Shown here: positions 1 through 64,000 of the stretch, in pieces
Layout of the letters: every line of letters begins with the position of its first letter
Position numbering within the stretch: the first letter of the stretch is position 1
Assembly (NCBI GenBank): GCA_965198235.1
Contig: OZ240248.1
Location: 1,824,001-1,888,000, forward strand
Direction of reading: 5' to 3'
Length of the DNA: 64,000 nt
Source of the DNA: Candidatus Poribacteria bacterium
GTDB lineage: Bacteria; Poribacteria; WGA-4E; WGA-3G
Translations under genes and position numbers: made by a program
Notes under the pieces: generated by a model
Database searches by the model: none
Told to the model about the DNA's origin: nothing
What the model saw: only the letters and a program-made list of their open reading frames with translations

Positions 1-211
1 ACTGCGTCGCGAGGTCAGCGAATGCAGGTTCTTGCACCAACCCGTCCCGCCGATGTGCGTAATAGTTGTGGTACTCAAACGATTCCATGAGCCGTTCGCC
101 TGCCTCGGTCAGACGTTGAATCATCTCATTGTCAATTGCTGAGCGCACAATGAGGTAACCGTTCTCCTCAAATTCTTGGTGTTGTGTCTCCGTCAACTGA
201 ACAAATTTCAT
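1..211 (-). CDS. Phytanoyl-CoA dioxygenase (PhyH) family protein, 5' part only (runs off window)
   Basis: Manual translation MKFVQLTETQHQEFEENGYLIVRSAIDNEMIQRLTEAG...HRRDGLVQEPAF is a close paralog of 17814..18629; absent from the ORF track. Confidence 0.85.
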   Translation of the reverse strand, partial: MKFVQLTETQHQEFEENGYLIVRSAIDNEMIQRLTEAGERLMESFEYHNYYAHRRDGLVQEPAFADLATQ

Positions 212-364
212 CAGTTTTCTCCTTTATCTTCTGACTTTCGTAGATGGGCTTGCAAACTGCGCCCTGATAGAGAGTTGATAGACACGTGAAAATATGCTAT
301 CATAAATGCAAAACGGTGTCTACTAATAAACAGGGTTGTTCAGAGATATAAGGAAAACCAAAAA

Positions 365-486
365 GCGAAGCCCAAGCATCGCGCTGGTTCTCACTGCGAA
401 GCATCTACGGAAAGGAACATCAAAGTCATGGGGAAACACCCAAGCAAAAACACCCAGTTCACTGAACCGCAAGGAAAATGAAAAAA
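365..486 (+). repeat. Family A hairpin repeat (degenerate, with nested CTCACTGCGAAGCA module) ending at the TPR gene start
   Basis: TCTACGGAAAGGAAC...CTGAACCGCAAGGAAAATGAAAAAAATG matches copies at 45577 and 57050. Confidence 0.65.
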
Positions 487-1629
487 ATGAAAACGAAGTT
501 TCTCTGCCTTTCTTTACTAATTTTCCTATCGGTGGCGTATCTTGCACCGGCAGAGCAGGGCAAACCGGACGAGGCAACGCTCGCCTACGAGGTAGGTCTG
601 CAAGCACTTGATCGGAAAGAGGATCACAGTGCTTTTGCAGCGTTTCAACGGGCAGTAGAACTGGATCCGACCCTCGCCGAGGCGCACTATCAACTCGGGG
701 TGCTTTACGGCAAACAATCGCAATGGAAACCAGCGATTGATGCGCTCCAGACTGCGATTAACCTCACACCCGATTTTGCTGATGCACACGTTCGCCTCGG
801 CGAAGCTTATCTTATCGGCATGGCAAGCGCTAAAGATGCGATTGAACCGTTGCGACGCGCGCTGCAATTGCGACCCGATCTCTCACGCGCGCGAAGGCTT
901 TTAGGTGATGCCTATCTCCGTCAGAACCGAATCGAAGATGCGGTTCATCACCTTGAACAAGCGATGCAGGATAGTGAAGCACGTTACCTTCTCGGTCTTG
1001 CTTACTTTCAAAAAGAAAACTTCACACAAGCAATACTGCATTTTGAAGCAGTTATTAAACGCCAAAATCGACACGCGAAAGCGCATTTCAATCTTGGGAA
1101 TTGTTATCTCCGCACGGGGAAAGTCGCTGAAGGACGCACTGCACTCCGCACATTTGAGAAACTCACGCGCGAAGAGGAACAATTGGCATCACTGCAGCGT
1201 TTGGTCCACAACCATCCGCAACGCCTTCAGCCTCGTTATGAGCTTGCAGAACTACGTGTAAAAAGAACGGAATGGGAACTTGCTACGGCAGAGCTTAAAG
1301 CATGTCTCACCATCGCGCCGCACGATGAGAAAGCATCTGAACTGCTCGGTTACATCTACCTGCAAATAGAGGCTTATCCAGAGGCACTTGAAGTCTATGG
1401 GGGTCTCGTTGAAGCACACCCAGAGAGCGCAATATACCGGAATAGTCTCGGCATTGTCTATATGATGCTAAAAAAACCTCGGCAGGCGATCGCGCAGTTT
1501 GAAACGGCGACACGCCTTGGCACAATGAATCCACAACTTTACCGAAACTTGGCGAATGCCTATCGGCAAATCGGCGAGCGGGCGAAAGCAGAACAGGCGT
1601 ACCAACGTTACCGCTCACTGACGAAATGA
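478..1629 (+). CDS. Secreted tetratricopeptide-repeat protein
   Basis: N-terminal signal peptide, multiple TPR units (AEAHYQLG, AKAHFNLG); start may be 487. Confidence 0.9.
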   Translation: MKKMKTKFLCLSLLIFLSVAYLAPAEQGKPDEATLAYEVGLQALDRKEDHSAFAAFQRAVELDPTLAEAHYQLGVLYGKQSQWKPAIDALQTAINLTPDFADAHVRLGEAYLIGMASAKDAIEPLRRALQLRPDLSRARRLLGDAYLRQNRIEDAVHHLEQAMQDSEARYLLGLAYFQKENFTQAILHFEAVIKRQNRHAKAHFNLGNCYLRTGKVAEGRTALRTFEKLTREEEQLASLQRLVHNHPQRLQPRYELAELRVKRTEWELATAELKACLTIAPHDEKASELLGYIYLQIEAYPEALEVYGGLVEAHPESAIYRNSLGIVYMMLKKPRQAIAQFETATRLGTMNPQLYRNLANAYRQIGERAKAEQAYQRYRSLTK

Positions 1630-1709
1630 AATTCCGTTTTTCTCATCAGGCTTAGTGTTTTGGATGCGGTTGTTTTGGACGAATCTACTGTAAAAAATGG
1701 CTATGAGAA

Positions 1710-1809
1710 GATCGGAAACCTGTGCGAAACGAAATTATGCCTTAACTGGCATAATTTGTCTTTGCTTTACATTTGGAGCACAGTCCAGGCGGCTATAATT
1801 AAAAATATG
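1710..1809 (+). repeat. Family B hairpin repeat with ~40-bp palindromic insert
   Basis: CTGTGC(1720-25)/GCACAG(1778-83) stem; inner AAATTATGCC-N6-GGCATAATTT; near-identical insert at 27640-27685. Confidence 0.8.
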
Positions 1810-3360
1810 AACAAATCACAATCTCGACTTTCAGGTGTTACCAATATCTCATCCTCATGGCTGAGGAAAAAGAGTTTACAGCGGCAAAAGCATGCCGATG
1901 TCTGCGTTATCGGTTCCGGTGCAGGGGGCGCGGTCGTCGCAAAGGAACTCGCTGAAGCCGGGCTATCGGTAATTATTTTAGAGGCAGGGGAAAATCACGA
2001 TCCAAGTACCTTCAGCAGTTACGAACCGGAAATGCTCCGTCGCCTTTTCTGGGATAGCGGTTTACGGTGCACACGGGACAATGCGATCGTCATTTCGCAG
2101 GGAAAAGGCGTTGGCGGTTCAACGGTGCACAACCTCTGTTATGCGGTCCGTCCACCCCAAGCACTGTTATACAAGTGGCGGGTTCCAGAGATTTGGCCCC
2201 ACTTCAATCAGGTGGAGCAGACGCTCGGCGTTACGCAGATGCGAGAAACAGACGTAAATCTATTAAATGCTGTTATCCGCCGTGGGTGCGAGGCGATGCG
2301 GTGGCGCGGTGGATTGCAAAGGCACAATCGTGGTGCATGCCCGACATGTGGAGCTCAGTGTCTTTTTGGATGTCCTGTTTCCAAAGTAGCGCAAGGCACT
2401 TCGAGAGGAACAGGAAAACAAAGCATGGCGGTTACGTATATCCCTTTGGCACTTGCCGCAGGTGCGAAACTTTACAGCGACTGTATGGCTGAGGAAATTC
2501 ACGTGAAAAAAGGGCGAGTCGTTGGTGTTTCCGCACGGGTGCCATCGGGCACACTGCGTGTTCAAAGCGATATAGTGGTACTCGCCGCTGGGGCAATCAA
2601 CTCACCACAACTTTGGTTAAAAAGCCGACTTCCCAATACAAACCAGCGGGTCGGGAAAAATCTTCATCTGCATCCCGCTGCTTTCGTCGGCGGTGTCTTT
2701 AACGAAACTATCAACGGGCATCTCGGCATCCCGCAAAGTTACTATATTGATCACTTTCTGGATTTGAGACGCACGCCGGACAGCGGTTATCTGCTCATGC
2801 CGGCTTTCGGTTCACAGATGGTAGTTGCGGCGAGTTTGCCAGGGTTCGGTGAAGATCATCGAGAATTGATGGAACGCTATCACCACATCGCCGCGCTCCT
2901 CATTCTTTTGCATGACAGAACAACTGGACGCGTATCGGTAAATTATAAAGGCTCTCCGAACATTGCATACCGACTACGCCGTTCGGATAGAAAGGTATTG
3001 GTGGAAGGGATAATCAACGCCGCTCGACTCCTTTTCGCCGCAGGAGCAACAGAAATTCTGATGCCTTACACACAGCACCTTCCTATCAAAACAGAGGCTG
3101 ACCTTGATATTATCCGCCAACGTGGCATCGTGCCAAACGACATCATGTTGGCTTCCAGTCATCCACAGGGCACACTTCAGATGGGCGAAAATCCGAACAG
3201 CAGCGTCGTTAATCTTTCAGGGGAATCCCACGCCGTGAAAGGTTTATTTGTTGCCGATGCAAGTCTTTTCCCAACTTCTGTCGGTATACCACCGACATTG
3301 ACGATCGCCGCGCTCGCTACGCATGTTGCCCATCGGATAACAGAGAGCGGTATCGTGTAG
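1807..3360 (+). CDS. GMC family oxidoreductase (FAD)
   Basis: VIGSGAGG FAD motif, GKGVGGST, HPQGT, ADASLFPTS; the ORF-track start at 1660 translates repeat DNA, so 1807 is preferred. Confidence 0.88.
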   Translation: MNKSQSRLSGVTNISSSWLRKKSLQRQKHADVCVIGSGAGGAVVAKELAEAGLSVIILEAGENHDPSTFSSYEPEMLRRLFWDSGLRCTRDNAIVISQGKGVGGSTVHNLCYAVRPPQALLYKWRVPEIWPHFNQVEQTLGVTQMRETDVNLLNAVIRRGCEAMRWRGGLQRHNRGACPTCGAQCLFGCPVSKVAQGTSRGTGKQSMAVTYIPLALAAGAKLYSDCMAEEIHVKKGRVVGVSARVPSGTLRVQSDIVVLAAGAINSPQLWLKSRLPNTNQRVGKNLHLHPAAFVGGVFNETINGHLGIPQSYYIDHFLDLRRTPDSGYLLMPAFGSQMVVAASLPGFGEDHRELMERYHHIAALLILLHDRTTGRVSVNYKGSPNIAYRLRRSDRKVLVEGIINAARLLFAAGATEILMPYTQHLPIKTEADLDIIRQRGIVPNDIMLASSHPQGTLQMGENPNSSVVNLSGESHAVKGLFVADASLFPTSVGIPPTLTIAALATHVAHRITESGIV

Positions 3361-3417
3361 GAGTGACAAGTTGCTTCCCACAATCCCCGGACTTCAGCGC
3401 AAAAGCGGGTTAACAAG

Positions 3418-4437
3418 ATGATTGAATCAATCCCACACCTTTCACTCGGAAGCTTCCCAACACCGGTGGAACGTCTCTCAAACCTTGAACGCGCCCTCGG
3501 CTTCAAGTCGCTCTGGATAAAACGAGACGATCTCAGTGGTCCGTTAGGCGGCGGCAACAAGGTACGTAAATTAGAGTACATGTTTGCGGCGGCGCAAGCA
3601 TTCCCCGATGGAGACGAGAAAAAAACGCTTTTTACAATCGGTCCAACAGGCTCTAATCACGTCCGAGCGACAGCCGTTTATGGGAAAGCATCGGGGTTTC
3701 GCGTGGAATGCTTGCTCTTTAAACAACCTCCGACTGAGTATTCTGAAGCAAACTATCGCGAAATTTATGAAAATGCCTACCGAGTCTACGAAGTGAAACG
3801 TATGCATACGATGTTCGCTCGTTACGCCTATGAACAGACTAAGACGGTTCTTGGGATTGGAGAGGAACGCTACTTCATTCCAGCGGGTGGTTCTTCACCA
3901 CTCGGTTCTGTCGGTTATGTGAAAGCGGTTTCAGAACTGAAGTCCCAGATTGAGGCGGACATCTTGCCAGAACCGCGATTTATCTTTGTTCCCGTAGGAA
4001 CCTGCGGAACGATAGCAGGCTTGATCGTTGGCGTGCGACTCGCCGGGTTGCGAACCCAAATTGTGGGTGTACGCGTCGCTGACTCGGTGGTGGCAAATTC
4101 GTGGGCAATCTCCCGTATGGTACGCCATATCCTACGTCTCATCGGCGCAGTAGACGCTCACGACATCAACCCACGCCGTATTGAACTCTGGCACGGCGAT
4201 TTTGGAAAAGGGTATGCCATTCCAACGGAAGCCGGCACGCGTGCAGTCGCAATGATGGCTGAACATGAAGGTATTACGCTCGAAAATACATACACCGGCA
4301 AAACGTTGGCAGGGATGGCTCACTACATAAAAGATCACGGATGTGAAGGCGAACACGTCCTGTTCTGGAACACGTATGGCACAACGTTAGTTCCGACGCT
4401 GGCGAGGTTTCCAACCTCGCCCACACAAAAAACTTGA
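3418..4437 (+). CDS. PLP-dependent D-cysteine desulfhydrase / ACC deaminase family
   Basis: IKRDDLSG..GGNKVRKLEY PLP-lysine motif, SNH, YTGK. Confidence 0.88.
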   Translation: MIESIPHLSLGSFPTPVERLSNLERALGFKSLWIKRDDLSGPLGGGNKVRKLEYMFAAAQAFPDGDEKKTLFTIGPTGSNHVRATAVYGKASGFRVECLLFKQPPTEYSEANYREIYENAYRVYEVKRMHTMFARYAYEQTKTVLGIGEERYFIPAGGSSPLGSVGYVKAVSELKSQIEADILPEPRFIFVPVGTCGTIAGLIVGVRLAGLRTQIVGVRVADSVVANSWAISRMVRHILRLIGAVDAHDINPRRIELWHGDFGKGYAIPTEAGTRAVAMMAEHEGITLENTYTGKTLAGMAHYIKDHGCEGEHVLFWNTYGTTLVPTLARFPTSPTQKT

Positions 4438-4489
4438 TAAACTCAACAAAGTGGCGTATAATTCAATCCTAAATGCAAAAGGAAAATGT

Positions 4490-5575
4490 ATGGAAACAGA
4501 GAAGAGTAAACCCAATTTCGTTCAAGCTGGCATGTCCATAATCGACTGCGACCTCCACAATCGGCTTCCCTCACATCGGGTGCTCTACCCGTACCTACCC
4601 GATTACTGGTGCGATTATTGCGAGGAATCCGGCTTTCCCGGACCGGACGCGGACGACTATCCAGACGGTGTCCCGACTTCAACCCGACCGGAAATCACGT
4701 ACTCCTCAGAAGACCGTCCCGCATCGGATTTAGCACTCCTACGTGAACACGCCCTCGATTACTGGGAAGTCGAATACGGTGTCCTCACCTGTGGCTATCG
4801 GGTCCAGAGCGTACACAACGAAGACTTAGCAGCGGCACTCGCTTCGGCGGTCAACGATTGGCAGATTGAACACTGGCTGGATCCTGAACCCCGCTTACGC
4901 GGTTCGCTGATTGTGCCGAGCCAAAACCCGGAACTCGCGGCAAGGGAAATTGAACGTTTAGGTGGGCATCCGGGGTTTGTACAGGTAATGCTACCTGCCC
5001 GATCACAAGCACCTTACGGCAATAGACGCTATCATCCGATCTACGCTGCAGCTGTGCGTCACCAACTCGTAATCGGTATCCATTACGGTGGTGCTCCTGG
5101 ACTACCACCGACTTCTGTTGGATGGCCCTCGACTTATTTAGAAGGGTATGTTGGTATGTCGCAGGTATTTCAGGCGCAGGTGCTGAGTCTCGTGTCAGAA
5201 GGAGTCTTTGAACTGTTTCCCGACTTACGTGTTGCGCTCATAGAGACCGGTGTCACCTGGATGCCATCCCTCATGTGGCGGTTCGATAAGGAATGGCGCG
5301 GCTTACGAAGTCTGACCCCCTGGGTTAAGCAGCTGCCGTCAGCATATATCCGCCAACATATCCGTATGACGCTCCAGCCGATTGATGCGCCGCCAACCGC
5401 AGCAGAACTCCTTCAGATTGTCGGTCAACTCGATTCAGAAGACATGTTGATGTTCTCAAGCGACTATCCCCACTGGCACTTTGACTCTCCCGCCGAAGCC
5501 TTTCCTGCGCAACTGCCCCAATCGTTAGCACGCAAAATCTTGTCCGAAAATGCGAGGGAATTCTATCGCTTTTGA
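4490..5575 (+). CDS. Amidohydrolase_2 family protein
   Basis: IIDCDLH, FSSDYPHWHFD; paralog of 16720..17799. Confidence 0.9.
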   Translation: METEKSKPNFVQAGMSIIDCDLHNRLPSHRVLYPYLPDYWCDYCEESGFPGPDADDYPDGVPTSTRPEITYSSEDRPASDLALLREHALDYWEVEYGVLTCGYRVQSVHNEDLAAALASAVNDWQIEHWLDPEPRLRGSLIVPSQNPELAAREIERLGGHPGFVQVMLPARSQAPYGNRRYHPIYAAAVRHQLVIGIHYGGAPGLPPTSVGWPSTYLEGYVGMSQVFQAQVLSLVSEGVFELFPDLRVALIETGVTWMPSLMWRFDKEWRGLRSLTPWVKQLPSAYIRQHIRMTLQPIDAPPTAAELLQIVGQLDSEDMLMFSSDYPHWHFDSPAEAFPAQLPQSLARKILSENAREFYRF

Positions 5576-5850
5576 GTGTGTGCTTAGTGCTGTCCACTAA
5601 AATGCATTTCCGATACAGCCCTCACCCCAGTGTATTCCTCACAATTGTATTCCTCACAATTGGCGATTTAGCGAGTTTCTCCAACCCAATTCCCGCAGCA
5701 TACCTTTCTCATTCATTTTTTTTTCAGATTATGCACGTTTTCTATCCCAAAGACGTATCTTTAATTATAAAGTGCTAACACAATGTGTAAGTGTCTTGGT
5801 ATTGGAAGACGCGGTCTATTCAATCTATTCATTAATCATGGAGTATCCTG

Positions 5851-8772
5851 ATGGAAAGAGAAGACGATATTCAACTCATCCGTAGAATCTTATCAGGCGA
5901 CGATACGGCATTTGAAACCTTAGTTCAAAAATACCAAGGGAGTATTCATGCACTTGCGTGGCGGAAGATTGGTGATTTTCACATTGCTGAAGAGATTACC
6001 CAAGACACTTTCCTCCAAGTATACAAGAACCTCTCACAGTTAAGGAATCCAAATCAACTCTTAGGATGGATGTATGTCATTGCCAATCGACTCTGCCTTA
6101 AATGGCTCGAAAAGAATAAGTCTGTCATGCAATCACTGGAGGACACACCTGTGGAAGAAATCGAGAGAGCCTCTTATACACATCACGTAGCGGAACAGCG
6201 AGAAACAGAGCGCACTGAGCGGCACCATGAACTCGTCAAAAAACTGCTCGCAAAACTCCCAGAGAGCGAACGCACCGTCGTGACGCTCTATTATCTCGGT
6301 AAGATGACGACCAAAGAAATTAGTAAATTCTTAGGCGTGTCTGTGAACACAATTACAAGCCGGCTCCAGCGGGCGCGAAAGCGTTTACAAGAACAGCAGG
6401 AAGTGTTAATTCAGGAAGTTCTCGGCGGCGTACAAATACCGGCAAGTGTAAGCGAGAACATTATGCGACAAGTCCCTAACATAAAACCCACACCCTCTCC
6501 GGCTTCTAAACCCTTCCTCCCATGGATGGCTTTGGGGACGGCTGCAGTTCTGATTGCCTTGCTGCTCGGCGCAAGCGACCGATACCTCACCCGTTTCCAG
6601 AAGCCGTATAGTTTTGAAGCACAATCTGAACCGACGATTGAAATTGTCGACGCGCCTGTCATCCTTGATATAACAGCGAAACCCGCTGTGCGAAATCAGG
6701 TCGGACGGGATACCAGTCTCGGTAAAGCCAACCGTGTCGGCACGCAAAGGTCTGATGTAACCTCAACATCTCCTACAGCAGAGAATTTCACCAAGTTCTC
6801 TACCGCACAGTGGTCGCAGGGAAACGGACCGCCAGGGGGTCCTGTAAACAATATTTTTGCTACATCTGACGGAACCGCCTATGCTGTCATACAAACAGGG
6901 GTATACAAATTAACAGCAGATGCAACCGCATGGGCAAACGTCAACGCGAGTGTCCCGATTGGCGAGGGGTTCATGCCAATGGCAGCGTATGAAGGAATGC
7001 TTTATATTGTTGCTGCCGATGAGATGTTTGCTTCAGAGAACAGGGGTGAGACGTGGAATACACTGGGTCCCCGACCCAAGGGAGATGCCGTTGAATTCGT
7101 CATTACAGATGCCGAACAAGCGTCCAGTTCACAAGTGCCTTTTACGATGTATCTCGCACTTAGAGATGAAGGGATCTTCCGATCCACAGATGGTGGGACG
7201 CACTGGAGTCCTCTGAACGACGGGTTGACGGTTTCCGAAAAAATCTCCGCAATGACTGCTATTGGAAAAACAGTGTTTGCGGGTACGGAGAACGGTCTCT
7301 ACCGTCTCGATTCAGATATTTGGAAAAAATTGCCACTGGATACATCAGGAGCCGTCTGTTCCTTGGCGGTATCTGGGAATGATCTTTATGCTGGGATAGG
7401 GCATGAGCTGTTGGTGAAATTAACGCGAATGGAGTTACAGCAGATAGATCAAGGAGATTTACATTTTTCCAAGAAGATATTCCATTCAACTGACGTGGGA
7501 GCGTCGTGGATTGAAATAAGGCTTGGACGTAAACATCTTCGCAAAGTTTCAACCGCAGGTATAACGGTTTTAGCAACAGGTAAAACACTCTTGGCATTGG
7601 GTTACGCGCAATCTCGTTCAACAGATGGCGGACAAACATGGACAGAACTTGAAAATGACCAGAATTTTTTGGGCAGGAGTCGCCTTCCAGCTGTGATGGT
7701 CAACGAGAGAACGTATTACAAAGCGAATGTATGGGGCATTCATCGCACGACGGATGGTGGTGAGTCATGGCATATATTTATGAATGGGGTGATGGGAACT
7801 ATCGTAATCGATCTCGTCGCGTTTAACAATAGGTTATACGCACATACTGGCTATGAAGTTTATCAATCAACGGATGGGGGTGTGTCTTGGAAAAAACTTT
7901 GGAATCATGGGCAGGAAGCTGTACTCAACATCCCTACTACAAGGTTGAGTTTTGAGTCAAAACTGATACCCGTTGGCAACATTCTTTATTCTCTTTCAAG
8001 TGTAGGGGACAATTTGAGTATTTTCCGTTTATCTACTGATGGCGATATGCTAATTCCAGTTCAAGGTGTTCCTGTTTTCGATCGTAGAAAACGCGCCCGT
8101 GAAAAATATTATAAGTCAAAAGATCGAGAGGATCTTTGGGCAGGTCGTCTAAAAACTGAGACTGCTGCTGCGAGTCGTGATGTATTTTATGTAGAGTGCT
8201 TGGGAGAACTCTTCAAATGGAAACTTGGTGATTCGGAATGGATAAGCACTGGATTAGTAGATGATAGTCATCTACCTTATGACAATTTCAGAAAGGGATT
8301 CAAATTAGCAGTTTTAGGGGAAACTGTCTATGTAGGGAAGCGAGATGGTAAGTTGTTTCAGTCGCTTGATGAAGGGAATAGTTGGAGAGATGTCACACCA
8401 AGTCTACCGCTCCGCTTCACTCGATTCAACGATATAGTCTTTGTAGGCTCAACCTGTTATGTTGCAACAGATAATGGAGTCACGGTTTCCCAAACTGGGG
8501 AACAGTGGCTTGTGCTCACCGATAGCAGAGGAGAGCGTCCCATCATAAATAGGTTTGCTGTAGATGATGACAAGGTTTATGGTATCGGCGATGCTGGAGG
8601 CTATCGTTTGGATACGGATATGCAATGGGAACAGATTTCTTCAGAAGTACCAAATGAAATCAGTGCTTTCGCCATTGCTAATGATAAGTTCTATAGTGCT
8701 ACCGATCAGGTCTATAGTGCTAAAGAGAACGGACTGTTTTACATCTTGCTTGAAGAGAATGAAGAAAAATAA
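5851..8772 (+). CDS. ECF sigma-70 factor with TM helix and C-terminal BNR/Asp-box beta-propeller
   Basis: Region 2 (AEEITQDTF), region 4 (LPESERTVVTLYY...EISKFLGVSVNTITSRLQRARKRL), TM PWMALGTAAVLIALLLG, repeated S/T-x-DGG-x-x-W. Confidence 0.9.
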   Translation: MEREDDIQLIRRILSGDDTAFETLVQKYQGSIHALAWRKIGDFHIAEEITQDTFLQVYKNLSQLRNPNQLLGWMYVIANRLCLKWLEKNKSVMQSLEDTPVEEIERASYTHHVAEQRETERTERHHELVKKLLAKLPESERTVVTLYYLGKMTTKEISKFLGVSVNTITSRLQRARKRLQEQQEVLIQEVLGGVQIPASVSENIMRQVPNIKPTPSPASKPFLPWMALGTAAVLIALLLGASDRYLTRFQKPYSFEAQSEPTIEIVDAPVILDITAKPAVRNQVGRDTSLGKANRVGTQRSDVTSTSPTAENFTKFSTAQWSQGNGPPGGPVNNIFATSDGTAYAVIQTGVYKLTADATAWANVNASVPIGEGFMPMAAYEGMLYIVAADEMFASENRGETWNTLGPRPKGDAVEFVITDAEQASSSQVPFTMYLALRDEGIFRSTDGGTHWSPLNDGLTVSEKISAMTAIGKTVFAGTENGLYRLDSDIWKKLPLDTSGAVCSLAVSGNDLYAGIGHELLVKLTRMELQQIDQGDLHFSKKIFHSTDVGASWIEIRLGRKHLRKVSTAGITVLATGKTLLALGYAQSRSTDGGQTWTELENDQNFLGRSRLPAVMVNERTYYKANVWGIHRTTDGGESWHIFMNGVMGTIVIDLVAFNNRLYAHTGYEVYQSTDGGVSWKKLWNHGQEAVLNIPTTRLSFESKLIPVGNILYSLSSVGDNLSIFRLSTDGDMLIPVQGVPVFDRRKRAREKYYKSKDREDLWAGRLKTETAAASRDVFYVECLGELFKWKLGDSEWISTGLVDDSHLPYDNFRKGFKLAVLGETVYVGKRDGKLFQSLDEGNSWRDVTPSLPLRFTRFNDIVFVGSTCYVATDNGVTVSQTGEQWLVLTDSRGERPIINRFAVDDDKVYGIGDAGGYRLDTDMQWEQISSEVPNEISAFAIANDKFYSATDQVYSAKENGLFYILLEENEEK

Positions 8773-8955
8773 ATGACATCTGGTGGGTAAAAATGGTGCC
8801 AAGACTGGCATCCCGCTTGCAGTCAAACAAGAGTATCCATCAAGCACGCAGTAACGGATATGAAATCATTTTTTTGGGCGAAGGTATTGCTTTTTGCTGC
8901 CGATTTTGATCGCCCAGAGATTATTTTTGCTCAAAAAACAGGAGAGGTCAGATCA

Positions 8956-10065
8956 ATGTCAAGCTTGTTCAATTCTAAAAGAACCCTCGTTATGGGGGTC
9001 GTTGTTTTCAGCCTCTTGCTTCTGCAAATAGAGGCTTTTGCGGGGGAGGCGTGGGAACCCATCACGCGGCTCCCCACTGAGAGAAGGGGGTTCGCCACAG
9101 CTGTCGTGGATAATAAGGTGTATCTCATCGGGGGCAGCCTGATTGAAGACGTGAAGCGAGGGATAAGAGATCCAGGGCCCTTTGGAATTTCAACCGTTGA
9201 GGAGTATGATCCGCAAACCAATAGGTGGAGGCCCCGCGCAGACATGCCAACGCCACGCGAGTATCCTAAAGTTGCAGTCGTTGATGGGATCATCTATGTC
9301 TTCGGGGGGTCGAGTGGGAAAGATAACAAAATTGGGAATATGAAATTCCCGGTTCGCGTAGAGGCATACAATCCGAAGAATAATAGATGGATCCGGAAAA
9401 AAGATATGCCGGTTTCTCGTATCAACTTTGGATTGGGTGTGGTTGCTGGAAGAGTCTATCTCATCGGCGGTGCGACAGGCTTCGGTGGGGGACATAAACA
9501 ACGGATGGACCGAGTTGATGTCTATAATCCATCGACGGATCTGTGGGGGACAGCTCCGAACATGCCGACCCGGCGGGGTCCAGGAGGTGTGGCTGTCGTC
9601 AACAATCGTCTTTATGTTATGGGGGGGGCTGGATGGCCCCCTGCGGGTGCTGGGCCTCATCTGAAGGTCATTGAGGAATATGACCCGATAAGTCGTCAAT
9701 GGCGGCAGAAGCCGGATATGTTAGACCTCATATCGAGGTTCTCGACAGTTGTTGTAAGAGATGAGATTTATCTCATTGGAGGTTTTCGTCCTCTCATCCG
9801 CCCGCGTGAGTATTTAGGGAGAGTGGATGTGTATCATCCGCGAACAGAGGCGTGGGACACTATTCTAGAACTGCCGAGTCCCCTGAGCCCTGTTGATGCA
9901 GCGGTGGTCAACGGCAAGATTTATGTTTTCGGGGGTTATGGAGAAGGTATAATATTTGTTCGAGACGTTCTCGTATATGATACGGGCTTTCGTGCGGTTG
10001 AGGCAACAGGTAAAATGCTGACACACTGGGGAAAACTCAAAGTAGAACACCAAAACCAACCTTGA
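8956..10065 (+). CDS. Secreted Kelch-repeat protein with conserved C-terminal tail
   Basis: Six Kelch units (YxxGG...YDP...W), signal peptide, GGAGAGG SD before 8956, tail AVEATGKMLTHWGKLK. Confidence 0.88.
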   Translation: MSSLFNSKRTLVMGVVVFSLLLLQIEAFAGEAWEPITRLPTERRGFATAVVDNKVYLIGGSLIEDVKRGIRDPGPFGISTVEEYDPQTNRWRPRADMPTPREYPKVAVVDGIIYVFGGSSGKDNKIGNMKFPVRVEAYNPKNNRWIRKKDMPVSRINFGLGVVAGRVYLIGGATGFGGGHKQRMDRVDVYNPSTDLWGTAPNMPTRRGPGGVAVVNNRLYVMGGAGWPPAGAGPHLKVIEEYDPISRQWRQKPDMLDLISRFSTVVVRDEIYLIGGFRPLIRPREYLGRVDVYHPRTEAWDTILELPSPLSPVDAAVVNGKIYVFGGYGEGIIFVRDVLVYDTGFRAVEATGKMLTHWGKLKVEHQNQP

Positions 10066-10107
10066 AGCTCACAGGTTTTTCTTTTCTCACGAAAAAGGAG
10101 ATACAAA

Positions 10108-10307
10108 ATGGGACACCGACACATCCTTACATGCCTCTTTTTGATCGCACTAATTCCGCTAAGTGCTAAAGCGTTGCCACTGCTGTTGACATCTATCCGG
10201 ACAAAGCGGTAGATCAGAAAAGTTTCTTTGACGAGGTCGTTGGTGCCCTTGCTATTGATCCCGTCGGAAAATTGGCAACGACTTGGGGAGATATTAAACG
10301 CGAATAG
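10108..10307 (+). pseudogene. Internally deleted secreted-protein gene (signal peptide plus C-terminal tail only)
   Basis: AAGGAG SD, MGHRHILTCLFLIALIPLSAKA signal, then a shifted frame ending ...ALAIDPVGKLATTWGDIKRE*. Confidence 0.7.
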
Positions 10308-10379
10308 AACACGCCACAGTTTCTATGGGTGTGTTTTCTAACCCTACCCTTAAACACCTCTGCATTAACTCCTTTTTTC

Positions 10380-10407
10380 TTGACATCTGAACAGAATTTT
10401 ATATAAT
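10380..10407 (+). promoter_or_regulatory. Sigma70-type promoter
   Basis: TTGACA-16bp-TATAAT upstream of 10446. Confidence 0.6.
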
Positions 10408-10445
10408 GGGGAAGTTAAGATCAATCATGCCGAAGACTATCAGAA

Positions 10446-11345
10446 ATGCCGCCACTCCCTACTTTTCATGACAACTTTGAATACTTCAAATTCATTGGAA
10501 CGCTCCTCTTAGTCCTATTTTGCATCCAATCGACAAGCATCGCGCAAGACAATACTTCTACAAATCCGCGACCGGTGCTGACAGCGGCGAAACTAACTGG
10601 CACACCGCCCCAAATTGACGGCAAACTTGACGAAGACACGTGGAAACAGGCACCCGTTGCAACCGGTTTCGTGCAGCTCCTACCAGACGAGGGAAAACCA
10701 GCGACTGAGCGTTCCGAGGTCCGTGTTCTATACGGTGACGACGCACTCTATGTCGGGTTCCGTGCTTATGATACAGATTCAAGTGCAATCGAAGGGCAAC
10801 TGACACGCCGCGACAGGGAGTCCTTCTCCGATTGGGTGCATGTCGCAATCGACTCATACAGCGACAAACGCACCGCGTTCCAGTTCGGTGTGAATCCGAG
10901 AGGTGTCAAGCAAGATACATACCGCTATGACGACACCCGACGAGATCCGGATTGGGATGCCGTCTGGGACGTTGCAACCAGTCTTGATCAACACGGTTGG
11001 ACGGCGGAGTTCCGCATCCCCTATACCCAACTCCGTTTTCCTCATGCTGAAGAGATGATCTGGGGTATCCAGTTCACACGTGATATCGCGCGTAAGAAAG
11101 AACTCGTTTATTGGGCACCGCTCTCCAGCCAAGAAAGCGGCACCGTCTCCAAGTACGGAACGCTTCACGGGTTAAAAGGCATTAAGTCACAATGGCGGCT
11201 TGAGGTTGCTCCCTATTCGCTGGGACGACTTCAACGAGCAATCGGCGATCCTGATGACCCATTCTTCAAGGAGAACGATCCGTTTGCAACGCTCGGCATG
11301 GATCTCAAGTATGGGCTGACCGGCAATTTTACCGAGAGGAGATGA
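10446..11345 (+). pseudogene. CBM9-like / DUF5916 family protein, C-terminally truncated
   Basis: IDGKLDEDTW, GWTAEFRIPY; ends at DLKYGLTGNFT, where full-length relatives continue into a long barrel domain, and runs straight into the next gene's SD. Confidence 0.7.
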
Positions 11346-12709
11346 CTATGACGACTCACGGGACACTTGAAGCAAAAGTCGATCAACTGTTTGCAGAATG
11401 GAACCAATCAGATTCCCCAGGTGCCGCCTTAGCAGTTGTCAAAGACGGTGAAATTATCTATGAACAGGGATACGGGACCGCGAATCTGGAATATGACATC
11501 CCAATCACGACGAGGACTATTTTCGATATCGCTTCAGTGTCTAAGCAATTTGCGGGGTTCGCTATCGCCACGTTATCATACGAAGGGAAGCTTTCGTTGG
11601 ATGACGATATCCGGATGTACCTGCCCGATGTCCCGGATTTCGGAAACACAATCACAATTCGACATCTCTTGCATCACACCAGTGGACTGCGGGATTGGGT
11701 GCAATCCCTTGTTATCGCGGGTGACGTAATGGAGGATGTAATTTCCTTTAAACATATCTTGAAGATGGTCCGGCATCAGAAAGCACTCAATTTTGAGCCT
11801 GGAGCGGAGTTTTTATACAGCAATACGGGATACAATCTACTGGCAGAAATCGTCGAGACAGTAACAGGAGATTCATTCAGGGAGTGGACGGACGCTAACA
11901 TCTTCAAGCCCCTTGCCATGACGAATACCCATTTTCACGATGACCATCAAATGATTCTGAAGAACCGAGCATATTCATATCAAGTTGATGAAAACGAGCG
12001 GTTTAAACACGCCGTTAACAATACAACCGCCCTCGGTTCAAGTTCTCTCTATTCAACGGTGGAAGATCTGGCGAAGTGGATTCTGAATTTTGACGACGCA
12101 CGTATCGGTGGGCAGACAGTAATTGAACAGATGCACCAGCGTGGCGTGCTTAATGACGGAGAGCAAATTGACTACGCCTTCGGGTTGAACATCGGTGAAT
12201 ACAGGGCACTAAGAACGGTCGGACACAGCGGATCATGGCGGGGATTTCGGAGTCATTTGATGCGTTTTCCGGATCAGAAATTTGGCGTAGTCATTCTGTG
12301 CAATCTCGACACCTTTAATCCACTCAGTTTAGCAGAAAAGGTCGCGGACCTCTATCTTGCTGATGTCCTTGCTACTATGGAAGCATCCGAACCAGAGAAA
12401 GCAACGGAACCTGATGAGGGTATTGAATCTGAACCTCTGCCGCCAGAACAGTTGACAGAATTCGAGGGAGATTATTATACTGAAGAACTTGATACAACCT
12501 ACACCATCGGTGTGTGCGGGGATGGACTTGTGGCGCAACACAGACGGCACGATGACATAGTGCTAACCTACGCCGACGGTCATTTCCTTGGGGACGCGTG
12601 GTTTTTTCCAGAGATTCACTTTATCCGAGACGATACCGGACGCATTACAGGGTTTAGGTTGACAGGAAACAGGGTTAGAAATCTACATTTTGAGAAAAAA
12701 GCGCATTAA
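11342..12709 (+). CDS. Serine hydrolase, beta-lactamase/PBP-like family
   Basis: SVSK (SxxK), YSN, HSG motifs, LLHHTSGL. Confidence 0.9.
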   Translation: MTMTTHGTLEAKVDQLFAEWNQSDSPGAALAVVKDGEIIYEQGYGTANLEYDIPITTRTIFDIASVSKQFAGFAIATLSYEGKLSLDDDIRMYLPDVPDFGNTITIRHLLHHTSGLRDWVQSLVIAGDVMEDVISFKHILKMVRHQKALNFEPGAEFLYSNTGYNLLAEIVETVTGDSFREWTDANIFKPLAMTNTHFHDDHQMILKNRAYSYQVDENERFKHAVNNTTALGSSSLYSTVEDLAKWILNFDDARIGGQTVIEQMHQRGVLNDGEQIDYAFGLNIGEYRALRTVGHSGSWRGFRSHLMRFPDQKFGVVILCNLDTFNPLSLAEKVADLYLADVLATMEASEPEKATEPDEGIESEPLPPEQLTEFEGDYYTEELDTTYTIGVCGDGLVAQHRRHDDIVLTYADGHFLGDAWFFPEIHFIRDDTGRITGFRLTGNRVRNLHFEKKAH

Positions 12710-12726
12710 TCTTCTTACAGGCCCTA

Positions 12727-13591
12727 GGTTGTGTTTACATTTTGTGAGTGGTTACGAGTATTGCTGCGAAATAGATGAATCCGAGATACCAAACACTTAA
12801 TTTATCGTAGCGCGTCGCGACCCGACGATACTGTTTCAACCATCGAAAGAAACGCTCTATCAAGTTCCGGCGTTTATACAACGTTTCGTCATACGCACGG
12901 GGCTCCGTCCGCCCTTCGCGAGGCGGTATGACCGCAATCGCATCCTGTGACGTGATCTCGGCTATAAACGCATCCGAGTCGTAAGCTTTATCGCCTATGA
13001 CATACTCATAACAATAGCCTTCAATCAGCGCAGGGGCTTGTGTAATATCATTGCGGTGTCCCGCTATGAAAATAAAACGCAACGGGATACAGGCATCGCT
13101 GAGAGACAGATTCAGTTTCGTCGTAAATCCACCTCGAGTTCGTCCGAGTGCCTGTGCCTCTTGTCCTCCTTTTTTTTCGGGGCACCCGCTGCCGAGGCAT
13201 GTGCCCGCAGGATCGTGGAATCAATGAGGATACCTGAGATGTCGCCAGCATCATGAAAATGTTCATGGAGTGCCTGAAAAACACCCGCATCGCACCATCG
13301 ACTGAATCGACGGTAGATCGCATTCCAATTGCCATAGACTTTCGGTAAAGCGCGCCACGTCGCGCCTTCTTTAGCGATCCAAAGCACACCAGAGAGAAAG
13401 TGCCTGCACTTTTCTGGGTTTCCAACATAGACGTTTCGGCAGTCTCTGAGGAACGGTAAGATGCTATTCCAGGCAGCATCACTTAGCTGCTTTGGCAGGT
13501 CTTGAGAGTCAACTGTGTTTTGAGTTTCCATAAAGAGAGAATACTAAAATCTCTATGAAATGTCAATACCTTTTCAAATGTAAACACTACC
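12727..13591 (-). mobile_element. IS5-family insertion sequence (IS427-like, two-ORF)
   Basis: TIRs GGTTGTGTTTACATTT / AAATGTAAACACTACC, both ends in CTAG context (TA duplication 12725-26 and 13592-93). Confidence 0.9.
12735..13531 (-). CDS. IS5-family DDE transposase, orfA/orfB joined by probable -1 frameshift
   Basis: orfA WRALPKVYGNW..IDST; A-run ending in G near 13170; shifted frame ALGRTRGGFTTK..GDKAYDS..RNLIERFF..RRVATRYDK. Confidence 0.88.
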
Positions 13592-13663
13592 TAGGGGGTC
13601 ATTCAATCGCAAAACAGCGAAAAAGCCGAAAACCAAATAGCCCTACCGAAACAGAAATTGGGT

Positions 13664-13692
13664 TTGACAACTCTCAGACAATCTGTTATACT
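13664..13692 (+). promoter_or_regulatory. Sigma70-type promoter with extended -10
   Basis: TTGACA-17bp-TATACT with TGn. Confidence 0.65.
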
Positions 13693-13919
13693 TGCTTAAA
13701 ATATTGCGAATTCAACCTGAAGGTACACTCACCTATATTACGCCGAGCAGATAAGACACTTACCAGCAGTAGTACACACGGATTAAAGATGAAAGGACGC
13801 GGGCAATCATTAGGGGAGATTGAAGCCGATTGAACCTGCCAAATCTATTGGATGCAGGTGACTTTTGATTTTCCGTTTAAACCAACCTATGCCCTGTTTC
13901 AATTTAGGAGACATTTAAA

Positions 13920-14732
13920 ATGAATCAGAAGTTTGAGAAAAGTCAAAAACTGGGAAAGTGGCTCAGATGGATGGAGACGATTCACGACGAGATTCTAATA
14001 CTTGTTCAAGACGCAAACATGTTCTGGGAAGTCCAAGGCATCATCCGTGGAAATCCACGGATCCAAAAGCCTAATGCTTTCTATGGTTATCTTGCAAGGA
14101 CTTATCTTTCTCATGCATTAGTAGGACTCCGTCGGCAAATTAAATTGCAGAAGGATAGCATATCTTTTGTCGGATTGCTTGATGAGATTGCTAAAAACCC
14201 TGAAGAGTTATCCCGCAACTACTTCGATTCCCGCTGTTCTTGTTCTGATGGGCCCGACTTGTGTCAAGTGGTAGGCAAGACAGGTCTTGAGGAAGTAGGG
14301 ATCGCTGACTCTTCCCAATTGAAGGCAAGGATAAAGATGAATGACTTCGCTCCGTACGCAGATGCGAGTGGCGCGCATGTTTGTCCAGAGATGGTAGAAG
14401 ATGATCGGGCACGGCTTGAATCCGCAGTAAAAACACATGAAGAGTTTGCTGATAAGCGGATTGCCCATTCGGACAAACACGCGCCGACAATTATACCCAC
14501 CTTTGAGGAGTTAGATGCCTGCATTAAATTGCTGGATCGGACGTATGTGAAGTACCATTTTCTGTTTCATGCTGAATCAATGGATACCTTGATGCCGACC
14601 TATCAATACGAGTGGAAGAGCATTTTCTGTGAGCCTTGGTTAAAGGTTGGCTTTGGGAGTGCCAAAGGACTTATTCACGTCAGTGAAGATTTTGAGGATG
14701 AACTCCCAGATTTCAGAAAGTATACAGAATGA
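13920..14732 (+). CDS. AbiU2/HEPN-like protein with C-terminal DUF2281-like antitoxin tail
   Basis: Helical protein with DKRIAH motif; tail GFGSAKGLIHVSEDFEDELPDF; ATGA overlap with a PIN gene. Confidence 0.6.
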   Translation: MNQKFEKSQKLGKWLRWMETIHDEILILVQDANMFWEVQGIIRGNPRIQKPNAFYGYLARTYLSHALVGLRRQIKLQKDSISFVGLLDEIAKNPEELSRNYFDSRCSCSDGPDLCQVVGKTGLEEVGIADSSQLKARIKMNDFAPYADASGAHVCPEMVEDDRARLESAVKTHEEFADKRIAHSDKHAPTIIPTFEELDACIKLLDRTYVKYHFLFHAESMDTLMPTYQYEWKSIFCEPWLKVGFGSAKGLIHVSEDFEDELPDFRKYTE

Positions 14733-14992
14733 AATATTTGCTTGATACACATACGCTGCTTTAGTTTCTTCAGGGTGACAAAAAACTCAGTGACAAAGCA
14801 CGACGGTTAATCGACGATCCACGCAACCCAAAGTCCCTCAGCATCGTCAGCCTTTGGGAAATAGCCATTAAGCTGAGTTTAGGGAAACTCGTTTTAGATA
14901 AATCGTTTGAGAGATTGTTTCCAGAGCAACTCCATTTCAATCGTATTGAAGTATTGGATATTACAGTTGATAGCCTGATAAGAGGGATTTAG
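14729..14992 (+). pseudogene. vapC: VapC/PIN toxin pseudogene
   Basis: MKYLLDTHTLL*FLQGDKKLS...SIVSLWEIAIKLSLGKL; TAG at 14762 where Trp is typical; 3' end lost at a repeat near 14974. Confidence 0.85.
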
Positions 14993-15053
14993 GGGGTTTT
15001 TCCTTGTAGAAATGCTAAAACTAAATAGCCCTGTTTTCTAACGCCTTTTTTTC

Positions 15054-15081
15054 TTGACATTTGGGTAAAATTTGATATAAT
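15054..15081 (+). promoter_or_regulatory. Sigma70-type promoter
   Basis: TTGACA-16bp-TATAAT with TGn. Confidence 0.55.
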
Positions 15082-15185
15082 TGGAATATCAAACGCAATC
15101 GAGATTGAGTTGTTAATCGTATTGAAGACTGAATTAGCCATTTCGCTTTGAGGCAAGTTTTGGTTTGTCCGGCGCACTTTAGCGA

Positions 15186-15260
15186 TTCTTCGCTCGTATC
15201 ATCTCTGCTCGCAAAGCGACACGTAAAAAAGTTAGACAATACGAGGAATTTAACCTATGA
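15186..15260 (+). pseudogene. BrnT-family toxin, C-terminal remnant
   Basis: FFARIISARKATRKKVRQYEEFNL* with ATGA overlap to the downstream antitoxin; no start codon. Confidence 0.75.
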
Positions 15261-15457
15261 AAGCAGAATATGACTTTTCAAAAGCGGAACGTGGTAAGTT
15301 CTACCAGCCAAAAGCTGTTTTTAATCTTCCCATCTATTTAGAGAAGGACATTGATGAATTCATGCGTAAACTCGCTGATGAGAAAGGTAAAGATGTTGAG
15401 GAAATGGTCAATGAATGGCTTCGCAGCGGTATGCAATTGATTCAAAGCGTTCAATGA
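15257..15457 (+). CDS. BrnA/CopG-like antitoxin
   Basis: MKAEYDFSKAERGKFY N-terminus typical of BrnT partners. Confidence 0.75.
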   Translation: MKAEYDFSKAERGKFYQPKAVFNLPIYLEKDIDEFMRKLADEKGKDVEEMVNEWLRSGMQLIQSVQ

Positions 15458-15564
15458 ATGCCCCAACTGATTCCTTTACTTTGAGGCAAACCTTGGGTTG
15501 TGGAAGCGTTTTTAGTAAACCCACGCCGAAACCCAATTTTTTGAAAGGAATGACTTGTTAAGCA

Positions 15565-16650
15565 ATGACACTTAAGGAACACATTGACGAGATAGGCACG
15601 GGTTTAGAAACAGGTCAATATGGAAATGAAGCAGCAGTTTCGCAAGGTATCGTGCTGAGGCTGCTTGATGCCTTGACCTGGCCAAGGTTCAATACTCAGG
15701 TTATCATCCCTGAATACTCGGTAGGCGGGCGGAGAGTAGATTTTGCTTTATGTCATCCTTCATCAAAGCCGATCATCTTCATTGAAGTCAAACAAGTTGG
15801 AAACATTGACGGAGCGGAGCAACAACTGTTTGAATACGCCTTTCATGAAGGCGTACCAATCGCTATTCTCACTGATGGCCGGGAATGGCGATTTTTTCAC
15901 CCAACCGCACAAGGAGATTATCGAGAACGTAAGGTATGTGAACTGAACTTGAGCGAAGGTAATAGTGAAGAAAATACTAAACGCCTTAAGAGATACTTGA
16001 ACTATGAATCAATACGCACAGGTGAAGCTGTTGAAGCAATCAAGGAGGATTATGAGAAGGTCGTTCAGCAAAGACAGGTTGCGACACGGTTACCAGAGGC
16101 GTGGAACAAATTGGTAAAGGAAGCAGATGAGTTTTTACTACATGCCGTAGCGGAGAAAACCGAAAGTTTGTGCGGGTATAGACCTACAGATAAACAAGTA
16201 TTAAGTTTTTTGAAAAGCCTAAAAAGAGAAACTGAGTTGAACAGGAAAGTATCTCCATCTCCTTTAGTTCAACAAGATCCGGCAAGAGGCGTTAGTACGA
16301 GAGGACAGACAACTTGGAAGCGTTCTCGACAACGGAGAGCAAAAACACCGTCACCACGTTTTATCGTTACCATGCCCGATGGTGAAGCAATAGAACGTCC
16401 TACCAAGCTAGATACTTTCGTTGAGGTCCTTCTGAAACTGATAGAAATGCTAGGAGAGGAACAGGTGATCGGTGCGGATGAAGAAGGTTCATGCGTATCA
16501 ACCGCTCCACTCCGCCCCGGGGTTCAGGGCCGCCGGTACGGCAACTATTTCATATCAACAAACCACGGTACAGAGGCGAAAAAAAGACTGCTTGATGGAA
16601 TTGCCTCAAATCTTGGTGTTCGACTGAAAATAGAAATAACTGATAAATAA
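15565..16650 (+). CDS. HsdR N-terminal-like (PD-(D/E)xK) restriction endonuclease domain protein
   Basis: PEY...RVDFAL...FIEVK, QLFEYAF, ILTDGREWRFF. Confidence 0.75.
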   Translation: MTLKEHIDEIGTGLETGQYGNEAAVSQGIVLRLLDALTWPRFNTQVIIPEYSVGGRRVDFALCHPSSKPIIFIEVKQVGNIDGAEQQLFEYAFHEGVPIAILTDGREWRFFHPTAQGDYRERKVCELNLSEGNSEENTKRLKRYLNYESIRTGEAVEAIKEDYEKVVQQRQVATRLPEAWNKLVKEADEFLLHAVAEKTESLCGYRPTDKQVLSFLKSLKRETELNRKVSPSPLVQQDPARGVSTRGQTTWKRSRQRRAKTPSPRFIVTMPDGEAIERPTKLDTFVEVLLKLIEMLGEEQVIGADEEGSCVSTAPLRPGVQGRRYGNYFISTNHGTEAKKRLLDGIASNLGVRLKIEITDK

Positions 16651-16719
16651 ATCGTGAGATTGGCAGAAATGTTATCCGTGTGTATTTACTAAATTTATCC
16701 TATCTGCGAGGATATAACG

Positions 16720-17799
16720 ATGAAGAAGACAAAAATACCCGAACAACGGCAAAGACCATCAGTGATCGACTGTGATGTGCATAACACCCTCGCTTCCGAG
16801 ATGGTGTTGTACCCCTATCTCTCCGAACGGTGGCGGAAACATCACGGTATGGTCGGTACAACCGATCGCGTCGGTGCATACATCCCACGCGCCCACCCCT
16901 TCGGTGCCAGATACGACGCGTGGACACCCTCCGGACACCGTCCCGGATCCGATCTTGATTTCCTACGTGAGCAGCTACTGGACGCATTCAACATCGAATA
17001 CGGCATCCTTAACTGCTTGACCCCGGTCTGTGAGATGCCCAATCTCGCGTTCGCCGCGGCATGGGCAAGTGCCGTGAACGACTGGCAGATCGAAGAGTGG
17101 CTTGAAAAAGAACCGAGACTCCGCGCCTCAATCATCGTCGCGTGCGACGACGCAGAGTTCACCACTGCGGAAATTGATCGGTTAGCAGACCATCCCGGAT
17201 TTGTGCAAATATTGCTGCTCGCTCGTACGATGGAACCTTTAGGAAGGCGTAAGTACTGGAAGATGTATGAAGCGGCAGTCCAGCATGACCTCCCTATTGG
17301 CATCCACTTCACCGGTGTCGGCGCGGGACCGATTACCGCTGTCGGTAGACCCTCACACTACATCGAAGACCACGCAGGAATGACACAGGCGTTTCAGACA
17401 CAGGTAACCAGTCTCGTTTGCGAAGGGGTCTTTGAACAATTCCCGACACTCAAGGTAATTCTAATTGAGGGCGGTTTCGCTTGGCTACCCCCGTTGATGT
17501 GGCGACTTGACCGGGCATGGAAAAAGCTACACGCTGAGGTACCTGAGCTGAAACGGTTGCCTTCTGAGTACATCCGGGAACACTTCTGGATTACAACGCA
17601 GCCGATTGAAGAACCCCCTAAACAGGAATACTTTGATCAACTCCTCGTACATCTAAACTTAGATGATAAGCTGATGTTCGCAACCGATTATCCGCACTGG
17701 GACTTCGATTCTCCCGAACAGGCACTTCCGAAGAACCTCGTACCGACTCTCAAACGTAAAATCATGGCAGAAAACGCTCGCGCCCTCTATCGGTTTTAA
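16720..17799 (+). CDS. Amidohydrolase_2 family protein
   Basis: VIDCDVH, FATDYPHWDFD. Confidence 0.9.
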   Translation: MKKTKIPEQRQRPSVIDCDVHNTLASEMVLYPYLSERWRKHHGMVGTTDRVGAYIPRAHPFGARYDAWTPSGHRPGSDLDFLREQLLDAFNIEYGILNCLTPVCEMPNLAFAAAWASAVNDWQIEEWLEKEPRLRASIIVACDDAEFTTAEIDRLADHPGFVQILLLARTMEPLGRRKYWKMYEAAVQHDLPIGIHFTGVGAGPITAVGRPSHYIEDHAGMTQAFQTQVTSLVCEGVFEQFPTLKVILIEGGFAWLPPLMWRLDRAWKKLHAEVPELKRLPSEYIREHFWITTQPIEEPPKQEYFDQLLVHLNLDDKLMFATDYPHWDFDSPEQALPKNLVPTLKRKIMAENARALYRF

Positions 17800-17813
17800 A
17801 ACGCAGAAGGTTA

Positions 17814-18629
17814 TCAGATTGTAACGACGTGTGGGACTTCCTCAAACTGCAGATTATGCGCTGCTGCCCACTGCACCGCTGCACCCCCGCCGCCACCGAG
17901 GAACTGCGTGCCAAGGTCATCAAGGTTCTTCACCACCTTCTCTTCAGGTTGCAGTTTGTCGTTGTAATACAGCAGATAATTCTCCGGCTTGAGCCATGCG
18001 TAGTGGTATCCGTAGATAACGACTTTAGCGATATTCTCCGTAAAGTTGGCACCGGCGGTATGATAGATACGGTTTTCAAAGAAAAACGCATCGCCTGCAC
18101 GCAAGACAGGTTCATCATAAGGTTCAATCGGATCAATTTTGCCTTCAGGGATACCCAACGGTTCACCTGATACATGGCTTTTTGGAACAAACAGCGTCCC
18201 ACCGGAGTTCTGCACAGTGAAATCCGTCAAGCAGTACCCTACCTTCAAACCGACGCGTGGACAATTCTTGTGTCCGAGGTCTAAGAACAAGCCAGCATCT
18301 CGATGCCACCCACGGCTTTCTGGCTCCTCAGGGGGTTGCGGATGTTTGTAGATGAGCGCGGTATTCGTGATATGGATATTTGTGCCAAGCAGTTGGATGA
18401 CCAAGGGAATCGCTTTTGTCTGTGATGTTAACTCCGCGAAGACAGGCTCCTGCACTAAACCGTCTCGTTTGTGCGCATAGTAGCCGTTATACTCAAACGA
18501 TGCCATAAGCTGGTCTCCTGCCTCAGTCAAACGATCTATCATGTCGCTGTCAAGTACCGACCGCACGATGAAGTATCCGTTCTCCTCAAATTCCTCACGT
18601 TGTGCATCTGTCAACTGGACGAATTCCAT
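17814..18629 (-). CDS. PhyH family 2OG-Fe(II) dioxygenase
   Basis: FEENGY, WHRD (HxD), distal His in RIYHTAG. Confidence 0.88.
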   Translation of the reverse strand: MEFVQLTDAQREEFEENGYFIVRSVLDSDMIDRLTEAGDQLMASFEYNGYYAHKRDGLVQEPVFAELTSQTKAIPLVIQLLGTNIHITNTALIYKHPQPPEEPESRGWHRDAGLFLDLGHKNCPRVGLKVGYCLTDFTVQNSGGTLFVPKSHVSGEPLGIPEGKIDPIEPYDEPVLRAGDAFFFENRIYHTAGANFTENIAKVVIYGYHYAWLKPENYLLYYNDKLQPEEKVVKNLDDLGTQFLGGGGGAAVQWAAAHNLQFEEVPHVVTI

Positions 18630-18826
18630 GCGTATGCTCCTTTGTCACCTTAAAAAATCGGGGTGAATAGGAATGTCTGAATATGGTAACATAAATTGAA
18701 ACTGCTGTCTACTGATACCCTTCTACTGTAGGAGGGATCTCCGAATCCCGGCGCTTTCTAATAACTGATAACTAACCACTGACTGCTGATTGCTGACAGC
18801 TACACTTTCAAGGACAAACAAAAAAC

Positions 18827-19291
18827 ATGATTCACGTTTCACATCTCACGAAAAAATACGGAGCGACCCCGGCAGTGGACGACATCAGCTTCGACATTCA
18901 ACAGGGTGAAATCGTCGGCTATCTCGGTCCCAATGGAGCAGGAAAAAGTACAACCCTTAAAATGCTCGTTGGTTTGTTGCAACCGACATCTGGCGAAATC
19001 TCAGTAGCGGGATACAATGCCGCAACCGAGCTGCTTGAACTCAAGCAGCACATCGGATACGTTCCAGAAGAAGCGCAACTCTACGAACACCTCACTTTGG
19101 TGGAACACCTACAATTAATGGGCAGACTCTATCACGTAGAAGAAGGGTTAATCACGCAGAAAATAAAAGATCTGACGAGACTGTTCGATATGGAAGCACA
19201 GGCAAACCAAAGGATAAGCGGCTTCTCACAAGGTATGCGCCAAAAGGGTCTCATTATGTCTGCCCTGCTGCACAACCCCGATGTCCTCTAA
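18827..19291 (+). pseudogene. ABC transporter ATP-binding protein, truncated before Walker B
   Basis: GPNGAGKST, FSQGMRQK signature, stops at HNPDVL*. Confidence 0.8.
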
Positions 19292-19309
19292 ACGCGTCTC
19301 CAAAAGATG

Positions 19310-19492
19310 ACGAGTGAAACCCAACGTATTCTCATAACCCTAGCGTCTAAGTCGTTGGGTTTCGCTATCTCTATCTACACAAAATAGATCATCGAAAATC
19401 GGGCTTCCCCCTACAAACTGGCGCGTTCTGAGTCTTTATCGCTCTACCCAACCTACGGCCACCTGTGCATTTTTATTACCGAACTCACGTTA
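19310..19492. repeat. Cluster of REP/MITE-end fragments at a deletion junction
   Basis: GAAACCCAAC, GTTGGGTTTCGCT, GCTCTACCCAACCTAC (GTAG-type REP reversed), AACTCACGTTA. Confidence 0.55.
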
Positions 19493-20294
19493 CATAGATG
19501 CGTTCGCCGGTACTGGGTACCGCGAATTGATACACGATGGGAATGCAGATGAGTTGTTGCTTCCTGAACTCGTTTCTCAAGAGGTAGCGAACTTCCGGTA
19601 CGGTTCAGCACGTAAGGCTTTAGAAGTAGAACCGCCGTTTGGGAAATACGTTTTCATAGAGAAAAACGCGAATAGGTATGCAGAGCTAAAGAAACTCAAA
19701 GAAAAGTTTTTGCTCAAGGACGGGTTTTCAGATGATATGATTGAGTGCGTAAATAGGGACGCGAACGAACATCTGAAAGATTTATGTGGAAAGAACTGTC
19801 ACTCCCATCGGGCTTTGGTGTTTTTTGATCCTTATGGAATGCAAGTAGGGTGGGCAACTATTGAGTCTATCGCTCAAACCCAAGCTATTGACTTGTGGAT
19901 TTTATTCCCACTTGGTACTGTAAACCGATTGCTGAAAAGGAATGGAGAAATTCGACCTTCTCTACGAGAGAGACTTGACCTGTTTTTTGGTGAACCTGAC
20001 TGGTACGACGTGTTCTATCAATTAGCTGAGCAAATCTCATTCTTTGATGAAGAACAATGGCAAAAAACGGGAAATATTTTTACGGCGATTGAGCGATATT
20101 TCGTTGAGCGGCTACAAGGAATATTTAAAGGCGTGGCTACTAATCCGCTTCCTTTGCGTAATTCAAAAAATGTTCCGTTGTATCTCCTATGCTTCGCTGC
20201 AGGAAACCAAAGAGGTGCCCCGGTAGCAGTCAAGATTGCCCAAGAAATCTTAGAAGGGATGCGAAACCCGTCACAACTGACGCTCTTAGGTTAA
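19491..20294 (+). pseudogene. tcmP: Three-Cys-motif partner protein (TcmP-like), N-terminally truncated
   Basis: In-frame YIDAFAGTG begins at 19491 with no upstream start; FFDPYG motif; adjacent DUF5131 gene. Confidence 0.75.
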
Positions 20295-20305
20295 GAGGTG
20301 AACCA

Positions 20306-21046
20306 ATGGCAACCCAATCCTCAAAAATCGAGTGGACAGAATCTACGTGGAATCCTGTGCGCGGTTGCACCCGTGTATCAGAGGGCTGTCGATTCTGTTA
20401 CGCAGAGCGGATAGCGGCACGATTTTCGGGCAAAGGTATGGCTTATGAAGGCTTGGCTGAGAATACTAAAGCAGGACCGCGGTGGACACAACAAGTACTC
20501 CCTGTTCCGGAACTGCTTAATGAACCGCTAAAGTGGAAAAAGTCTCGTCGAATCTTCGTCAACTCCATGAGCGATCTGTTCCATGAAAAGATCGAATTGG
20601 CTTATATTCAAAAGGTCTTTTCTGTGATGGAAAGGGCGCATTGGCACGAATTCCAGGTCTTGACGAAACGGGCGGAGCGACTACTGAAATGCAGTCCGAA
20701 GTTGCCATGGCCATCAAATGTCTGGATGGGAGTCAGCGTTGAAGACCATCGCGTGACGCATCGAATTGATGCGCTCAGACAAACCGGCGCGCAGATCAAA
20801 TTTCTCTCACTGGAACCGCTACTTGGTGCCCTCCCAAATTTGGCGTTGGAGGGAATAGACTGGGTCATTGTGGGAGGCGAGTCCGGTCCCGGCGCACGCG
20901 AAATGCAGAAGAAGTGGGTTATCGACATCCGAGACCAATGTGCGGATGCCAAAGTGCCATTTTTCTTTAAACAGTGGGGAGGTAAACGCAAATCAAAAAC
21001 TGGGCGGGAGTTGGACGGGCAGACTTACGACGAGATGCCGGTCTGA
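20306..21046 (+). CDS. DUF5131 / phage Gp37-Gp68 family protein
   Basis: IEWTESTWNPVRGCTRVSEGCRFCYA, FVNSMSDLFH, WVIVGGESG, FFFKQWGG. Confidence 0.92.
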   Translation: MATQSSKIEWTESTWNPVRGCTRVSEGCRFCYAERIAARFSGKGMAYEGLAENTKAGPRWTQQVLPVPELLNEPLKWKKSRRIFVNSMSDLFHEKIELAYIQKVFSVMERAHWHEFQVLTKRAERLLKCSPKLPWPSNVWMGVSVEDHRVTHRIDALRQTGAQIKFLSLEPLLGALPNLALEGIDWVIVGGESGPGAREMQKKWVIDIRDQCADAKVPFFFKQWGGKRKSKTGRELDGQTYDEMPV

Positions 21047-21082
21047 ATCTCTCGTCAAATCCGGCATCTTGAAACTTTAACC

Positions 21083-21547
21083 TCAAACTCTTGGTAAATC
21101 GTCTGCGAGCAAAGCCTCAGAAACAGATTTCTTCGCCGCCTCGCGTTCCGGGCGTTCAATATGAAAATGACGGAACCATTCTTTAAAATCTTCATCAAGA
21201 AAATTGCCGTCATATTCTTCCTTGAACTGATCGTGGCACTCTTCCATATAGACACGTAGATAGCCATTGGCGCGTTCAAGTGCTTTCCAATCAAAGATAT
21301 TTGAGGGCATCTCAACAGTCCCACCCTCGAGCATATTACTTCGCATCTTCAGGTAGTAAGAATACCGAGTGCTCATCATAAGATTAATGAGTTTGTCTAA
21401 GATTTTTGAAGGAATCTGTACCACTTTACCTTTCGATAAGCTATGCCGAATGCCGATTTCCTTTTCCAAGTCTCGATTAAGCATAAATCCAACGATAACA
21501 TCAAAGATTTTATCTAACATTTTTGTGAGTCCTTTATCGTGTAGCAA
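21083..21547 (-). CDS. Hypothetical protein
   Basis: 154-aa AT-rich ORF, no recognised motif. Confidence 0.45.
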   Translation of the reverse strand: MLHDKGLTKMLDKIFDVIVGFMLNRDLEKEIGIRHSLSKGKVVQIPSKILDKLINLMMSTRYSYYLKMRSNMLEGGTVEMPSNIFDWKALERANGYLRVYMEECHDQFKEEYDGNFLDEDFKEWFRHFHIERPEREAAKKSVSEALLADDLPRV

Positions 21548-21796
21548 ATTATAAATATAACACCCACTCGGGTTTGGTTTGTGCTAATTCGTATGTAGCG
21601 GAAAAAATTCTAACATTAATGTGCAAACGCGTCAAGGGAAAAAATTAAATCCGTCCAGCAATCTGAAATCGGAGTATTCCGCTGTAGTAACAATATCCAA
21701 ATCACGACCCATCATTTAGGACCACTTGAAAACCTAAAACCGAATAGCCATGGAATTTAGATTGCATTACAATCCAAATTCTGTTATAGTTATACT

Positions 21797-22543
21797 ATGC
21801 TTATATTCTATCTGGCAATTGCGGTGGCGACGGTCCCACTCGGAGCGGGAATCGCTTTTGTTTCGCGGGGGCAGCAAAAACATTTCGGGCTCATTTTTGG
21901 ATTGACGGCGGGCGCAGTACTCGGCATCGTTTTGATTATGATGATGCATCTTTACGCCGAGGTAGGTTACACCACAATTCTTGTGGTGTGGTGTGGGTTT
22001 CTTCTAATTTCAGCGGTAGAGCGTTTCACAACACATCAAAACGGGGACACTGAGAAGCACACGAACAATAAAAACAAAAGATGGGGCATCAACTTAACTG
22101 TTCTCGGACTATCGCTTCACTCGTTGGCAGATGGGCTGAATTTGGTTATCGCCGCGAAAGAGGAGATGCTCGGTGGAGCACTTGCGTTCGGCATATTGAT
22201 CCATCGCCTACCAGTTGGGACGCTTATCACCGTTGCGCTCCTCCGGAATCAAACTTTTGGTAAGGCACTGATTCGGCTGACACCGCTGATACTTGGACCG
22301 GTTATTGGAGCAGCACTGGGGGAGCAGCTACTCCGCGGGGCTTTCAGTGAATTGACAGACTACCTCACAGCATTCGCTGTCGGTACGCTTTTGCACGTCG
22401 TGATGGATGGGTTTCGTGGTAACTATACCGTCGAGAAAACAGGCTTGAGTCATTTTGCCAAAGTGCTTTTTGTCATCGGATTCGTCTTGACCTTTTGCGT
22501 TATCTATTTCTTTCAGGGATATGAGGGTGAACATCTTCATTAA
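21797..22543 (+). CDS. ZIP-family-like metal transporter
   Basis: Multiple TM helices, LHSLADG, IHRLP, LLHV, His-rich end. Confidence 0.75.
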   Translation: MLIFYLAIAVATVPLGAGIAFVSRGQQKHFGLIFGLTAGAVLGIVLIMMMHLYAEVGYTTILVVWCGFLLISAVERFTTHQNGDTEKHTNNKNKRWGINLTVLGLSLHSLADGLNLVIAAKEEMLGGALAFGILIHRLPVGTLITVALLRNQTFGKALIRLTPLILGPVIGAALGEQLLRGAFSELTDYLTAFAVGTLLHVVMDGFRGNYTVEKTGLSHFAKVLFVIGFVLTFCVIYFFQGYEGEHLH

Positions 22544-22544
22544 A

Positions 22545-22650
22545 TGGCTATCGGCGGGAATAGCGGCCAGCGGTCAGCAGTCAGCTGTCCGGAAAACAGC
22601 GGTCAGCAGCCAGCAAAATAACCATCAGCAGTCAGCAGTCGGCTTTCAGT
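22545..22650 (+). repeat. Heptamer-like short tandem repeats (CAGCAGT/CAGCGGT/CGGCTAT variants)
   Basis: Same units at 18761-18802, 34751, 36121, 55541, 63881. Confidence 0.7.
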
Positions 22651-22724
22651 GGGTGCCCCTTTGGTTTTCTGAAACTCTCAAACTAAACAGGGAACTGACG
22701 GTCTTTAGAAAAGCCTCTTTGCTG

Positions 22725-25187
22725 ATGGCTATCTTCTGCCTTGTAGTGTTCGTCCTGCCAGCGAGGAGTAATCAAATTCCGATTGCGGTATCCGGTAAAC
22801 CGAGAGCAACACTTCAGGTTGGCGCAAACGTCTCGGAACAGGAGCAGTTCGCAGCCGCCGAAATCCAATCCTTTATCCAACAATTCACAGGTGCCAAACT
22901 CGACATCCGTACCAATCGTCAACAAACGGAAACACAAACGGTGATTGTGCTTGGCACCCCAAGGTCGAATCCAACGATTGCAGGATTACAGGCGAACGTA
23001 GAACTGAGATTGGCAAAAGAACTTGGAGACGAAGGCTATCGTATCAAAACAGTAGAGGTCGGCACAGAGATCGTCATTATTGTGACGGCGCACACCGAGA
23101 GGGGCGTGGTTTATGGCGCGTATGCCTTCATTGAAAACTGTATTACGGCGTTGACGGGTCTGAAACCCGTACATCCAGAGTTACCAGTTGCCAAAGCACA
23201 AGCGCTGCTCGTGCCGTTCATGAACGAAACCTCATCACCTTTTTATCCCGTGCGTGCTGTGTTGGAGATAGAAGATCCCGACTGGCTCTCACGACACCGT
23301 ATCAACATGAGTGGCGGCGAAGGCGTTTGGACAGGCACGGGTATTGAAGATGGGTTCGGAACGGCGTTTAAATATGTCGACACGCCTGCGTTTGAAGCCC
23401 TGCAGGATGAGCCGGTGAGACAGCGGCGAGAACGCGTCGCAACGCTACAAAATCGGTTTAATGCGCTCGAACGGCGCGGCATTGATGCTTATCTTTTCAT
23501 GTACGTGACTGGCGAACCGACAGAGGCATTGATTCAACAGCGTCCCGATGTCCTTGGACCGGCGGTGCTTTACGGGGCATCTCGGAATGAAGTATCTTAT
23601 CGACCCTTCTGTTGGTCTAAACCCGCGTTTCATACGCTCGCAAAGGATTTGACACAAACGATCGTCCGTACCTACCCTGCACTTGCCGGTTTTCATCTAC
23701 GCTCTTGGGGGCATGAGACGCGCGCCTGCGATTGTCCTGACTGTGGTGATAGGACGGAACAGGGACAAGCAAAACTTTGGCAAGTCTACTTTACAATTAT
23801 CAACGCCGCGCGGGAGGTGCGTCCGGACTTCAAATTTTATATCTCTGGGTATGACAGCAGTTGGCTCAAGGATGCAGCAGGCGTTTATGCCCAGCAGCTG
23901 CCGAAAGGAACTATTTTCTCGCGAAAATGGGGCGCAGATGGCGAACCCGTCGTGAGTGCAGGCGTGCCTATCCCACAAGTCAGAGCACTCGGAGAAATCG
24001 GGCATCGCTTTATAGTCCTTTCGCATGAAGTAGAGGAGGTCATGCCGTTCTGGATGATCGAGAGCGATCTGTTCGTGCAAGGTGTTCGGCAACTTGCCAA
24101 TAACCCTGAAGTCGTCGGTCTCGGTGGCTTTACTGTCCAAGGCGCAACACAAGGGTTGGGATACCTCGATCGGCTTGTCAGTGCAAGCCTCAATTGGGAT
24201 ATCAACCTTGACCATTATCAACTCCTTCAAAACGAGTTGATAGCCCGATACGGTGCCGAAGCCGCACCACATATTCTAAACGCCTTGCGGGTAAACGGAT
24301 GGAACATGGCAAGTTATTTCACAGATTACGCTGGATCCTTGACCGTAGGCGGTACATACGGCAGCGGATCCGCAGGACTCGCAACGCGATTCTGGACCTT
24401 GATTGGACCGCGGGCTGTTGAAGATACGTTGGCTATCCCGGAACTGGACATCGCGAAACTCGCCGTGAACCGGTTCACCGCACTTTTGGCACCACAACAG
24501 CAGGCTGCCAACGAGATACGGGTAGCAAGTGAGATCGCAGAGCCATTTGATCTGGAAGCAACCGAAGATTTACGCGATGCCATTTACTTGATGGAACTGT
24601 GGGTACTGCTCTTTGAAAGTCGAGCCAAATTGGTAGAGGCGATAGCACTCGGCTACGAGCCAGGTACGGAAGAGGCAATCCGTGCGAAGTTAACGAGCGC
24701 GATAGAATTTTCAAAGTCCATACAACCACATATCAAAGGGATTGAGGAATTTATCCCACTCTTCGGATATTCGCATCGGACGATTGAAGCGGAGTTGTTG
24801 AGTGCCTTAAACGCAGAAGTCGCTTGGTTAACGAGTTTCGATTATAAAATGCTCCAGAAACACGACGAGGGCTTCTCACCAGAGGAAACTCCTTTCCGAA
24901 TCTGGGATGTTCACAACTACCCGAATCCTCTGAAACAAGAAACAACATTTACCTATCATTTATCGTTGGATGCAGATGAAGTCTCTATTACAATTTACGC
25001 CACATCCGGACGGGTAGTCAACGTCTTGAAAGGGGCTTCGGGAAACGAAGGCTACAACGAGTTTATGTGGGATGCACGAGACGCTGACGGTATACTGCTT
25101 GCCAATGGTGTCTATTTTTTCAGAATACGCGCTGTCGCTGGAGACCAGACAGCACAGACATTCGGACGCTTGGCAGTGTTACGGTGA
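22725..25187 (+). CDS. Secreted glycoside-hydrolase-like protein with FlgD-Ig/T9SS-like C-terminal domain
   Basis: GH20b/GH67-like N-domain (LGDEGYRI..RGVVYGAY); tail NYPNP..WDARDADG..NGVYF; start uncertain (22521 or 22725). Confidence 0.7.
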   Translation: MAIFCLVVFVLPARSNQIPIAVSGKPRATLQVGANVSEQEQFAAAEIQSFIQQFTGAKLDIRTNRQQTETQTVIVLGTPRSNPTIAGLQANVELRLAKELGDEGYRIKTVEVGTEIVIIVTAHTERGVVYGAYAFIENCITALTGLKPVHPELPVAKAQALLVPFMNETSSPFYPVRAVLEIEDPDWLSRHRINMSGGEGVWTGTGIEDGFGTAFKYVDTPAFEALQDEPVRQRRERVATLQNRFNALERRGIDAYLFMYVTGEPTEALIQQRPDVLGPAVLYGASRNEVSYRPFCWSKPAFHTLAKDLTQTIVRTYPALAGFHLRSWGHETRACDCPDCGDRTEQGQAKLWQVYFTIINAAREVRPDFKFYISGYDSSWLKDAAGVYAQQLPKGTIFSRKWGADGEPVVSAGVPIPQVRALGEIGHRFIVLSHEVEEVMPFWMIESDLFVQGVRQLANNPEVVGLGGFTVQGATQGLGYLDRLVSASLNWDINLDHYQLLQNELIARYGAEAAPHILNALRVNGWNMASYFTDYAGSLTVGGTYGSGSAGLATRFWTLIGPRAVEDTLAIPELDIAKLAVNRFTALLAPQQQAANEIRVASEIAEPFDLEATEDLRDAIYLMELWVLLFESRAKLVEAIALGYEPGTEEAIRAKLTSAIEFSKSIQPHIKGIEEFIPLFGYSHRTIEAELLSALNAEVAWLTSFDYKMLQKHDEGFSPEETPFRIWDVHNYPNPLKQETTFTYHLSLDADEVSITIYATSGRVVNVLKGASGNEGYNEFMWDARDADGILLANGVYFFRIRAVAGDQTAQTFGRLAVLR

Positions 25188-25206
25188 AACGAAAAGGAGG
25201 GTAAAG

Positions 25207-26310
25207 ATGCTTCGTATATGTACATGTCTGACGCTCTTACTTTCAGTGATGAGTTGTAAATCGCAAACTTTGCAGGAACATCTTTTAGAACCGCCACCAC
25301 CGCTCATCAATTTCGCACTGAGCCGAAATGGGGCAATCACGGATGCGTCACAATCCGTTCCAAACCATCGCGCCGAAGAGATAATCGATGGTGATACCAA
25401 CTCCGAGACGTGGGATGAAGGCAGTGGATGGGGGAGCAGTTTAGAACATCTCCGCACCTCGGATTTGAACAAGCGCCCTTATGTATCCGTGACGCTCGCT
25501 AAACCGGTCGATATTCGTAAAATTGTTATGTGGACGATCGACTCCGAAAAATATCCAGCACCGCAATTCGGGTTGAAGGACTATCGGATTGAGTATTGGC
25601 ACGGCACCGGTTGGGGGCTTATTCCATCTGGGGATACGAAAGATAAACAGTATACAGCGCGAGATAACACCAAAGGTAGACGGGTTCATGAAGTCCGCCA
25701 ACGCCTAATAGCGAGCAAAGTCCGGCTCGTTCCAGTTTCTTCAAATGATACAGTGCGCAATTACCAGCACATGGCAGGGAGGCGACCTGTGTATGAAGTG
25801 GACGGCATTGCGCGAGTTATGGAATTGGAGGTTTGGGGGTATACCGCCCCGGAAGTCCATACACTCAAGCAGATTGCACAAGGAATCCCGCCGGAATCAG
25901 TGGCACATCCTGTAACAACAGAGACACAGAATGGTAAACATCAGACCGAACCGACGATCAAAGAGATTATTCAGAGCGTCTTAAACCGATATGAACTCGG
26001 ATACGACATGGCAGACCTAACGAAGGTTATGTCCTGTTTTTCGGAAGCGTATCTCTCCAACGGACGCACATATCAAGACGTTCAGACAAAGGCAGCGCAT
26101 TTCTTTGAAGTCTATCATCAGATTGACATGACGCTGACTGACATTGACATCCATCCGAACATAGTTGACGATACAGCGATTGTAAAGGGTGGCTACACGT
26201 TGCAATATGCCCCGAAGGCGAATGGTCAGGTTGAACAGACATCTGGCAAATTGACATTGGTTTTCGCGAATGAAGCCGAAACATGGCGTATTATCCGGGC
26301 AGATTTTTAA
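25207..26310 (+). CDS. Lipoprotein with discoidin-like and NTF2-like domains
   Basis: AGGAGG SD, lipobox VMSC, NFAL..IIDGD..ELEVWG, C-terminal WRII. Confidence 0.7.
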   Translation: MLRICTCLTLLLSVMSCKSQTLQEHLLEPPPPLINFALSRNGAITDASQSVPNHRAEEIIDGDTNSETWDEGSGWGSSLEHLRTSDLNKRPYVSVTLAKPVDIRKIVMWTIDSEKYPAPQFGLKDYRIEYWHGTGWGLIPSGDTKDKQYTARDNTKGRRVHEVRQRLIASKVRLVPVSSNDTVRNYQHMAGRRPVYEVDGIARVMELEVWGYTAPEVHTLKQIAQGIPPESVAHPVTTETQNGKHQTEPTIKEIIQSVLNRYELGYDMADLTKVMSCFSEAYLSNGRTYQDVQTKAAHFFEVYHQIDMTLTDIDIHPNIVDDTAIVKGGYTLQYAPKANGQVEQTSGKLTLVFANEAETWRIIRADF

Positions 26311-26589
26311 TTGATGGCCTCTGGGCACCGCTCCAAAAAGAATCGAAGTGACACCTTCCGGCGTATCTTTGTGAGCCACTATTGTTCAACAGCATCGTGG
26401 TTAGGTTGGAAGGGACAGCGAAATTACCGTGGTGTTATCACCGTCGCGGGCGAAGATCCCTACACTGATGAAGGGTATGTCACACCGAACGTCTGGGCGC
26501 GATGGGAGTAGTATGAACAACTCGTAGCAGAAACGCATCTGACCGAACCGCGAGGAGGAAAGGATTCGTGCATTCTTTGTAGAGAGTCT

Positions 26590-26678
26590 GTAGTCCGTAA
26601 TGAAATGGAGGACGGATATACGGGAACGCACTGCGTAATCTAAACGCACCTGACCGAACCGCAAGGAGAATTAAAAAA
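26590..26678 (+). repeat. Family A ~90-bp repeat abutting the phyH start (partial second copy 26525-26560)
   Basis: GTAG-TCC..GGAC hairpin, GATATACGG, CCTGACCGAACCGCAAGGAGAATTAAAAAA then ATG. Confidence 0.8.
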
Positions 26679-27494
26679 ATGAAACTGACAGAACATCAGG
26701 TGAATTTCTTCAATACTTTCGGCTATCTCGCAATACCGGGCATGTTTTCGCCAAGCGAGATGGAATGGATTACCGAAGAATTTGAGATATCGATTCAAGA
26801 ATTTGGGGGCGGCAAGGATCATGATGGAACACGCCGCACAATGTTCGGCGGTCCGATTGAGCATCGCTCTCGACTCTGTACTTTACTCGATGATGAACGA
26901 GTTAAGGGACTCATCGGTGGTGTGCTCGGTGAAGACTTCAACTACGCTGGGGGCGACGGGAACTATTACAGCGGCGATACGGGTTGGCATCCTGATGGAG
27001 GCTGGGGACGACTCTTCGCTTGTAAGGTGGCGTTTTATCTCGACCCGTTAACAAGAGACACCGGATGCTTGCGCATCATTCCGGGCAGTCAGAACCCTGC
27101 ACACTTTGTCAGAGCTGGAAAAATTGATCCGAATCAATCAGAGGCATTATACGGTATCCCGCCTCGGGACTTTCCAACCAGCGTCGCATTGGAAAGCAAA
27201 CCCGGTGATATCGCTATTTTTAATCACGATACTTATCACGCAGCGTTTGGCGGTGGGACCCGGCGGCGGATGTTTACCATGAATTGCACACAGCATTGCA
27301 CGACCGAGCCGGATTTAGAGACATTGCATCAGTACTTGAGCGTCCATTCAGCAGGAGGATATAAAATTGAGACGGGCGCAGGTATGTATTTTCCACCGAT
27401 GGTTGACACCGCCGACGTAAAACGGCAAATTCATCTCCAGCAGTGTAGCGACATTCATGACGAATTGTTTCCGCAATATGCTCGGCGTTCTTAG
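26679..27494 (+). CDS. PhyH family dioxygenase
   Basis: FNTFGYL, WHPD, IPGS, distal His YHAAFGG. Confidence 0.88.
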   Translation: MKLTEHQVNFFNTFGYLAIPGMFSPSEMEWITEEFEISIQEFGGGKDHDGTRRTMFGGPIEHRSRLCTLLDDERVKGLIGGVLGEDFNYAGGDGNYYSGDTGWHPDGGWGRLFACKVAFYLDPLTRDTGCLRIIPGSQNPAHFVRAGKIDPNQSEALYGIPPRDFPTSVALESKPGDIAIFNHDTYHAAFGGGTRRRMFTMNCTQHCTTEPDLETLHQYLSVHSAGGYKIETGAGMYFPPMVDTADVKRQIHLQQCSDIHDELFPQYARRS

Positions 27495-27616
27495 GTTTTA
27501 GCATTTCCATTGCAATCCCTGCGCTTTTGTGGTATTCTATAGTATAGGTTCATGCTGCAAGTAGGCGCAATCTCCAAAAAGGAAAGAGAACTTGACTGTG
27601 ATGAACCCAGTTGGCA

Positions 27617-27718
27617 TTAACCAGAGACCATCGTGAAATGAAATTATGCCTTAAATGGCATAATTTGCCCTTGCTTTACATTTGGAACGATGCCCAGGTG
27701 CCAATAGTTAAAAAAATG
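27617..27718 (+). repeat. Family B hairpin repeat with palindromic insert
   Basis: TTAAC..CATCGT/ACGATG stem..CCCAGGTGCCAATAGTTAAAAAAATG. Confidence 0.8.
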
Positions 27719-30184
27719 AAAAGCGTATTTAGGGTTCCATCTTCATTGAGTGAGCGTTTAGGGCGCATTGGCAAAAATGTTATTTCCGCAGCATTCATCT
27801 GTGGGATAAGCACATTTTGTGCTGCTGCACCGCCAAAGGTGCGTACCCACTTGCCCTCAAGTTCCATCGCGATGAGCGATGATGCCCTTGCCACCTTCTT
27901 TAATCCATCCGGACTTGCCGCAGGACACGATCTAAACCTATACTACCTCCGAACATATCAAAGCGATTGGGCAGGCGATGACGCTTTCTTCCTTGCTGTG
28001 CCTGGCGCAGGTTTCGGTATAGAATTCGGCACCGCCGATGCTGATACTGACTTCACGCGCTATACGTTTTCGGGTGGATATCATCTCGGAAACGCACTTT
28101 ACTGGGGGACAAGTTACAGTTGGATGAATTCGGACGATGAGGGATATGACAGATTCCGTTCACTCTCCATGGGCTTAATGTATCGACGACGTTATTTCTC
28201 AATTGGCGCAACGGCACGCGATCTCAATCGCCCTAAATTGCTTGGAGAAAAACTCGGACGCACCTATGATTTAGGGTTAGCACTCCGTCCGGGGACGTGG
28301 CGCACAACACTCTCAATTGATATGCAGAAAACTCAAGGGATCGAGGGGGTAGAACTCCGTTATGCTCTGGAGGTCCGCCCTATTCGCGAATTCATGCTCC
28401 GCGGCACCGTAAATAACGATCTGAGTTTTGATGTCCGTTTCGGTGTGAATATCGGAAATTGGGGATTTGGAACGGGCAACGCCTTTGACAATAATCGAGA
28501 AGCATGGTCGGGGGTCGGCTATTTTCATTTTTCCAACGCACCGAAAACCAAACCGCTGCCCCGCCGTAGGACGTTCCTTGACCTACCGATGCGCTCCGTC
28601 AAACAGGTCCTACCTATCGCAAAATGGGATGACGATGTCGCTGGGATTCTTGTCCGTATTGACGGGAGCGGTTACGGTATCGCACAGCTTCAAGAGATGT
28701 CAGATGCCATTTTGGATTTTAGGGAATCGGGACGTGTTGTTTTCTGCTACCTCTCTAATTGTTCCACTGGCGATTATATTGTCGCGTCTGCATGCGAGGG
28801 TATCCTGATCCATCCGTCTGCTGAGGTCCGGTTAATTGGCATACGCACAGAGCATTCCTTCTACAAGGGAGCGTTAGATATGCTCGGCATTCGGGCGGAT
28901 CTTGAGCATCTTGGTAAGTACAAATCCGCATCCGAGGCATTCACTCGGCACGAGATGTCCGAAGCACACCGCGAGATCCAAAACATTATTTTGGATGACT
29001 TGTATGAACAACTCGTAGAGGCAATCGCAGACGGGCGTGGGTGGACGCGCGAAAGCGTCAAAAAACGTATTGACGAGGGACCTTACACAGCACGTCAAGC
29101 CTTTGCCGTTGAACTGGTCGACAGACTCGTCTATGAAGATGAATTGCATGATGTTGTGACCGAACTCACTAATGTCAGAACCGATTTGGTGCCACTTCGT
29201 GAATACGTGAGAAGTGGACTGTACACACAAAATTGGCAGGTGCCAGAGCCGAAGATTGCAATCATTAAGGCTGAAGGATTGATGTTGACGGGCGATAGTT
29301 TCGTCGATCCGTTTATGGGCACTCAGGTGATGGGAGCGGACACAATCACACGTATTGTTAAGGAGGTAAAAGACGACGATTCTATAAAAGCAGTTGTGTT
29401 GCGAATTGACAGCGGTGGTGGGCTCGTTGTTGCCGCTGACACTATATGGCGTGAATTAGTGCGACTCAAAGAGGCTAAACCGATCGTGGTGTCAATGGGT
29501 GATGTGGCGGCATCAGGAGGCTATTACATCGCGGCTCCCGCAGATGCAATCGTTGCTGAACCCGGAACGATTACGGGTTCTATCGGCGTTGTTGGCGGTA
29601 AGTATAGTTTCAAGGGGCTTTATGAGAAACTCGGCATCCATAAAGAGATTCTTAAACGGGGTGAGCACGCTGATTTTTACACCGATTACGGGGACTATCC
29701 GCTTACTGAAAAAGCAATTGTACAGAAACAGATTAAAGAGATTTATGACGATTTCATTGAAAAAGTTGCTCTCGGGCGAACCGAGCTAACAGTCGAGGAT
29801 GTAGATAGACTTGGACGCGGGCGCATCTGGTCAGGCAGACAGGCAAAGGAAAATGGGCTCGTAGATGAGTTAGGCGGTTTAAGTCTCGCAATCGCAATCG
29901 CGCGAGAACACGCAGGATTGGGAGAAAAGTCAGTTGGGATAGTCGAATTTCCGAAAAAAACATGGATGTCACAACTACTCGACAACCTCGGACTTCCATT
30001 AGTCTCGTTGGTTCGTAGTAGATTTGAGAACAGCGATATGGAGGACACGGGTGTGGGAACTGAGTCTCGGCTGCAGTTTATTACACAGTACAGTGGCTTG
30101 AGCACCACCGCGAGACTCTTAAACACAGTCAGAAAACATCGGTTCTTTCTTCTCATGCCTTATCATATAAGTGTAGGGAACTAA
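27716..30184 (+). CDS. sppA: Signal peptide peptidase SppA (S49) with N-terminal beta-barrel-like domain
   Basis: GKYKSA Lys, RIDSGGG, MGDVAASGGY Ser, TGSIGV; N-domain FFNPSGLA and alternating beta strands; start uncertain. Confidence 0.88.
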   Translation: MKSVFRVPSSLSERLGRIGKNVISAAFICGISTFCAAAPPKVRTHLPSSSIAMSDDALATFFNPSGLAAGHDLNLYYLRTYQSDWAGDDAFFLAVPGAGFGIEFGTADADTDFTRYTFSGGYHLGNALYWGTSYSWMNSDDEGYDRFRSLSMGLMYRRRYFSIGATARDLNRPKLLGEKLGRTYDLGLALRPGTWRTTLSIDMQKTQGIEGVELRYALEVRPIREFMLRGTVNNDLSFDVRFGVNIGNWGFGTGNAFDNNREAWSGVGYFHFSNAPKTKPLPRRRTFLDLPMRSVKQVLPIAKWDDDVAGILVRIDGSGYGIAQLQEMSDAILDFRESGRVVFCYLSNCSTGDYIVASACEGILIHPSAEVRLIGIRTEHSFYKGALDMLGIRADLEHLGKYKSASEAFTRHEMSEAHREIQNIILDDLYEQLVEAIADGRGWTRESVKKRIDEGPYTARQAFAVELVDRLVYEDELHDVVTELTNVRTDLVPLREYVRSGLYTQNWQVPEPKIAIIKAEGLMLTGDSFVDPFMGTQVMGADTITRIVKEVKDDDSIKAVVLRIDSGGGLVVAADTIWRELVRLKEAKPIVVSMGDVAASGGYYIAAPADAIVAEPGTITGSIGVVGGKYSFKGLYEKLGIHKEILKRGEHADFYTDYGDYPLTEKAIVQKQIKEIYDDFIEKVALGRTELTVEDVDRLGRGRIWSGRQAKENGLVDELGGLSLAIAIAREHAGLGEKSVGIVEFPKKTWMSQLLDNLGLPLVSLVRSRFENSDMEDTGVGTESRLQFITQYSGLSTTARLLNTVRKHRFFLLMPYHISVGN

Positions 30185-30243
30185 CAACACAGTGAAATCA
30201 GAATTAAAATCGCAGAAATTGATGCTTCGGAGTTACGTTAAAA

Positions 30244-30906
30244 ATGCTGTTCGCCAAGAACTACACGACACTACGTCGCAAAATGGTTCGGAACCAGATT
30301 GAAGCGCGTGGTATCCACAATCCGCAAGTGCTTGCTGTTATGCGAAAAGTGGAGCGGCACCTGTTTGTAAAACCGCAGTACCTCAATGTGGCGTATCAGG
30401 ATGGAGCGTTACCAATTGATTGTGACCAAACGATCTCGCAACCGTATATCGTCGCATTGATGACGGACTTGCTGGAGCTCACCTCAACTTCAAAAGTCCT
30501 TGAGATCGGAACGGGTTGTGGCTATCAAACAGCGGTCCTGGCAGAATTGGCGAGAGATGTGTATTCTGTTGAGATTATACCCGGACTTGTCAAAAGTGCG
30601 AAGGCGCGATTAGAGGCACTCAGCTATCGAAACATTCATCTCAAGAAAGGAGATGGGTATTACGGTTGGCGAGAACACGCGCCTTATGATGCCGTGCTTG
30701 TCGCGGCAGCACCTACAGACGTGCCGGAGCGGCTCATTCAGCAACTCAAGCCAGGCGGTCGGATGGTGATTCCTGTCGGGGGTTCTGAACAAAATCTCCT
30801 TTTAATTCGAAAAGGACTTCAAGCCGATGAGAATTCGATACAGTCTCTCGAAACCACTGAGATTATCCCTGTCCGTTTTGTACCAATGACAAGTGGACTG
30901 AATTAA
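30244..30906 (+). CDS. pcm: Protein-L-isoaspartate O-methyltransferase
   Basis: QTISQPYIVA, VLEIGTGCGYQTAVL, APYD, VRFVPM. Confidence 0.95.
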   Translation: MLFAKNYTTLRRKMVRNQIEARGIHNPQVLAVMRKVERHLFVKPQYLNVAYQDGALPIDCDQTISQPYIVALMTDLLELTSTSKVLEIGTGCGYQTAVLAELARDVYSVEIIPGLVKSAKARLEALSYRNIHLKKGDGYYGWREHAPYDAVLVAAAPTDVPERLIQQLKPGGRMVIPVGGSEQNLLLIRKGLQADENSIQSLETTEIIPVRFVPMTSGLN

Positions 30907-30954
30907 ATCCGTTATCAAGATGCTGGTGCACTTACAAAAACAAGGAAACAAAGA

Positions 30955-31905
30955 TTGAAACGTATATTCCGTCTAATTCTACTCATCGTGTTGCTTTTTC
31001 CTGCTGTCGCCGCTGCTACATTTAATAACATTGGTGTTGGCGCGAGGCCGTTAGGTTTAGGTGGAGCGTTCGTCGCGCTCGCCGATGATAGCAACGCCGC
31101 AGATTACAACGCCGCAGGATTAGGTTACATTGGTGAAATCCATCTCGGTGCTACGCACGCCCAACGCTTTAGTGGGCTCATTACCTATAATGCCCTCAGT
31201 GGCATTGTTCCACTCGGAAGAATAGGGTCAATTGGGGCGGGTTTCGGGGACTTGGCAGAAGACTCCGAAGTTTACCATGAACAGACGTTGCGCCTCTCTT
31301 ACGGAAATGCCCTTTTTAAACAATTCGCAATCGGTGCAAATCTGAAACTCTTCCGTACCTCTTTTGACGAGGCAAACGAATTCGTCGCAGAGAATCCATA
31401 TTTCGTCAAAACATCCAGTTCAGCCGTTTCTTTTGATCTCGGCATGATTGCAAAACCTTTCCAGAGTCTGAGTCTTGGCGCATCGGTAGAGAACCTGCTC
31501 CCCGCAGATATGAGCATATCTGACACGCAAACAGATTCCGTGCCGTTAAACATTCGTGCTGGTTTGGCATACAGGCTTGCGTCTATCGCGGAGATGAGCG
31601 CGCAAGGTGCGGCAGTCAGCAACTTGTTGAAAGGCAGTCTTGGGAGCTTGGAGATTGCGTCTCGCAATGGCGAAATTTATATACGCACAGGAATGGAAAT
31701 CTGGTTGAATAAATCCATTGCTGTTCGCGGCGGTTATGGCGTGAAAAATGGAGGAAGTTCGGCAACGACCCTGAGTTTCGGTGGTAGTGCTAAACTTCCA
31801 TTCAGTGCAAACACCTACCTCCAACTCGACTATGGGTTTCAACTGCTAAGTGGGGATTTTCGAGACAATATAACACAGCGGTTCTCCCTCAATCTGCTGC
31901 TCTAA
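30955..31905 (+). CDS. PorV/PorQ-like outer-membrane beta-barrel
   Basis: GVGARPLGLGGAFVALADD..YNAAGL N-terminal signature, terminal beta strand. Confidence 0.75.
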   Translation: MKRIFRLILLIVLLFPAVAAATFNNIGVGARPLGLGGAFVALADDSNAADYNAAGLGYIGEIHLGATHAQRFSGLITYNALSGIVPLGRIGSIGAGFGDLAEDSEVYHEQTLRLSYGNALFKQFAIGANLKLFRTSFDEANEFVAENPYFVKTSSSAVSFDLGMIAKPFQSLSLGASVENLLPADMSISDTQTDSVPLNIRAGLAYRLASIAEMSAQGAAVSNLLKGSLGSLEIASRNGEIYIRTGMEIWLNKSIAVRGGYGVKNGGSSATTLSFGGSAKLPFSANTYLQLDYGFQLLSGDFRDNITQRFSLNLLL

Positions 31906-32061
31906 AGAAAGGTTTTTAATTTATCGAATCTGGACGTTGTTCCGCTTCGTTCCGCACAGGTTCTTACCAAGACTGAACAGTTCCTTTACCGAGCTGCACC
32001 TTCACCAGACACCATCGTGGAACGATGAGCGTTTGGCCATAGTTAGAAAGAAGTAAAAAAA

Positions 32062-33447
32062 ATGAAAAACACATCCATCGCTTTGATACTTATCGGTAGT
32101 CTGCTCTTGGTTTCCGCTAACAGTTATGGAGCGGTTACTTCTGTCGGAGAGATTAACGTCGTAGGCGAAACAGAGGGCATTGTTCCTGCTACTTCGACTG
32201 TGCCGCTCATCGTGACGCTTGTAATTGACCGGTCATTGGCAGAGCCGGGCGAAGAAATTAAAACTATTGAGATCATGATGCCGTTCGGATTTCTAACCCA
32301 ATCATCCTATTTCAAAGGCATCTCGCGTGACGGAAACCAGATTGTAGCAAGGGCGGTAGTCTCTGGCGGAAGTGTTTTGCGCGTTGAACTCGCAGACGCT
32401 ATCGTTGATTTTCAGAATTCGCTCTATGAAATTGTCTTTGAGTGTCAGACACCCAATACGCTTATCTTGGAGGCAGTTTTCAGAGTACGGCTACGTAATC
32501 TGCAAGACGGTCCAATCGGTGAATTTATCCGACCGGGGCAGGCAGACGGAAAACTCAACAACGACAATTTTACCTTACAGGTAATTCCGAATGTACCACC
32601 TGACCCTGTTATAGGTTTTACCGCTGAACCCGATGGAACCGGAGAAAACGATGTGACGCTACGTTGGCAGAAATCATCAGACCCGGATGTCAGCGGCTAT
32701 CTCATCTACAGGGACAAGGAAGATCCTATTAAGGTCGAAAACCGTTCTTCAACGACGTATCGCGATGTAAATGTTCTCCCAGGAAACCATGTCTATCAGA
32801 TCACCGCTTACAAGACGCTTTTCTTGCAATCGGAACGTTCGCCAATACAAACGGTGGACGTATCACCGGACACGGCTCCACCAGAGCCCCCGATAATGCT
32901 CAGTGTTATTAACTCAAGTGATGGCGTTGAAGTTTTGTGGAAACCGAGCGTCAGTCGTGACGTGATAGCATATCAGGTCTTATTTGGATCGGGGGCCAGT
33001 GAACCTGAGCCTCTCTCCAACGGTGAGATCCGTGAGATAAAAACGGAATATAGATTTATTGATGGTCGTTCTTTGGATACAGGCAGTTTTACTTACGCTG
33101 TCATCGCCATTGACGAGGCAAATAACGAATCCATCCCTGTAGAAAAAAGGCTTCGTATTTTTGACAAACCCTATCCGAACCCTTTTACACCGCTTTCTCC
33201 AGACGAGGATTTCAATCGGGTTGTCTTCCCCGCGCGCGCACTTGAAGAAATATCGGGTGAATTCACGGTGCTCATCTTTGACATTGACGGAATGCTCGTC
33301 AGGACTTTGACCGCACTACCGGGTGAAACGGAGCTGATTTGGGATGGACACGACGAATCCGGTGAAATTGTGGAAAGCGGCGTTTACGTCTATCAACTTC
33401 AAGTGGGAGAGAGTTTTAAGACAGGGACTTTAATTGTTGCGAAGTAG
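32062..33447 (+). CDS. Secreted fibronectin-III protein with FlgD-Ig/T9SS-like C-terminal domain
   Basis: FN3 pattern (LRW..GYLIYR..Y.D), PYPNPFTP..WDGHDESG..SGVYVYQL. Confidence 0.75.
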   Translation: MKNTSIALILIGSLLLVSANSYGAVTSVGEINVVGETEGIVPATSTVPLIVTLVIDRSLAEPGEEIKTIEIMMPFGFLTQSSYFKGISRDGNQIVARAVVSGGSVLRVELADAIVDFQNSLYEIVFECQTPNTLILEAVFRVRLRNLQDGPIGEFIRPGQADGKLNNDNFTLQVIPNVPPDPVIGFTAEPDGTGENDVTLRWQKSSDPDVSGYLIYRDKEDPIKVENRSSTTYRDVNVLPGNHVYQITAYKTLFLQSERSPIQTVDVSPDTAPPEPPIMLSVINSSDGVEVLWKPSVSRDVIAYQVLFGSGASEPEPLSNGEIREIKTEYRFIDGRSLDTGSFTYAVIAIDEANNESIPVEKRLRIFDKPYPNPFTPLSPDEDFNRVVFPARALEEISGEFTVLIFDIDGMLVRTLTALPGETELIWDGHDESGEIVESGVYVYQLQVGESFKTGTLIVAK

Positions 33448-33730
33448 GGGATGTACATAACATTAAAACGCATCCTCGCAACAGTATGGCGTTTTAATTT
33501 TTTCTCGGTAGGGTTCCTATTGCTTTCAACGTCCCAGTCCCTTGGGTGCTTGGGAAAATGTATTGACTTAATTTCCAATTCAAGGTTATAGTATAATTTT
33601 ATTAGCAAGTCGCTGGGCTTGCTAAACTGCACTACGCTTTATAACGGCAAGTTTTTGGAGATCTGCAAGCTGCACCCAAAAGAATCTGCTGTTAGCACAC
33701 ATTTTTATGAATAAAGGAGATGCAATAACA

Positions 33731-34750
33731 ATGAACAGGCTTGAGTCACGCCTACTAAGAGGAGTAATACTACTCGCGGTCCTCGGCATTTTGGGAGCCG
33801 TTCTACCGGCGTTAGGAAATTGGAGCATTTTACAAGAACGCGATCCAGAAGTTCGGGATTACATGTCAATCGCTTTTACAAGCAAGAGTACCGGTTGGGT
33901 AGTCGGTGCCGCATCCTTTGAAGACTTTGAAAATCCAGGTTTCATCGGATATACCATGGATGGTGGTAAAACGTGGCAAAAATCGGAAATCAAAATTTCT
34001 GCCGATTTGGCAGAAGTGTACTTCCTTGATGATAAACATGGTTGGGCTGTCGGCGCGGACGGTACAATAGTCGGGACGGGTAATGGTAGAGACTGGGAAA
34101 TGCAAACCAGTAAGGTTGGCAACGGACTTAAAGGCATTTATTTTGCTAATAAAGACGTAGGGTACGCAGTAGGAGAAAGTGACACCATTCTCTCTACGAA
34201 AAACGGTGGACGTTCATGGAAGGTGCTCCAAGGCGGACAACTCGGTGCTATTGGCGATGACGATGCAAATATGTACAATGCAATTCAGTTTCTTGACGAA
34301 GAGACTGGATGGATTGCCGGAGTCCGCGTTAGCCCCAGTACACAAGGTCAGCATGCCTTGATCCAGAAAACGATGGATGGTGGACAGACTTGGGTCACAC
34401 AAGGGACCAACAAAGAGGATATCCTTGAAGACATCTTTTTCCTTGATGCATCCATGGGATGGGCGGTCGGTGAAAATGGTGTAATCCTTCACACCACTGA
34501 CGGCGGCGAAACGTGGAAAGAGCAAGTTAGTGGCACAGAAGAAACACTACGAAGTGTCGGGTTTGCAGATGAGAAAAACGGATGGGCTGCCGGTGGAGAC
34601 TTTGGCGTCGGTGCCATCCTACGCACCAGCGATGGCGGCAAAACTTGGGAACTTGAAGATTCCAGAGAAAAATTAGTTAAAGTTTTTGTGCTTGATGGAC
34701 AGAATGTATGGTTAGCAAGTTCTACTGGTGCTATAATGCAGGCAGAATAA
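33731..34750 (+). CDS. YCF48-related beta-propeller protein
   Basis: Repeats F.D...GWAVG..G.IL.T.DGG.TW; signal peptide. Confidence 0.85.
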   Translation: MNRLESRLLRGVILLAVLGILGAVLPALGNWSILQERDPEVRDYMSIAFTSKSTGWVVGAASFEDFENPGFIGYTMDGGKTWQKSEIKISADLAEVYFLDDKHGWAVGADGTIVGTGNGRDWEMQTSKVGNGLKGIYFANKDVGYAVGESDTILSTKNGGRSWKVLQGGQLGAIGDDDANMYNAIQFLDEETGWIAGVRVSPSTQGQHALIQKTMDGGQTWVTQGTNKEDILEDIFFLDASMGWAVGENGVILHTTDGGETWKEQVSGTEETLRSVGFADEKNGWAAGGDFGVGAILRTSDGGKTWELEDSREKLVKVFVLDGQNVWLASSTGAIMQAE

Positions 34751-34922
34751 ATAGCCATCAGCAGTCGGCTTTCAGCCTGCTTCGCAGTGAGAACCAGAGC
34801 TCCTTGTGGCAGGTGAAAACGTTCGCAATACCCACAACGATCTACTGGCAACCTTAACCATCAACTCGGGTTTCCTTAACACTTTTATCAATGTGCGAGT
34901 TGATGGTTAAAGCCGATAGCCA
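34751..34922. repeat. MITE-like element with inverted heptamer-array ends and nested TGCTTCGCAGTGAGAACCAG module
   Basis: Left GCCATCAGCAGTCGGCTTTCAGC, right GTTGATGGTTAAAGCCGATAGCC. Confidence 0.55.
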
Positions 34923-34940
34923 ATACGCGGAGGTATAATT

Positions 34941-36113
34941 TTGGAAGTATCCACATTCGCGACGCGGATGAGTCGATTAGGCACAGAATCCGCATTTGAA
35001 GTCTTAGCCAAAGCCAAACAACTGGAAGCGCAAGGCAAAGACATCATCCACTTAGAGATAGGGCAGCCGGATTTTCCAACGCCGATTAATATTATTGAGG
35101 CAGCGTACAAAGCGATGAAAGACGGGCATACCGGTTACTGTCCATCTGCTGGTGTACCGGAGTTTCGCGAGGTTATTGCGCAACATATAACCGAGACGCG
35201 GGGCGTTACCATACACCCTGACGAAGTCACGGTAACACCGGGAGCGAAACCTATTATTTTCTTCACTATTTTGGCTTTAATCGATGATGGTGATGAGGTA
35301 ATTTATCCCGAACCCGGTTTCCCCGTCTACGAATCTGTTATCGACTTCATCGGCGGAAATGCCGTACCGCTACTCCTTCGCGAGGAGGTAGACTTCCGAT
35401 TCCGGCTTGACGATCTTGAGGCTGCAATCTCTGACCGGACGAAACTACTGATTCTCAACTCACCTCAGAACCCTACAGGGGGCACGCTAACCGCTGAAGA
35501 CCTTGAGGCAATCGCGGAGCTCGCACAGAAACACAATTTTTATGTGTTGACAGACGAAGTCTATTCACGCATTCTCTATGAAGGTAAACACCACAGCGTC
35601 CTCAGTCTGCCCGGCATGAAGGAACGAACAATTCTGATCGAAGGGCATTCTAAAACTTATGCAATGACAGGATGGCGGTTGGGTTACGGTATTGCCCCCC
35701 AAGCAATCGCTGATAAAATCACACAATTAACTATTAACTCCAACTCCTGTACTGCCACCTTCACACAGCTCGCAGGGATAGAGGCACTGACAGGACAGCA
35801 AACCTCTGTTACCCAGATGGTTTCAGAATTTCAGAAACGACGCGACGCAATTGTAGATGGACTGAATGCAATTGAAGGAGTCAGCTGCATCAAACCGCTC
35901 GGTGCCTTCTATGTGTTTCCCAATGTTACACAGCTGCCGCTTTCGTGTGAAGCACTCGCTGATTATCTCATGGAGGAAGCAGATATTGCCCTATTGCCTG
36001 GTACCTCTTTCGGCAAATATGGTGATGGTTACCTTCGTCTTTCGTATGCCAATTCGTTAGATAATATCCAAGAGGCATTAGACAGAATGGCAACTGCAAT
36101 CTCGAAGTTGTAG
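34941..36113 (+). CDS. PLP-dependent class I/II aminotransferase (aspartate aminotransferase-like)
   Basis: NSPQNPTG, DEVY, SKTYAMTGWRLG, GAFY, LRLSYA. Confidence 0.92.
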   Translation: MEVSTFATRMSRLGTESAFEVLAKAKQLEAQGKDIIHLEIGQPDFPTPINIIEAAYKAMKDGHTGYCPSAGVPEFREVIAQHITETRGVTIHPDEVTVTPGAKPIIFFTILALIDDGDEVIYPEPGFPVYESVIDFIGGNAVPLLLREEVDFRFRLDDLEAAISDRTKLLILNSPQNPTGGTLTAEDLEAIAELAQKHNFYVLTDEVYSRILYEGKHHSVLSLPGMKERTILIEGHSKTYAMTGWRLGYGIAPQAIADKITQLTINSNSCTATFTQLAGIEALTGQQTSVTQMVSEFQKRRDAIVDGLNAIEGVSCIKPLGAFYVFPNVTQLPLSCEALADYLMEEADIALLPGTSFGKYGDGYLRLSYANSLDNIQEALDRMATAISKL

Positions 36114-36120
36114 CACTTTG

Positions 36121-36250
36121 TATCAGCTATCAGCCTTCAGCAATCGGCTATCAGCAAAGAGGTTCTCTTTCTCAGACTCTCCCACGCGCTTCAAAAGCTT
36201 TGTATCAGTAGGCGTGGGCGAGTCTGTGCTGACCGCTGACTGCTATTCCT
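36121..36250. repeat. MITE-like element with inverted heptamer-array ends
   Basis: TATCAGCTATCAGCCTTCAGC... / ...GCTGACCGCTGACTGCTA around an internal hairpin. Confidence 0.6.
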
Positions 36251-36266
36251 GACAGGAATCTCTTGT

Positions 36267-37223
36267 ATGCCTCCTACTTTTAACCGAAAAGCTACCGCGC
36301 GGATCCCAGCAAGCACAACGAATCTGGGACCCGGATTCGACGTGTTAGGGCTCGCTCTTCAGCTCTATAGTACGGTTACGTTAGAACCTTCTGAAACCGA
36401 CACTGAAGTTATTGTGAGCGGCGTAGATGCCGATAAAATACCAAGTACGCCGGCGCATGTCGCGTTTCAAGCGGTAGAACTTGTTTTCCACCGAAGCGAA
36501 GCGAAACGCCCGAAAGGCTTCAGATTGCAGATAGAAAATGGGATACCTGCAATTCGTGGTCTGGGTGGCAGTGGAACAGCCATTCTTGGTGGGTTGCTCA
36601 CTGCAAACGCGCTCTGCGATACTCCATTTTCTGACGCAGAACTCCTCAACTTTGCGACAGAACTGGAAGGGCATCCGGATAACGTCGCCGCCTCATTGTA
36701 TGGTGGACTCGTCGTTTCAGCACAGGAGGATGCTCAGGTTCATACCGTTCGATTAGAATGTCCGTCCCTCCTTTCGATTGTATTGGCAATTCCCGATTTC
36801 CCACTGTCAACAGAACAAGCACGAGGGGTATTACCAACATCAGTGGGTTTTGCAGATGCAATCTACAATACAAGCCGGAGCACACTGCTAATCGCCAGCA
36901 TTGCCACGGGGCAATTTGAAATGTTGCGTGTTGCGATGAAGGATAGGCTGCATCAACCTTACCGGACTTCGCTGATTCCAGGATTTGATGATGTGGCAGA
37001 AGCCGCTACCACCGCTGGGGCACTTAGCGTCGCATTGAGTGGAGCAGGACCAACTGTCGCAGCCTATTGTCTGGAGCACACAGAACAGGTTGCTGAGAAG
37101 ATGCAAGCTGCCTTCAAAAAGCATCAGATCGCTTCTGATATTAAAATTTTGAAGCCGGATGCTCGCGGGGCAATCGTTAGAAAGGTGAATTTTGACGCGA
37201 CTGAGGAGATGTACGATTTTTAA
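36267..37223 (+). CDS. thrB: Homoserine kinase
   Basis: PASTTNLGPGFDVLG, IP..RGLGGS, EGHPDN, LSGAGPT. Confidence 0.95.
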   Translation: MPPTFNRKATARIPASTTNLGPGFDVLGLALQLYSTVTLEPSETDTEVIVSGVDADKIPSTPAHVAFQAVELVFHRSEAKRPKGFRLQIENGIPAIRGLGGSGTAILGGLLTANALCDTPFSDAELLNFATELEGHPDNVAASLYGGLVVSAQEDAQVHTVRLECPSLLSIVLAIPDFPLSTEQARGVLPTSVGFADAIYNTSRSTLLIASIATGQFEMLRVAMKDRLHQPYRTSLIPGFDDVAEAATTAGALSVALSGAGPTVAAYCLEHTEQVAEKMQAAFKKHQIASDIKILKPDARGAIVRKVNFDATEEMYDF

Positions 37224-37310
37224 GACTTTTTATCCGCTCATAATTCAGAGTCGGTTAGACTTAGCCGAAAACCGGGGTCCCCGCCCGTTACTGGGGAAGG
37301 GGTTTTTGAT

Positions 37311-37391
37311 AGGGTATTTCTTCGGATTTCTTCGGATTTCTTCGATGAAACATAGTGGAACGATGTCCAGGTTTTAATAGTTAAAAACATG
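37311..37391. repeat. (TTCTTCGGAT)x~3 tandem plus degenerate Family B repeat ending at the ATPase start
   Basis: Reverse complement GAAATCCGAAGAAATACCC matches 46390 and 55597; GTGGAACGATGTCCAGG..ATAGTTAAAAACATG. Confidence 0.65.
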
Positions 37392-40256
37392 TCAAATTTT
37401 CATGCGGAAAACATTGCATCAATACTGAATAAGTTCGATTCCAATATGGATCAGGGGCTGAGTGCCGAAGCCTTTCAGAGGGCGAAAGCACGGCACGGTA
37501 AGAACGAGATGTCCCCAGAGGAAGACGCGTTTCCTTTTAAAGCGTTTCTGAGATCGTTGCTCACGTGGCGTGTGATTGTTTTGGTAGTCGCGACAGTCAT
37601 CCTTGGTGCTTCCTTAGCCAACGGTACAAGCAACGTTACGCTCTATGCAGTAAGCGTTGTCGGAGCAGTTCTGGTTATTCATGCCGTGTCCGCATACATG
37701 ATGGAACACCGCATTCGCAGCCGTGATACCAGCCATAATAGACTCATGGTGCATAGTATCAAGGTTATTCGACAAGGGAAATTAGATGAGTGCGCGCCAG
37801 AGGACATCGTGCCTGGGGACCTACTCCCTTTCAGCGCAGGCGACTATGTGCCTGCTGATGCCAGGATCATTGAATCAGAAGGTCTTATGATTGACGAGTC
37901 TGTGCTCTTTGGCACCGAGGAACCTGTGCAAAAGGTAGGGATAGATATTCAAGATAGTACTTTACCGCCTCAAAAACAGAGAAACATGGCGTTCGGCGGG
38001 ACATATATTGTAGCGGGGCATGGACTTGCAATCGTTGTGCAGACCGGGAGGCAATTGGAAATATGGAAACAACGTCCGGATGCACGTCCAACCCTCGTCG
38101 CGAATACCCTCGCTGAAAGTGAGACAAGAGGTTTATATACGACTATAAAAGTTGTAGGTTTGGTTGTGGGAGGTGTGGTTGTTGCAATCGCGTGGTGGTT
38201 TGAATATCAGAATCATGCTACCGATTGGCAATCTCTAATCCATTTAGGGATGCTATTTGCTGTCGCATCTGCCCCGCAAGATGTGATTCAACTGCTCCGT
38301 TTATTCTTTTCTAAACACGCCCAAAGATTGTTGGAAAAAGGGGTTGTGCTACGAAATTCACGGAGTCTTGAAAAGCTGAGTCGCATTACCACTTTTTTTG
38401 CTAATGAAGACGGACTCTCCACCACACGCTCACTAACAATTTCAAGTCTTTTCGTCGATGAACAACTGGTTGATGGCAAAACATGGAGTGCGTGGTTAAA
38501 TTCTCTCAAAGAGTTGACCCCTGCAGAGCGTCAAAAAGCTATTGAAACAATGTCCCCTGGCGGAAAAATCCCACAGGGTGCCCCGCATTTAGTGTTCACA
38601 GCGGGACTTGGTGCCTCTGATGGGCAGGATACAGACAGTGCCGACCTCTTTAACACACGGACAACTTCAGAAGCCATGTCTTCCGAGATGGGACTGTCCC
38701 CACAGATCGCCCTCCAAGAGGATGTGAAAAAACTCGGCTACCAACTGAAAAGTGTGAAGACTCGACTTCCGTTGGTGAACACGTATCCCTTCACGCGTAA
38801 CTACCGCTATCAAATGCAAGTATTCGAGTCAGCACCAGAAGATTATCTGAATATCATCTTTGGAGATGCCCGAACAGTGCTTGACACCTGCGGTTATGTA
38901 CTCATTAATGGCGAAGCTACACCCTTATCAGACGACAGATACGAAATGTATCATGAAATCATAGACTATCTGATGAGCACTAAAGCACAGGTCTATGGCG
39001 TAGCCTTTCATTCCTCTGATGTTATTCTGAAACCGCAGGAAATGGAGTACAATCCCATCTTTTTAGGGTTTATCAGTTTTTCTGCCAGCAATGATGAACG
39101 AACCAAGGCGATCCTGAAGTCCAGCCTTGATACTGGACTTAAAATTATCCTCATTACTGAAAGCGAGGAGCAAGAAACAGTCGATCTTGCGAAGGATCTT
39201 GGGCTTATCCACAACCGGAAAGCGGTGGTATCAAGGGAGGAACTTGAAAGTGTCTCGCGTGAACAACTCGATAGTGAAACAGCAAAGTGGATTGCTTATT
39301 CGCAACCAACGTGGCATCAGCGTCGAAATATCGTCCTTAGTTTAAAACGTCAAGGACATGCAATAGGATTTCTGGGTCAAAGTAGGGAAGACCTCCGAGC
39401 AATGACCGTTGCGGATATTACACTTGCGAATAGAGTCGATGCATCACATGTTGTGCAAGCCGCAGCCGATGGACTCATTAACAACGGAGGTTTTCAAGCT
39501 GTAAGAGATGTGCTGCTTCATGCTCGCGAGGCGTACCATAACGCCGCCGGTTTTCTACGGTGGAACTTCTCTTGTACACTCTCCCTACTCCTCACGTTGA
39601 CTTTCGGGACGGTACTACACTATCTCTATAAGATGCCTATGCCATTGACGTTAACACAGATAATTTGGACCCAATTTCTTCTGACCCTATTACCCTCATT
39701 AGTTATAGGCACGGAACGGATATTTGCTGATGAGAAGCATCACCGTCCAACGCTGTTTTCGGGATCGCGCTTCCTTTCAAAAACGACAAGCGTAGACATC
39801 GTTTGCCGTGCTGTGACTATTAGTCTGATGACAATCATTCCTTTCTTCTTTATCCTGTGGCGTTCGCCTGCGTTGTCTGACGCATTCGGTGTTTCAACGT
39901 TAATGAGAGATGTCCTTTCCATTGGAGATATGGGGGATCCAAATACTCTGGATATTGCGATCGCGCGAACGGCAGCGTGTACCACGCTTATTTTCACACA
40001 GATGGCTACATGCTGGCAAGCTTTACGTTATCCATGGGAACCACTGGTTCAGAGGGTGCTCGCGAACTTCTCTCTCATCATTATTTCACTTGTCATTATA
40101 GCACTCCATTTAACGACGCTCTATGTCGAACCTGTGACGCAATTTTTAGGAATGGCGCGCCTCGAATGGGAATGGCAATGGGTGCTCCTGTTTAGCCTAA
40201 CATTACTTCTATTGCCGCTGAATTTGGCAATAGGTTCGCGATCGGACGATAATTAA
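37389..40256 (+). CDS. P-type (P2-like) cation ATPase homolog with degenerate catalytic motifs
   Basis: IVPGD, GDYVPADARII, RNMAFGGT, MPLTLTQIIW scaffold retained; DKTGT, TGES and GDGxND replaced. Confidence 0.85.
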   Translation: MSNFHAENIASILNKFDSNMDQGLSAEAFQRAKARHGKNEMSPEEDAFPFKAFLRSLLTWRVIVLVVATVILGASLANGTSNVTLYAVSVVGAVLVIHAVSAYMMEHRIRSRDTSHNRLMVHSIKVIRQGKLDECAPEDIVPGDLLPFSAGDYVPADARIIESEGLMIDESVLFGTEEPVQKVGIDIQDSTLPPQKQRNMAFGGTYIVAGHGLAIVVQTGRQLEIWKQRPDARPTLVANTLAESETRGLYTTIKVVGLVVGGVVVAIAWWFEYQNHATDWQSLIHLGMLFAVASAPQDVIQLLRLFFSKHAQRLLEKGVVLRNSRSLEKLSRITTFFANEDGLSTTRSLTISSLFVDEQLVDGKTWSAWLNSLKELTPAERQKAIETMSPGGKIPQGAPHLVFTAGLGASDGQDTDSADLFNTRTTSEAMSSEMGLSPQIALQEDVKKLGYQLKSVKTRLPLVNTYPFTRNYRYQMQVFESAPEDYLNIIFGDARTVLDTCGYVLINGEATPLSDDRYEMYHEIIDYLMSTKAQVYGVAFHSSDVILKPQEMEYNPIFLGFISFSASNDERTKAILKSSLDTGLKIILITESEEQETVDLAKDLGLIHNRKAVVSREELESVSREQLDSETAKWIAYSQPTWHQRRNIVLSLKRQGHAIGFLGQSREDLRAMTVADITLANRVDASHVVQAAADGLINNGGFQAVRDVLLHAREAYHNAAGFLRWNFSCTLSLLLTLTFGTVLHYLYKMPMPLTLTQIIWTQFLLTLLPSLVIGTERIFADEKHHRPTLFSGSRFLSKTTSVDIVCRAVTISLMTIIPFFFILWRSPALSDAFGVSTLMRDVLSIGDMGDPNTLDIAIARTAACTTLIFTQMATCWQALRYPWEPLVQRVLANFSLIIISLVIIALHLTTLYVEPVTQFLGMARLEWEWQWVLLFSLTLLLLPLNLAIGSRSDDN

Positions 40257-40260
40257 CCTG

Positions 40261-42399
40261 CTATACCCAAAACCCGTAAGTGGGAATACCCGCGATAATT
40301 CCTAAGATTGTCCAGAGACTCCCGACTGTAAACTCCCCCAAGATTAGCCCTAAGAAGAAAGGTGCTATCTTGCGATGCCGAATGACACCGCCGTACTGAA
40401 GAATAAGCCACTTGATTAACCAACTCATGAAAAGGCAACTCCACGTAACATTCATACCCCAACTCGTAGAGATAGCGAACCCTGCGGGATGAAATGGCCA
40501 CCAAACGAACCGCATCCGAAAGAACATCAGCACTGTTGTCAGCAGGAACCCAATGCCCATAAATCCACTTTCAGGGATAAGCGTCTCTTCTGGACCTTGC
40601 AACCATCCCGCAAGGCGACGATACGGCTCTATCCCAAAAGCACTCAAGGAGGGCCAGTACGCACGTATTTCCATGCCTAATCGATAACCCCGGTCGATTA
40701 ATGCCCAAAATCCTGCTAATGATCCTAAAATAGTCGCCAGCGTTAAGGCGAAAATGATACGATTCATCGTCATGTTGGTCCGTTCCATGATTTTGAAGCC
40801 TTCGAGCTGGTGTGGCATCGGGTGACTTCGATGTGCACGATTGATGAACCAAAACATCGAAAACATAACGAGGTTGTCTCTCCCCAACTGTCTTGTTCCG
40901 ACAGTGCGCCTCAAAATTTCATCAGGACCTGAGTAGTGCAAGTCATGCACAGGTGTGCCTAATTCGGCGCGCATCCGGGTTATAGCGATGGAGATCATGT
41001 AATAAATAACGAAAAATGCAAACATCACCCAAAGTTCAGCGCCCCCATAGTAGCAAAAAAGCACAAGGAATGCCATCACCCCGATGAGTCCAAGCGTCGC
41101 GCCACGATAGGACATCGGTTCTTGCGTGCTGCCCCCCGAAGCCGTGTTTACGGTATTTTCCTGTTGGGTGTTCAGGCCGAGAGCTGTTTTTGCCACGTGC
41201 AAAAGGTGTCTGCGACTTGCCCAAATAGCTAAAGCGCACAAAGCAAGGTAACCGCCTGATGCCTGCTCATTCATGTAGGGAAAACGGGGTAGACTACGCA
41301 GTCCAAGGGCAGCACCGAGAACCCGCATAAACCGCCAATACCAGAAGAAAAACCAGCATGAAAACGAAAGGTCAAGCGGAATAAAGAAACCGAGCCCGAT
41401 TGCAAACGGGTAGAGTGAAAACGGGATTCTCCCCATAGCGTTCCACGGGCTCTCCGTAAAGATTTGGAAACTTCGCACACGTGTCCGTAGTTCAGGTAAA
41501 ATCGGATACAGAAAGTTAACACCGTTCCACAGAGCAAGCGCACCAGCAATCCCAAAACCGAGCCACATCAATTTATTCTGAAAGAGGCGATTCTGTGGCG
41601 TTTCTGTCAATTGGAGTGGGAGTTGAATGATGGGGTAACTTAATTTCTCATGTTCGATCCATTGTTTACGAACAATTATATTGATGCAAAGCATGCCGAA
41701 AATCAACACAGTAATAAAGGCAGTCCACCAGAGTACAGGGGTTGCCCAACCGAGCAATGTTTCAACTGTGTAGAGGGGTAGCTCACCCTCATAATAGCCG
41801 AGTAAAAGGGACGGGTCGCTAACGGTGAGCCACTTTGGTAGGAACGGAACAAACAGCTGTTGCCACTCATTTTCTGGAGTAGCAAAGCGAGAGGCATGCC
41901 CTAACATTGGCACCAAGATCTCGAGCATATCGTGACCCGTAATTCCCGAAGCGATGGAAAGCATTAGGTAAACAATGACTAACTCGCTTTGTGCCAGTGC
42001 TAAGTTCGGGACAAAACGACGCAACAGGTAGTTTACACCGATAACCATGAACAGACTGAAAATCACATTGAAAAAGAGGGATATTGTTACAGGGTGACCT
42101 GAATACCGAATAACCTCCATCTCAATAACCCAGTAGCAGTTAATCGGTATTAGAATAACAGCAATAAGAATAGATTTGAGCGTGACACCGTGGGCAGGGA
42201 TTTGTGATGATGTTGGCAAAGAGGAAGTTTCAACTTCCATTTTTCTAACTATGGGCCTCCGTTCTGCCCTCCACTGCGTTTCGGGCAGGTTTCTGGTCAT
42301 GTCGCGGTCGCTTTGAAAATTTGTACGAGGTTTAACGAGAAAATTTAGCACTGGTTTGCTTTGTCGCTGAAGTTTTAGAATCATCATAGCGACCGCCAC
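40261..42399 (-). CDS. Large polytopic membrane protein (DUF6785/DUF6784-like, putative peptide transporter)
   Basis: RKQWIEHEKLSYPI, WWPFHPAG, PFFLGLILGEF; true start probably near 42239-42301. Confidence 0.7.
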   Translation of the reverse strand: MAVAMMILKLQRQSKPVLNFLVKPRTNFQSDRDMTRNLPETQWRAERRPIVRKMEVETSSLPTSSQIPAHGVTLKSILIAVILIPINCYWVIEMEVIRYSGHPVTISLFFNVIFSLFMVIGVNYLLRRFVPNLALAQSELVIVYLMLSIASGITGHDMLEILVPMLGHASRFATPENEWQQLFVPFLPKWLTVSDPSLLLGYYEGELPLYTVETLLGWATPVLWWTAFITVLIFGMLCINIIVRKQWIEHEKLSYPIIQLPLQLTETPQNRLFQNKLMWLGFGIAGALALWNGVNFLYPILPELRTRVRSFQIFTESPWNAMGRIPFSLYPFAIGLGFFIPLDLSFSCWFFFWYWRFMRVLGAALGLRSLPRFPYMNEQASGGYLALCALAIWASRRHLLHVAKTALGLNTQQENTVNTASGGSTQEPMSYRGATLGLIGVMAFLVLFCYYGGAELWVMFAFFVIYYMISIAITRMRAELGTPVHDLHYSGPDEILRRTVGTRQLGRDNLVMFSMFWFINRAHRSHPMPHQLEGFKIMERTNMTMNRIIFALTLATILGSLAGFWALIDRGYRLGMEIRAYWPSLSAFGIEPYRRLAGWLQGPEETLIPESGFMGIGFLLTTVLMFFRMRFVWWPFHPAGFAISTSWGMNVTWSCLFMSWLIKWLILQYGGVIRHRKIAPFFLGLILGEFTVGSLWTILGIIAGIPTYGFWV

Positions 42400-42634
42400 A
42401 AACGCCCGACCGCCATCTGTGAATATCTCCAGATAAATTTATCACAAATTTTACAACATGTCAATTTAAAATCTCTTGTACTTCTTAATCTGCCGATTGA
42501 TTTGAAGTCGCTGAGCACCAAGTTGCTTCGGCATAAAATAGACTTTTCTTAATAACTTTTCCGTGTTATGATTACTGCAATATGAGCTTGCAGATTGTGC
42601 CTAAATTGCATCTGTAACAACTCAGGATACACAT

Positions 42635-42869
42635 GTCAGTAACCCAACCTTAAAAGGTTGGGCTTGTGCGAAGCGTAGCCAAACGTCCACTCCACAGGAC
42701 TAAACTACTGACTACAGGTCGCCTAAACCCGTGGCGATATTAATAACGGGTTTACTGTAGATCTCGTTTGCAGGCGCGAGAAAAAATAATGCCTGCACTT
42801 TTCAAAACCAAAAGGAGGCGGTTTTTCCTCCCACTCCTAAAGGGTTGGGTTTCCAAACCGCAAAACTTG
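42635..42869 (+). mobile_element. Non-autonomous IS200/IS605-type element with IscB/HEARO-like ends
   Basis: Left GTCAGTAACCCAACCTTAAAAGGTTGGGCTTG, right TTCCTCCCACTCCTAAAGGGTTGGGTTTCC, followed by ATGA; no transposase or nuclease ORF. Confidence 0.75.
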
Positions 42870-43673
42870 ATGAAGCCATTCCACTATATTAAAAATCGAG
42901 TTGAAAGATTTTTTTACAATGCTTATCAGCGGCGCTTGGAATCCGAAGCCAATGCGTGGAACATCCCACGCCATATCGGTGTAATTTTAGATGGAAATCG
43001 TCGCTATGCTAAAGCCAGTGGACTTGACGATATCATTGAAGGGCACCATGAGGGCGCGGACAAGCTCGAAGAGGTACTCCATTGGTGCGACGAACTCGGC
43101 GTTGAAATTTTTTCAATCTGGATTTTCTCGCTTGATAATTTCAAACGTGCAGCACATGAAGTTGAAGGAATTCTTGGGCTTATTGAGGGAAAAATGCGGG
43201 AACTTGTCACAATTAAGGGACTCCATAGGAACCGGATCAAAGTGCGTGCGATGGGGCAGATAGAACTGTTACCACCCAGTCTGCAAGAAGCGATTCGGGA
43301 GGCGGAAGAAGCGACGCAACATTACGACAAGTTTATCTTAAATGTCGCTGTTGCTTATGGTGGGCGAGAAGAAATTATTGAAGCATTTCGGGGGCACCTG
43401 AAAGCCGAAAGTGAAAGCGGTAAACCTGCCCATCAAATTGCAGACGAACTCACAGTGGACAAGATTACACCCTACCTTTACACTTCAAACCTCCCCGATC
43501 CTGAGTTAATCATTCGCACCAGCGGTGAGGTCCGGTTATCAGGGTTTTTGCTCTGGCAGAGCGTTTACTCAGAATTCTATTTCTGCGATACGTACTGGCC
43601 CTCATTTCGGAAGATCGACTTTCTCCGTGCTTTGCGTGCTTATAGCCAACGAAAACGACGATTTGGACAATAA
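42870..43673 (+). CDS. uppS: Isoprenyl transferase (cis-prenyltransferase)
   Basis: PRHIGVILDGNRR, FSLDNFKR, YGGREE, IRTSGEVRLSGFLLWQ, RRFG. Confidence 0.92.
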   Translation: MKPFHYIKNRVERFFYNAYQRRLESEANAWNIPRHIGVILDGNRRYAKASGLDDIIEGHHEGADKLEEVLHWCDELGVEIFSIWIFSLDNFKRAAHEVEGILGLIEGKMRELVTIKGLHRNRIKVRAMGQIELLPPSLQEAIREAEEATQHYDKFILNVAVAYGGREEIIEAFRGHLKAESESGKPAHQIADELTVDKITPYLYTSNLPDPELIIRTSGEVRLSGFLLWQSVYSEFYFCDTYWPSFRKIDFLRALRAYSQRKRRFGQ

Positions 43674-43782
43674 AAGATAGACAGTAAAAATTCGACATAG
43701 CACTGCTAATCACTAACGGTTAAAATTTATTCCATCTGTGTATTCCAATTCCGTTGACAGATAGGTGAGAAGGAGCAAGCAC

Positions 43783-44550
43783 ATGAGATTTGGGGTTTGT
43801 ACAGGTTTAGAGAATGTCAATCGACTCGCAGAAGTTGGATATGACTACATTGAATTAGGCGTGCGTCCGGGGTTGATGCCTGAAGCGGATGAGGCTGAAT
43901 TCCAGAAAATTCGTGAACAGGTAGCGGAAGCACCGTTAAAGGCGGAGTCGTACTCCGGATTCATCCCCGGTGACCTGCGTGTGGTAGGCGATACAGTGGA
44001 TTTCCCACGCCTGTCACGCTATGTAGAGACCGCGTGTCGCAGAGGTAGTGAAATTGGCGGTGAAGTTATCGTCTACGGCAGCAGCGGTTCCCGGAGTATA
44101 GAAGAAGGCTATTCGCGCGAACGTGCATTGGCACAAATTGCTGAATTCCTCGATATGGCGGCAGATCATGCCGAAGCGCACAACATGACGATTGTCATCG
44201 AACCAATTTGCTGGCGAGAGGGCAATATCCTTCGGACCGTCGCAGATGGACTCGCTATGGCAAAACGCGTGAATCGTCCGGGTATCAAGGCGTTGGCAGA
44301 TCTCTATCACATCTATCAGGAAGAAGAACCGATGCAAAACATCATCGACGCTGCTGAGTGGCTCGCGCATGTCCACATAGCGGAACCGATCAAGCGTTCC
44401 TATCCCGGAAACGACGATTTCGATTTCACAGATTTCTTCACGGCACTACAAAAAGCGGGCTATGACGGTCGAGTCTCGTGTGAGTGCAAATTTGACAATT
44501 TTGATGAGGATGTTGAGGTAGCTTTGGAAACCATGAAAGCTTATATCTAA
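43783..44550 (+). CDS. Sugar phosphate isomerase/epimerase (xylose isomerase-like TIM barrel)
   Basis: GYDYIE, IVIEP, ADLYH, HVH, GYDG.VSCE. Confidence 0.85.
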   Translation: MRFGVCTGLENVNRLAEVGYDYIELGVRPGLMPEADEAEFQKIREQVAEAPLKAESYSGFIPGDLRVVGDTVDFPRLSRYVETACRRGSEIGGEVIVYGSSGSRSIEEGYSRERALAQIAEFLDMAADHAEAHNMTIVIEPICWREGNILRTVADGLAMAKRVNRPGIKALADLYHIYQEEEPMQNIIDAAEWLAHVHIAEPIKRSYPGNDDFDFTDFFTALQKAGYDGRVSCECKFDNFDEDVEVALETMKAYI

Positions 44551-44593
44551 CAGATTTTTGATATAGCGTCAACCGCTTCCACGCTTTTAGGAG

Positions 44594-45547
44594 GTGGAAC
44601 TTATTCTTACACGCGAACAAGGTAGAGTCATCCGGGCGCGGACAGGATCTTATGATGTCCAACACGATGATATTATCCTGCGATGCATACTTCGTGGCAC
44701 ACTCAAACGGAGACACCGCTCTGAAACCGGACGCAGACTGTATGCCGACCCAGTTGCTGTCGGTGATTGGGTCATCTTCACGCAACTTGATATGGAAGAG
44801 GGAGTGATAGAGGATATTCTGCCTCGCCGGACAAAGTTCTCGCGGCAATACGCTGGAAAACACGAGGATATTGAACAGGTTATCGTTGCTAATGCACATC
44901 AGGTCGTAGCCGTTGTCGCTACGCTTATGCCGTCCCTTAATTTTCGGACGTTGGATAGGTTTCTTATCTTGGCGGAGGCAGGGGACATGGAAGCGGTGGT
45001 ATGTCTTAACAAGATGGACTTAGTGGATGAAACCCAACGAACAGAGCTCACAGCAATCTTTGATGTTTATGAGAAGTTGGGTTACCGGGTCCTCTATACC
45101 AGCATCAATGTGCCTGGGAGCCTGGACGCACTCCGAAATGCGCTGAGGGATAAATTTAGTGTTATTGTTGGCGCGTCTGGTGTCGGAAAATCCAGCCTGC
45201 TAAACGCACTCCAACCCAGCTTGGACTTGCGAATCGGTGAAGTCGGTATCAGAACTCAGAAGGGACGACATACAACAACACTTGTCGAGCTCTTTCCCTT
45301 AGACATCGGCGGCGAAGTCGCGGACACGCCCGGTATACGGGAAGTTGGGTTGTGGGGTGTGGATACGGAGAATTTAGAACACTATTTCCCGGAAATGGAA
45401 CCTTACCTCGGCACATGCAAATACAATGATTGTGCCCATGTCACAGAACCTGATTGTGCTATTCAGGATGCCGTTGAAGCAGGGGAAATACATTCAGAAC
45501 GGTATCGAAGCTACGTCGTGTTACGGACAGAAGGGACAGAGAAGTAG
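44594..45547 (+). CDS. rsgA: Ribosome small subunit-dependent GTPase A
   Basis: NKMD, GASGVGKSS, GRHTTT, DTPG, CKYNDCAH..EPDC. Confidence 0.95.
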   Translation: MELILTREQGRVIRARTGSYDVQHDDIILRCILRGTLKRRHRSETGRRLYADPVAVGDWVIFTQLDMEEGVIEDILPRRTKFSRQYAGKHEDIEQVIVANAHQVVAVVATLMPSLNFRTLDRFLILAEAGDMEAVVCLNKMDLVDETQRTELTAIFDVYEKLGYRVLYTSINVPGSLDALRNALRDKFSVIVGASGVGKSSLLNALQPSLDLRIGEVGIRTQKGRHTTTLVELFPLDIGGEVADTPGIREVGLWGVDTENLEHYFPEMEPYLGTCKYNDCAHVTEPDCAIQDAVEAGEIHSERYRSYVVLRTEGTEK

Positions 45548-45576
45548 TCAGTAAAGAGGGCATTAGTTAAAAATCA

Positions 45577-45667
45577 CGCAGCTTGGAACGAAGTGGAAAG
45601 CGGATCTACGGAAAGGAACGTCAAAGTTCCAAACTTACCTGACCGAACCGCAAGGAAAATTAGAAAA
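45577..45667 (+). repeat. Family A repeat overlapping the 3' end of the nucleotidyltransferase gene
   Basis: GCTT-GGAACGAAGTGGA-AAGC, TCTACGGAAAGGAAC, CCTGACCGAACCGCAAGGAAAATTAGAAAA. Confidence 0.8.
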
Positions 45668-46348
45668 TGGGAAATGTTCACGCGCATAAGCCAACCGTTC
45701 TGGAACACCAATATCGATCCAGTCCGCGTCCGTTCGTAACGCATAGAGATTGGAAACATATGGAAAAACATCTCGTTCCATAGAGAAGTTTTCTCGGTCA
45801 CTTGGAAACGCATCAGCAATGCTTTGATCGAAAATATATATCGCACCGTTGACATATCCAGCGCGATAGATAGGTTGTTTCTCACAAAATGCCTGAATTT
45901 TTCCCTCACCGTCCGATATAATTTCGCCGTACGGACGGATGTCCGGGACATGCACACTTAACAGCACACCTGCCATTCTGTGGTCAAATCGAATTAACAT
46001 TTCCCGCAGTGAAAAGTTCGCGAGCAAGATATCGCCATTTAGGACAAAAAAGGGTGATGTATCGATCTGCTGCATCGCGTTCTGAATCGCGCCGCCAGTG
46101 CCGAGTCTCTTTTCCTCTTTGGCATAACGGATGCACATCCCGGCGTAAGCGTCTCCTACGCGTTCATAAAGCACATCGTGAAGGTGTCCCGACGCGAGGA
46201 CGACCGCGGTGACACCTACATCTCTCAACAATTGGATTTGCCATTCTAATACTGTTTTCCCAGCGATCTCCAGCAGAATCTTCGGAAGCGTTTTCGCTGC
46301 CTCACCGAGTCGCGTGGCAAGACCGCCGCACAGAATAATCGCTTGCAT
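45635..46348 (-). CDS. Sugar-phosphate nucleotidyltransferase
   Basis: AIILCGGLATRL..LPK, LGTGGAI, LNGD, WIDIG. Confidence 0.88.
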   Translation of the reverse strand: MQAIILCGGLATRLGEAAKTLPKILLEIAGKTVLEWQIQLLRDVGVTAVVLASGHLHDVLYERVGDAYAGMCIRYAKEEKRLGTGGAIQNAMQQIDTSPFFVLNGDILLANFSLREMLIRFDHRMAGVLLSVHVPDIRPYGEIISDGEGKIQAFCEKQPIYRAGYVNGAIYIFDQSIADAFPSDRENFSMERDVFPYVSNLYALRTDADWIDIGVPERLAYAREHFPFSNFPCGSVR

Positions 46349-46453
46349 CGTTACAACCCCTACTTTCTCGCTGGCGAGGTTTCCTGGGGGAAATCCGCAG
46401 AAATACCCCTCGCCTACTGTCGCAGCACCCCACACCACGGACATAGATCCATG

Positions 46454-47335
46454 CTATTCCGACCTATGTCCTGCGAAGCCGCGTGGGTTTTCAAAAGCAT
46501 CTATCCACATATCACACCATTCTTGGTGTTCGGACAGGACAGTTTCGGGATTTTTATGGCTTTGCACAATGAAGTCAGGATGTGCCGTTCGTCCTGTGTG
46601 ATGCCCTGTGGTCTGATAGCGTAAATCCAGCGACCAACGACACCGATCGGACGTGTTTGGCTCCGAACGATGTGGTGTAAAACGGCTTAATAAGATGAGG
46701 TCGCCGCGGTAACATTCCAGCATGAGGGGTTCAACATCCGGCATTAACTCCGGTTTGATCATGGTCCCGCCCTCTTTCTGGTGGCTTAGATAACCTTTAT
46801 CTTCGGTAATACCGGGTAATGCCTGGAGGCATCCCATCTCTATTGTGCTATCGCCTAACGGAAGCCAACATGTGACGATGATGGATCCCTCTGCCTCCGG
46901 CATCATGACACCAGCATCCTGATGCCACGGCACACCACCTGCCCAACTTGCATTCCCATCTATAACGGGCGGTTTTGCACGTAAGTGCTGAATCGGATTG
47001 CAAGTAATTTCGGGACCAACAATTCCTTCAATCACATCTAAAAGGTTGTCGTTTTTCAGGAATTCGAAGATGGCTTTGCCGCGGTAGTGCATGATATCCA
47101 AACCGCTCACCATCTCACCGGACTGTGCCAGCAACTTGCCGAACCGCTTATTGAAGGGTTCGTCTTCATGCAAGTCTTCGATTTTATCTTCCTGCTTTAA
47201 GGCAAGGGCGCGTTCCGAAATCCAATCTGAAATCTCATCAATCACTGGCTGTAGGTCTTCATCAGTCAAGGCATTTTTGACTATCAGTACGCCTTGTGTC
47301 CAGAAGGTTTCGCACTGCTCTGGCGTGAGTCTCAT
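46454..47335 (-). CDS. PhyH family dioxygenase
   Basis: PWHQDAG, TPHRS.PN.S..RWSLDLRY. Confidence 0.88.
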   Translation of the reverse strand: MRLTPEQCETFWTQGVLIVKNALTDEDLQPVIDEISDWISERALALKQEDKIEDLHEDEPFNKRFGKLLAQSGEMVSGLDIMHYRGKAIFEFLKNDNLLDVIEGIVGPEITCNPIQHLRAKPPVIDGNASWAGGVPWHQDAGVMMPEAEGSIIVTCWLPLGDSTIEMGCLQALPGITEDKGYLSHQKEGGTMIKPELMPDVEPLMLECYRGDLILLSRFTPHRSEPNTSDRCRWSLDLRYQTTGHHTGRTAHPDFIVQSHKNPETVLSEHQEWCDMWIDAFENPRGFAGHRSE

Positions 47336-47546
47336 AAGGAAATCTCTCCCTCTTAACGGATGCGGTTCTGCGTCTGAAAGTTATAAAGAAAACGTAAGCC
47401 CAAACAACGTGCCGGGCTGGCTCTACGTCGAGGTTTTTAAACTATGGCCTCCCGGGTACCTCTCCTGGTACGAGCCTATAGAGACTTGTCGGACAATGTT
47501 ACGCGGTGGTTTCTGATTAAGTCCAAAACACCTTTCGTAGCTATAA

Positions 47547-47640
47547 TTGACCGAAAACCCGCTCGTAATGGAATGGAGAGCGGTCCAGGTGCCCATAAAT
47601 TAAAAAACTTCACCGAACCGCAAGGAATAATTAAAAATAT
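47547..47640 (+). repeat. Family B repeat (CCGCTC/GAGCGG stem) followed by a Family A 3' half
   Basis: GACCGAAAAC-CCGCTC-GTAATGGAATGGA-GAGCGG-TCCAGGTGCCCATAAATTAAAAAA; CACCGAACCGCAAGGAA. Confidence 0.8.
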
Positions 47641-47698
47641 AAAAAGTTTTGTAAATATGATAGCATAATGGGAAAAATTCAACAAGGAGCATTACGGC

Positions 47699-48703
47699 AT
47701 GAAAGGTAAACGGATTGTGATGCCAGCGAAACGTTCAGCAACGCTGGAGGATTTCGAGCTTGATGAAACACTCACGCCGAACCAAATTCTGTTAAAAACG
47801 CACTATAGTTTGATTAGTCCCGGCACCGAAGGCGCAGGGTATACTGGACTCGAAAGCGGGACACGATTCCCACACGGCTCTGGCTATACGGCGATCGGTG
47901 AAGTTCTCAGGGTCGGTGAAAACGTGACCAAATGTGTCGCGGGAGATCTCGCTTTCTGCTATAGTCCACACGCTTCTATCGCCAAAACTGAGGCAGTCCT
48001 TTTAGCGTTTAAACCACCTTTAGAAATAGATGAGAAACTGGTCCCGTTCGTCCGAATGGCAACCGTCGCGATGACATCTCTACGGGTATCTTCTGCCGAA
48101 TTTGGGGATACCGTCGCCATTATCGGCTTAGGGTTGGTCGGCAATTCTGCATCGCAACTTTTCAGTTTGGCTGGGATGAAAGTCATCAGCATCGAGCGAG
48201 TACCGCGTCGGCTTGAAATCGCCCAGCAGTGCGGCATCCAGCACCTTATTAATCCGGACGAAGAAGATGTGCTGGAACGTGTTATAGCGTTAACAAACGG
48301 CGAAAAAGCGGCAGTCACTGTCGAAGCAATTGGAAACCCGCGACTCGTCGAAACGGCGTACCAATTGACCGGCACCAAGGGAGAGGTTATCTTACTGGGT
48401 TCACCGCGAGGCGAGTACATCACCAACGCAACGGAGATTCTGAACTATAGCCACAGTATTGGCTTAGGCGCGATTACGCTCAGAAGTGCGCATGAGTGGG
48501 TCTACCCGACGATGCACACTGGTGAGTCGAAACATTCACTTGAGCGTAATTCTCGCTTAGTCTACTCGCTCATCTGTGAGGGCAAGTTCAAGGTGGAAGA
48601 ATTGCTGACGCATGTAATTGACCCGGAAGCAGCACAATCTGCCTACGATGGATTGACGGATCGCAAGGACGAATACTTGGGCGTGATCATGGACTGGACG
48701 TAG
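47699..48703 (+). CDS. MDR-family (zinc-binding-type) alcohol dehydrogenase
   Basis: SLISPGTE, GY..IGEV, IIGLGLVG Rossmann motif. Confidence 0.85.
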   Translation: MKGKRIVMPAKRSATLEDFELDETLTPNQILLKTHYSLISPGTEGAGYTGLESGTRFPHGSGYTAIGEVLRVGENVTKCVAGDLAFCYSPHASIAKTEAVLLAFKPPLEIDEKLVPFVRMATVAMTSLRVSSAEFGDTVAIIGLGLVGNSASQLFSLAGMKVISIERVPRRLEIAQQCGIQHLINPDEEDVLERVIALTNGEKAAVTVEAIGNPRLVETAYQLTGTKGEVILLGSPRGEYITNATEILNYSHSIGLGAITLRSAHEWVYPTMHTGESKHSLERNSRLVYSLICEGKFKVEELLTHVIDPEAAQSAYDGLTDRKDEYLGVIMDWT

Positions 48704-48709
48704 TATTTT

Positions 48710-48815
48710 GACAGGACTCACGTCAAATTACCTTTAGGCGGGCTTCATCCTTATGCGTGTTAGATAGCATGTCTACGAAGGTCCCTGTGGGGAATTGGAT
48801 AACATAAGCCCTGTC
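48710..48815. mobile_element. Degenerate MITE (AGGACTTACG-type TIR)
   Basis: GACAGGACTCACGT ... ACATAAGCCCTGTC, 11/14 inverted match. Confidence 0.5.
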
Positions 48816-48828
48816 CGTTTAACAGAAA

Positions 48829-50187
48829 TCAGTCTTGCCATCGATTCTGGAATTCTGTCACCATTGCTTCAGGGGCACCGTGCTGCGCTAAGAAGTCCAA
48901 AAACGCTTGGTAGAGCCGACGCGCCTCTGACGTATCTGACTCAAACCGATTCTGTATCTGATCCGGATCAGAGGGTAAATGGAATAATTGCTTCGGTGCG
49001 CCTTGGTTCTCTAAAAGCAGGGACCAGGTGCCATCAGTGATGTTTCCATGCGGGCTTCCACCGTCAGGACTCCAGCCGCCGACCCATGCCCCGTGCGTAA
49101 CGGCATACTCGCGCCCTGTGTCGGTATCTCCCATGATAACCGGGAGAATACTGTTTCCTTCCACCTGTCCACCGCGCTCTGCACCAAATACATCAATAAC
49201 AGTAGGTGGAATATCGATAATACTGGCGAGTGCATCTGTGTGACGTGGTGTCGCCTCTGGGTGATAAACCAGTAGTGGGATATGGACAATTTCTTCATAC
49301 ATGCTAAAATTCTTCGCAAGCAGTCCGTGTTCACCCAATAGGAAGCCGTGGTCTGCCATGAAAATCACCATCGTGTTTTCCATTAGACCCATATAGTCGA
49401 TTTTCCGTAAGAATTGTCCGATCCAATTGTCAACCAGTGATGCTTCTGCGCGGTAGAGGGCGTTGAGGCGTTCCGTCTCGCGTGCGTTCATCGGATTGGG
49501 ACCGTAAGGTGGATAGATCGGTTCCGGTCCGTCGTAATCGCTTGAATCGAAACGTTTTAGATACCATTCAGGGGCATCCCACGGTTCGTGTGGGTCGAAG
49601 GTGTCCACCATTAAATAGAAGTTTTCGTGTTGATGATTTCGCTCCAACCAGTCGCAAGCCGTCTGCACAGTCTGGGCAACGAAAGTATCTGCCTCTGTCT
49701 GCCGAAACGCAATGTTTCTCAGGTGGTTGCCGAGCCCAGGGGGCAACTTGTTCGGATGTGTTCGTGTATACTCGCGATGCCGCAATACGTCCTGCGATTC
49801 ATAATCATAGGGATGCGTCTCCAAGCAATCGCCTTCCTGTCCTCGGATCCATTTCCATCCGGTGAACCCGCGATTGTAAAAGAAACCGTTGTTGATGTGG
49901 TGTGGCGTGTCGGCAATCATCATACTAACGATGCCAGCGTTCGTTAAATCAGTCGCGATGACAGGTACATCTCGCTTCAAGGGTTCCCATCCCCGCCGAC
50001 AGATGCCGACCTGACCTGTCACCAAATCCCCTCGGATTGGGACAGTCGGATAACTGCACACATACGCTTTGTCAAAAACGACACATTTTTCCGCGAAGGC
50101 ATTCAAGGATGGTGTGTACCCTTTTCCGCCATAGATAGCGAGGTTATCGCGTCGAAATGTGTCTGAAATAATATGGATAATGTTCAT
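48829..50187 (-). CDS. Sulfatase-fold / alkaline phosphatase superfamily hydrolase
   Basis: NIIHIISDT.R.D, TVPIR at the C/SxPxR position, DPHEPWD, ADHG, YEE..HIPL. Confidence 0.85.
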   Translation of the reverse strand: MNIIHIISDTFRRDNLAIYGGKGYTPSLNAFAEKCVVFDKAYVCSYPTVPIRGDLVTGQVGICRRGWEPLKRDVPVIATDLTNAGIVSMMIADTPHHINNGFFYNRGFTGWKWIRGQEGDCLETHPYDYESQDVLRHREYTRTHPNKLPPGLGNHLRNIAFRQTEADTFVAQTVQTACDWLERNHQHENFYLMVDTFDPHEPWDAPEWYLKRFDSSDYDGPEPIYPPYGPNPMNARETERLNALYRAEASLVDNWIGQFLRKIDYMGLMENTMVIFMADHGFLLGEHGLLAKNFSMYEEIVHIPLLVYHPEATPRHTDALASIIDIPPTVIDVFGAERGGQVEGNSILPVIMGDTDTGREYAVTHGAWVGGWSPDGGSPHGNITDGTWSLLLENQGAPKQLFHLPSDPDQIQNRFESDTSEARRLYQAFLDFLAQHGAPEAMVTEFQNRWQD

Positions 50188-50273
50188 GTCAATTAATTTC
50201 TCCATTGGTAAGACGATATGAGGGAACTGAGGCAACGGACCTGCTCAGCGATATAATTCATGTTTATTTTCTC

Positions 50274-50367
50274 AGGACTTACGGAGTTAGAGCGGACAGC
50301 GCGATTATTTTTAACCCCCTAAATCCCCCTTATCAGGGGGACGGACGAAACCAACTGCGTAAGTCCT
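50274..50367. mobile_element. MITE with AGGACTTACG TIRs
   Basis: AGGACTTACGGAGTT ... AACTGCGTAAGTCCT; internal CCCCCTAAATCCCCCTTATCAGGGGG also seen reversed at 14974. Confidence 0.7.
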
Positions 50368-50372
50368 ATTTA

Positions 50373-51767
50373 TTATACACCGTCTTCAGTTTCGGATGTA
50401 GGCTTTTCACGATTAGCCATTTGCACGACAGCTGGCAGTAATCCGTAGATACCCCAAAAAGGGATCCCAATGGCATCACCATTCAGCAGATTGTTCACTG
50501 TGAAATGCACCATCAATGAAATTTCTGCTGCCATCAATCCAATGACGATAGCACGGTAAAAACCATCCTCTAACGTTTTGAGTGCGAGAAAACCGTAGCG
50601 TAGAAATGCAAGGTTCAGCCATATCCATATACCTAATCCAACAATTCCCAATTCCGCCATAACTTGGAGGTATTCGCTGTGTGCACCGAGTTGGTACTGT
50701 GCCGTATAACTGCCAACGAGTGCTACATCTTCCTCGTACAACATCGCAAACGCACCATAACCCTTACCCAAGATAGGACTTTCAGAGAACATCGCGACCG
50801 CTTGTCCCCAGCGTAGAAGGCGCGCTCGGTTTGAAGCGTAACTGAGGTCCACCGCGGATGTAATACGTTCAACGAGAATGTTGTAGATACCGGGCAAATT
50901 CAGACAGATCAGTAAGATAAGGCATGTGGCACCGATAAACAGAATCTTTTTATGCGTAACGCCTTTCCCCAGTTGCAGCAGCATGAAACTGATCGCAACG
51001 ATGACCGATAGCCAGACCCCACGCGAAAAGCACATTAGGAGACCCACACCGAAGCAAATGAACCATGCTGTCCAGAGCACGCGGTCATACCCACTATTGT
51101 CAAAGAGGAGACGACTCAGGCAGATAAGGAAAAAGAGCGCAGTAAATGCCCCGTAAACGGAATAATTCGTGAACGGCGCGCTCCGATACGCACTCGTCCA
51201 CTGCCATGCATCTATGTGATAAATGAGAACAATAACTGTCCAAATGACAGCAACCGCAGCGGATGGAAAACTGGCAATAAAAAGCCGTTTCAGTGCAGTC
51301 CTGTTTTGGATAACAGCGTGCACTACCACGCTAAAGAGCATGTAAACTGTCGCCCGGAGTGCTCCTTTAAGTGTGCCAAAAAGATCTGGTGTATTGATTG
51401 CAGAAAGGAATGTAGCAAAAATATAAAAGCAGAGTGGGGTGAAAAAAGGGAAGGTGTTTTCCTGTTTATTCTTCCGGAGTGCCCGATCAAGTATTTTTTG
51501 TCCACAGTAAACCGCAACGAGCATGCCTAATAATGGCTCTGTCGGTGTTTGAATCTCAAAGCGACCTGGGAGAATGTAGCGAAATGAAAACGGCAGAGCG
51601 ATTAACAGTAGATAGACCGCAAGTTCCATGCCGAAAAGGACGAAAGCACCGGTGGCAGCCAGTAAGCTGAGAAGCGGGAGGGGCGTATCCGAGTAACCAC
51701 CGATAATACAGCCGAATACGAGACAGACAACAAATGGGAGAATACGCTTACTATGCTTTAAGGACAT
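50373..51767 (-). CDS. O-antigen ligase family membrane protein
   Basis: SRGVW, R..RW..A..MF...PILGKGYG, AHSEYL...AELGIVG. Confidence 0.85.
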   Translation of the reverse strand: MSLKHSKRILPFVVCLVFGCIIGGYSDTPLPLLSLLAATGAFVLFGMELAVYLLLIALPFSFRYILPGRFEIQTPTEPLLGMLVAVYCGQKILDRALRKNKQENTFPFFTPLCFYIFATFLSAINTPDLFGTLKGALRATVYMLFSVVVHAVIQNRTALKRLFIASFPSAAVAVIWTVIVLIYHIDAWQWTSAYRSAPFTNYSVYGAFTALFFLICLSRLLFDNSGYDRVLWTAWFICFGVGLLMCFSRGVWLSVIVAISFMLLQLGKGVTHKKILFIGATCLILLICLNLPGIYNILVERITSAVDLSYASNRARLLRWGQAVAMFSESPILGKGYGAFAMLYEEDVALVGSYTAQYQLGAHSEYLQVMAELGIVGLGIWIWLNLAFLRYGFLALKTLEDGFYRAIVIGLMAAEISLMVHFTVNNLLNGDAIGIPFWGIYGLLPAVVQMANREKPTSETEDGV

Positions 51768-51816
51768 CCGTGAAGGGTTAACAGTTTTCAGGGAAAAAAG
51801 GTTTCTTAACTAACCA

Positions 51817-52500
51817 CTAAAATCGCATTTTGACACCTAACCCGATTGCAGTGCCATCTAAAATCAGATCGAGTGGTACAGTGCCTGTTGTTTCTACTGT
51901 TTTAAGTATCCGTTTCACCTCAAAGTTGAGTGAAAAATTATGATCCCACTGCAGCAGTTCTGCCCCGATGAGGACATACCCGGTTGGACCTGAGGTGCTA
52001 TTATCAAAGCTGATACCCTGTTGTTCAATGAGATCGATTGCGCTACCACTAAAGCTTGTTCCCAAATAACCGATACCACCCCCCAAGTAAATTGGAAGGT
52101 ATTCGGCGAGAAGCACCGGGCGATAAATAAACTGATACGAAATCGGGATGAGGGTGGTAGAGAGGTTCGCTGAGGTAGGCGGTGGAATGTCAAGTTCCAT
52201 TTGCCAATAGCCGAACTCCAAACGTGAATCTAACTCGGGGCTATGTTCAAATACAACCGAAAACGTTGGTAACAACGCGCCCGGAATCTGTGATACTCCG
52301 ACGCTCTGGAGAATATCAGCCAGGCTACCCAACTCCGGCTTGTATGAGAATAGGGACAACTGAAACGACGGGAACTGCAGGTGTTCTGCTAAAAATTCTC
52401 GGATGGGGGACGGTCGCAGGGATTGCACACCGGTGGTATCTGCAAGTGTTAGGCAGGGAATCAACAACAGAAGCAAGCAACAGGCAAATACCAAACGCAT
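51817..52500 (-). CDS. Putative outer-membrane beta-barrel protein
   Basis: Signal peptide, YLGGGIGY, C-terminal LGVKMRF. Confidence 0.65.
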   Translation of the reverse strand: MRLVFACCLLLLLIPCLTLADTTGVQSLRPSPIREFLAEHLQFPSFQLSLFSYKPELGSLADILQSVGVSQIPGALLPTFSVVFEHSPELDSRLEFGYWQMELDIPPPTSANLSTTLIPISYQFIYRPVLLAEYLPIYLGGGIGYLGTSFSGSAIDLIEQQGISFDNSTSGPTGYVLIGAELLQWDHNFSLNFEVKRILKTVETTGTVPLDLILDGTAIGLGVKMRF

Positions 52501-52657
52501 AAGTGGTAAAGTCCTTATCCAATGCGCATATAGGGCAGTAACATGACAACAGTAGGCGGGTACGAAAACCCGCCTATATGTTGATACAAAAGTACTTGGG
52601 CTGCATTCATTAGGTCAGAGGAACTCAAACGGCTTCCACCCAATGAATAGTTTGGAA

Positions 52658-53542
52658 TTAATGTGGGTGGCTATGGCCATGTGCAGGAACCAAAATAACT
52701 TCGACCCGACGATTCATAGCTCTGCCTGCGGCAGTGGTCTGTGGGGCAACAGGATCGGTGTGTGCTTTACCAACAGCCTCAATTCTGCCGGCATCAATTC
52801 CTTTTGATTGCAGGTACTTCGAGGCAGAGTTCGCGCGTGCCTGTGAGAGGTCCCAATTGCTTCTATAACTTCCGCGCAGTACTGGCATGCCATCAGCGTG
52901 TCCAACAACTTTGATCTTTGCATCTGAAGCTTCCATGAGTTGTTCAACGGTACCATCAAGCATCTGCTTTGCGTCGCTGGATAAACCGGTTTTACCACTG
53001 CTGAAATTGACGGTAACCAGCAGGGTCGGTGCTGCGGCAACTTCTTCTGCCACCATGGCTAACCCTTCTTCTATGGCCATGACTTTAGACTCAAGCTGCT
53101 TTATCGCTGCGTCTTGGGTTTTCTCGGCATCTTCATGAGCCATGAGTTGTTTTTGCAGTTTGGCATCTTCGCCTTTGGTAAAGTCCATTGCTTTTTGCCC
53201 TTGCATATCAATAGACTTCGTTAGGTCGGCGCGGAGTTGCGCAGCCTGCTCTTTGGCATTTTGTGTGGCAGCAGCAATGGTATCGGCATCCCCTTGCTGG
53301 GACGCGGCAATCGCCTCATCCTTCGCTCTGGAGATCCCTTCCGTTAAATCTTTGCCCTGCTGATCGACCTTGCTATCCAGCATTGTAATCTTGTTTGACA
53401 TGTCTGCTTCAGCTTGCTCCATCTTTGAGACATGTTCATTCTTCCACATTTCAAACTCTTCCTGATCCAACTTGCCGCAACTACTCACAACAAGTGCAAT
53501 ACCCAGAAGAGCGATAATTGTGAAAGCGGTTCTACTTATCAT
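52658..53542 (-). CDS. Lipoprotein with coiled coil and OmpA/MotB-like peptidoglycan-binding domain
   Basis: Lipobox VSSC, VGHAD, NWDLSQARA, NRRVE. Confidence 0.88.
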   Translation of the reverse strand: MISRTAFTIIALLGIALVVSSCGKLDQEEFEMWKNEHVSKMEQAEADMSNKITMLDSKVDQQGKDLTEGISRAKDEAIAASQQGDADTIAAATQNAKEQAAQLRADLTKSIDMQGQKAMDFTKGEDAKLQKQLMAHEDAEKTQDAAIKQLESKVMAIEEGLAMVAEEVAAAPTLLVTVNFSSGKTGLSSDAKQMLDGTVEQLMEASDAKIKVVGHADGMPVLRGSYRSNWDLSQARANSASKYLQSKGIDAGRIEAVGKAHTDPVAPQTTAAGRAMNRRVEVILVPAHGHSHPH

Positions 53543-53950
53543 GGATTCCTGCTCCTTTTACTACAGATAATGGCAGATAACTGATTATGTCTGTAGAGGT
53601 AGTTCCTGTTTCAACGTCCAGTGCCTCCGCCAGCATCGTAGTGCTGATTGTATGAGGTTTTACACGGACTCCGCAGGCGTTTTACATCTCGACCAAGCCG
53701 ACCGCGATGGTTATTGGGACGGACGAGGCGAGTGGCAGAGGGTATCTACCGATATAAATTTACGCCGCGTCCAAATATTTATCCGAATGTTTTAAATGGT
53801 TTCACACTAACACCGTCCACCGTCTCACGGGTGGGGACAGCACCTACACAAGCGTGCGGGGTGAGACTGCTGTCCAAGTGCTGATACAAAACGAACTTGC
53901 AATATGGGAGACCTGCAAGCAGTTTATTCTCACAGGTGCTTTTGATATAA

Positions 53951-53980
53951 ATTATACAACTTTTTCCTAAAAAAAGTCAA
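53951..53980 (-). promoter_or_regulatory. Sigma70-type promoter facing the ompA-like gene
   Basis: Minus-strand TTGACT-18bp-TATAAT. Confidence 0.55.
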
Positions 53981-54151
53981 GAGTTTTTTTCACAAATGCT
54001 AAAGCAACTGAAATAAGGTTTTAAAACATTCTTGATTTTTGATACGAGATACGTTAAAATTCAGTACCTACATGTGTTGGAAACCTACGTCAATAGGTAT
54101 ACTCAGTAAACTGGGTCTATCTACTATAGGCTGAGGAAGGGTGCTGATAGA

Positions 54152-55516
54152 ATGGGACAGATAAGTATTATCTTAATTGCTGGACTACTCTTTCTTTTTT
54201 CCTTTGAGCCCCCGCAAGCAAGCATGAACATCAGTGATGTGCAGATAGTCTTCTGGACAATTGTCTTGACAGGGTTCCCTATTCTTATCACATGTTTCGT
54301 GACGTCCTATGTGGCGAGAGCCTTTCCCGCGCACGAAGAGGAGAACCTGCCAACACTCTATCGCCTGCGCCGCTTCATGATTGTTTTTGAGTGCCTCAGT
54401 TTAGCGGCGTACCTCTGCAATCTGTATCTGTTGAATCTGCCGATGCTGATTGACAAACACTTCGCATTCTTTCCGATGGCAAATTTACGCCAGACCCTCG
54501 CGTTGCTTCCCCTACTGATCGGACTCATCTGTATCCGACTTGCGTTTTATCGGGTGAATAGGCTTCAACAAGGGCACTACAGAGAGATTCTGAGTCTGCA
54601 ATTCAAGTTTTTGCTTTTCCCGTTGTTGCCGATGTTCTTTTACTTGGTGATAATGGACGCTATTCACTGGCTCCCATATTCGGCAAAAGTATTCATCATG
54701 GAGCATCCATACATTCTCATTGGGCTGATTCTACCGATAATTGTTTCCGTGTATATCTTTGCCCCATTATTGATGCAGTTTCTATGGAAAACAGAACGAC
54801 TCGCGACGGATTCGGTGCTGAAGGAGAAATTAGACCGTTTGACGAAGCAGAGCGGTATAAAATACCGGGAGATTATGGTGTGGAAAACCGGTTCGCTGTT
54901 AATAGCCAACGCAGCTGTCGCGGGGACCTTTCCGTGGAATCGCCGCATTTTTCTCACAGACGCGCTTCTCGAATACTTCACGGATGAAGAAATTGAAACT
55001 GTCGTTGCTCATGAACTTGGACATATCCGCTATAGGCACATTCCGACATATATGCTTTTTTCACTCTTCTATCTCTTGAATTATCCCTTTTTCTATATCC
55101 TTGTTGAAGAACCGCTGGTAGCATACCTTGGAGAATCACAACCTCTTTTGTCAGTGGTATCGACATTATGTTCGCTGACCTTTCTAATCATTTATTTCAT
55201 ATTTATTTTCCGGTATTTATCAAGGCGTTGTGAACATCAAGCCGACCTATATGCGGTTAGACTTACAGAGAAACCGGAAGCATTCAAAGGAGCCTTGGCG
55301 AAACTCGCAGTCTTGAATTCAGTACCGAGGTCGATTCAGCGTTTCTTTGAAATGTTCAACACACACCCGTCCATCCATCGACGAATTGAATTCATCAACC
55401 AGTGGATGGAGCAAAATTCCGCAGTTCAACGTTACAAAAATTATCTGACCGAAGTCAAAGTTTTAATCGCCTTACTACCGATATTTGGCATTCTCGTTGT
55501 GCTGCTGCTCCGTTAG
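54152..55516 (+). CDS. M48 family (Ste24/HtpX-like) membrane metalloprotease
   Basis: ANAA, AHELGH, E.QAD, THPS...RI. Confidence 0.9.
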   Translation: MGQISIILIAGLLFLFSFEPPQASMNISDVQIVFWTIVLTGFPILITCFVTSYVARAFPAHEEENLPTLYRLRRFMIVFECLSLAAYLCNLYLLNLPMLIDKHFAFFPMANLRQTLALLPLLIGLICIRLAFYRVNRLQQGHYREILSLQFKFLLFPLLPMFFYLVIMDAIHWLPYSAKVFIMEHPYILIGLILPIIVSVYIFAPLLMQFLWKTERLATDSVLKEKLDRLTKQSGIKYREIMVWKTGSLLIANAAVAGTFPWNRRIFLTDALLEYFTDEEIETVVAHELGHIRYRHIPTYMLFSLFYLLNYPFFYILVEEPLVAYLGESQPLLSVVSTLCSLTFLIIYFIFIFRYLSRRCEHQADLYAVRLTEKPEAFKGALAKLAVLNSVPRSIQRFFEMFNTHPSIHRRIEFINQWMEQNSAVQRYKNYLTEVKVLIALLPIFGILVVLLLR

Positions 55517-55540
55517 GATGGGCAACAGATGCCTCAAGTG

Positions 55541-55693
55541 GCTATCGGCAGTCGGCTATCGGTTGTCAGTCACAAGAGGTGTTAGGACTATCAAGGGAAA
55601 TCCGCAGAAATCCGCAGGGAAATCCGCAAAAACACCCTCTTTTAGGCGCAAGCCTCTATGGGCTTGCGGGACAATGCTGACCGCCGATGGCTA
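55541..55693. repeat. Heptamer-ended MITE-like element with internal (GAAATCCGCA)x3
   Basis: GCTATCGGCAGTCGGCTATCGG... / ...CTGACCGCCGATGGCTA. Confidence 0.6.
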
Positions 55694-55996
55694 TTCTTCG
55701 GAACGCTGGGGTTCCGTCTCCTCTTCAATCGCAAATTGTAACCTCTCTGCTATTCGGTACAAGGGCAATTCATACTTTTCCTGAAGACGACGTTTTTCAT
55801 CAGCGATGTGGAAAGCGACCAGCAACGGAACCCTTTGTTCGTCAAAGCCTTTTCTGAGATAGGATTCGACTAAACTTTTGACGTATTCAACCAGTTCGTT
55901 GATGGCTTCTGGCGTTAACTCTTCTGTCGGTTTTATGGTATAAGGTGTGCCGAGTATAACGAAGCGAATCGGCATAAAATCCTGTTCTTGTTGCAT
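55691..55996 (-). CDS. zapA: Cell division protein ZapA-like
   Basis: I.F.ILG..Y.I, L..YV, LLVAFHIADE then coiled coil. Confidence 0.6.
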   Translation of the reverse strand: MQQEQDFMPIRFVILGTPYTIKPTEELTPEAINELVEYVKSLVESYLRKGFDEQRVPLLVAFHIADEKRRLQEKYELPLYRIAERLQFAIEEETEPQRSEE

Positions 55997-56157
55997 TATG
56001 TCGTTATTGACCCCTTTCGTATGTCTTGGTGAACCATATAGGATTGTGAGATGACTACTCTATAACGCTTATGAGTGTCTACACACCTGCCGCTCCGCTG
56101 GGGCTTGGGGTTCACGCATACTCTTAAGAATCGCACAGATCCCCAGTCGTGTTGAAA

Positions 56158-56217
56158 TTAATCAGAAACCATCGTGAAACGAAGTGGAACGATGCCCAGG
56201 TGCCCATAGTTAGAAAA
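56158..56217 (+). repeat. Family B repeat overlapping the aroE stop codon
   Basis: TTAATCAGAAAC-CATCGT-GAAACGAAGTGGA-ACGATG-CCCAGGTGCCCATAGTTAGAAAA. Confidence 0.85.
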
Positions 56218-57097
56218 GTGCTTGACGCATTGTCTCAGTACACGGTGTAACACCCGTCCATTTCTCAAAAGCGATAGCCCCCTGATGGACTAACATCCCG
56301 ATGCCGCCAAGGGTTTGACATCCGCGCTCGGTAGCGGCTTGCATCAAAGGTGTTACCGGGGGAGTATACACAATGTCATAAACAATAGTATTCGGTTGAA
56401 GCCAGGCGGCAGCAATGAGCAAGGGTTGTGTTACATCCATGCTCGTCGTCGCGGTGTTGACAAGGAGTTTGCTCTCGCGAACAGCCAGAGGCAATCGTTC
56501 ATCCGTGAGCCCCATTCCTTGCATGGAAATACCTGTCTTCCGGTCCATCTCTTTTGCTAAAGAGACGGCTTTTTCCACTGTACGATTGGCGATTGTAATC
56601 GATGTTACGCCTCTCAGTGCTAACGCAACGACGACAGCCCTCGCAGCTCCGCCTGCTCCTAAAACGACGACATTCTCGCCTACCGGCACAGACATGTTTC
56701 CGTTCTCTTCTAAGGCTTTTAAGACACCAGGGGCATCTGTATTATCGCCATATATGTTCCCTTCAACAAACGTCAGCGTGTTTACAGCACCAATGAGTTC
56801 CGCTTCCCGAGAGATTGATGTCAGATACGGGATGACTGCCTGTTTGTGTGGAAGCGTCACATTAATACCGACGACATTAATCGCTTTAAACCCAGCAATC
56901 GCATCTGCCAAATCATCGGGACGGACATGAAACGGGACATATACATAATCCAGACCTGCTTTGGCAAAAGCAGCATTGTGCATTTGTGGTGAACGGCTGT
57001 GTTCAACGGGGTCACCAATAACGCCGACAATGCGGGTGTGTCCGGTCAGTTTTTTTAATTTTCCTTGCGGTTCGATGAGGTGAGTCTGGAGTTTCAT
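56210..57097 (-). CDS. aroE: Shikimate dehydrogenase
   Basis: GDPVEHSRSP.MHN, NVTLPHK, GAVNT, NTD, GAGGAA, NRT, GML..Q. Confidence 0.95.
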   Translation of the reverse strand: MKLQTHLIEPQGKLKKLTGHTRIVGVIGDPVEHSRSPQMHNAAFAKAGLDYVYVPFHVRPDDLADAIAGFKAINVVGINVTLPHKQAVIPYLTSISREAELIGAVNTLTFVEGNIYGDNTDAPGVLKALEENGNMSVPVGENVVVLGAGGAARAVVVALALRGVTSITIANRTVEKAVSLAKEMDRKTGISMQGMGLTDERLPLAVRESKLLVNTATTSMDVTQPLLIAAAWLQPNTIVYDIVYTPPVTPLMQAATERGCQTLGGIGMLVHQGAIAFEKWTGVTPCTETMRQALF

Positions 57098-57139
57098 GTC
57101 CCTTTCCGTAGAATCGCCTTCCACTTCGTTTCAGGCTAC
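57050..57139 (-). repeat. Family A repeat containing the likely aroE SD and ATG
   Basis: GTAGCCT-GAAACGAAGTGGA-AGGC..TCTACGGAAAGGGACATG..CGAACCGCAAGGAAAATTAAAAAA. Confidence 0.8.
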
Positions 57140-57169
57140 GTGCTCGTTTTCCATACGCGAAGGAAGCGG

Positions 57170-60100
57170 TTATTCTTCAAGTAAGCCTTCAACTGTCCGC
57201 TTCGCCGTTTCCATTTTCGGATAGCGAATTTCTCGATAGCCACGGACTTCCTCCACACATTCTAACGCTTGGAGATGCTTTTCGTACGTCTCAGCGTCAG
57301 TCGGTGAGAAGGTGTCAATCACGCGAGTAATATACCACTCTCGGAACGCTTTTTCCTTGGCGTGCCACTCTGGAAACCAACGTCTTAGAAACTTCATCCG
57401 TTTCATCAGATGCAGTTGCCAATTTCGTGTGTCAATGTCCTCTTCAAAGTCAAGCCCCATCACGGTAAAGTGGGGACGATTGAGATGGACATATTTAATC
57501 CTATCACCGTTTGCTGCGTCAACCTTATACAATTCCTGATCCCGCTGCAATTTTTCTTCGCTCGTTAGCAGATGTGCGACGTAAATCTCGTCTTTGATTA
57601 GCATCACCTTGTGGAGATAGCGAATCGCAGCTTTTGTCGCGCGATACTGGTACACTTCTGAGTCGTGTGCATAGACGTGTTTAATCTTTTCAACGTATAC
57701 CCGAGCGTAGTTGATATCCTCGAACTGAACCAAATCATAGATATAGAGTGCAAGTGTTCGGTGGATGCTGTCTGAATCAAGATTAAGCGTCTCTATGGTA
57801 CTTTCAACAAGTGTTACGTATTCTCGCGCTAAACGTTTCCCATTGCGTTTTTTTGCCAAGATTTGTTGTTTTGCGGAGAACATTTCGGTGTAAGTTGCCA
57901 GGGGCTTTTCTGAACGTGTATCCGCAAGAGATTTGGTGTCTTCTAATGCAAGGCGACGTCCGACAGTAAACGCTTTCATATTGGTATCCAAATCGGCGTG
58001 CGGCACCATCTGCTTAAGTGCCAATTGGAGAGGTTCCAATTCGAGAGGTATCAATTGCCGTTGAAAAGCAGTACCAAGAAGCATCATGTTCGCGTACAAC
58101 TTGTTGCCGAACAATTGCTCAGAGACTGCAAATAGATCAACCCCAAAATACGTGTCGGCGTTAGTATATGTCTGAAGTTCTTCTTCAAGGGTCTCAGGAT
58201 CGAAATTGTCTTTGCCGATGAGAGTGGTTATCGTTTCAGTTTTCGCTGTATTCACCACAGCAGTGGTTCGATTCGATGATGCGATGCGGAAGTGTGATTG
58301 TGCAGTAATCCCGCGGACCGCCTCTAAAATATCAAGTCCTAATAGGAGATCCGCTTTACCATAAGGAATCATTGGGGAAGCATGAACGTCCGGTTGCGTA
58401 TACGCGATATGTGTATAGACACCACCATTGCGAATTGCCAATCCTTTCCTATCGCAAAACGTCACGTTGTAGCCCTGAAGATAGCCTGCAACGACGAGGA
58501 CTTTCGAGATCGTCCCAATCCCCATGCCACCAACACCTGCGGCGTACATGTTCCAACACCGCTCGAACGTCGGTAGGGGTGGCGGTGGTAAGGGTTCATC
58601 ACTCAGGAGTGCACGATTGCCGAATTCTGTTATTTGCTTTTGAGGAGGACGTTTGCGTGTAACGATAACCTCTTCAAACGCAGGACATGCGTATTTAATC
58701 CGGGCGCAGGCACCATCGGAGACGCAATTTGACTGATCGATGGCGATTTTCTCGCCATAATCGGTATCAACTATTTTTAGACCGGGACATCCCGTTGCAG
58801 TGGTGCATTCTCGACAAAACTCACATACCTCAGGGGTTATATTGATATGCTTTTCGTATTTAAGAAAGCCATCTTTAGCGACTGTTTGCTGTTGTTCACG
58901 TCGGATCCGACGATGATAGGTAATCGCACACTCTTTATCGGCGATGATAATTTTGATGCCGGGTTTGAGAATCGTTTTCTCCAGATATTTTTTGTAGTTC
59001 ACCCTGTCTTCCGGGTTGGTGCGCACGATTTCTATTTCGGAATTACCGGCGAGTCCTTGTGCCACTTGCTCAATATCTTGTGCGAACGTCGGATTCCCGA
59101 GAAGGTCAAGTTCGTTAGCAGGAGTCGGTTGATGTCCGGTCATCGCTGTTGTTTGGTTGTCTAAAATAATGTAGGCGATGTCTTGGTTGTTTTTGATTGA
59201 ATCCGAAATCGCTGCCATCCCGCCGTGGAAAAAGGTTGAATCCCCCATGAAAACGACCTGCTTGTTTTTGATAAACGGGTCGATACCAGCCCCTGCACCG
59301 CCACCTAACGCCATCGCAGAAAGATTGTGCATTAGACGTGGAAATGGTTCATATTTGAGCATTGAATAGCAACCGATATCTCCATGAAAGACGAGATCGA
59401 CTGGTCCTAAATCATGATGCTTCTTCATATAGTCCGCATCCATGAATTGATTCGTAATTTCAAGGAAGACGCTCGAAGAATCACGATGAGGACAGCCCGG
59501 ACAAAAGGTTGGGGTCCGTTGCGGAATGTCGATTTGCTGTTCGGATACCTGTTTTTGGAGTGTTTCTTCACGTGAGAAATGTTCCAAATCGATTTTTGGA
59601 TTGTGGTGGGCTGCTGCGCTTACAGCAGATGTGTCTCCTGTGCCGAGGAGATGTTTGAGAAGTGGGATGAGTTTTTGAATAAGGATGGAGGCATCTAAGC
59701 CAGAAGTTACCGGGATTCCTGCCATGCCGTCTGGAAATTGTTTTCCCCACACATTTACGTATCGATCAATGTCTCCATTCTGATACCCATGGGTGATGAA
59801 TGCTTTTATTTCGTTCTCTAAAAGGGGACGTTTTTCCTCAACGACGTAGATTTCGTCAACCTGTGCAGCAAATTCTCTGATGATGTCCTTGTCGATAGGG
59901 TGCGTCATACCAAGTTTGAGAATCGGGATCTCACCGTCCAGTTGCAATTCCCCGAGTGCGTGGAGAAGGCAGCTATAAGCTAAACCAGCACTGACAAATC
60001 CAAGACGGTGCTTCTTCCGACTTGAAGTTTCTCCCATGAACTGGATTGTGTTGAGTCCAAGGTTCCGTGCTGTCTCAAGTGCGGTGGGGATCCGTTCTCT

Positions 60101-60793
60101 CAATGCCTCCACTTCGATCTGGGCAGTATGTGGAGGTAAAACAACCCGTTTATCGGCATCGATGAGTTGGGTATCCAAGTTGATTTGCTTTAAGTCGCTA
60201 ATTTCGGGATAAATATTAGGATAGAGTTCAACATCGCCACCTCCGCTTGCCTGATTTTCGGTAGTTAAGTAGCAGACATAGAGGTTCGATGCTGCGGAGA
60301 TCTGGAAGGCACAGTGAATCCAGTCCTTAAGTTCCTGAAATGTCCCAGGTTCAATAAGTGGTGTTTGGACATGCCGTGCCAAAAATCGGGAATCAGCAGG
60401 CACCTGCGTGCTGTGCGACCATGTGTCGTCACCAACAACCACGACGGCACCACCGGTTGTTCCTGCAAGGTTACTAATCGCCAGTGCATCAGAGGCGACA
60501 TGAAAGCCGACGCTTTTCATAAATGTAATCGCGCGGACATCAGCCATCTGCGAACCGTTGAGTCGCGCGATACTCAATGCCTCGTTGTTGGCTATCTGCG
60601 CGACGATGCCGTTGGTTTTCAATAACTCGGCATTGCGTTCGAGAATGTCAAATACTTCGGCGATTGGGGAGCCGGGATAACCTGTGAGAAGGCTAACACC
60701 GCTCTCTAAGGCACCCTTAACTAATAACTCGCATCCAGTATAGACATGTGTTCCGTTGGCTTGTGTAAACCTTTCGTCCATTTCTTTGCCCAT
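57170..60793 (-). CDS. Fused indolepyruvate:ferredoxin oxidoreductase family protein
   Basis: GYPGSP, FCPGCPH, GDIGC, GDST..N..TAMTG.Q TPP motif, ferredoxin Cys, GVGGMG, C-terminal VRGY. Confidence 0.9.
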   Translation of the reverse strand: MGKEMDERFTQANGTHVYTGCELLVKGALESGVSLLTGYPGSPIAEVFDILERNAELLKTNGIVAQIANNEALSIARLNGSQMADVRAITFMKSVGFHVASDALAISNLAGTTGGAVVVVGDDTWSHSTQVPADSRFLARHVQTPLIEPGTFQELKDWIHCAFQISAASNLYVCYLTTENQASGGGDVELYPNIYPEISDLKQINLDTQLIDADKRVVLPPHTAQIEVEALRERIPTALETARNLGLNTIQFMGETSSRKKHRLGFVSAGLAYSCLLHALGELQLDGEIPILKLGMTHPIDKDIIREFAAQVDEIYVVEEKRPLLENEIKAFITHGYQNGDIDRYVNVWGKQFPDGMAGIPVTSGLDASILIQKLIPLLKHLLGTGDTSAVSAAAHHNPKIDLEHFSREETLQKQVSEQQIDIPQRTPTFCPGCPHRDSSSVFLEITNQFMDADYMKKHHDLGPVDLVFHGDIGCYSMLKYEPFPRLMHNLSAMALGGGAGAGIDPFIKNKQVVFMGDSTFFHGGMAAISDSIKNNQDIAYIILDNQTTAMTGHQPTPANELDLLGNPTFAQDIEQVAQGLAGNSEIEIVRTNPEDRVNYKKYLEKTILKPGIKIIIADKECAITYHRRIRREQQQTVAKDGFLKYEKHINITPEVCEFCRECTTATGCPGLKIVDTDYGEKIAIDQSNCVSDGACARIKYACPAFEEVIVTRKRPPQKQITEFGNRALLSDEPLPPPPLPTFERCWNMYAAGVGGMGIGTISKVLVVAGYLQGYNVTFCDRKGLAIRNGGVYTHIAYTQPDVHASPMIPYGKADLLLGLDILEAVRGITAQSHFRIASSNRTTAVVNTAKTETITTLIGKDNFDPETLEEELQTYTNADTYFGVDLFAVSEQLFGNKLYANMMLLGTAFQRQLIPLELEPLQLALKQMVPHADLDTNMKAFTVGRRLALEDTKSLADTRSEKPLATYTEMFSAKQQILAKKRNGKRLAREYVTLVESTIETLNLDSDSIHRTLALYIYDLVQFEDINYARVYVEKIKHVYAHDSEVYQYRATKAAIRYLHKVMLIKDEIYVAHLLTSEEKLQRDQELYKVDAANGDRIKYVHLNRPHFTVMGLDFEEDIDTRNWQLHLMKRMKFLRRWFPEWHAKEKAFREWYITRVIDTFSPTDAETYEKHLQALECVEEVRGYREIRYPKMETAKRTVEGLLEE

Positions 60794-60794
60794 C

Positions 60795-60884
60795 CTTTTT
60801 TAATGTTCCTTGCGGTTCGGTCAGGCAGGATGTGTCAAGAACCTTCCACCCCGTATATCCAGCGCGCCCGTTGGTTGCGCTTAC
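60795..60884 (-). repeat. Family A 90-bp repeat directly upstream of the oxidoreductase start
   Basis: GTAAGCGCAACCAACGGGCGCGCTGGATATACGG..CCTGACCGAACCGCAAGGAACATTAAAAAAG. Confidence 0.85.
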
Positions 60885-60894
60885 CGTTGAAACC

Positions 60895-60950
60895 CATCAA
60901 GAACCATCGTGAAACGAAGTGGAACGATGCGCGGGGGCCAATCATTTAAA
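60895..60950 (+). repeat. Family B repeat overlapping the recN stop codon
   Basis: AAC-CATCGT-GAAACGAAGTGGA-ACGATG..ATCATTTAAAA. Confidence 0.8.
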
Positions 60951-62694
60951 AGTCGGACAGCAGTTCTCGTGCATGTGCAAGTCCTATTTCGGTTTCTTCA
61001 CCACCGTGCATTCGGGCGATTTCACTAACTTGTTCTTCTGCAGTCAACGGTTTCGCCGTAATCAGTGTACGCTCACCAATCACCTTCTTTTCAACCCGAA
61101 AATGTCTATCTGCAAAACGGGCAATCTGCGGCAAGTGTGTAATGCAAATAACCTGTGAAAATACTGAGAGTTCCTTTAACTTTTTGCCAACTACGTCTGC
61201 AACCTTGCCTCCAATACCGCTGTCGATTTCGTCAAAGAGCAGTGTAGGAATCTCATCAACTTGAATAAGCACTGTCTTTAACGCGAGCATAATGCGCGAG
61301 ATTTCACCACCTGATGCGATTCTGGTGATCGGACGCGCTTCGGATCCTACATTCGGCGCAATTAAGAACTCTACAGCGTCCATCCCGTCAGCGCGGAATG
61401 CATAGCGTTTCCCGTCTATCTGAAACGGACCCCGGTCATCCGGTATATGTCGAACGGATGCATGAAATTCCGCTTTGTCCATACCGAGTGTCCGCAACTC
61501 CTTCTCGATCCGTTCTGAAAGATGCTTAGCAACATGCTGCCGTTTCGCGGAGAGCGCAGTGCATAGGTGCTGTGCTTCTTGAATCGTTTTATGGATCTCC
61601 GTCTGCAGCAAATCCTGTTTCTCTGTGCCGAGTTGTAACGTCTCTAATTTTTCCTCTGCATCGGCGTGATAAACCAATATCTCTGGAATAGAGTTCCCGT
61701 AACGCCGTTTGAGTTTTGCTATCAATGCTAACCGATCGGTCACTTCGTCCAACCGCATTGCGTTCGATTCGACCGTTTCCGCATAGTGGCGGACCTGTGA
61801 AGCGATGTCCTCCAATTCGTAAAGCGATGATTCCAATCGATCTCCCAATTCCGAGAGGCTATCATCGATTTCGGACAATTTTATCAGTTCCTTCGCGGCA
61901 TCTCTCAAGCGTTCAAGAGGACTGCCGTAACTTCCCATTCCAGAGCCGTCATTATCCAGTTGTCGATACACATGATTCGCGGACTTACGCAACGTCTCTG
62001 CGTTCTTAAGGATACGCGCTTCATCCGCCAATGTTTCGTCCTCGCCTTCCTCCAGATGTGCCGAAGTCAGTTCTTTAATTTCAAATTCGAGGAGTTCCTT
62101 CTCCCGTTCTGATGCTTTCAAGGTCTCCGCGAGGGATGCTGTTTCTTGTTGCAGGGCTCGTAATTGCGCGTATATCTTGCCAATGTGTTGTTGTGCCTCA
62201 CTGTTGCCGCCGAAATCGTCTAAGAGCTTAAGATGCGTTTGTGTTCTAAATAACGATTGATGTTCGTGTTGACCGTGGATATCTACAAGTAATGTCCCGA
62301 GTGCTTGCAGTTGCTTCAAATTCACCAAGCGCCCGTTAACTTGGCAGCGACTCCTACCGTTCGACGTGATTCTTCTGGAGAGAATCACCGCGTCCGACGG
62401 ATCCAATACATCGCTAAAAGAATTTTTCAACATCGAATCGGCAGTTTCGTCCGAGTTTGTGTGCCAGATCGGATGCTCATCGTCAGGTGCAACGCTCGCC
62501 TCCACCTCTGCAAAATCGGCATCTTCACGGACAATATCAGCGGAGGTTCTCTCGCCCAATACCAATCCGATTGACCTGAGGATAACTGACTTGCCAGCAC
62601 CTGTTTCACCAGTGAAGATATTCAGACCTGGTGCCAGTTCCAAATCAAGTTCATCTATGAGGGCAATGTTGTGGATAGAAAGTGTGTCTATCAT
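60946..62694 (-). CDS. recN: DNA repair protein RecN
   Basis: TGETGAGKS, DIHGQHEHQ, ASGGEISR, FDEIDSG, ITHLPQ. Confidence 0.96.
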   Translation of the reverse strand: MIDTLSIHNIALIDELDLELAPGLNIFTGETGAGKSVILRSIGLVLGERTSADIVREDADFAEVEASVAPDDEHPIWHTNSDETADSMLKNSFSDVLDPSDAVILSRRITSNGRSRCQVNGRLVNLKQLQALGTLLVDIHGQHEHQSLFRTQTHLKLLDDFGGNSEAQQHIGKIYAQLRALQQETASLAETLKASEREKELLEFEIKELTSAHLEEGEDETLADEARILKNAETLRKSANHVYRQLDNDGSGMGSYGSPLERLRDAAKELIKLSEIDDSLSELGDRLESSLYELEDIASQVRHYAETVESNAMRLDEVTDRLALIAKLKRRYGNSIPEILVYHADAEEKLETLQLGTEKQDLLQTEIHKTIQEAQHLCTALSAKRQHVAKHLSERIEKELRTLGMDKAEFHASVRHIPDDRGPFQIDGKRYAFRADGMDAVEFLIAPNVGSEARPITRIASGGEISRIMLALKTVLIQVDEIPTLLFDEIDSGIGGKVADVVGKKLKELSVFSQVICITHLPQIARFADRHFRVEKKVIGERTLITAKPLTAEEQVSEIARMHGGEETEIGLAHARELLSDF

Positions 62695-62858
62695 TTTTTA
62701 AACTATTAAATCTGATCATCGTTCCACTTCGTTCCACGATGGTTTTCGGTTAATGTCGACCGCCTCTGGGTTATGAAAGGTTTCTTAATGATTCAAGATA
62801 TGCATTCTCACTGCGAAGCAACCGGACGCAGCAGCCCAGGAGCAATCGTTTAAAAAAG
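62692..62858. repeat. Two divergent Family B repeats between nadK and recN
   Basis: Minus copy TTAACCGAAAAC-CATCGT-GGAACGAAGTGGA-ACGATG..AATAGTTTAAAAAATG (recN start); plus copy ..CTCACTGCGAAGCA..CCCAGGAGCAATCGTTTAAAAAA. Confidence 0.7.
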
Positions 62859-62878
62859 CCATTCTTGATTTGAGTGCG

Positions 62879-63871
62879 TTATGTCCGTTTGATTCGCTCA
62901 CCCAACATCAGTTTTTCACGCAAGGCTCTGTAGTAACTATGGTGCTGCGAGCGAATGAGTTGAATTGTTCGTTCCGCTTTTTTCACTCTTATGACGGCAC
63001 CTGCAGTGAGGCTGTGTGTCTCACGTTGACCATCCACAAAAACATCTACACTCTGATAGGCAGCCCGCATTTTGACGGTTATTTCCGCATTGCCATCGGC
63101 GATGAATGGACGCACTGTCAAGCTATGTGGTGCGATGGGTGTCAGTAGAATCGCCTCCAACTGCGGTGCAACGATAGTGCCCGCACAGGAGAGCGAATAT
63201 CCGGTCGACCCGCTCGGCGTTGCGATGATCAGTCCATCGGCGTTATACGGTATAAAGAGTTCGCCATCGACATAAGCGTCTAATTCGATAAGACGTGTAT
63301 AGTGCCGTATCACAACATCGTTGAGTGCGAAAGCCCGAAACGGCTTTTTTAATGTTCCTTGCGGTTCGGTCAGGTTGGTTTGGCGAGAACGATTTTCCGC
63401 GTCTGTCCAGCCCTGCCCGTTGGTTGGGCTTATATCCTCTGGCCTTTGTGAATCTGGGTCTGCTTGGGCTTGGCTGTTTACAATAACCTCCAACATCATC
63501 CGATGTTCTATCCGGTAAGCACCCGTCAAAAGCGCGTTCAGTGTCGGGTAAAGTTCATCAAGTGACGCGTCCGTCAAAAATCCAAGCGTTCCGATGTTGA
63601 TCGCTAAGATCGGCACATTTTCAATCTTCGGTGTATGCGCTGCGCTCAGGAGCGTTCCATCTCCACCAAGGACGAGAAGTACATCTGATTGCTCGACTAC
63701 CTCTGTTTTGGAGATGCCGGTTTGAGGTTGCCCTAATGCGACTGCTTGCTCCTCTGACAAAAGTGGAACGATATCCTGTTCTTCCAACCATACAGACACG
63801 CCTTCGACGACACCCGCCGCGTTTGCTTTGGTAGTATTGACAAATAAACCGACCTTTTTTATTTTTTTCAT
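62879..63871 (-). CDS. nadK: NAD kinase with in-frame repeat-derived insertion
   Basis: LGGDGTLL, GTLGFL, ALND, ADGLIIATPSGSTGYSLS. Confidence 0.95.
   Translation of the reverse strand: MKKIKKVGLFVNTTKANAAGVVEGVSVWLEEQDIVPLLSEEQAVALGQPQTGISKTEVVEQSDVLLVLGGDGTLLSAAHTPKIENVPILAINIGTLGFLTDASLDELYPTLNALLTGAYRIEHRMMLEVIVNSQAQADPDSQRPEDISPTNGQGWTDAENRSRQTNLTEPQGTLKKPFRAFALNDVVIRHYTRLIELDAYVDGELFIPYNADGLIIATPSGSTGYSLSCAGTIVAPQLEAILLTPIAPHSLTVRPFIADGNAEITVKMRAAYQSVDVFVDGQRETHSLTAGAVIRVKKAERTIQLIRSQHHSYYRALREKLMLGERIKRT
63344..63433 (-). repeat. Family A 90-bp repeat inserted in frame in nadK
   Basis: Aligns end to end with 60795-60884; 31 bp identical. Confidence 0.88.
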
Positions 63872-63879
63872 GCTTTTAA

Positions 63880-64000
63880 TGGTTATCAATTGTCAGTTGT
63901 CGACTTGCCTCGCAGTGAGAGTTAAGAGCGATTTGTGACAGATAAGAATTTCGCAATCACCACATGCCCTACCGAAAACCAATCACCGAAGACCGACAAC
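63880..64000. repeat. Heptamer-ended MITE-like element
   Basis: GGTTATCAATTGTCAGTTGTCG.. / ..ACCGAAGACCGACAAC; nested TGCCTCGCAGTGAGA. Confidence 0.5.

Follow-up and report, generated by a model that had tools for sequence, protein, structure and literature searches.

Cas9 is descended from IsrB and IscB, and IS200/IS605-family transposons encoding IsrB (ISC1) were reportedly described by Altae-Tran et al. in 2021. Two questions about these proteins are live: why they are retained, and how a guide lying outside the element gets transcribed. ISC1/IsrB transposons and their protein-less derivatives (PATEs) are treated by Kapitonov et al. (2016; PMC4810608) and by Meers et al. (2023). The published ISC1 target is N|ATGA (PMC4810608), and the published IsrB TAMs are NTGA, NTG and NTGG.

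The element described here lies in a window of 64,000 nucleotides, the whole stretch of Candidatus Poribacteria DNA that was analysed, and its type and target are already known. It resembles the ISC1/IsrB transposons and PATEs in many respects: each end has an imperfect subterminal hairpin, the sequence opens with 5'-GTCA, insertion is 5' of ATGA and duplicates nothing, an own tnpA is usually absent, a predicted omegaRNA lies at the 5' end with its putative guide outside the element and a presumed need for outside transcription, and gene-less derivatives occur. It differs in that the uppS copy, like most of its family, lies precisely between the Shine-Dalgarno sequence and the ATG of intact host genes, and in its reduced omegaRNA-like domain; no near-identical master copy was found in the genome, the closest copy showing 82% identity.

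Table 1. Features of the mini-element and of the uppS gene that it precedes (coordinates are positions in the window).
Feature	Position	Strand	Remarks
Probable extended -10, TGTTATGAT, in the uppS promoter	42564-42572	+	Read from the sequence; tgttataat block conserved upstream of uppS in same-genus loci
Last ~20 nt of the uppS 5'UTR	42615-42634	+	Native Shine-Dalgarno AGGAT at 42624-42628, spacer ACACAT
Whole ORF-less element, ISC1/IsrB-type, PATE-like mini-IS	42635-42869	+	235 bp; empty sites, other copies, ends common with IsrB elements
5' domain	42635-42713	+	Homologous to the 5' omegaRNA part of full-length IsrB elements
5' TAAA-loop hairpin	42643-42662	+	Within the 5' domain
GCAGGC/GCCTGC hairpin, 15-nt loop, then T-rich run	42770-42796	+	6 pairs, identical in 4/4 copies
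Element-borne Shine-Dalgarno-like AAGGAGG	42812-42818	+	Unpaired in local fold; adjoins the outer stem
3' subterminal structure, outer stem GCGGTTT/AAACCGC	42818-42861	+	Folds; both stems covary between copies
3' TAAA-loop hairpin	42830-42849	+	Enclosed by the outer stem of the 3' subterminal structure
8-nt single-stranded tail AAAACTTG	42862-42869	+	Last stretch of the element, from hairpin foot to target
ATGA target (TAM): uppS start codon and next base	42870-42873	+	ATGAA kept in empty sites
uppS, cis-prenyltransferase, 267 aa, intact	42870-43673	+	Pfam Prenyltransf E 2e-76

The segment at 42635-42869 is a non-autonomous, gene-less derivative of an IsrB-type (ISC1) IS200/IS605 element. The original prediction, of a 235-bp segment with paired TAAA-loop hairpins followed by ATGA, agreed with the sequence: the 5' end reads GTCAGTAACCCAACCT-TAAA-AGGTTGGGCTTG from 42635, and the 3' end reads CCCACTCC-TAAA-GGGTTGGGTTTCCAAACCGCAAAACTTG to 42869, followed by ATGAAG from 42870. 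Its start at 42635 was retained, but its end at 42873 had taken in the ATGA target and was moved to 42869. The 5' flank consists of AGGAT (42624-42628) and ACACAT (42629-42634), and the family consensus of the 3' tail is AAGATTTTG. Both strands folded better than shuffled sequences (z -4.25 and -4.68; 0 of 200 shuffles as good), and in the consensus fold of four mini copies 15 of the 52 predicted pairs were kept by compensating changes on both sides, so that the structure and repetition of the element are more than chance. In the same fold the 5' domain is closed by a helix of GTCAGT with ACTGAC. The GCAGGC/GCCTGC hairpin is an internal omegaRNA-like stem and a potential weak terminator.

Membership of the IS200/IS605 family was indicated by imperfect subterminal hairpins at both ends (42643-42662 and 42830-42849), by a specific target of 4-5 nt entered without duplication, and by several copies whose ends are common with those of protein-coding elements. 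Three further near-full mini copies (76-82% identity) and many one-end-only matches were found in the genome; across 40 other genomes of the genus, the search for mini copies gave just two partial matches. With a profile of the mini copies (nhmmer), model positions 1-101 aligned to C1:4649122, a full-length element, at E 5.6e-14; the 3' end of the uppS copy matched that of full-length IsrB elements with E down to 1e-20. A non-autonomous, OMEGA-derived element with further copies and a protein-coding parent, as had been predicted, was thereby recovered: it has no ORF, and its ends are those of the IsrB elements, of which the genome holds six genes in full length and five remnants.

The parent had been expected to be IscB, on the grounds of IscB/HEARO-like ends. 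The OMEGA-derived IS200/IS605 type held, but the assignment to IscB did not. The parent protein (341 aa) has an RRXRR (PLMP) domain at its N-terminus as its only Pfam domain, with a split RuvC, no HNH insert and a length close to the ~350 aa of IsrB. Its best solved relative is IsrB (8dmb, E 7e-35, residues 5-281), whereas IscB structure chains matched only the first ~120 of the 341 residues; D61, E154 and D225 were invariant among 18 aligned homologues. An HNH-bearing IscB was accordingly rejected as parent.

The similarity to the HEARO RNA (RF02033), the IscB-type omegaRNA, is weak. The opening GUCA, a UAAA-type first hairpin loop, the closing helix and a 3' purine-rich GAGGCG are alike, and a sister copy (L004) scored 28.2 bits (E 0.016, positions 1-211) and a full-length element (L008) 25.4 bits. 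The gathering score is 83, however, and was not reached by the uppS copy, L004 or L008, and an Rfam scan of 41500-44000 at E<=1 found no match to any family, HEARO included. The mini-element has no counterpart of the conserved central hairpin region of the model; it also lacks the central omegaRNA part of the full-length elements, and the middle of its scaffold differs from theirs. By its position and partial homology the RNA of the mini-element is predicted to be omegaRNA-like. The published layout of IsrB/IscB loci (PMC9581776; Meers preprint) gives a guide role to the segment flanking the omegaRNA, and by analogy 42615-42634 would be the putative guide segment of an omegaRNA starting at 42635. 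The block at 42564-42572, as the likely -10 of the uppS promoter, would also drive transcription of guide and element; it is counted as inferred because a strict two-hexamer promoter scan did not call it. The same scan found no promoter on the + strand within the mini-element, which is a weak test since the likely uppS promoter was missed too.

The comparison of the uppS 5' region among relatives placed the insertion precisely. All 18 same-genus orthologues begin at the ATG equivalent to 42870 (N-termini MKPF/MNPF), and none of the 18 uppS loci read carries the insertion: the 5' flank joins ATGAA directly, without target duplication. These empty sites ruled out a reading of 42635-42869 as a conserved leader, and also one in which the ATG is part of the element rather than its target, as ATGAA is kept. 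In 17 of the 18 loci the uppS ATG is preceded, at a distance of 5-9 nt, by a motif of the AGGA/GGGA type, in agreement with the prediction that removal of the segment leaves an AGGA Shine-Dalgarno sequence at normal spacing; the lone exception (G014) has unrelated sequence before the ATG. With the insertion directly 5' of ATGA, the native AGGAT and the ATG are now split by 235 nt. The gene so cut off from its ribosome-binding site, as the prediction had it for an essential-family gene, is the sole uppS (one match to PF01255 in the whole genome), which shows 90-96% identity to same-genus orthologues and no internal stops.

Most members of the family occupy the start codons of genes that are intact and in several cases essential, in line with the predicted landing at start codons. 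ATG adjoined 26 of the 35 3'-end matches counted in this genome at E<=1e-2, and real gene starts lay under 17 of these 26 copies, including those of a MatE gene and of pheT, rpsR and trpB. Of the 26, 16 open ORFs that are 250 aa or longer, and one more was the gene for ribosomal protein S18. Against this, an ORF of that length begins at only 9.4% of the 80,903 ATGR sites of the genome (P 8e-11), and at 2.25% the site is also the first in-frame ATG (P 2e-20). In 9 of 18 N-termini tested, a Pfam domain opened at profile positions 1-5 inside the first 9-45 residues, the domains beside the copies being S18, MatE, Rhodanese, DHDPS, DegT, VWA, FGE-sulfatase, PheT tRNA_bind and BNR. Other copies lie on genes that resemble rpsJ, rpmJ and dnaN by their N-terminal sequence.

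The same habit was seen outside this genome. The best 80 of 542 loci from a search with a 6-sequence IsrB alignment were all from Poribacteria and all full-length, and an ATG adjoined 71 of the 80; an ORF of at least 60 aa began at this ATG in 42 of the 71, and the 3' flank was ATGA in 69 and ATGG in 2. The predicted ATGA target thus recurred, with ATGA or ATGG following almost all copies. Four of the eight cyanobacterial plasmid copies read, among 12 records, likewise abutted an ORF. Of 38 gene-abutting loci, 24 had a native Shine-Dalgarno-like 4-mer at the end of the 5' flank, vs. 3 of 26 others (Fisher P 0.0011 for 15/27 vs. 3/26). At the start of pheT an orthologous 3'-end remnant was present in 3 of the 30 genus loci read, kept across three species with a diverged hairpin and an intact pheT; old remnants such as this one retain just the motif, the hairpin and the tail, the rest of the element being lost.

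The start-codon share of the family is about 60% of copies. Selective loss of gene-breaking insertions inflates this share, and a rough calculation, not a fitted model, gave ~64% expected at start codons among transcribed, harmless sites. Start codons would be favoured as the commonest ATGA/ATGG sites at which host transcription runs in the sense direction and no reading frame is broken, sense transcription being favoured because it is needed for a guide-bearing omegaRNA. A dependence on host transcription is stated for IscB in the Meers et al. preprint. The start-codon habit was not found in the literature searched, though the supplementary target-site figures of PMC4810608 may show such contexts.

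Transcripts across the locus were represented by assembled contigs of metatranscriptome libraries, which may contain DNA and may drop rare forms, a minor spliced or excised one included. One contig spans 42590-43099 with two mismatches and no gap, and others bridge 42546-42708 and 42595-42874, so that 5'UTR, element and uppS appeared unspliced; joints removing the element were found in none of the four RNA runs. RNA cover is absent in parts, e.g. at 42470-42537 in all four runs. Some RNA contigs leave the window sequence at 42857 or 42876 into other flanks, and probably belong to other copies or strains; the reading of the locus makes no use of them, of the gaps in cover or of the depth figures. 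The uppS promoter would accordingly be expected to yield one RNA, composed of the 5'UTR (the would-be guide), the element and uppS, in which the element stays.

The contigs across the locus bear on an IStron-like reading, in which self-splicing or processing would take the element out of the RNA and restore the spacing between Shine-Dalgarno and AUG in the mRNA. The highly structured RNA of the element would fit such a removal, as would the T that ends the 5' flank and the G that ends the element at the uppS copy, a pattern shared with group I splice sites; fusions of IS605-type elements with group I introns are also known (PMC4810608). The lack of any joint in the four runs, with one contig running unspliced from the 5'UTR into uppS, nevertheless makes splicing extremely improbable: no Rfam family matched at E<=1, group I and II introns and small ribozymes included, the last flank base differs among copies (T, A, G or C), and the 235 nt with their predicted fold lack a recognisable intron core. 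Membership among the group I introns or IStrons was rejected for the missing Rfam match, the missing joints and the variable last flank base. IStrons, a related transposon family made up of IS605/IS607-type elements with a fused group I intron, likewise lessen the damage done by insertion into genes, but they self-splice from RNA, and the uppS copy has neither an intron signature nor a spliced form; unlike in IStrons, tolerance here seems to come from site choice and translation signals.

The insertion might also silence uppS in the cells that carry it, with function left to those cells or chromosome copies that TnpA has freed of the element and whose native ribosome-binding site is thereby restored. 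IS200/IS605 elements excise precisely (Meers preprint), the uppS copy keeps both its ends, and TnpA genes are present in the genome. No contig of the four RNA libraries joins 42634 to 42870, however, although contigs can miss rare forms, and a recognisable 5' end is lacking in 11 of the 19 copies that abut a start, three of these 11 retaining only 3' fragments of IsrB. Start-abutting copies without a 5' end are not excisable, and yet lie on intact genes such as pheT and rpsR; together with the persistence of the pheT remnant across three species, this leaves excision a very unlikely explanation. Among the ways in which the insertion had been predicted to be tolerated, the supply of translation signals was therefore favoured, and removal at the RNA level, with no joint in four RNA runs, was not.

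The reading that best explains the locus as a whole, which we regard as probable though well short of secure, is that of an IsrB-type mini-element that was moved in trans, is retained in the RNA and carries a portable split ribosome-binding site. The uppS gene would still be translated from its own ATG, with the 3' end of the element acting as this split site: AAGGAGG, then the covarying hairpin, then 8-10 nt, then AUG. Folding would bring the Shine-Dalgarno sequence to working distance, as the 3' foot of the hairpin is 8-10 nt from the AUG. The structure at 42818-42861 is presumed to be the TnpA recognition hairpin, and is proposed, from the modelled fold, as the candidate bridge of the split site. 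Hairpins and covariation are not specific for an RNA role, since TnpA recognition of single-stranded DNA predicts both.

In the local fold AAGGAG is free, 42818-42824 is paired with 42855-42861, and 8 nt follow to the AUG (d1 = 1 nt, d2 = 10 nt), which reduces 49 nt to ~9-11 nt; by geometry alone, a Shine-Dalgarno sequence would thus be held at 5-11 nt by a stable hairpin. The split-site geometry (d1 -2 to 2, d2 8-11 nt) was found in the minimum-energy fold of 11 of 18 start-abutting copies, the other 7 having a different minimum-energy fold, and in the consensus fold of the four minis the GGC of the motif pairs with an upstream GCC, which could hide part of the motif. Bacteriophage T4 offers a parallel, genes 38 and 25, in which a hairpin shortens a distant Shine-Dalgarno-AUG spacing to 5-11 nt (PMC3014915). 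There too the Shine-Dalgarno sequence is far from the AUG with a stable hairpin between, but the T4 cases are fixed, single genes and mutation-proven, whereas the present one is mobile, concerns many genes and is inferred only. Geometry and this analogy, with the siting of most relatives on other start codons, suggest that the transposon end itself may supply the translation-start signal.

A GGAG/GAGG equivalent was read in 16 of 19 start-abutting copies of the genome, and occurred in 50 of the 71 full-length ATG-adjoining loci among the best 80 of 542 from other Poribacteria. In the latter set it was present in 31 of 42 gene-abutting and 19 of 29 other copies, with no clear difference, and in full-length elements it falls inside the last IsrB codons; the Shine-Dalgarno-like motif is part of the make-up of the element, with no visible selection by context. 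Shine-Dalgarno use in the organism was estimated at 46% of crude starts vs. 10.6% background, and a pattern search of the assembly for the 16S 3' end gave no match.

The same data leave room for a simpler initiation, in which uppS is translated from its own ATG without the AAGGAGG and hairpin of the element, through the A/U-rich tail (S1/standby) or at a low level that suffices. The 8-nt tail and the first codons are rich in A/U and for the most part unpaired, a Shine-Dalgarno-like 4-mer is missing from about half of the crude gene starts of the genome, some native pheT leaders in the genus have no Shine-Dalgarno at all, and one start-abutting remnant (C1:755853) keeps only its last 29 nt, without the motif; the motif being no commoner in gene-abutting than in other copies points the same way. 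We consider it rather unlikely all the same, as 16 of 19 start-abutting copies in this genome have the strong motif in the same position next to the stem, a bridged spacing of 8-12 nt is found repeatedly, and it is precisely motif, hairpin and tail that survive in old remnants such as that on pheT.

Translation could instead start in frame inside the element, at ATG 42789, TTG 42768 or the TTG directly before the ATG, and give an N-terminally extended UppS. The frame is open back to 42768 (301-aa ORF), and in other copies too it runs through the 3' hairpin without a stop, e.g. for 17 extra codons before the MatE gene, because the TAA of the loop falls in another frame. This openness follows from the fixed geometry of the element end, however; the upstream start codons are not conserved between copies, only a weak GAGA precedes ATG 42789, and the basic/hydrophobic extension of 27-34 residues has no counterpart in the 18 orthologues. 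An extended UppS was thus considered improbable, and initiation at the uppS ATG with the split ribosome-binding site was preferred.

No tnpA was found inside any element of the mini/IsrB family in the genome, which has six Y1 TnpA (Y1_Tnp) genes. Two IS605 elements of the genome (L011 and L012) encode TnpA and TnpB, and the core of their left-end hairpin, reverse-complemented, is the hairpin core of the mini/IsrB family ends, with GATAA as flank motif vs. ATGA for the family. A Y1 TnpA supplied in trans would have moved the uppS mini-element, the TnpA+TnpB copies having the same hairpin core.

A wider reading, put forward tentatively and as possible rather than probable, is that IsrB (ISC1) homes on start codons through its NTG(A/G) motif and that the TnpA-recognised end doubles as a hairpin-bridged ribosome-binding site. 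The promoter of the host gene would transcribe the flanking guide and the omegaRNA, and IsrB where present, and the transposon end would keep up translation of the invaded gene, essential genes included. The uppS copy would be a stripped-down member living entirely on the start-codon arrangement, and decayed 3' ends, e.g. on pheT, may have become permanent translation-initiation regions, old remnants now serving as working leaders of essential genes. Start-codon siting suggests a simple answer to the live questions, namely that the host promoter makes the guide RNA and reading frames stay unbroken. If true, the transposon end would be a movable ribosome-binding site, with a new route to harmless mobile DNA and to the rewiring of expression.

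Gene callers and start prediction based on ribosome-binding sites will mis-score genes with such insertions. The annotated start of Nostoc dpdE lies 7 codons downstream of the abutting ATG, and may be a mis-scored example.

The 235-bp ORF-less segment in front of uppS had exactly the sequence given in the original prediction, with two TAAA-loop hairpins and ATGA directly after it, and the overall interpretation proved essentially right once IsrB replaced IscB as the parent type. It is an IsrB (ISC1)-type element inserted exactly between the native Shine-Dalgarno sequence and the ATG of uppS, whose 267-aa product is a cis-prenyltransferase (Pfam Prenyltransf, E 2e-76) and the only one of its kind encoded in the 5.17-Mb assembly.

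Features of the uppS element (window positions) and flanks of three related copies (positions on C1 of this genome)
Feature	Position	Strand	Description
Whole element	42635-42869	+	235 bp; 5' end GTCAGT
5' flank of element		+	AGGAT then six bases
5' TAAA-loop hairpin	42643-42662	+	follows GTCAGT start
AAGGAG	42812-42817	+	unpaired in local fold
Outer stem	G42818-T42824 paired with 42855-42861	+	local fold, around inner hairpin
3' TAAA-loop hairpin	42830-42849	+	enclosed by outer stem
Tail	8 nt between outer stem and AUG	+	local fold
ATGAAG	from 42870	+	directly 3' of element; ATG is the uppS start
5' flanks of three off-start minis	C1:3046340-3046387, 1012400-1012451, 3157920-3157960		promoter-like -10 about 10-25 nt upstream

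The UppS protein was searched in 30 relatives and matched in 29 of 31 genomes (including the window's own); 18 loci of the same genus were examined. The element was absent from all 18, which rules out a conserved leader, and 17 showed the predicted empty site, with an AGGA/GGGA-type motif 5-9 nt before the same ATG. Element-free flanks joined without target duplication, and UppS was 90-96% identical to its same-genus orthologues, with no stop codon. In the exception, the congener G014 (locus L022), the last ~95 nt of the otherwise conserved leader were replaced by unrelated sequence lacking the AGGA motif, and a different IS605-type end lay ~400-600 nt upstream; the replacement may record a further insertion event at this site. 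The uppS leader at 42578-42623, conserved in outline across the genus, can form short hairpins (tgcaa…ttgca, ttgcag…ctgcaa-like) and may itself be regulatory.

Other copies and a parent, both anticipated, were found. Three further near-full ORF-less copies (minis; 76-82% identity) and many one-end-only matches were present in the genome, and beyond two of the 5'-end matches lay a longer RNA-like leader followed by a 341-aa ORF. The OMEGA-type ends were thus shared with protein-coding parents as predicted, but these parents were IsrB (ISC1) and not IscB, because the 341-aa protein had only the RRXRR/PLMP domain in Pfam and no HNH, its best solved relative was the nickase IsrB (8dmb, E 7e-35), and IscB chains matched just its first ~120 residues. 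Six full-length and five remnant IsrB genes were detected by tblastn; full-length elements measured ~1,265 bp and had the 5' ~100 nt and 3' ~85 nt in common with the mini. Similarity to HEARO (Rfam) was weak and stayed below threshold: the uppS copy gave no match, and a sister mini and a full-length element scored 28.2 and 25.4 bits against a gathering score of 83, with the purine-rich GGAGGCGG of the sister mini aligned at the 3' end of the model. Two further full-length IsrB genes (~70% identity) occurred at C1:2947360-2948379 (-) and 4679181-4680185 (+), their 3' ends missed by the family profile; one of these loci still had …GAAGAAGCTG as its end, followed immediately by the ATGA that starts a 478-aa protein with a signal peptide.

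The position at start codons was family-wide. A 3'-end profile matched the genome in 48 places at E<1, of which 35 had E<=1e-2, and 26 of these 35 adjoined an ATG: 16 opened an ORF of at least 250 aa, one was ribosomal protein S18 (66 aa; Pfam Ribosomal_S18, E 2e-27), two opened ORFs of 183 and 72 aa, and 7 opened fewer than 60 aa. The predicted landing on start codons thereby held for real gene starts in 17 of the 26 copies, the invaded genes including uppS, pheT, rpsR, trpB and genes for a MatE pump, a DegT aminotransferase and a DHDPS-family enzyme; an RNase E/G gene was an additional case outside the 26 (3'-end match E 0.18). Some family match was obtained for 16 of 18 N-termini tested, and in 9 the first 9-45 residues already contained the start of the Pfam domain, at profile positions 1-5, so the abutting ATGs are true N-termini and not internal Met codons. 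Of all 80,903 ATGA/ATGG sites, 9.4% begin an ORF of at least 250 aa (P 8e-11 for the observed 16/26) and 2.25% do so as the first in-frame ATG (P 2e-20), both nulls taking no account of gene-breaking insertions that were lost. Among copies with an identified 5' end, those at uppS, trpB, the LamG, MR_MLE and rhodanese genes, and a 72-aa ORF had a 5' flank ending in a Shine-Dalgarno sequence plus spacer.

Full-length IsrB loci in other Candidatus or uncultured Poribacteria records behaved similarly. Among the best 80 of 542, the 3' end was recognisable in 72 and abutted an ATG in 71 (69 ATGA, the flank anticipated, and 2 ATGG), opening at least 150 aa in 30 and at least 60 aa in 42; by N-terminal sequence, some of these ORFs look like S10, L36 and DnaN. 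Both ends were paired in 64 loci; of these, 15/27 with an ORF of at least 150 aa, 9/11 with 60-149 aa and 3/26 with <60 aa had a Shine-Dalgarno-like 4-mer between -18 and -4 in the 5' flank (15/27 vs. 3/26, Fisher P 0.0011), the loci being not all independent since some may be orthologous insertions. A plasmid collection contained 12 cyanobacterial records with an IsrB homologue, 8 of which were examined. The 3' end adjoined the ATGA of the next gene's annotated start in Stanieria, Leptolyngbya and Dolichospermum, and in Nostoc sp. PCC 7120 plasmid alpha (L197) an ATG lying in frame with dpdE and 7 codons ahead of its annotated GTG, a start that may be wrongly annotated because the element hides the expected ribosome-binding site. 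In Calothrix the ATGA lay 7 nt upstream of the annotated start in a different frame, in Acaryochloris the flank was GTGA with no gene, and two records were broken or ambiguous.

According to the Meers et al. preprint, the IscB guide lies outside the element, so that transcription must begin outside, and insertions in transcribed sites are preferentially made or kept. With an ATGA/ATGG target, the start codon would be the commonest sense-transcribed site that breaks no ORF, and we infer that start codons are favoured as such targets. A rough estimate (start codon ATGR in ~0.55 of genes by crude counts, ~0.31 ATGR sites per 40-nt 5'UTR) placed ~64% of copies at starts, close to the observed 59-65%. 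The three off-start minis lay just downstream of promoter-like sequences (e.g. a perfect TTGACA-17 nt-TAAAAT, ending ~20 nt before C1:3046388), at a distance of ~10-25 nt from the -10 that would give a short 5' guide.

RNA was represented by assembled contigs from four sponge metatranscriptome runs, which may contain DNA and drop rare forms. A 541-nt contig covered 42590-43099 with 2 mismatches and no gap, and therefore ran through the 5'UTR and the entire element and on for 230 nt into uppS; additional contigs spanned 42546-42708 and 42595-42874. The unspliced form was thus present in the RNA libraries, where other forms may occur as well. Removal at the RNA level, one of the options first proposed, fits less well: no spliced or excised joints at the element were reported in the four runs, though rare forms could escape, and the unspliced contig runs over both junctions. 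Over the first ~70 nt (42635-42707), summed contig depth in the four runs (X1-X4) reached 833 and was 10-15 times as high as over the flanks, contig depth being a poor measure; the excess stemmed from contigs with the flank of the C1:1012452 copy or of other copies, a hint that in some copies the 5' domain may be abundant as RNA.

The element's 3' end would most likely serve as a split ribosome-binding site, its two parts, the Shine-Dalgarno-like AAGGAGG motif and the start codon, being joined by folding. The mini folded better than shuffled sequences on both strands (z -4.25 and -4.68; 0/200 equally good), and compensatory changes occurred in 15/52 consensus pairs across the four minis, whose structure appears to be maintained under selection through sequence change; hairpin covariation is, however, expected from TnpA recognition alone. 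Among 18 start-abutting copies, the minimum-energy fold of 11 placed the outer stem 8-11 nt from the AUG and no more than 2 nt from the motif, but 7 favoured a different fold, and some of the motif can be paired in the mini consensus fold. A start at the same ATG unaided by the motif would agree with the motif being no commoner in gene-abutting copies (31/42) than in others (19/29), yet it fits less well. An N-terminally extended UppS, for which the frame is open upstream to 42768, also fits less well. The split site resembles T4 genes 38 and 25, in which a hairpin brings a distant Shine-Dalgarno sequence near the AUG (22 nt shortened to 5 nt and 27 nt to 11 nt; PMC3014915), here as judged from fold geometry. 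Shine-Dalgarno use in this organism was 46% against a background of 10.6% (crude count). In full-length elements the IsrB ORF runs into the 3' end, stopping at TAA in the hairpin loop, and distant IsrB proteins share no conserved C-terminal tail; the motif therefore belongs to the DNA/RNA end and not to the protein.

At pheT, a ~65-nt remnant (motif, hairpin and tail) stood at the start in 3 of 30 genus loci (this genome, G018 and G014), with diverged hairpins and pheT intact; it is an old shared insertion, no longer excisable. Rescue of uppS by excision fits less well, and the persistence of non-excisable remnants on essential genes is best explained, among all these alternatives, by retained, element-assisted translation. 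The trpB element, a 353-bp deletion derivative, occurred in this genome alone among 30 genus loci, as did near-full minis among the 41 genus genomes searched; the uppS mini was without a close sibling. Part of the genus (L084-L099 and L109) carried a 13-codon N-terminal TrpB extension that had a GGAG and an ATG of its own and was accompanied by a short hairpin (cctgcaac…gcgcagg) and by ~30 nt of the old leader in duplicate. The arrangement looks like an older small insertion through which a new start arose; the ATG of the extended TrpB was preceded in G014, at a distance of 11 nt, by the end of a GATAA-class element.

The uppS element itself is a new member of a published type. ISC1 elements starting GT(CA) and inserted at N|ATGA without duplication (PMC4810608), IsrB TAMs (NTGA, NTG, NTGG; PMC9581776), protein-less PATEs (PMC4810608; Meers preprint) and dependence on outside transcription have all been described. 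The start-codon habit and a ribosome-binding role of the transposon end were not found in the literature searched, though earlier mention may exist elsewhere or in supplements: "start codon" is absent from PMC9581776, PMC13565253 (a 2026 OMEGA review) and PMC9755519, both it and "initiation codon" from PMC4810608, and its lone use in the Meers preprint is in a figure legend, to define an axis. The family behaviour exposed by the uppS element appears to be new and merits testing.

Six Y1 transposase genes were present in the genome, none of them inside an element of the IsrB/mini family. Mobilisation of the mini in trans by a Y1 TnpA is plausible, because the left-end hairpin of two identical TnpA+TnpB IS605 copies (L011, L012) is, in reverse complement, the hairpin core of the IsrB/mini ends; a second, GATAA-flanked class of ends belongs to these copies. 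A high-copy family of at least 12 near-identical ends starting GTGATAGACCCAAG.CTAAAGACTTGGGCTTCTGCAA, with the same hairpin type and a different continuation (e.g. C1:365737, 239740, 3151553, 614378, 596084, 230850, 4602738, 2108263, 5119659 and 2576849), is probably the opposite end of the TnpB/GATAA-class IS605 elements or their PATEs.
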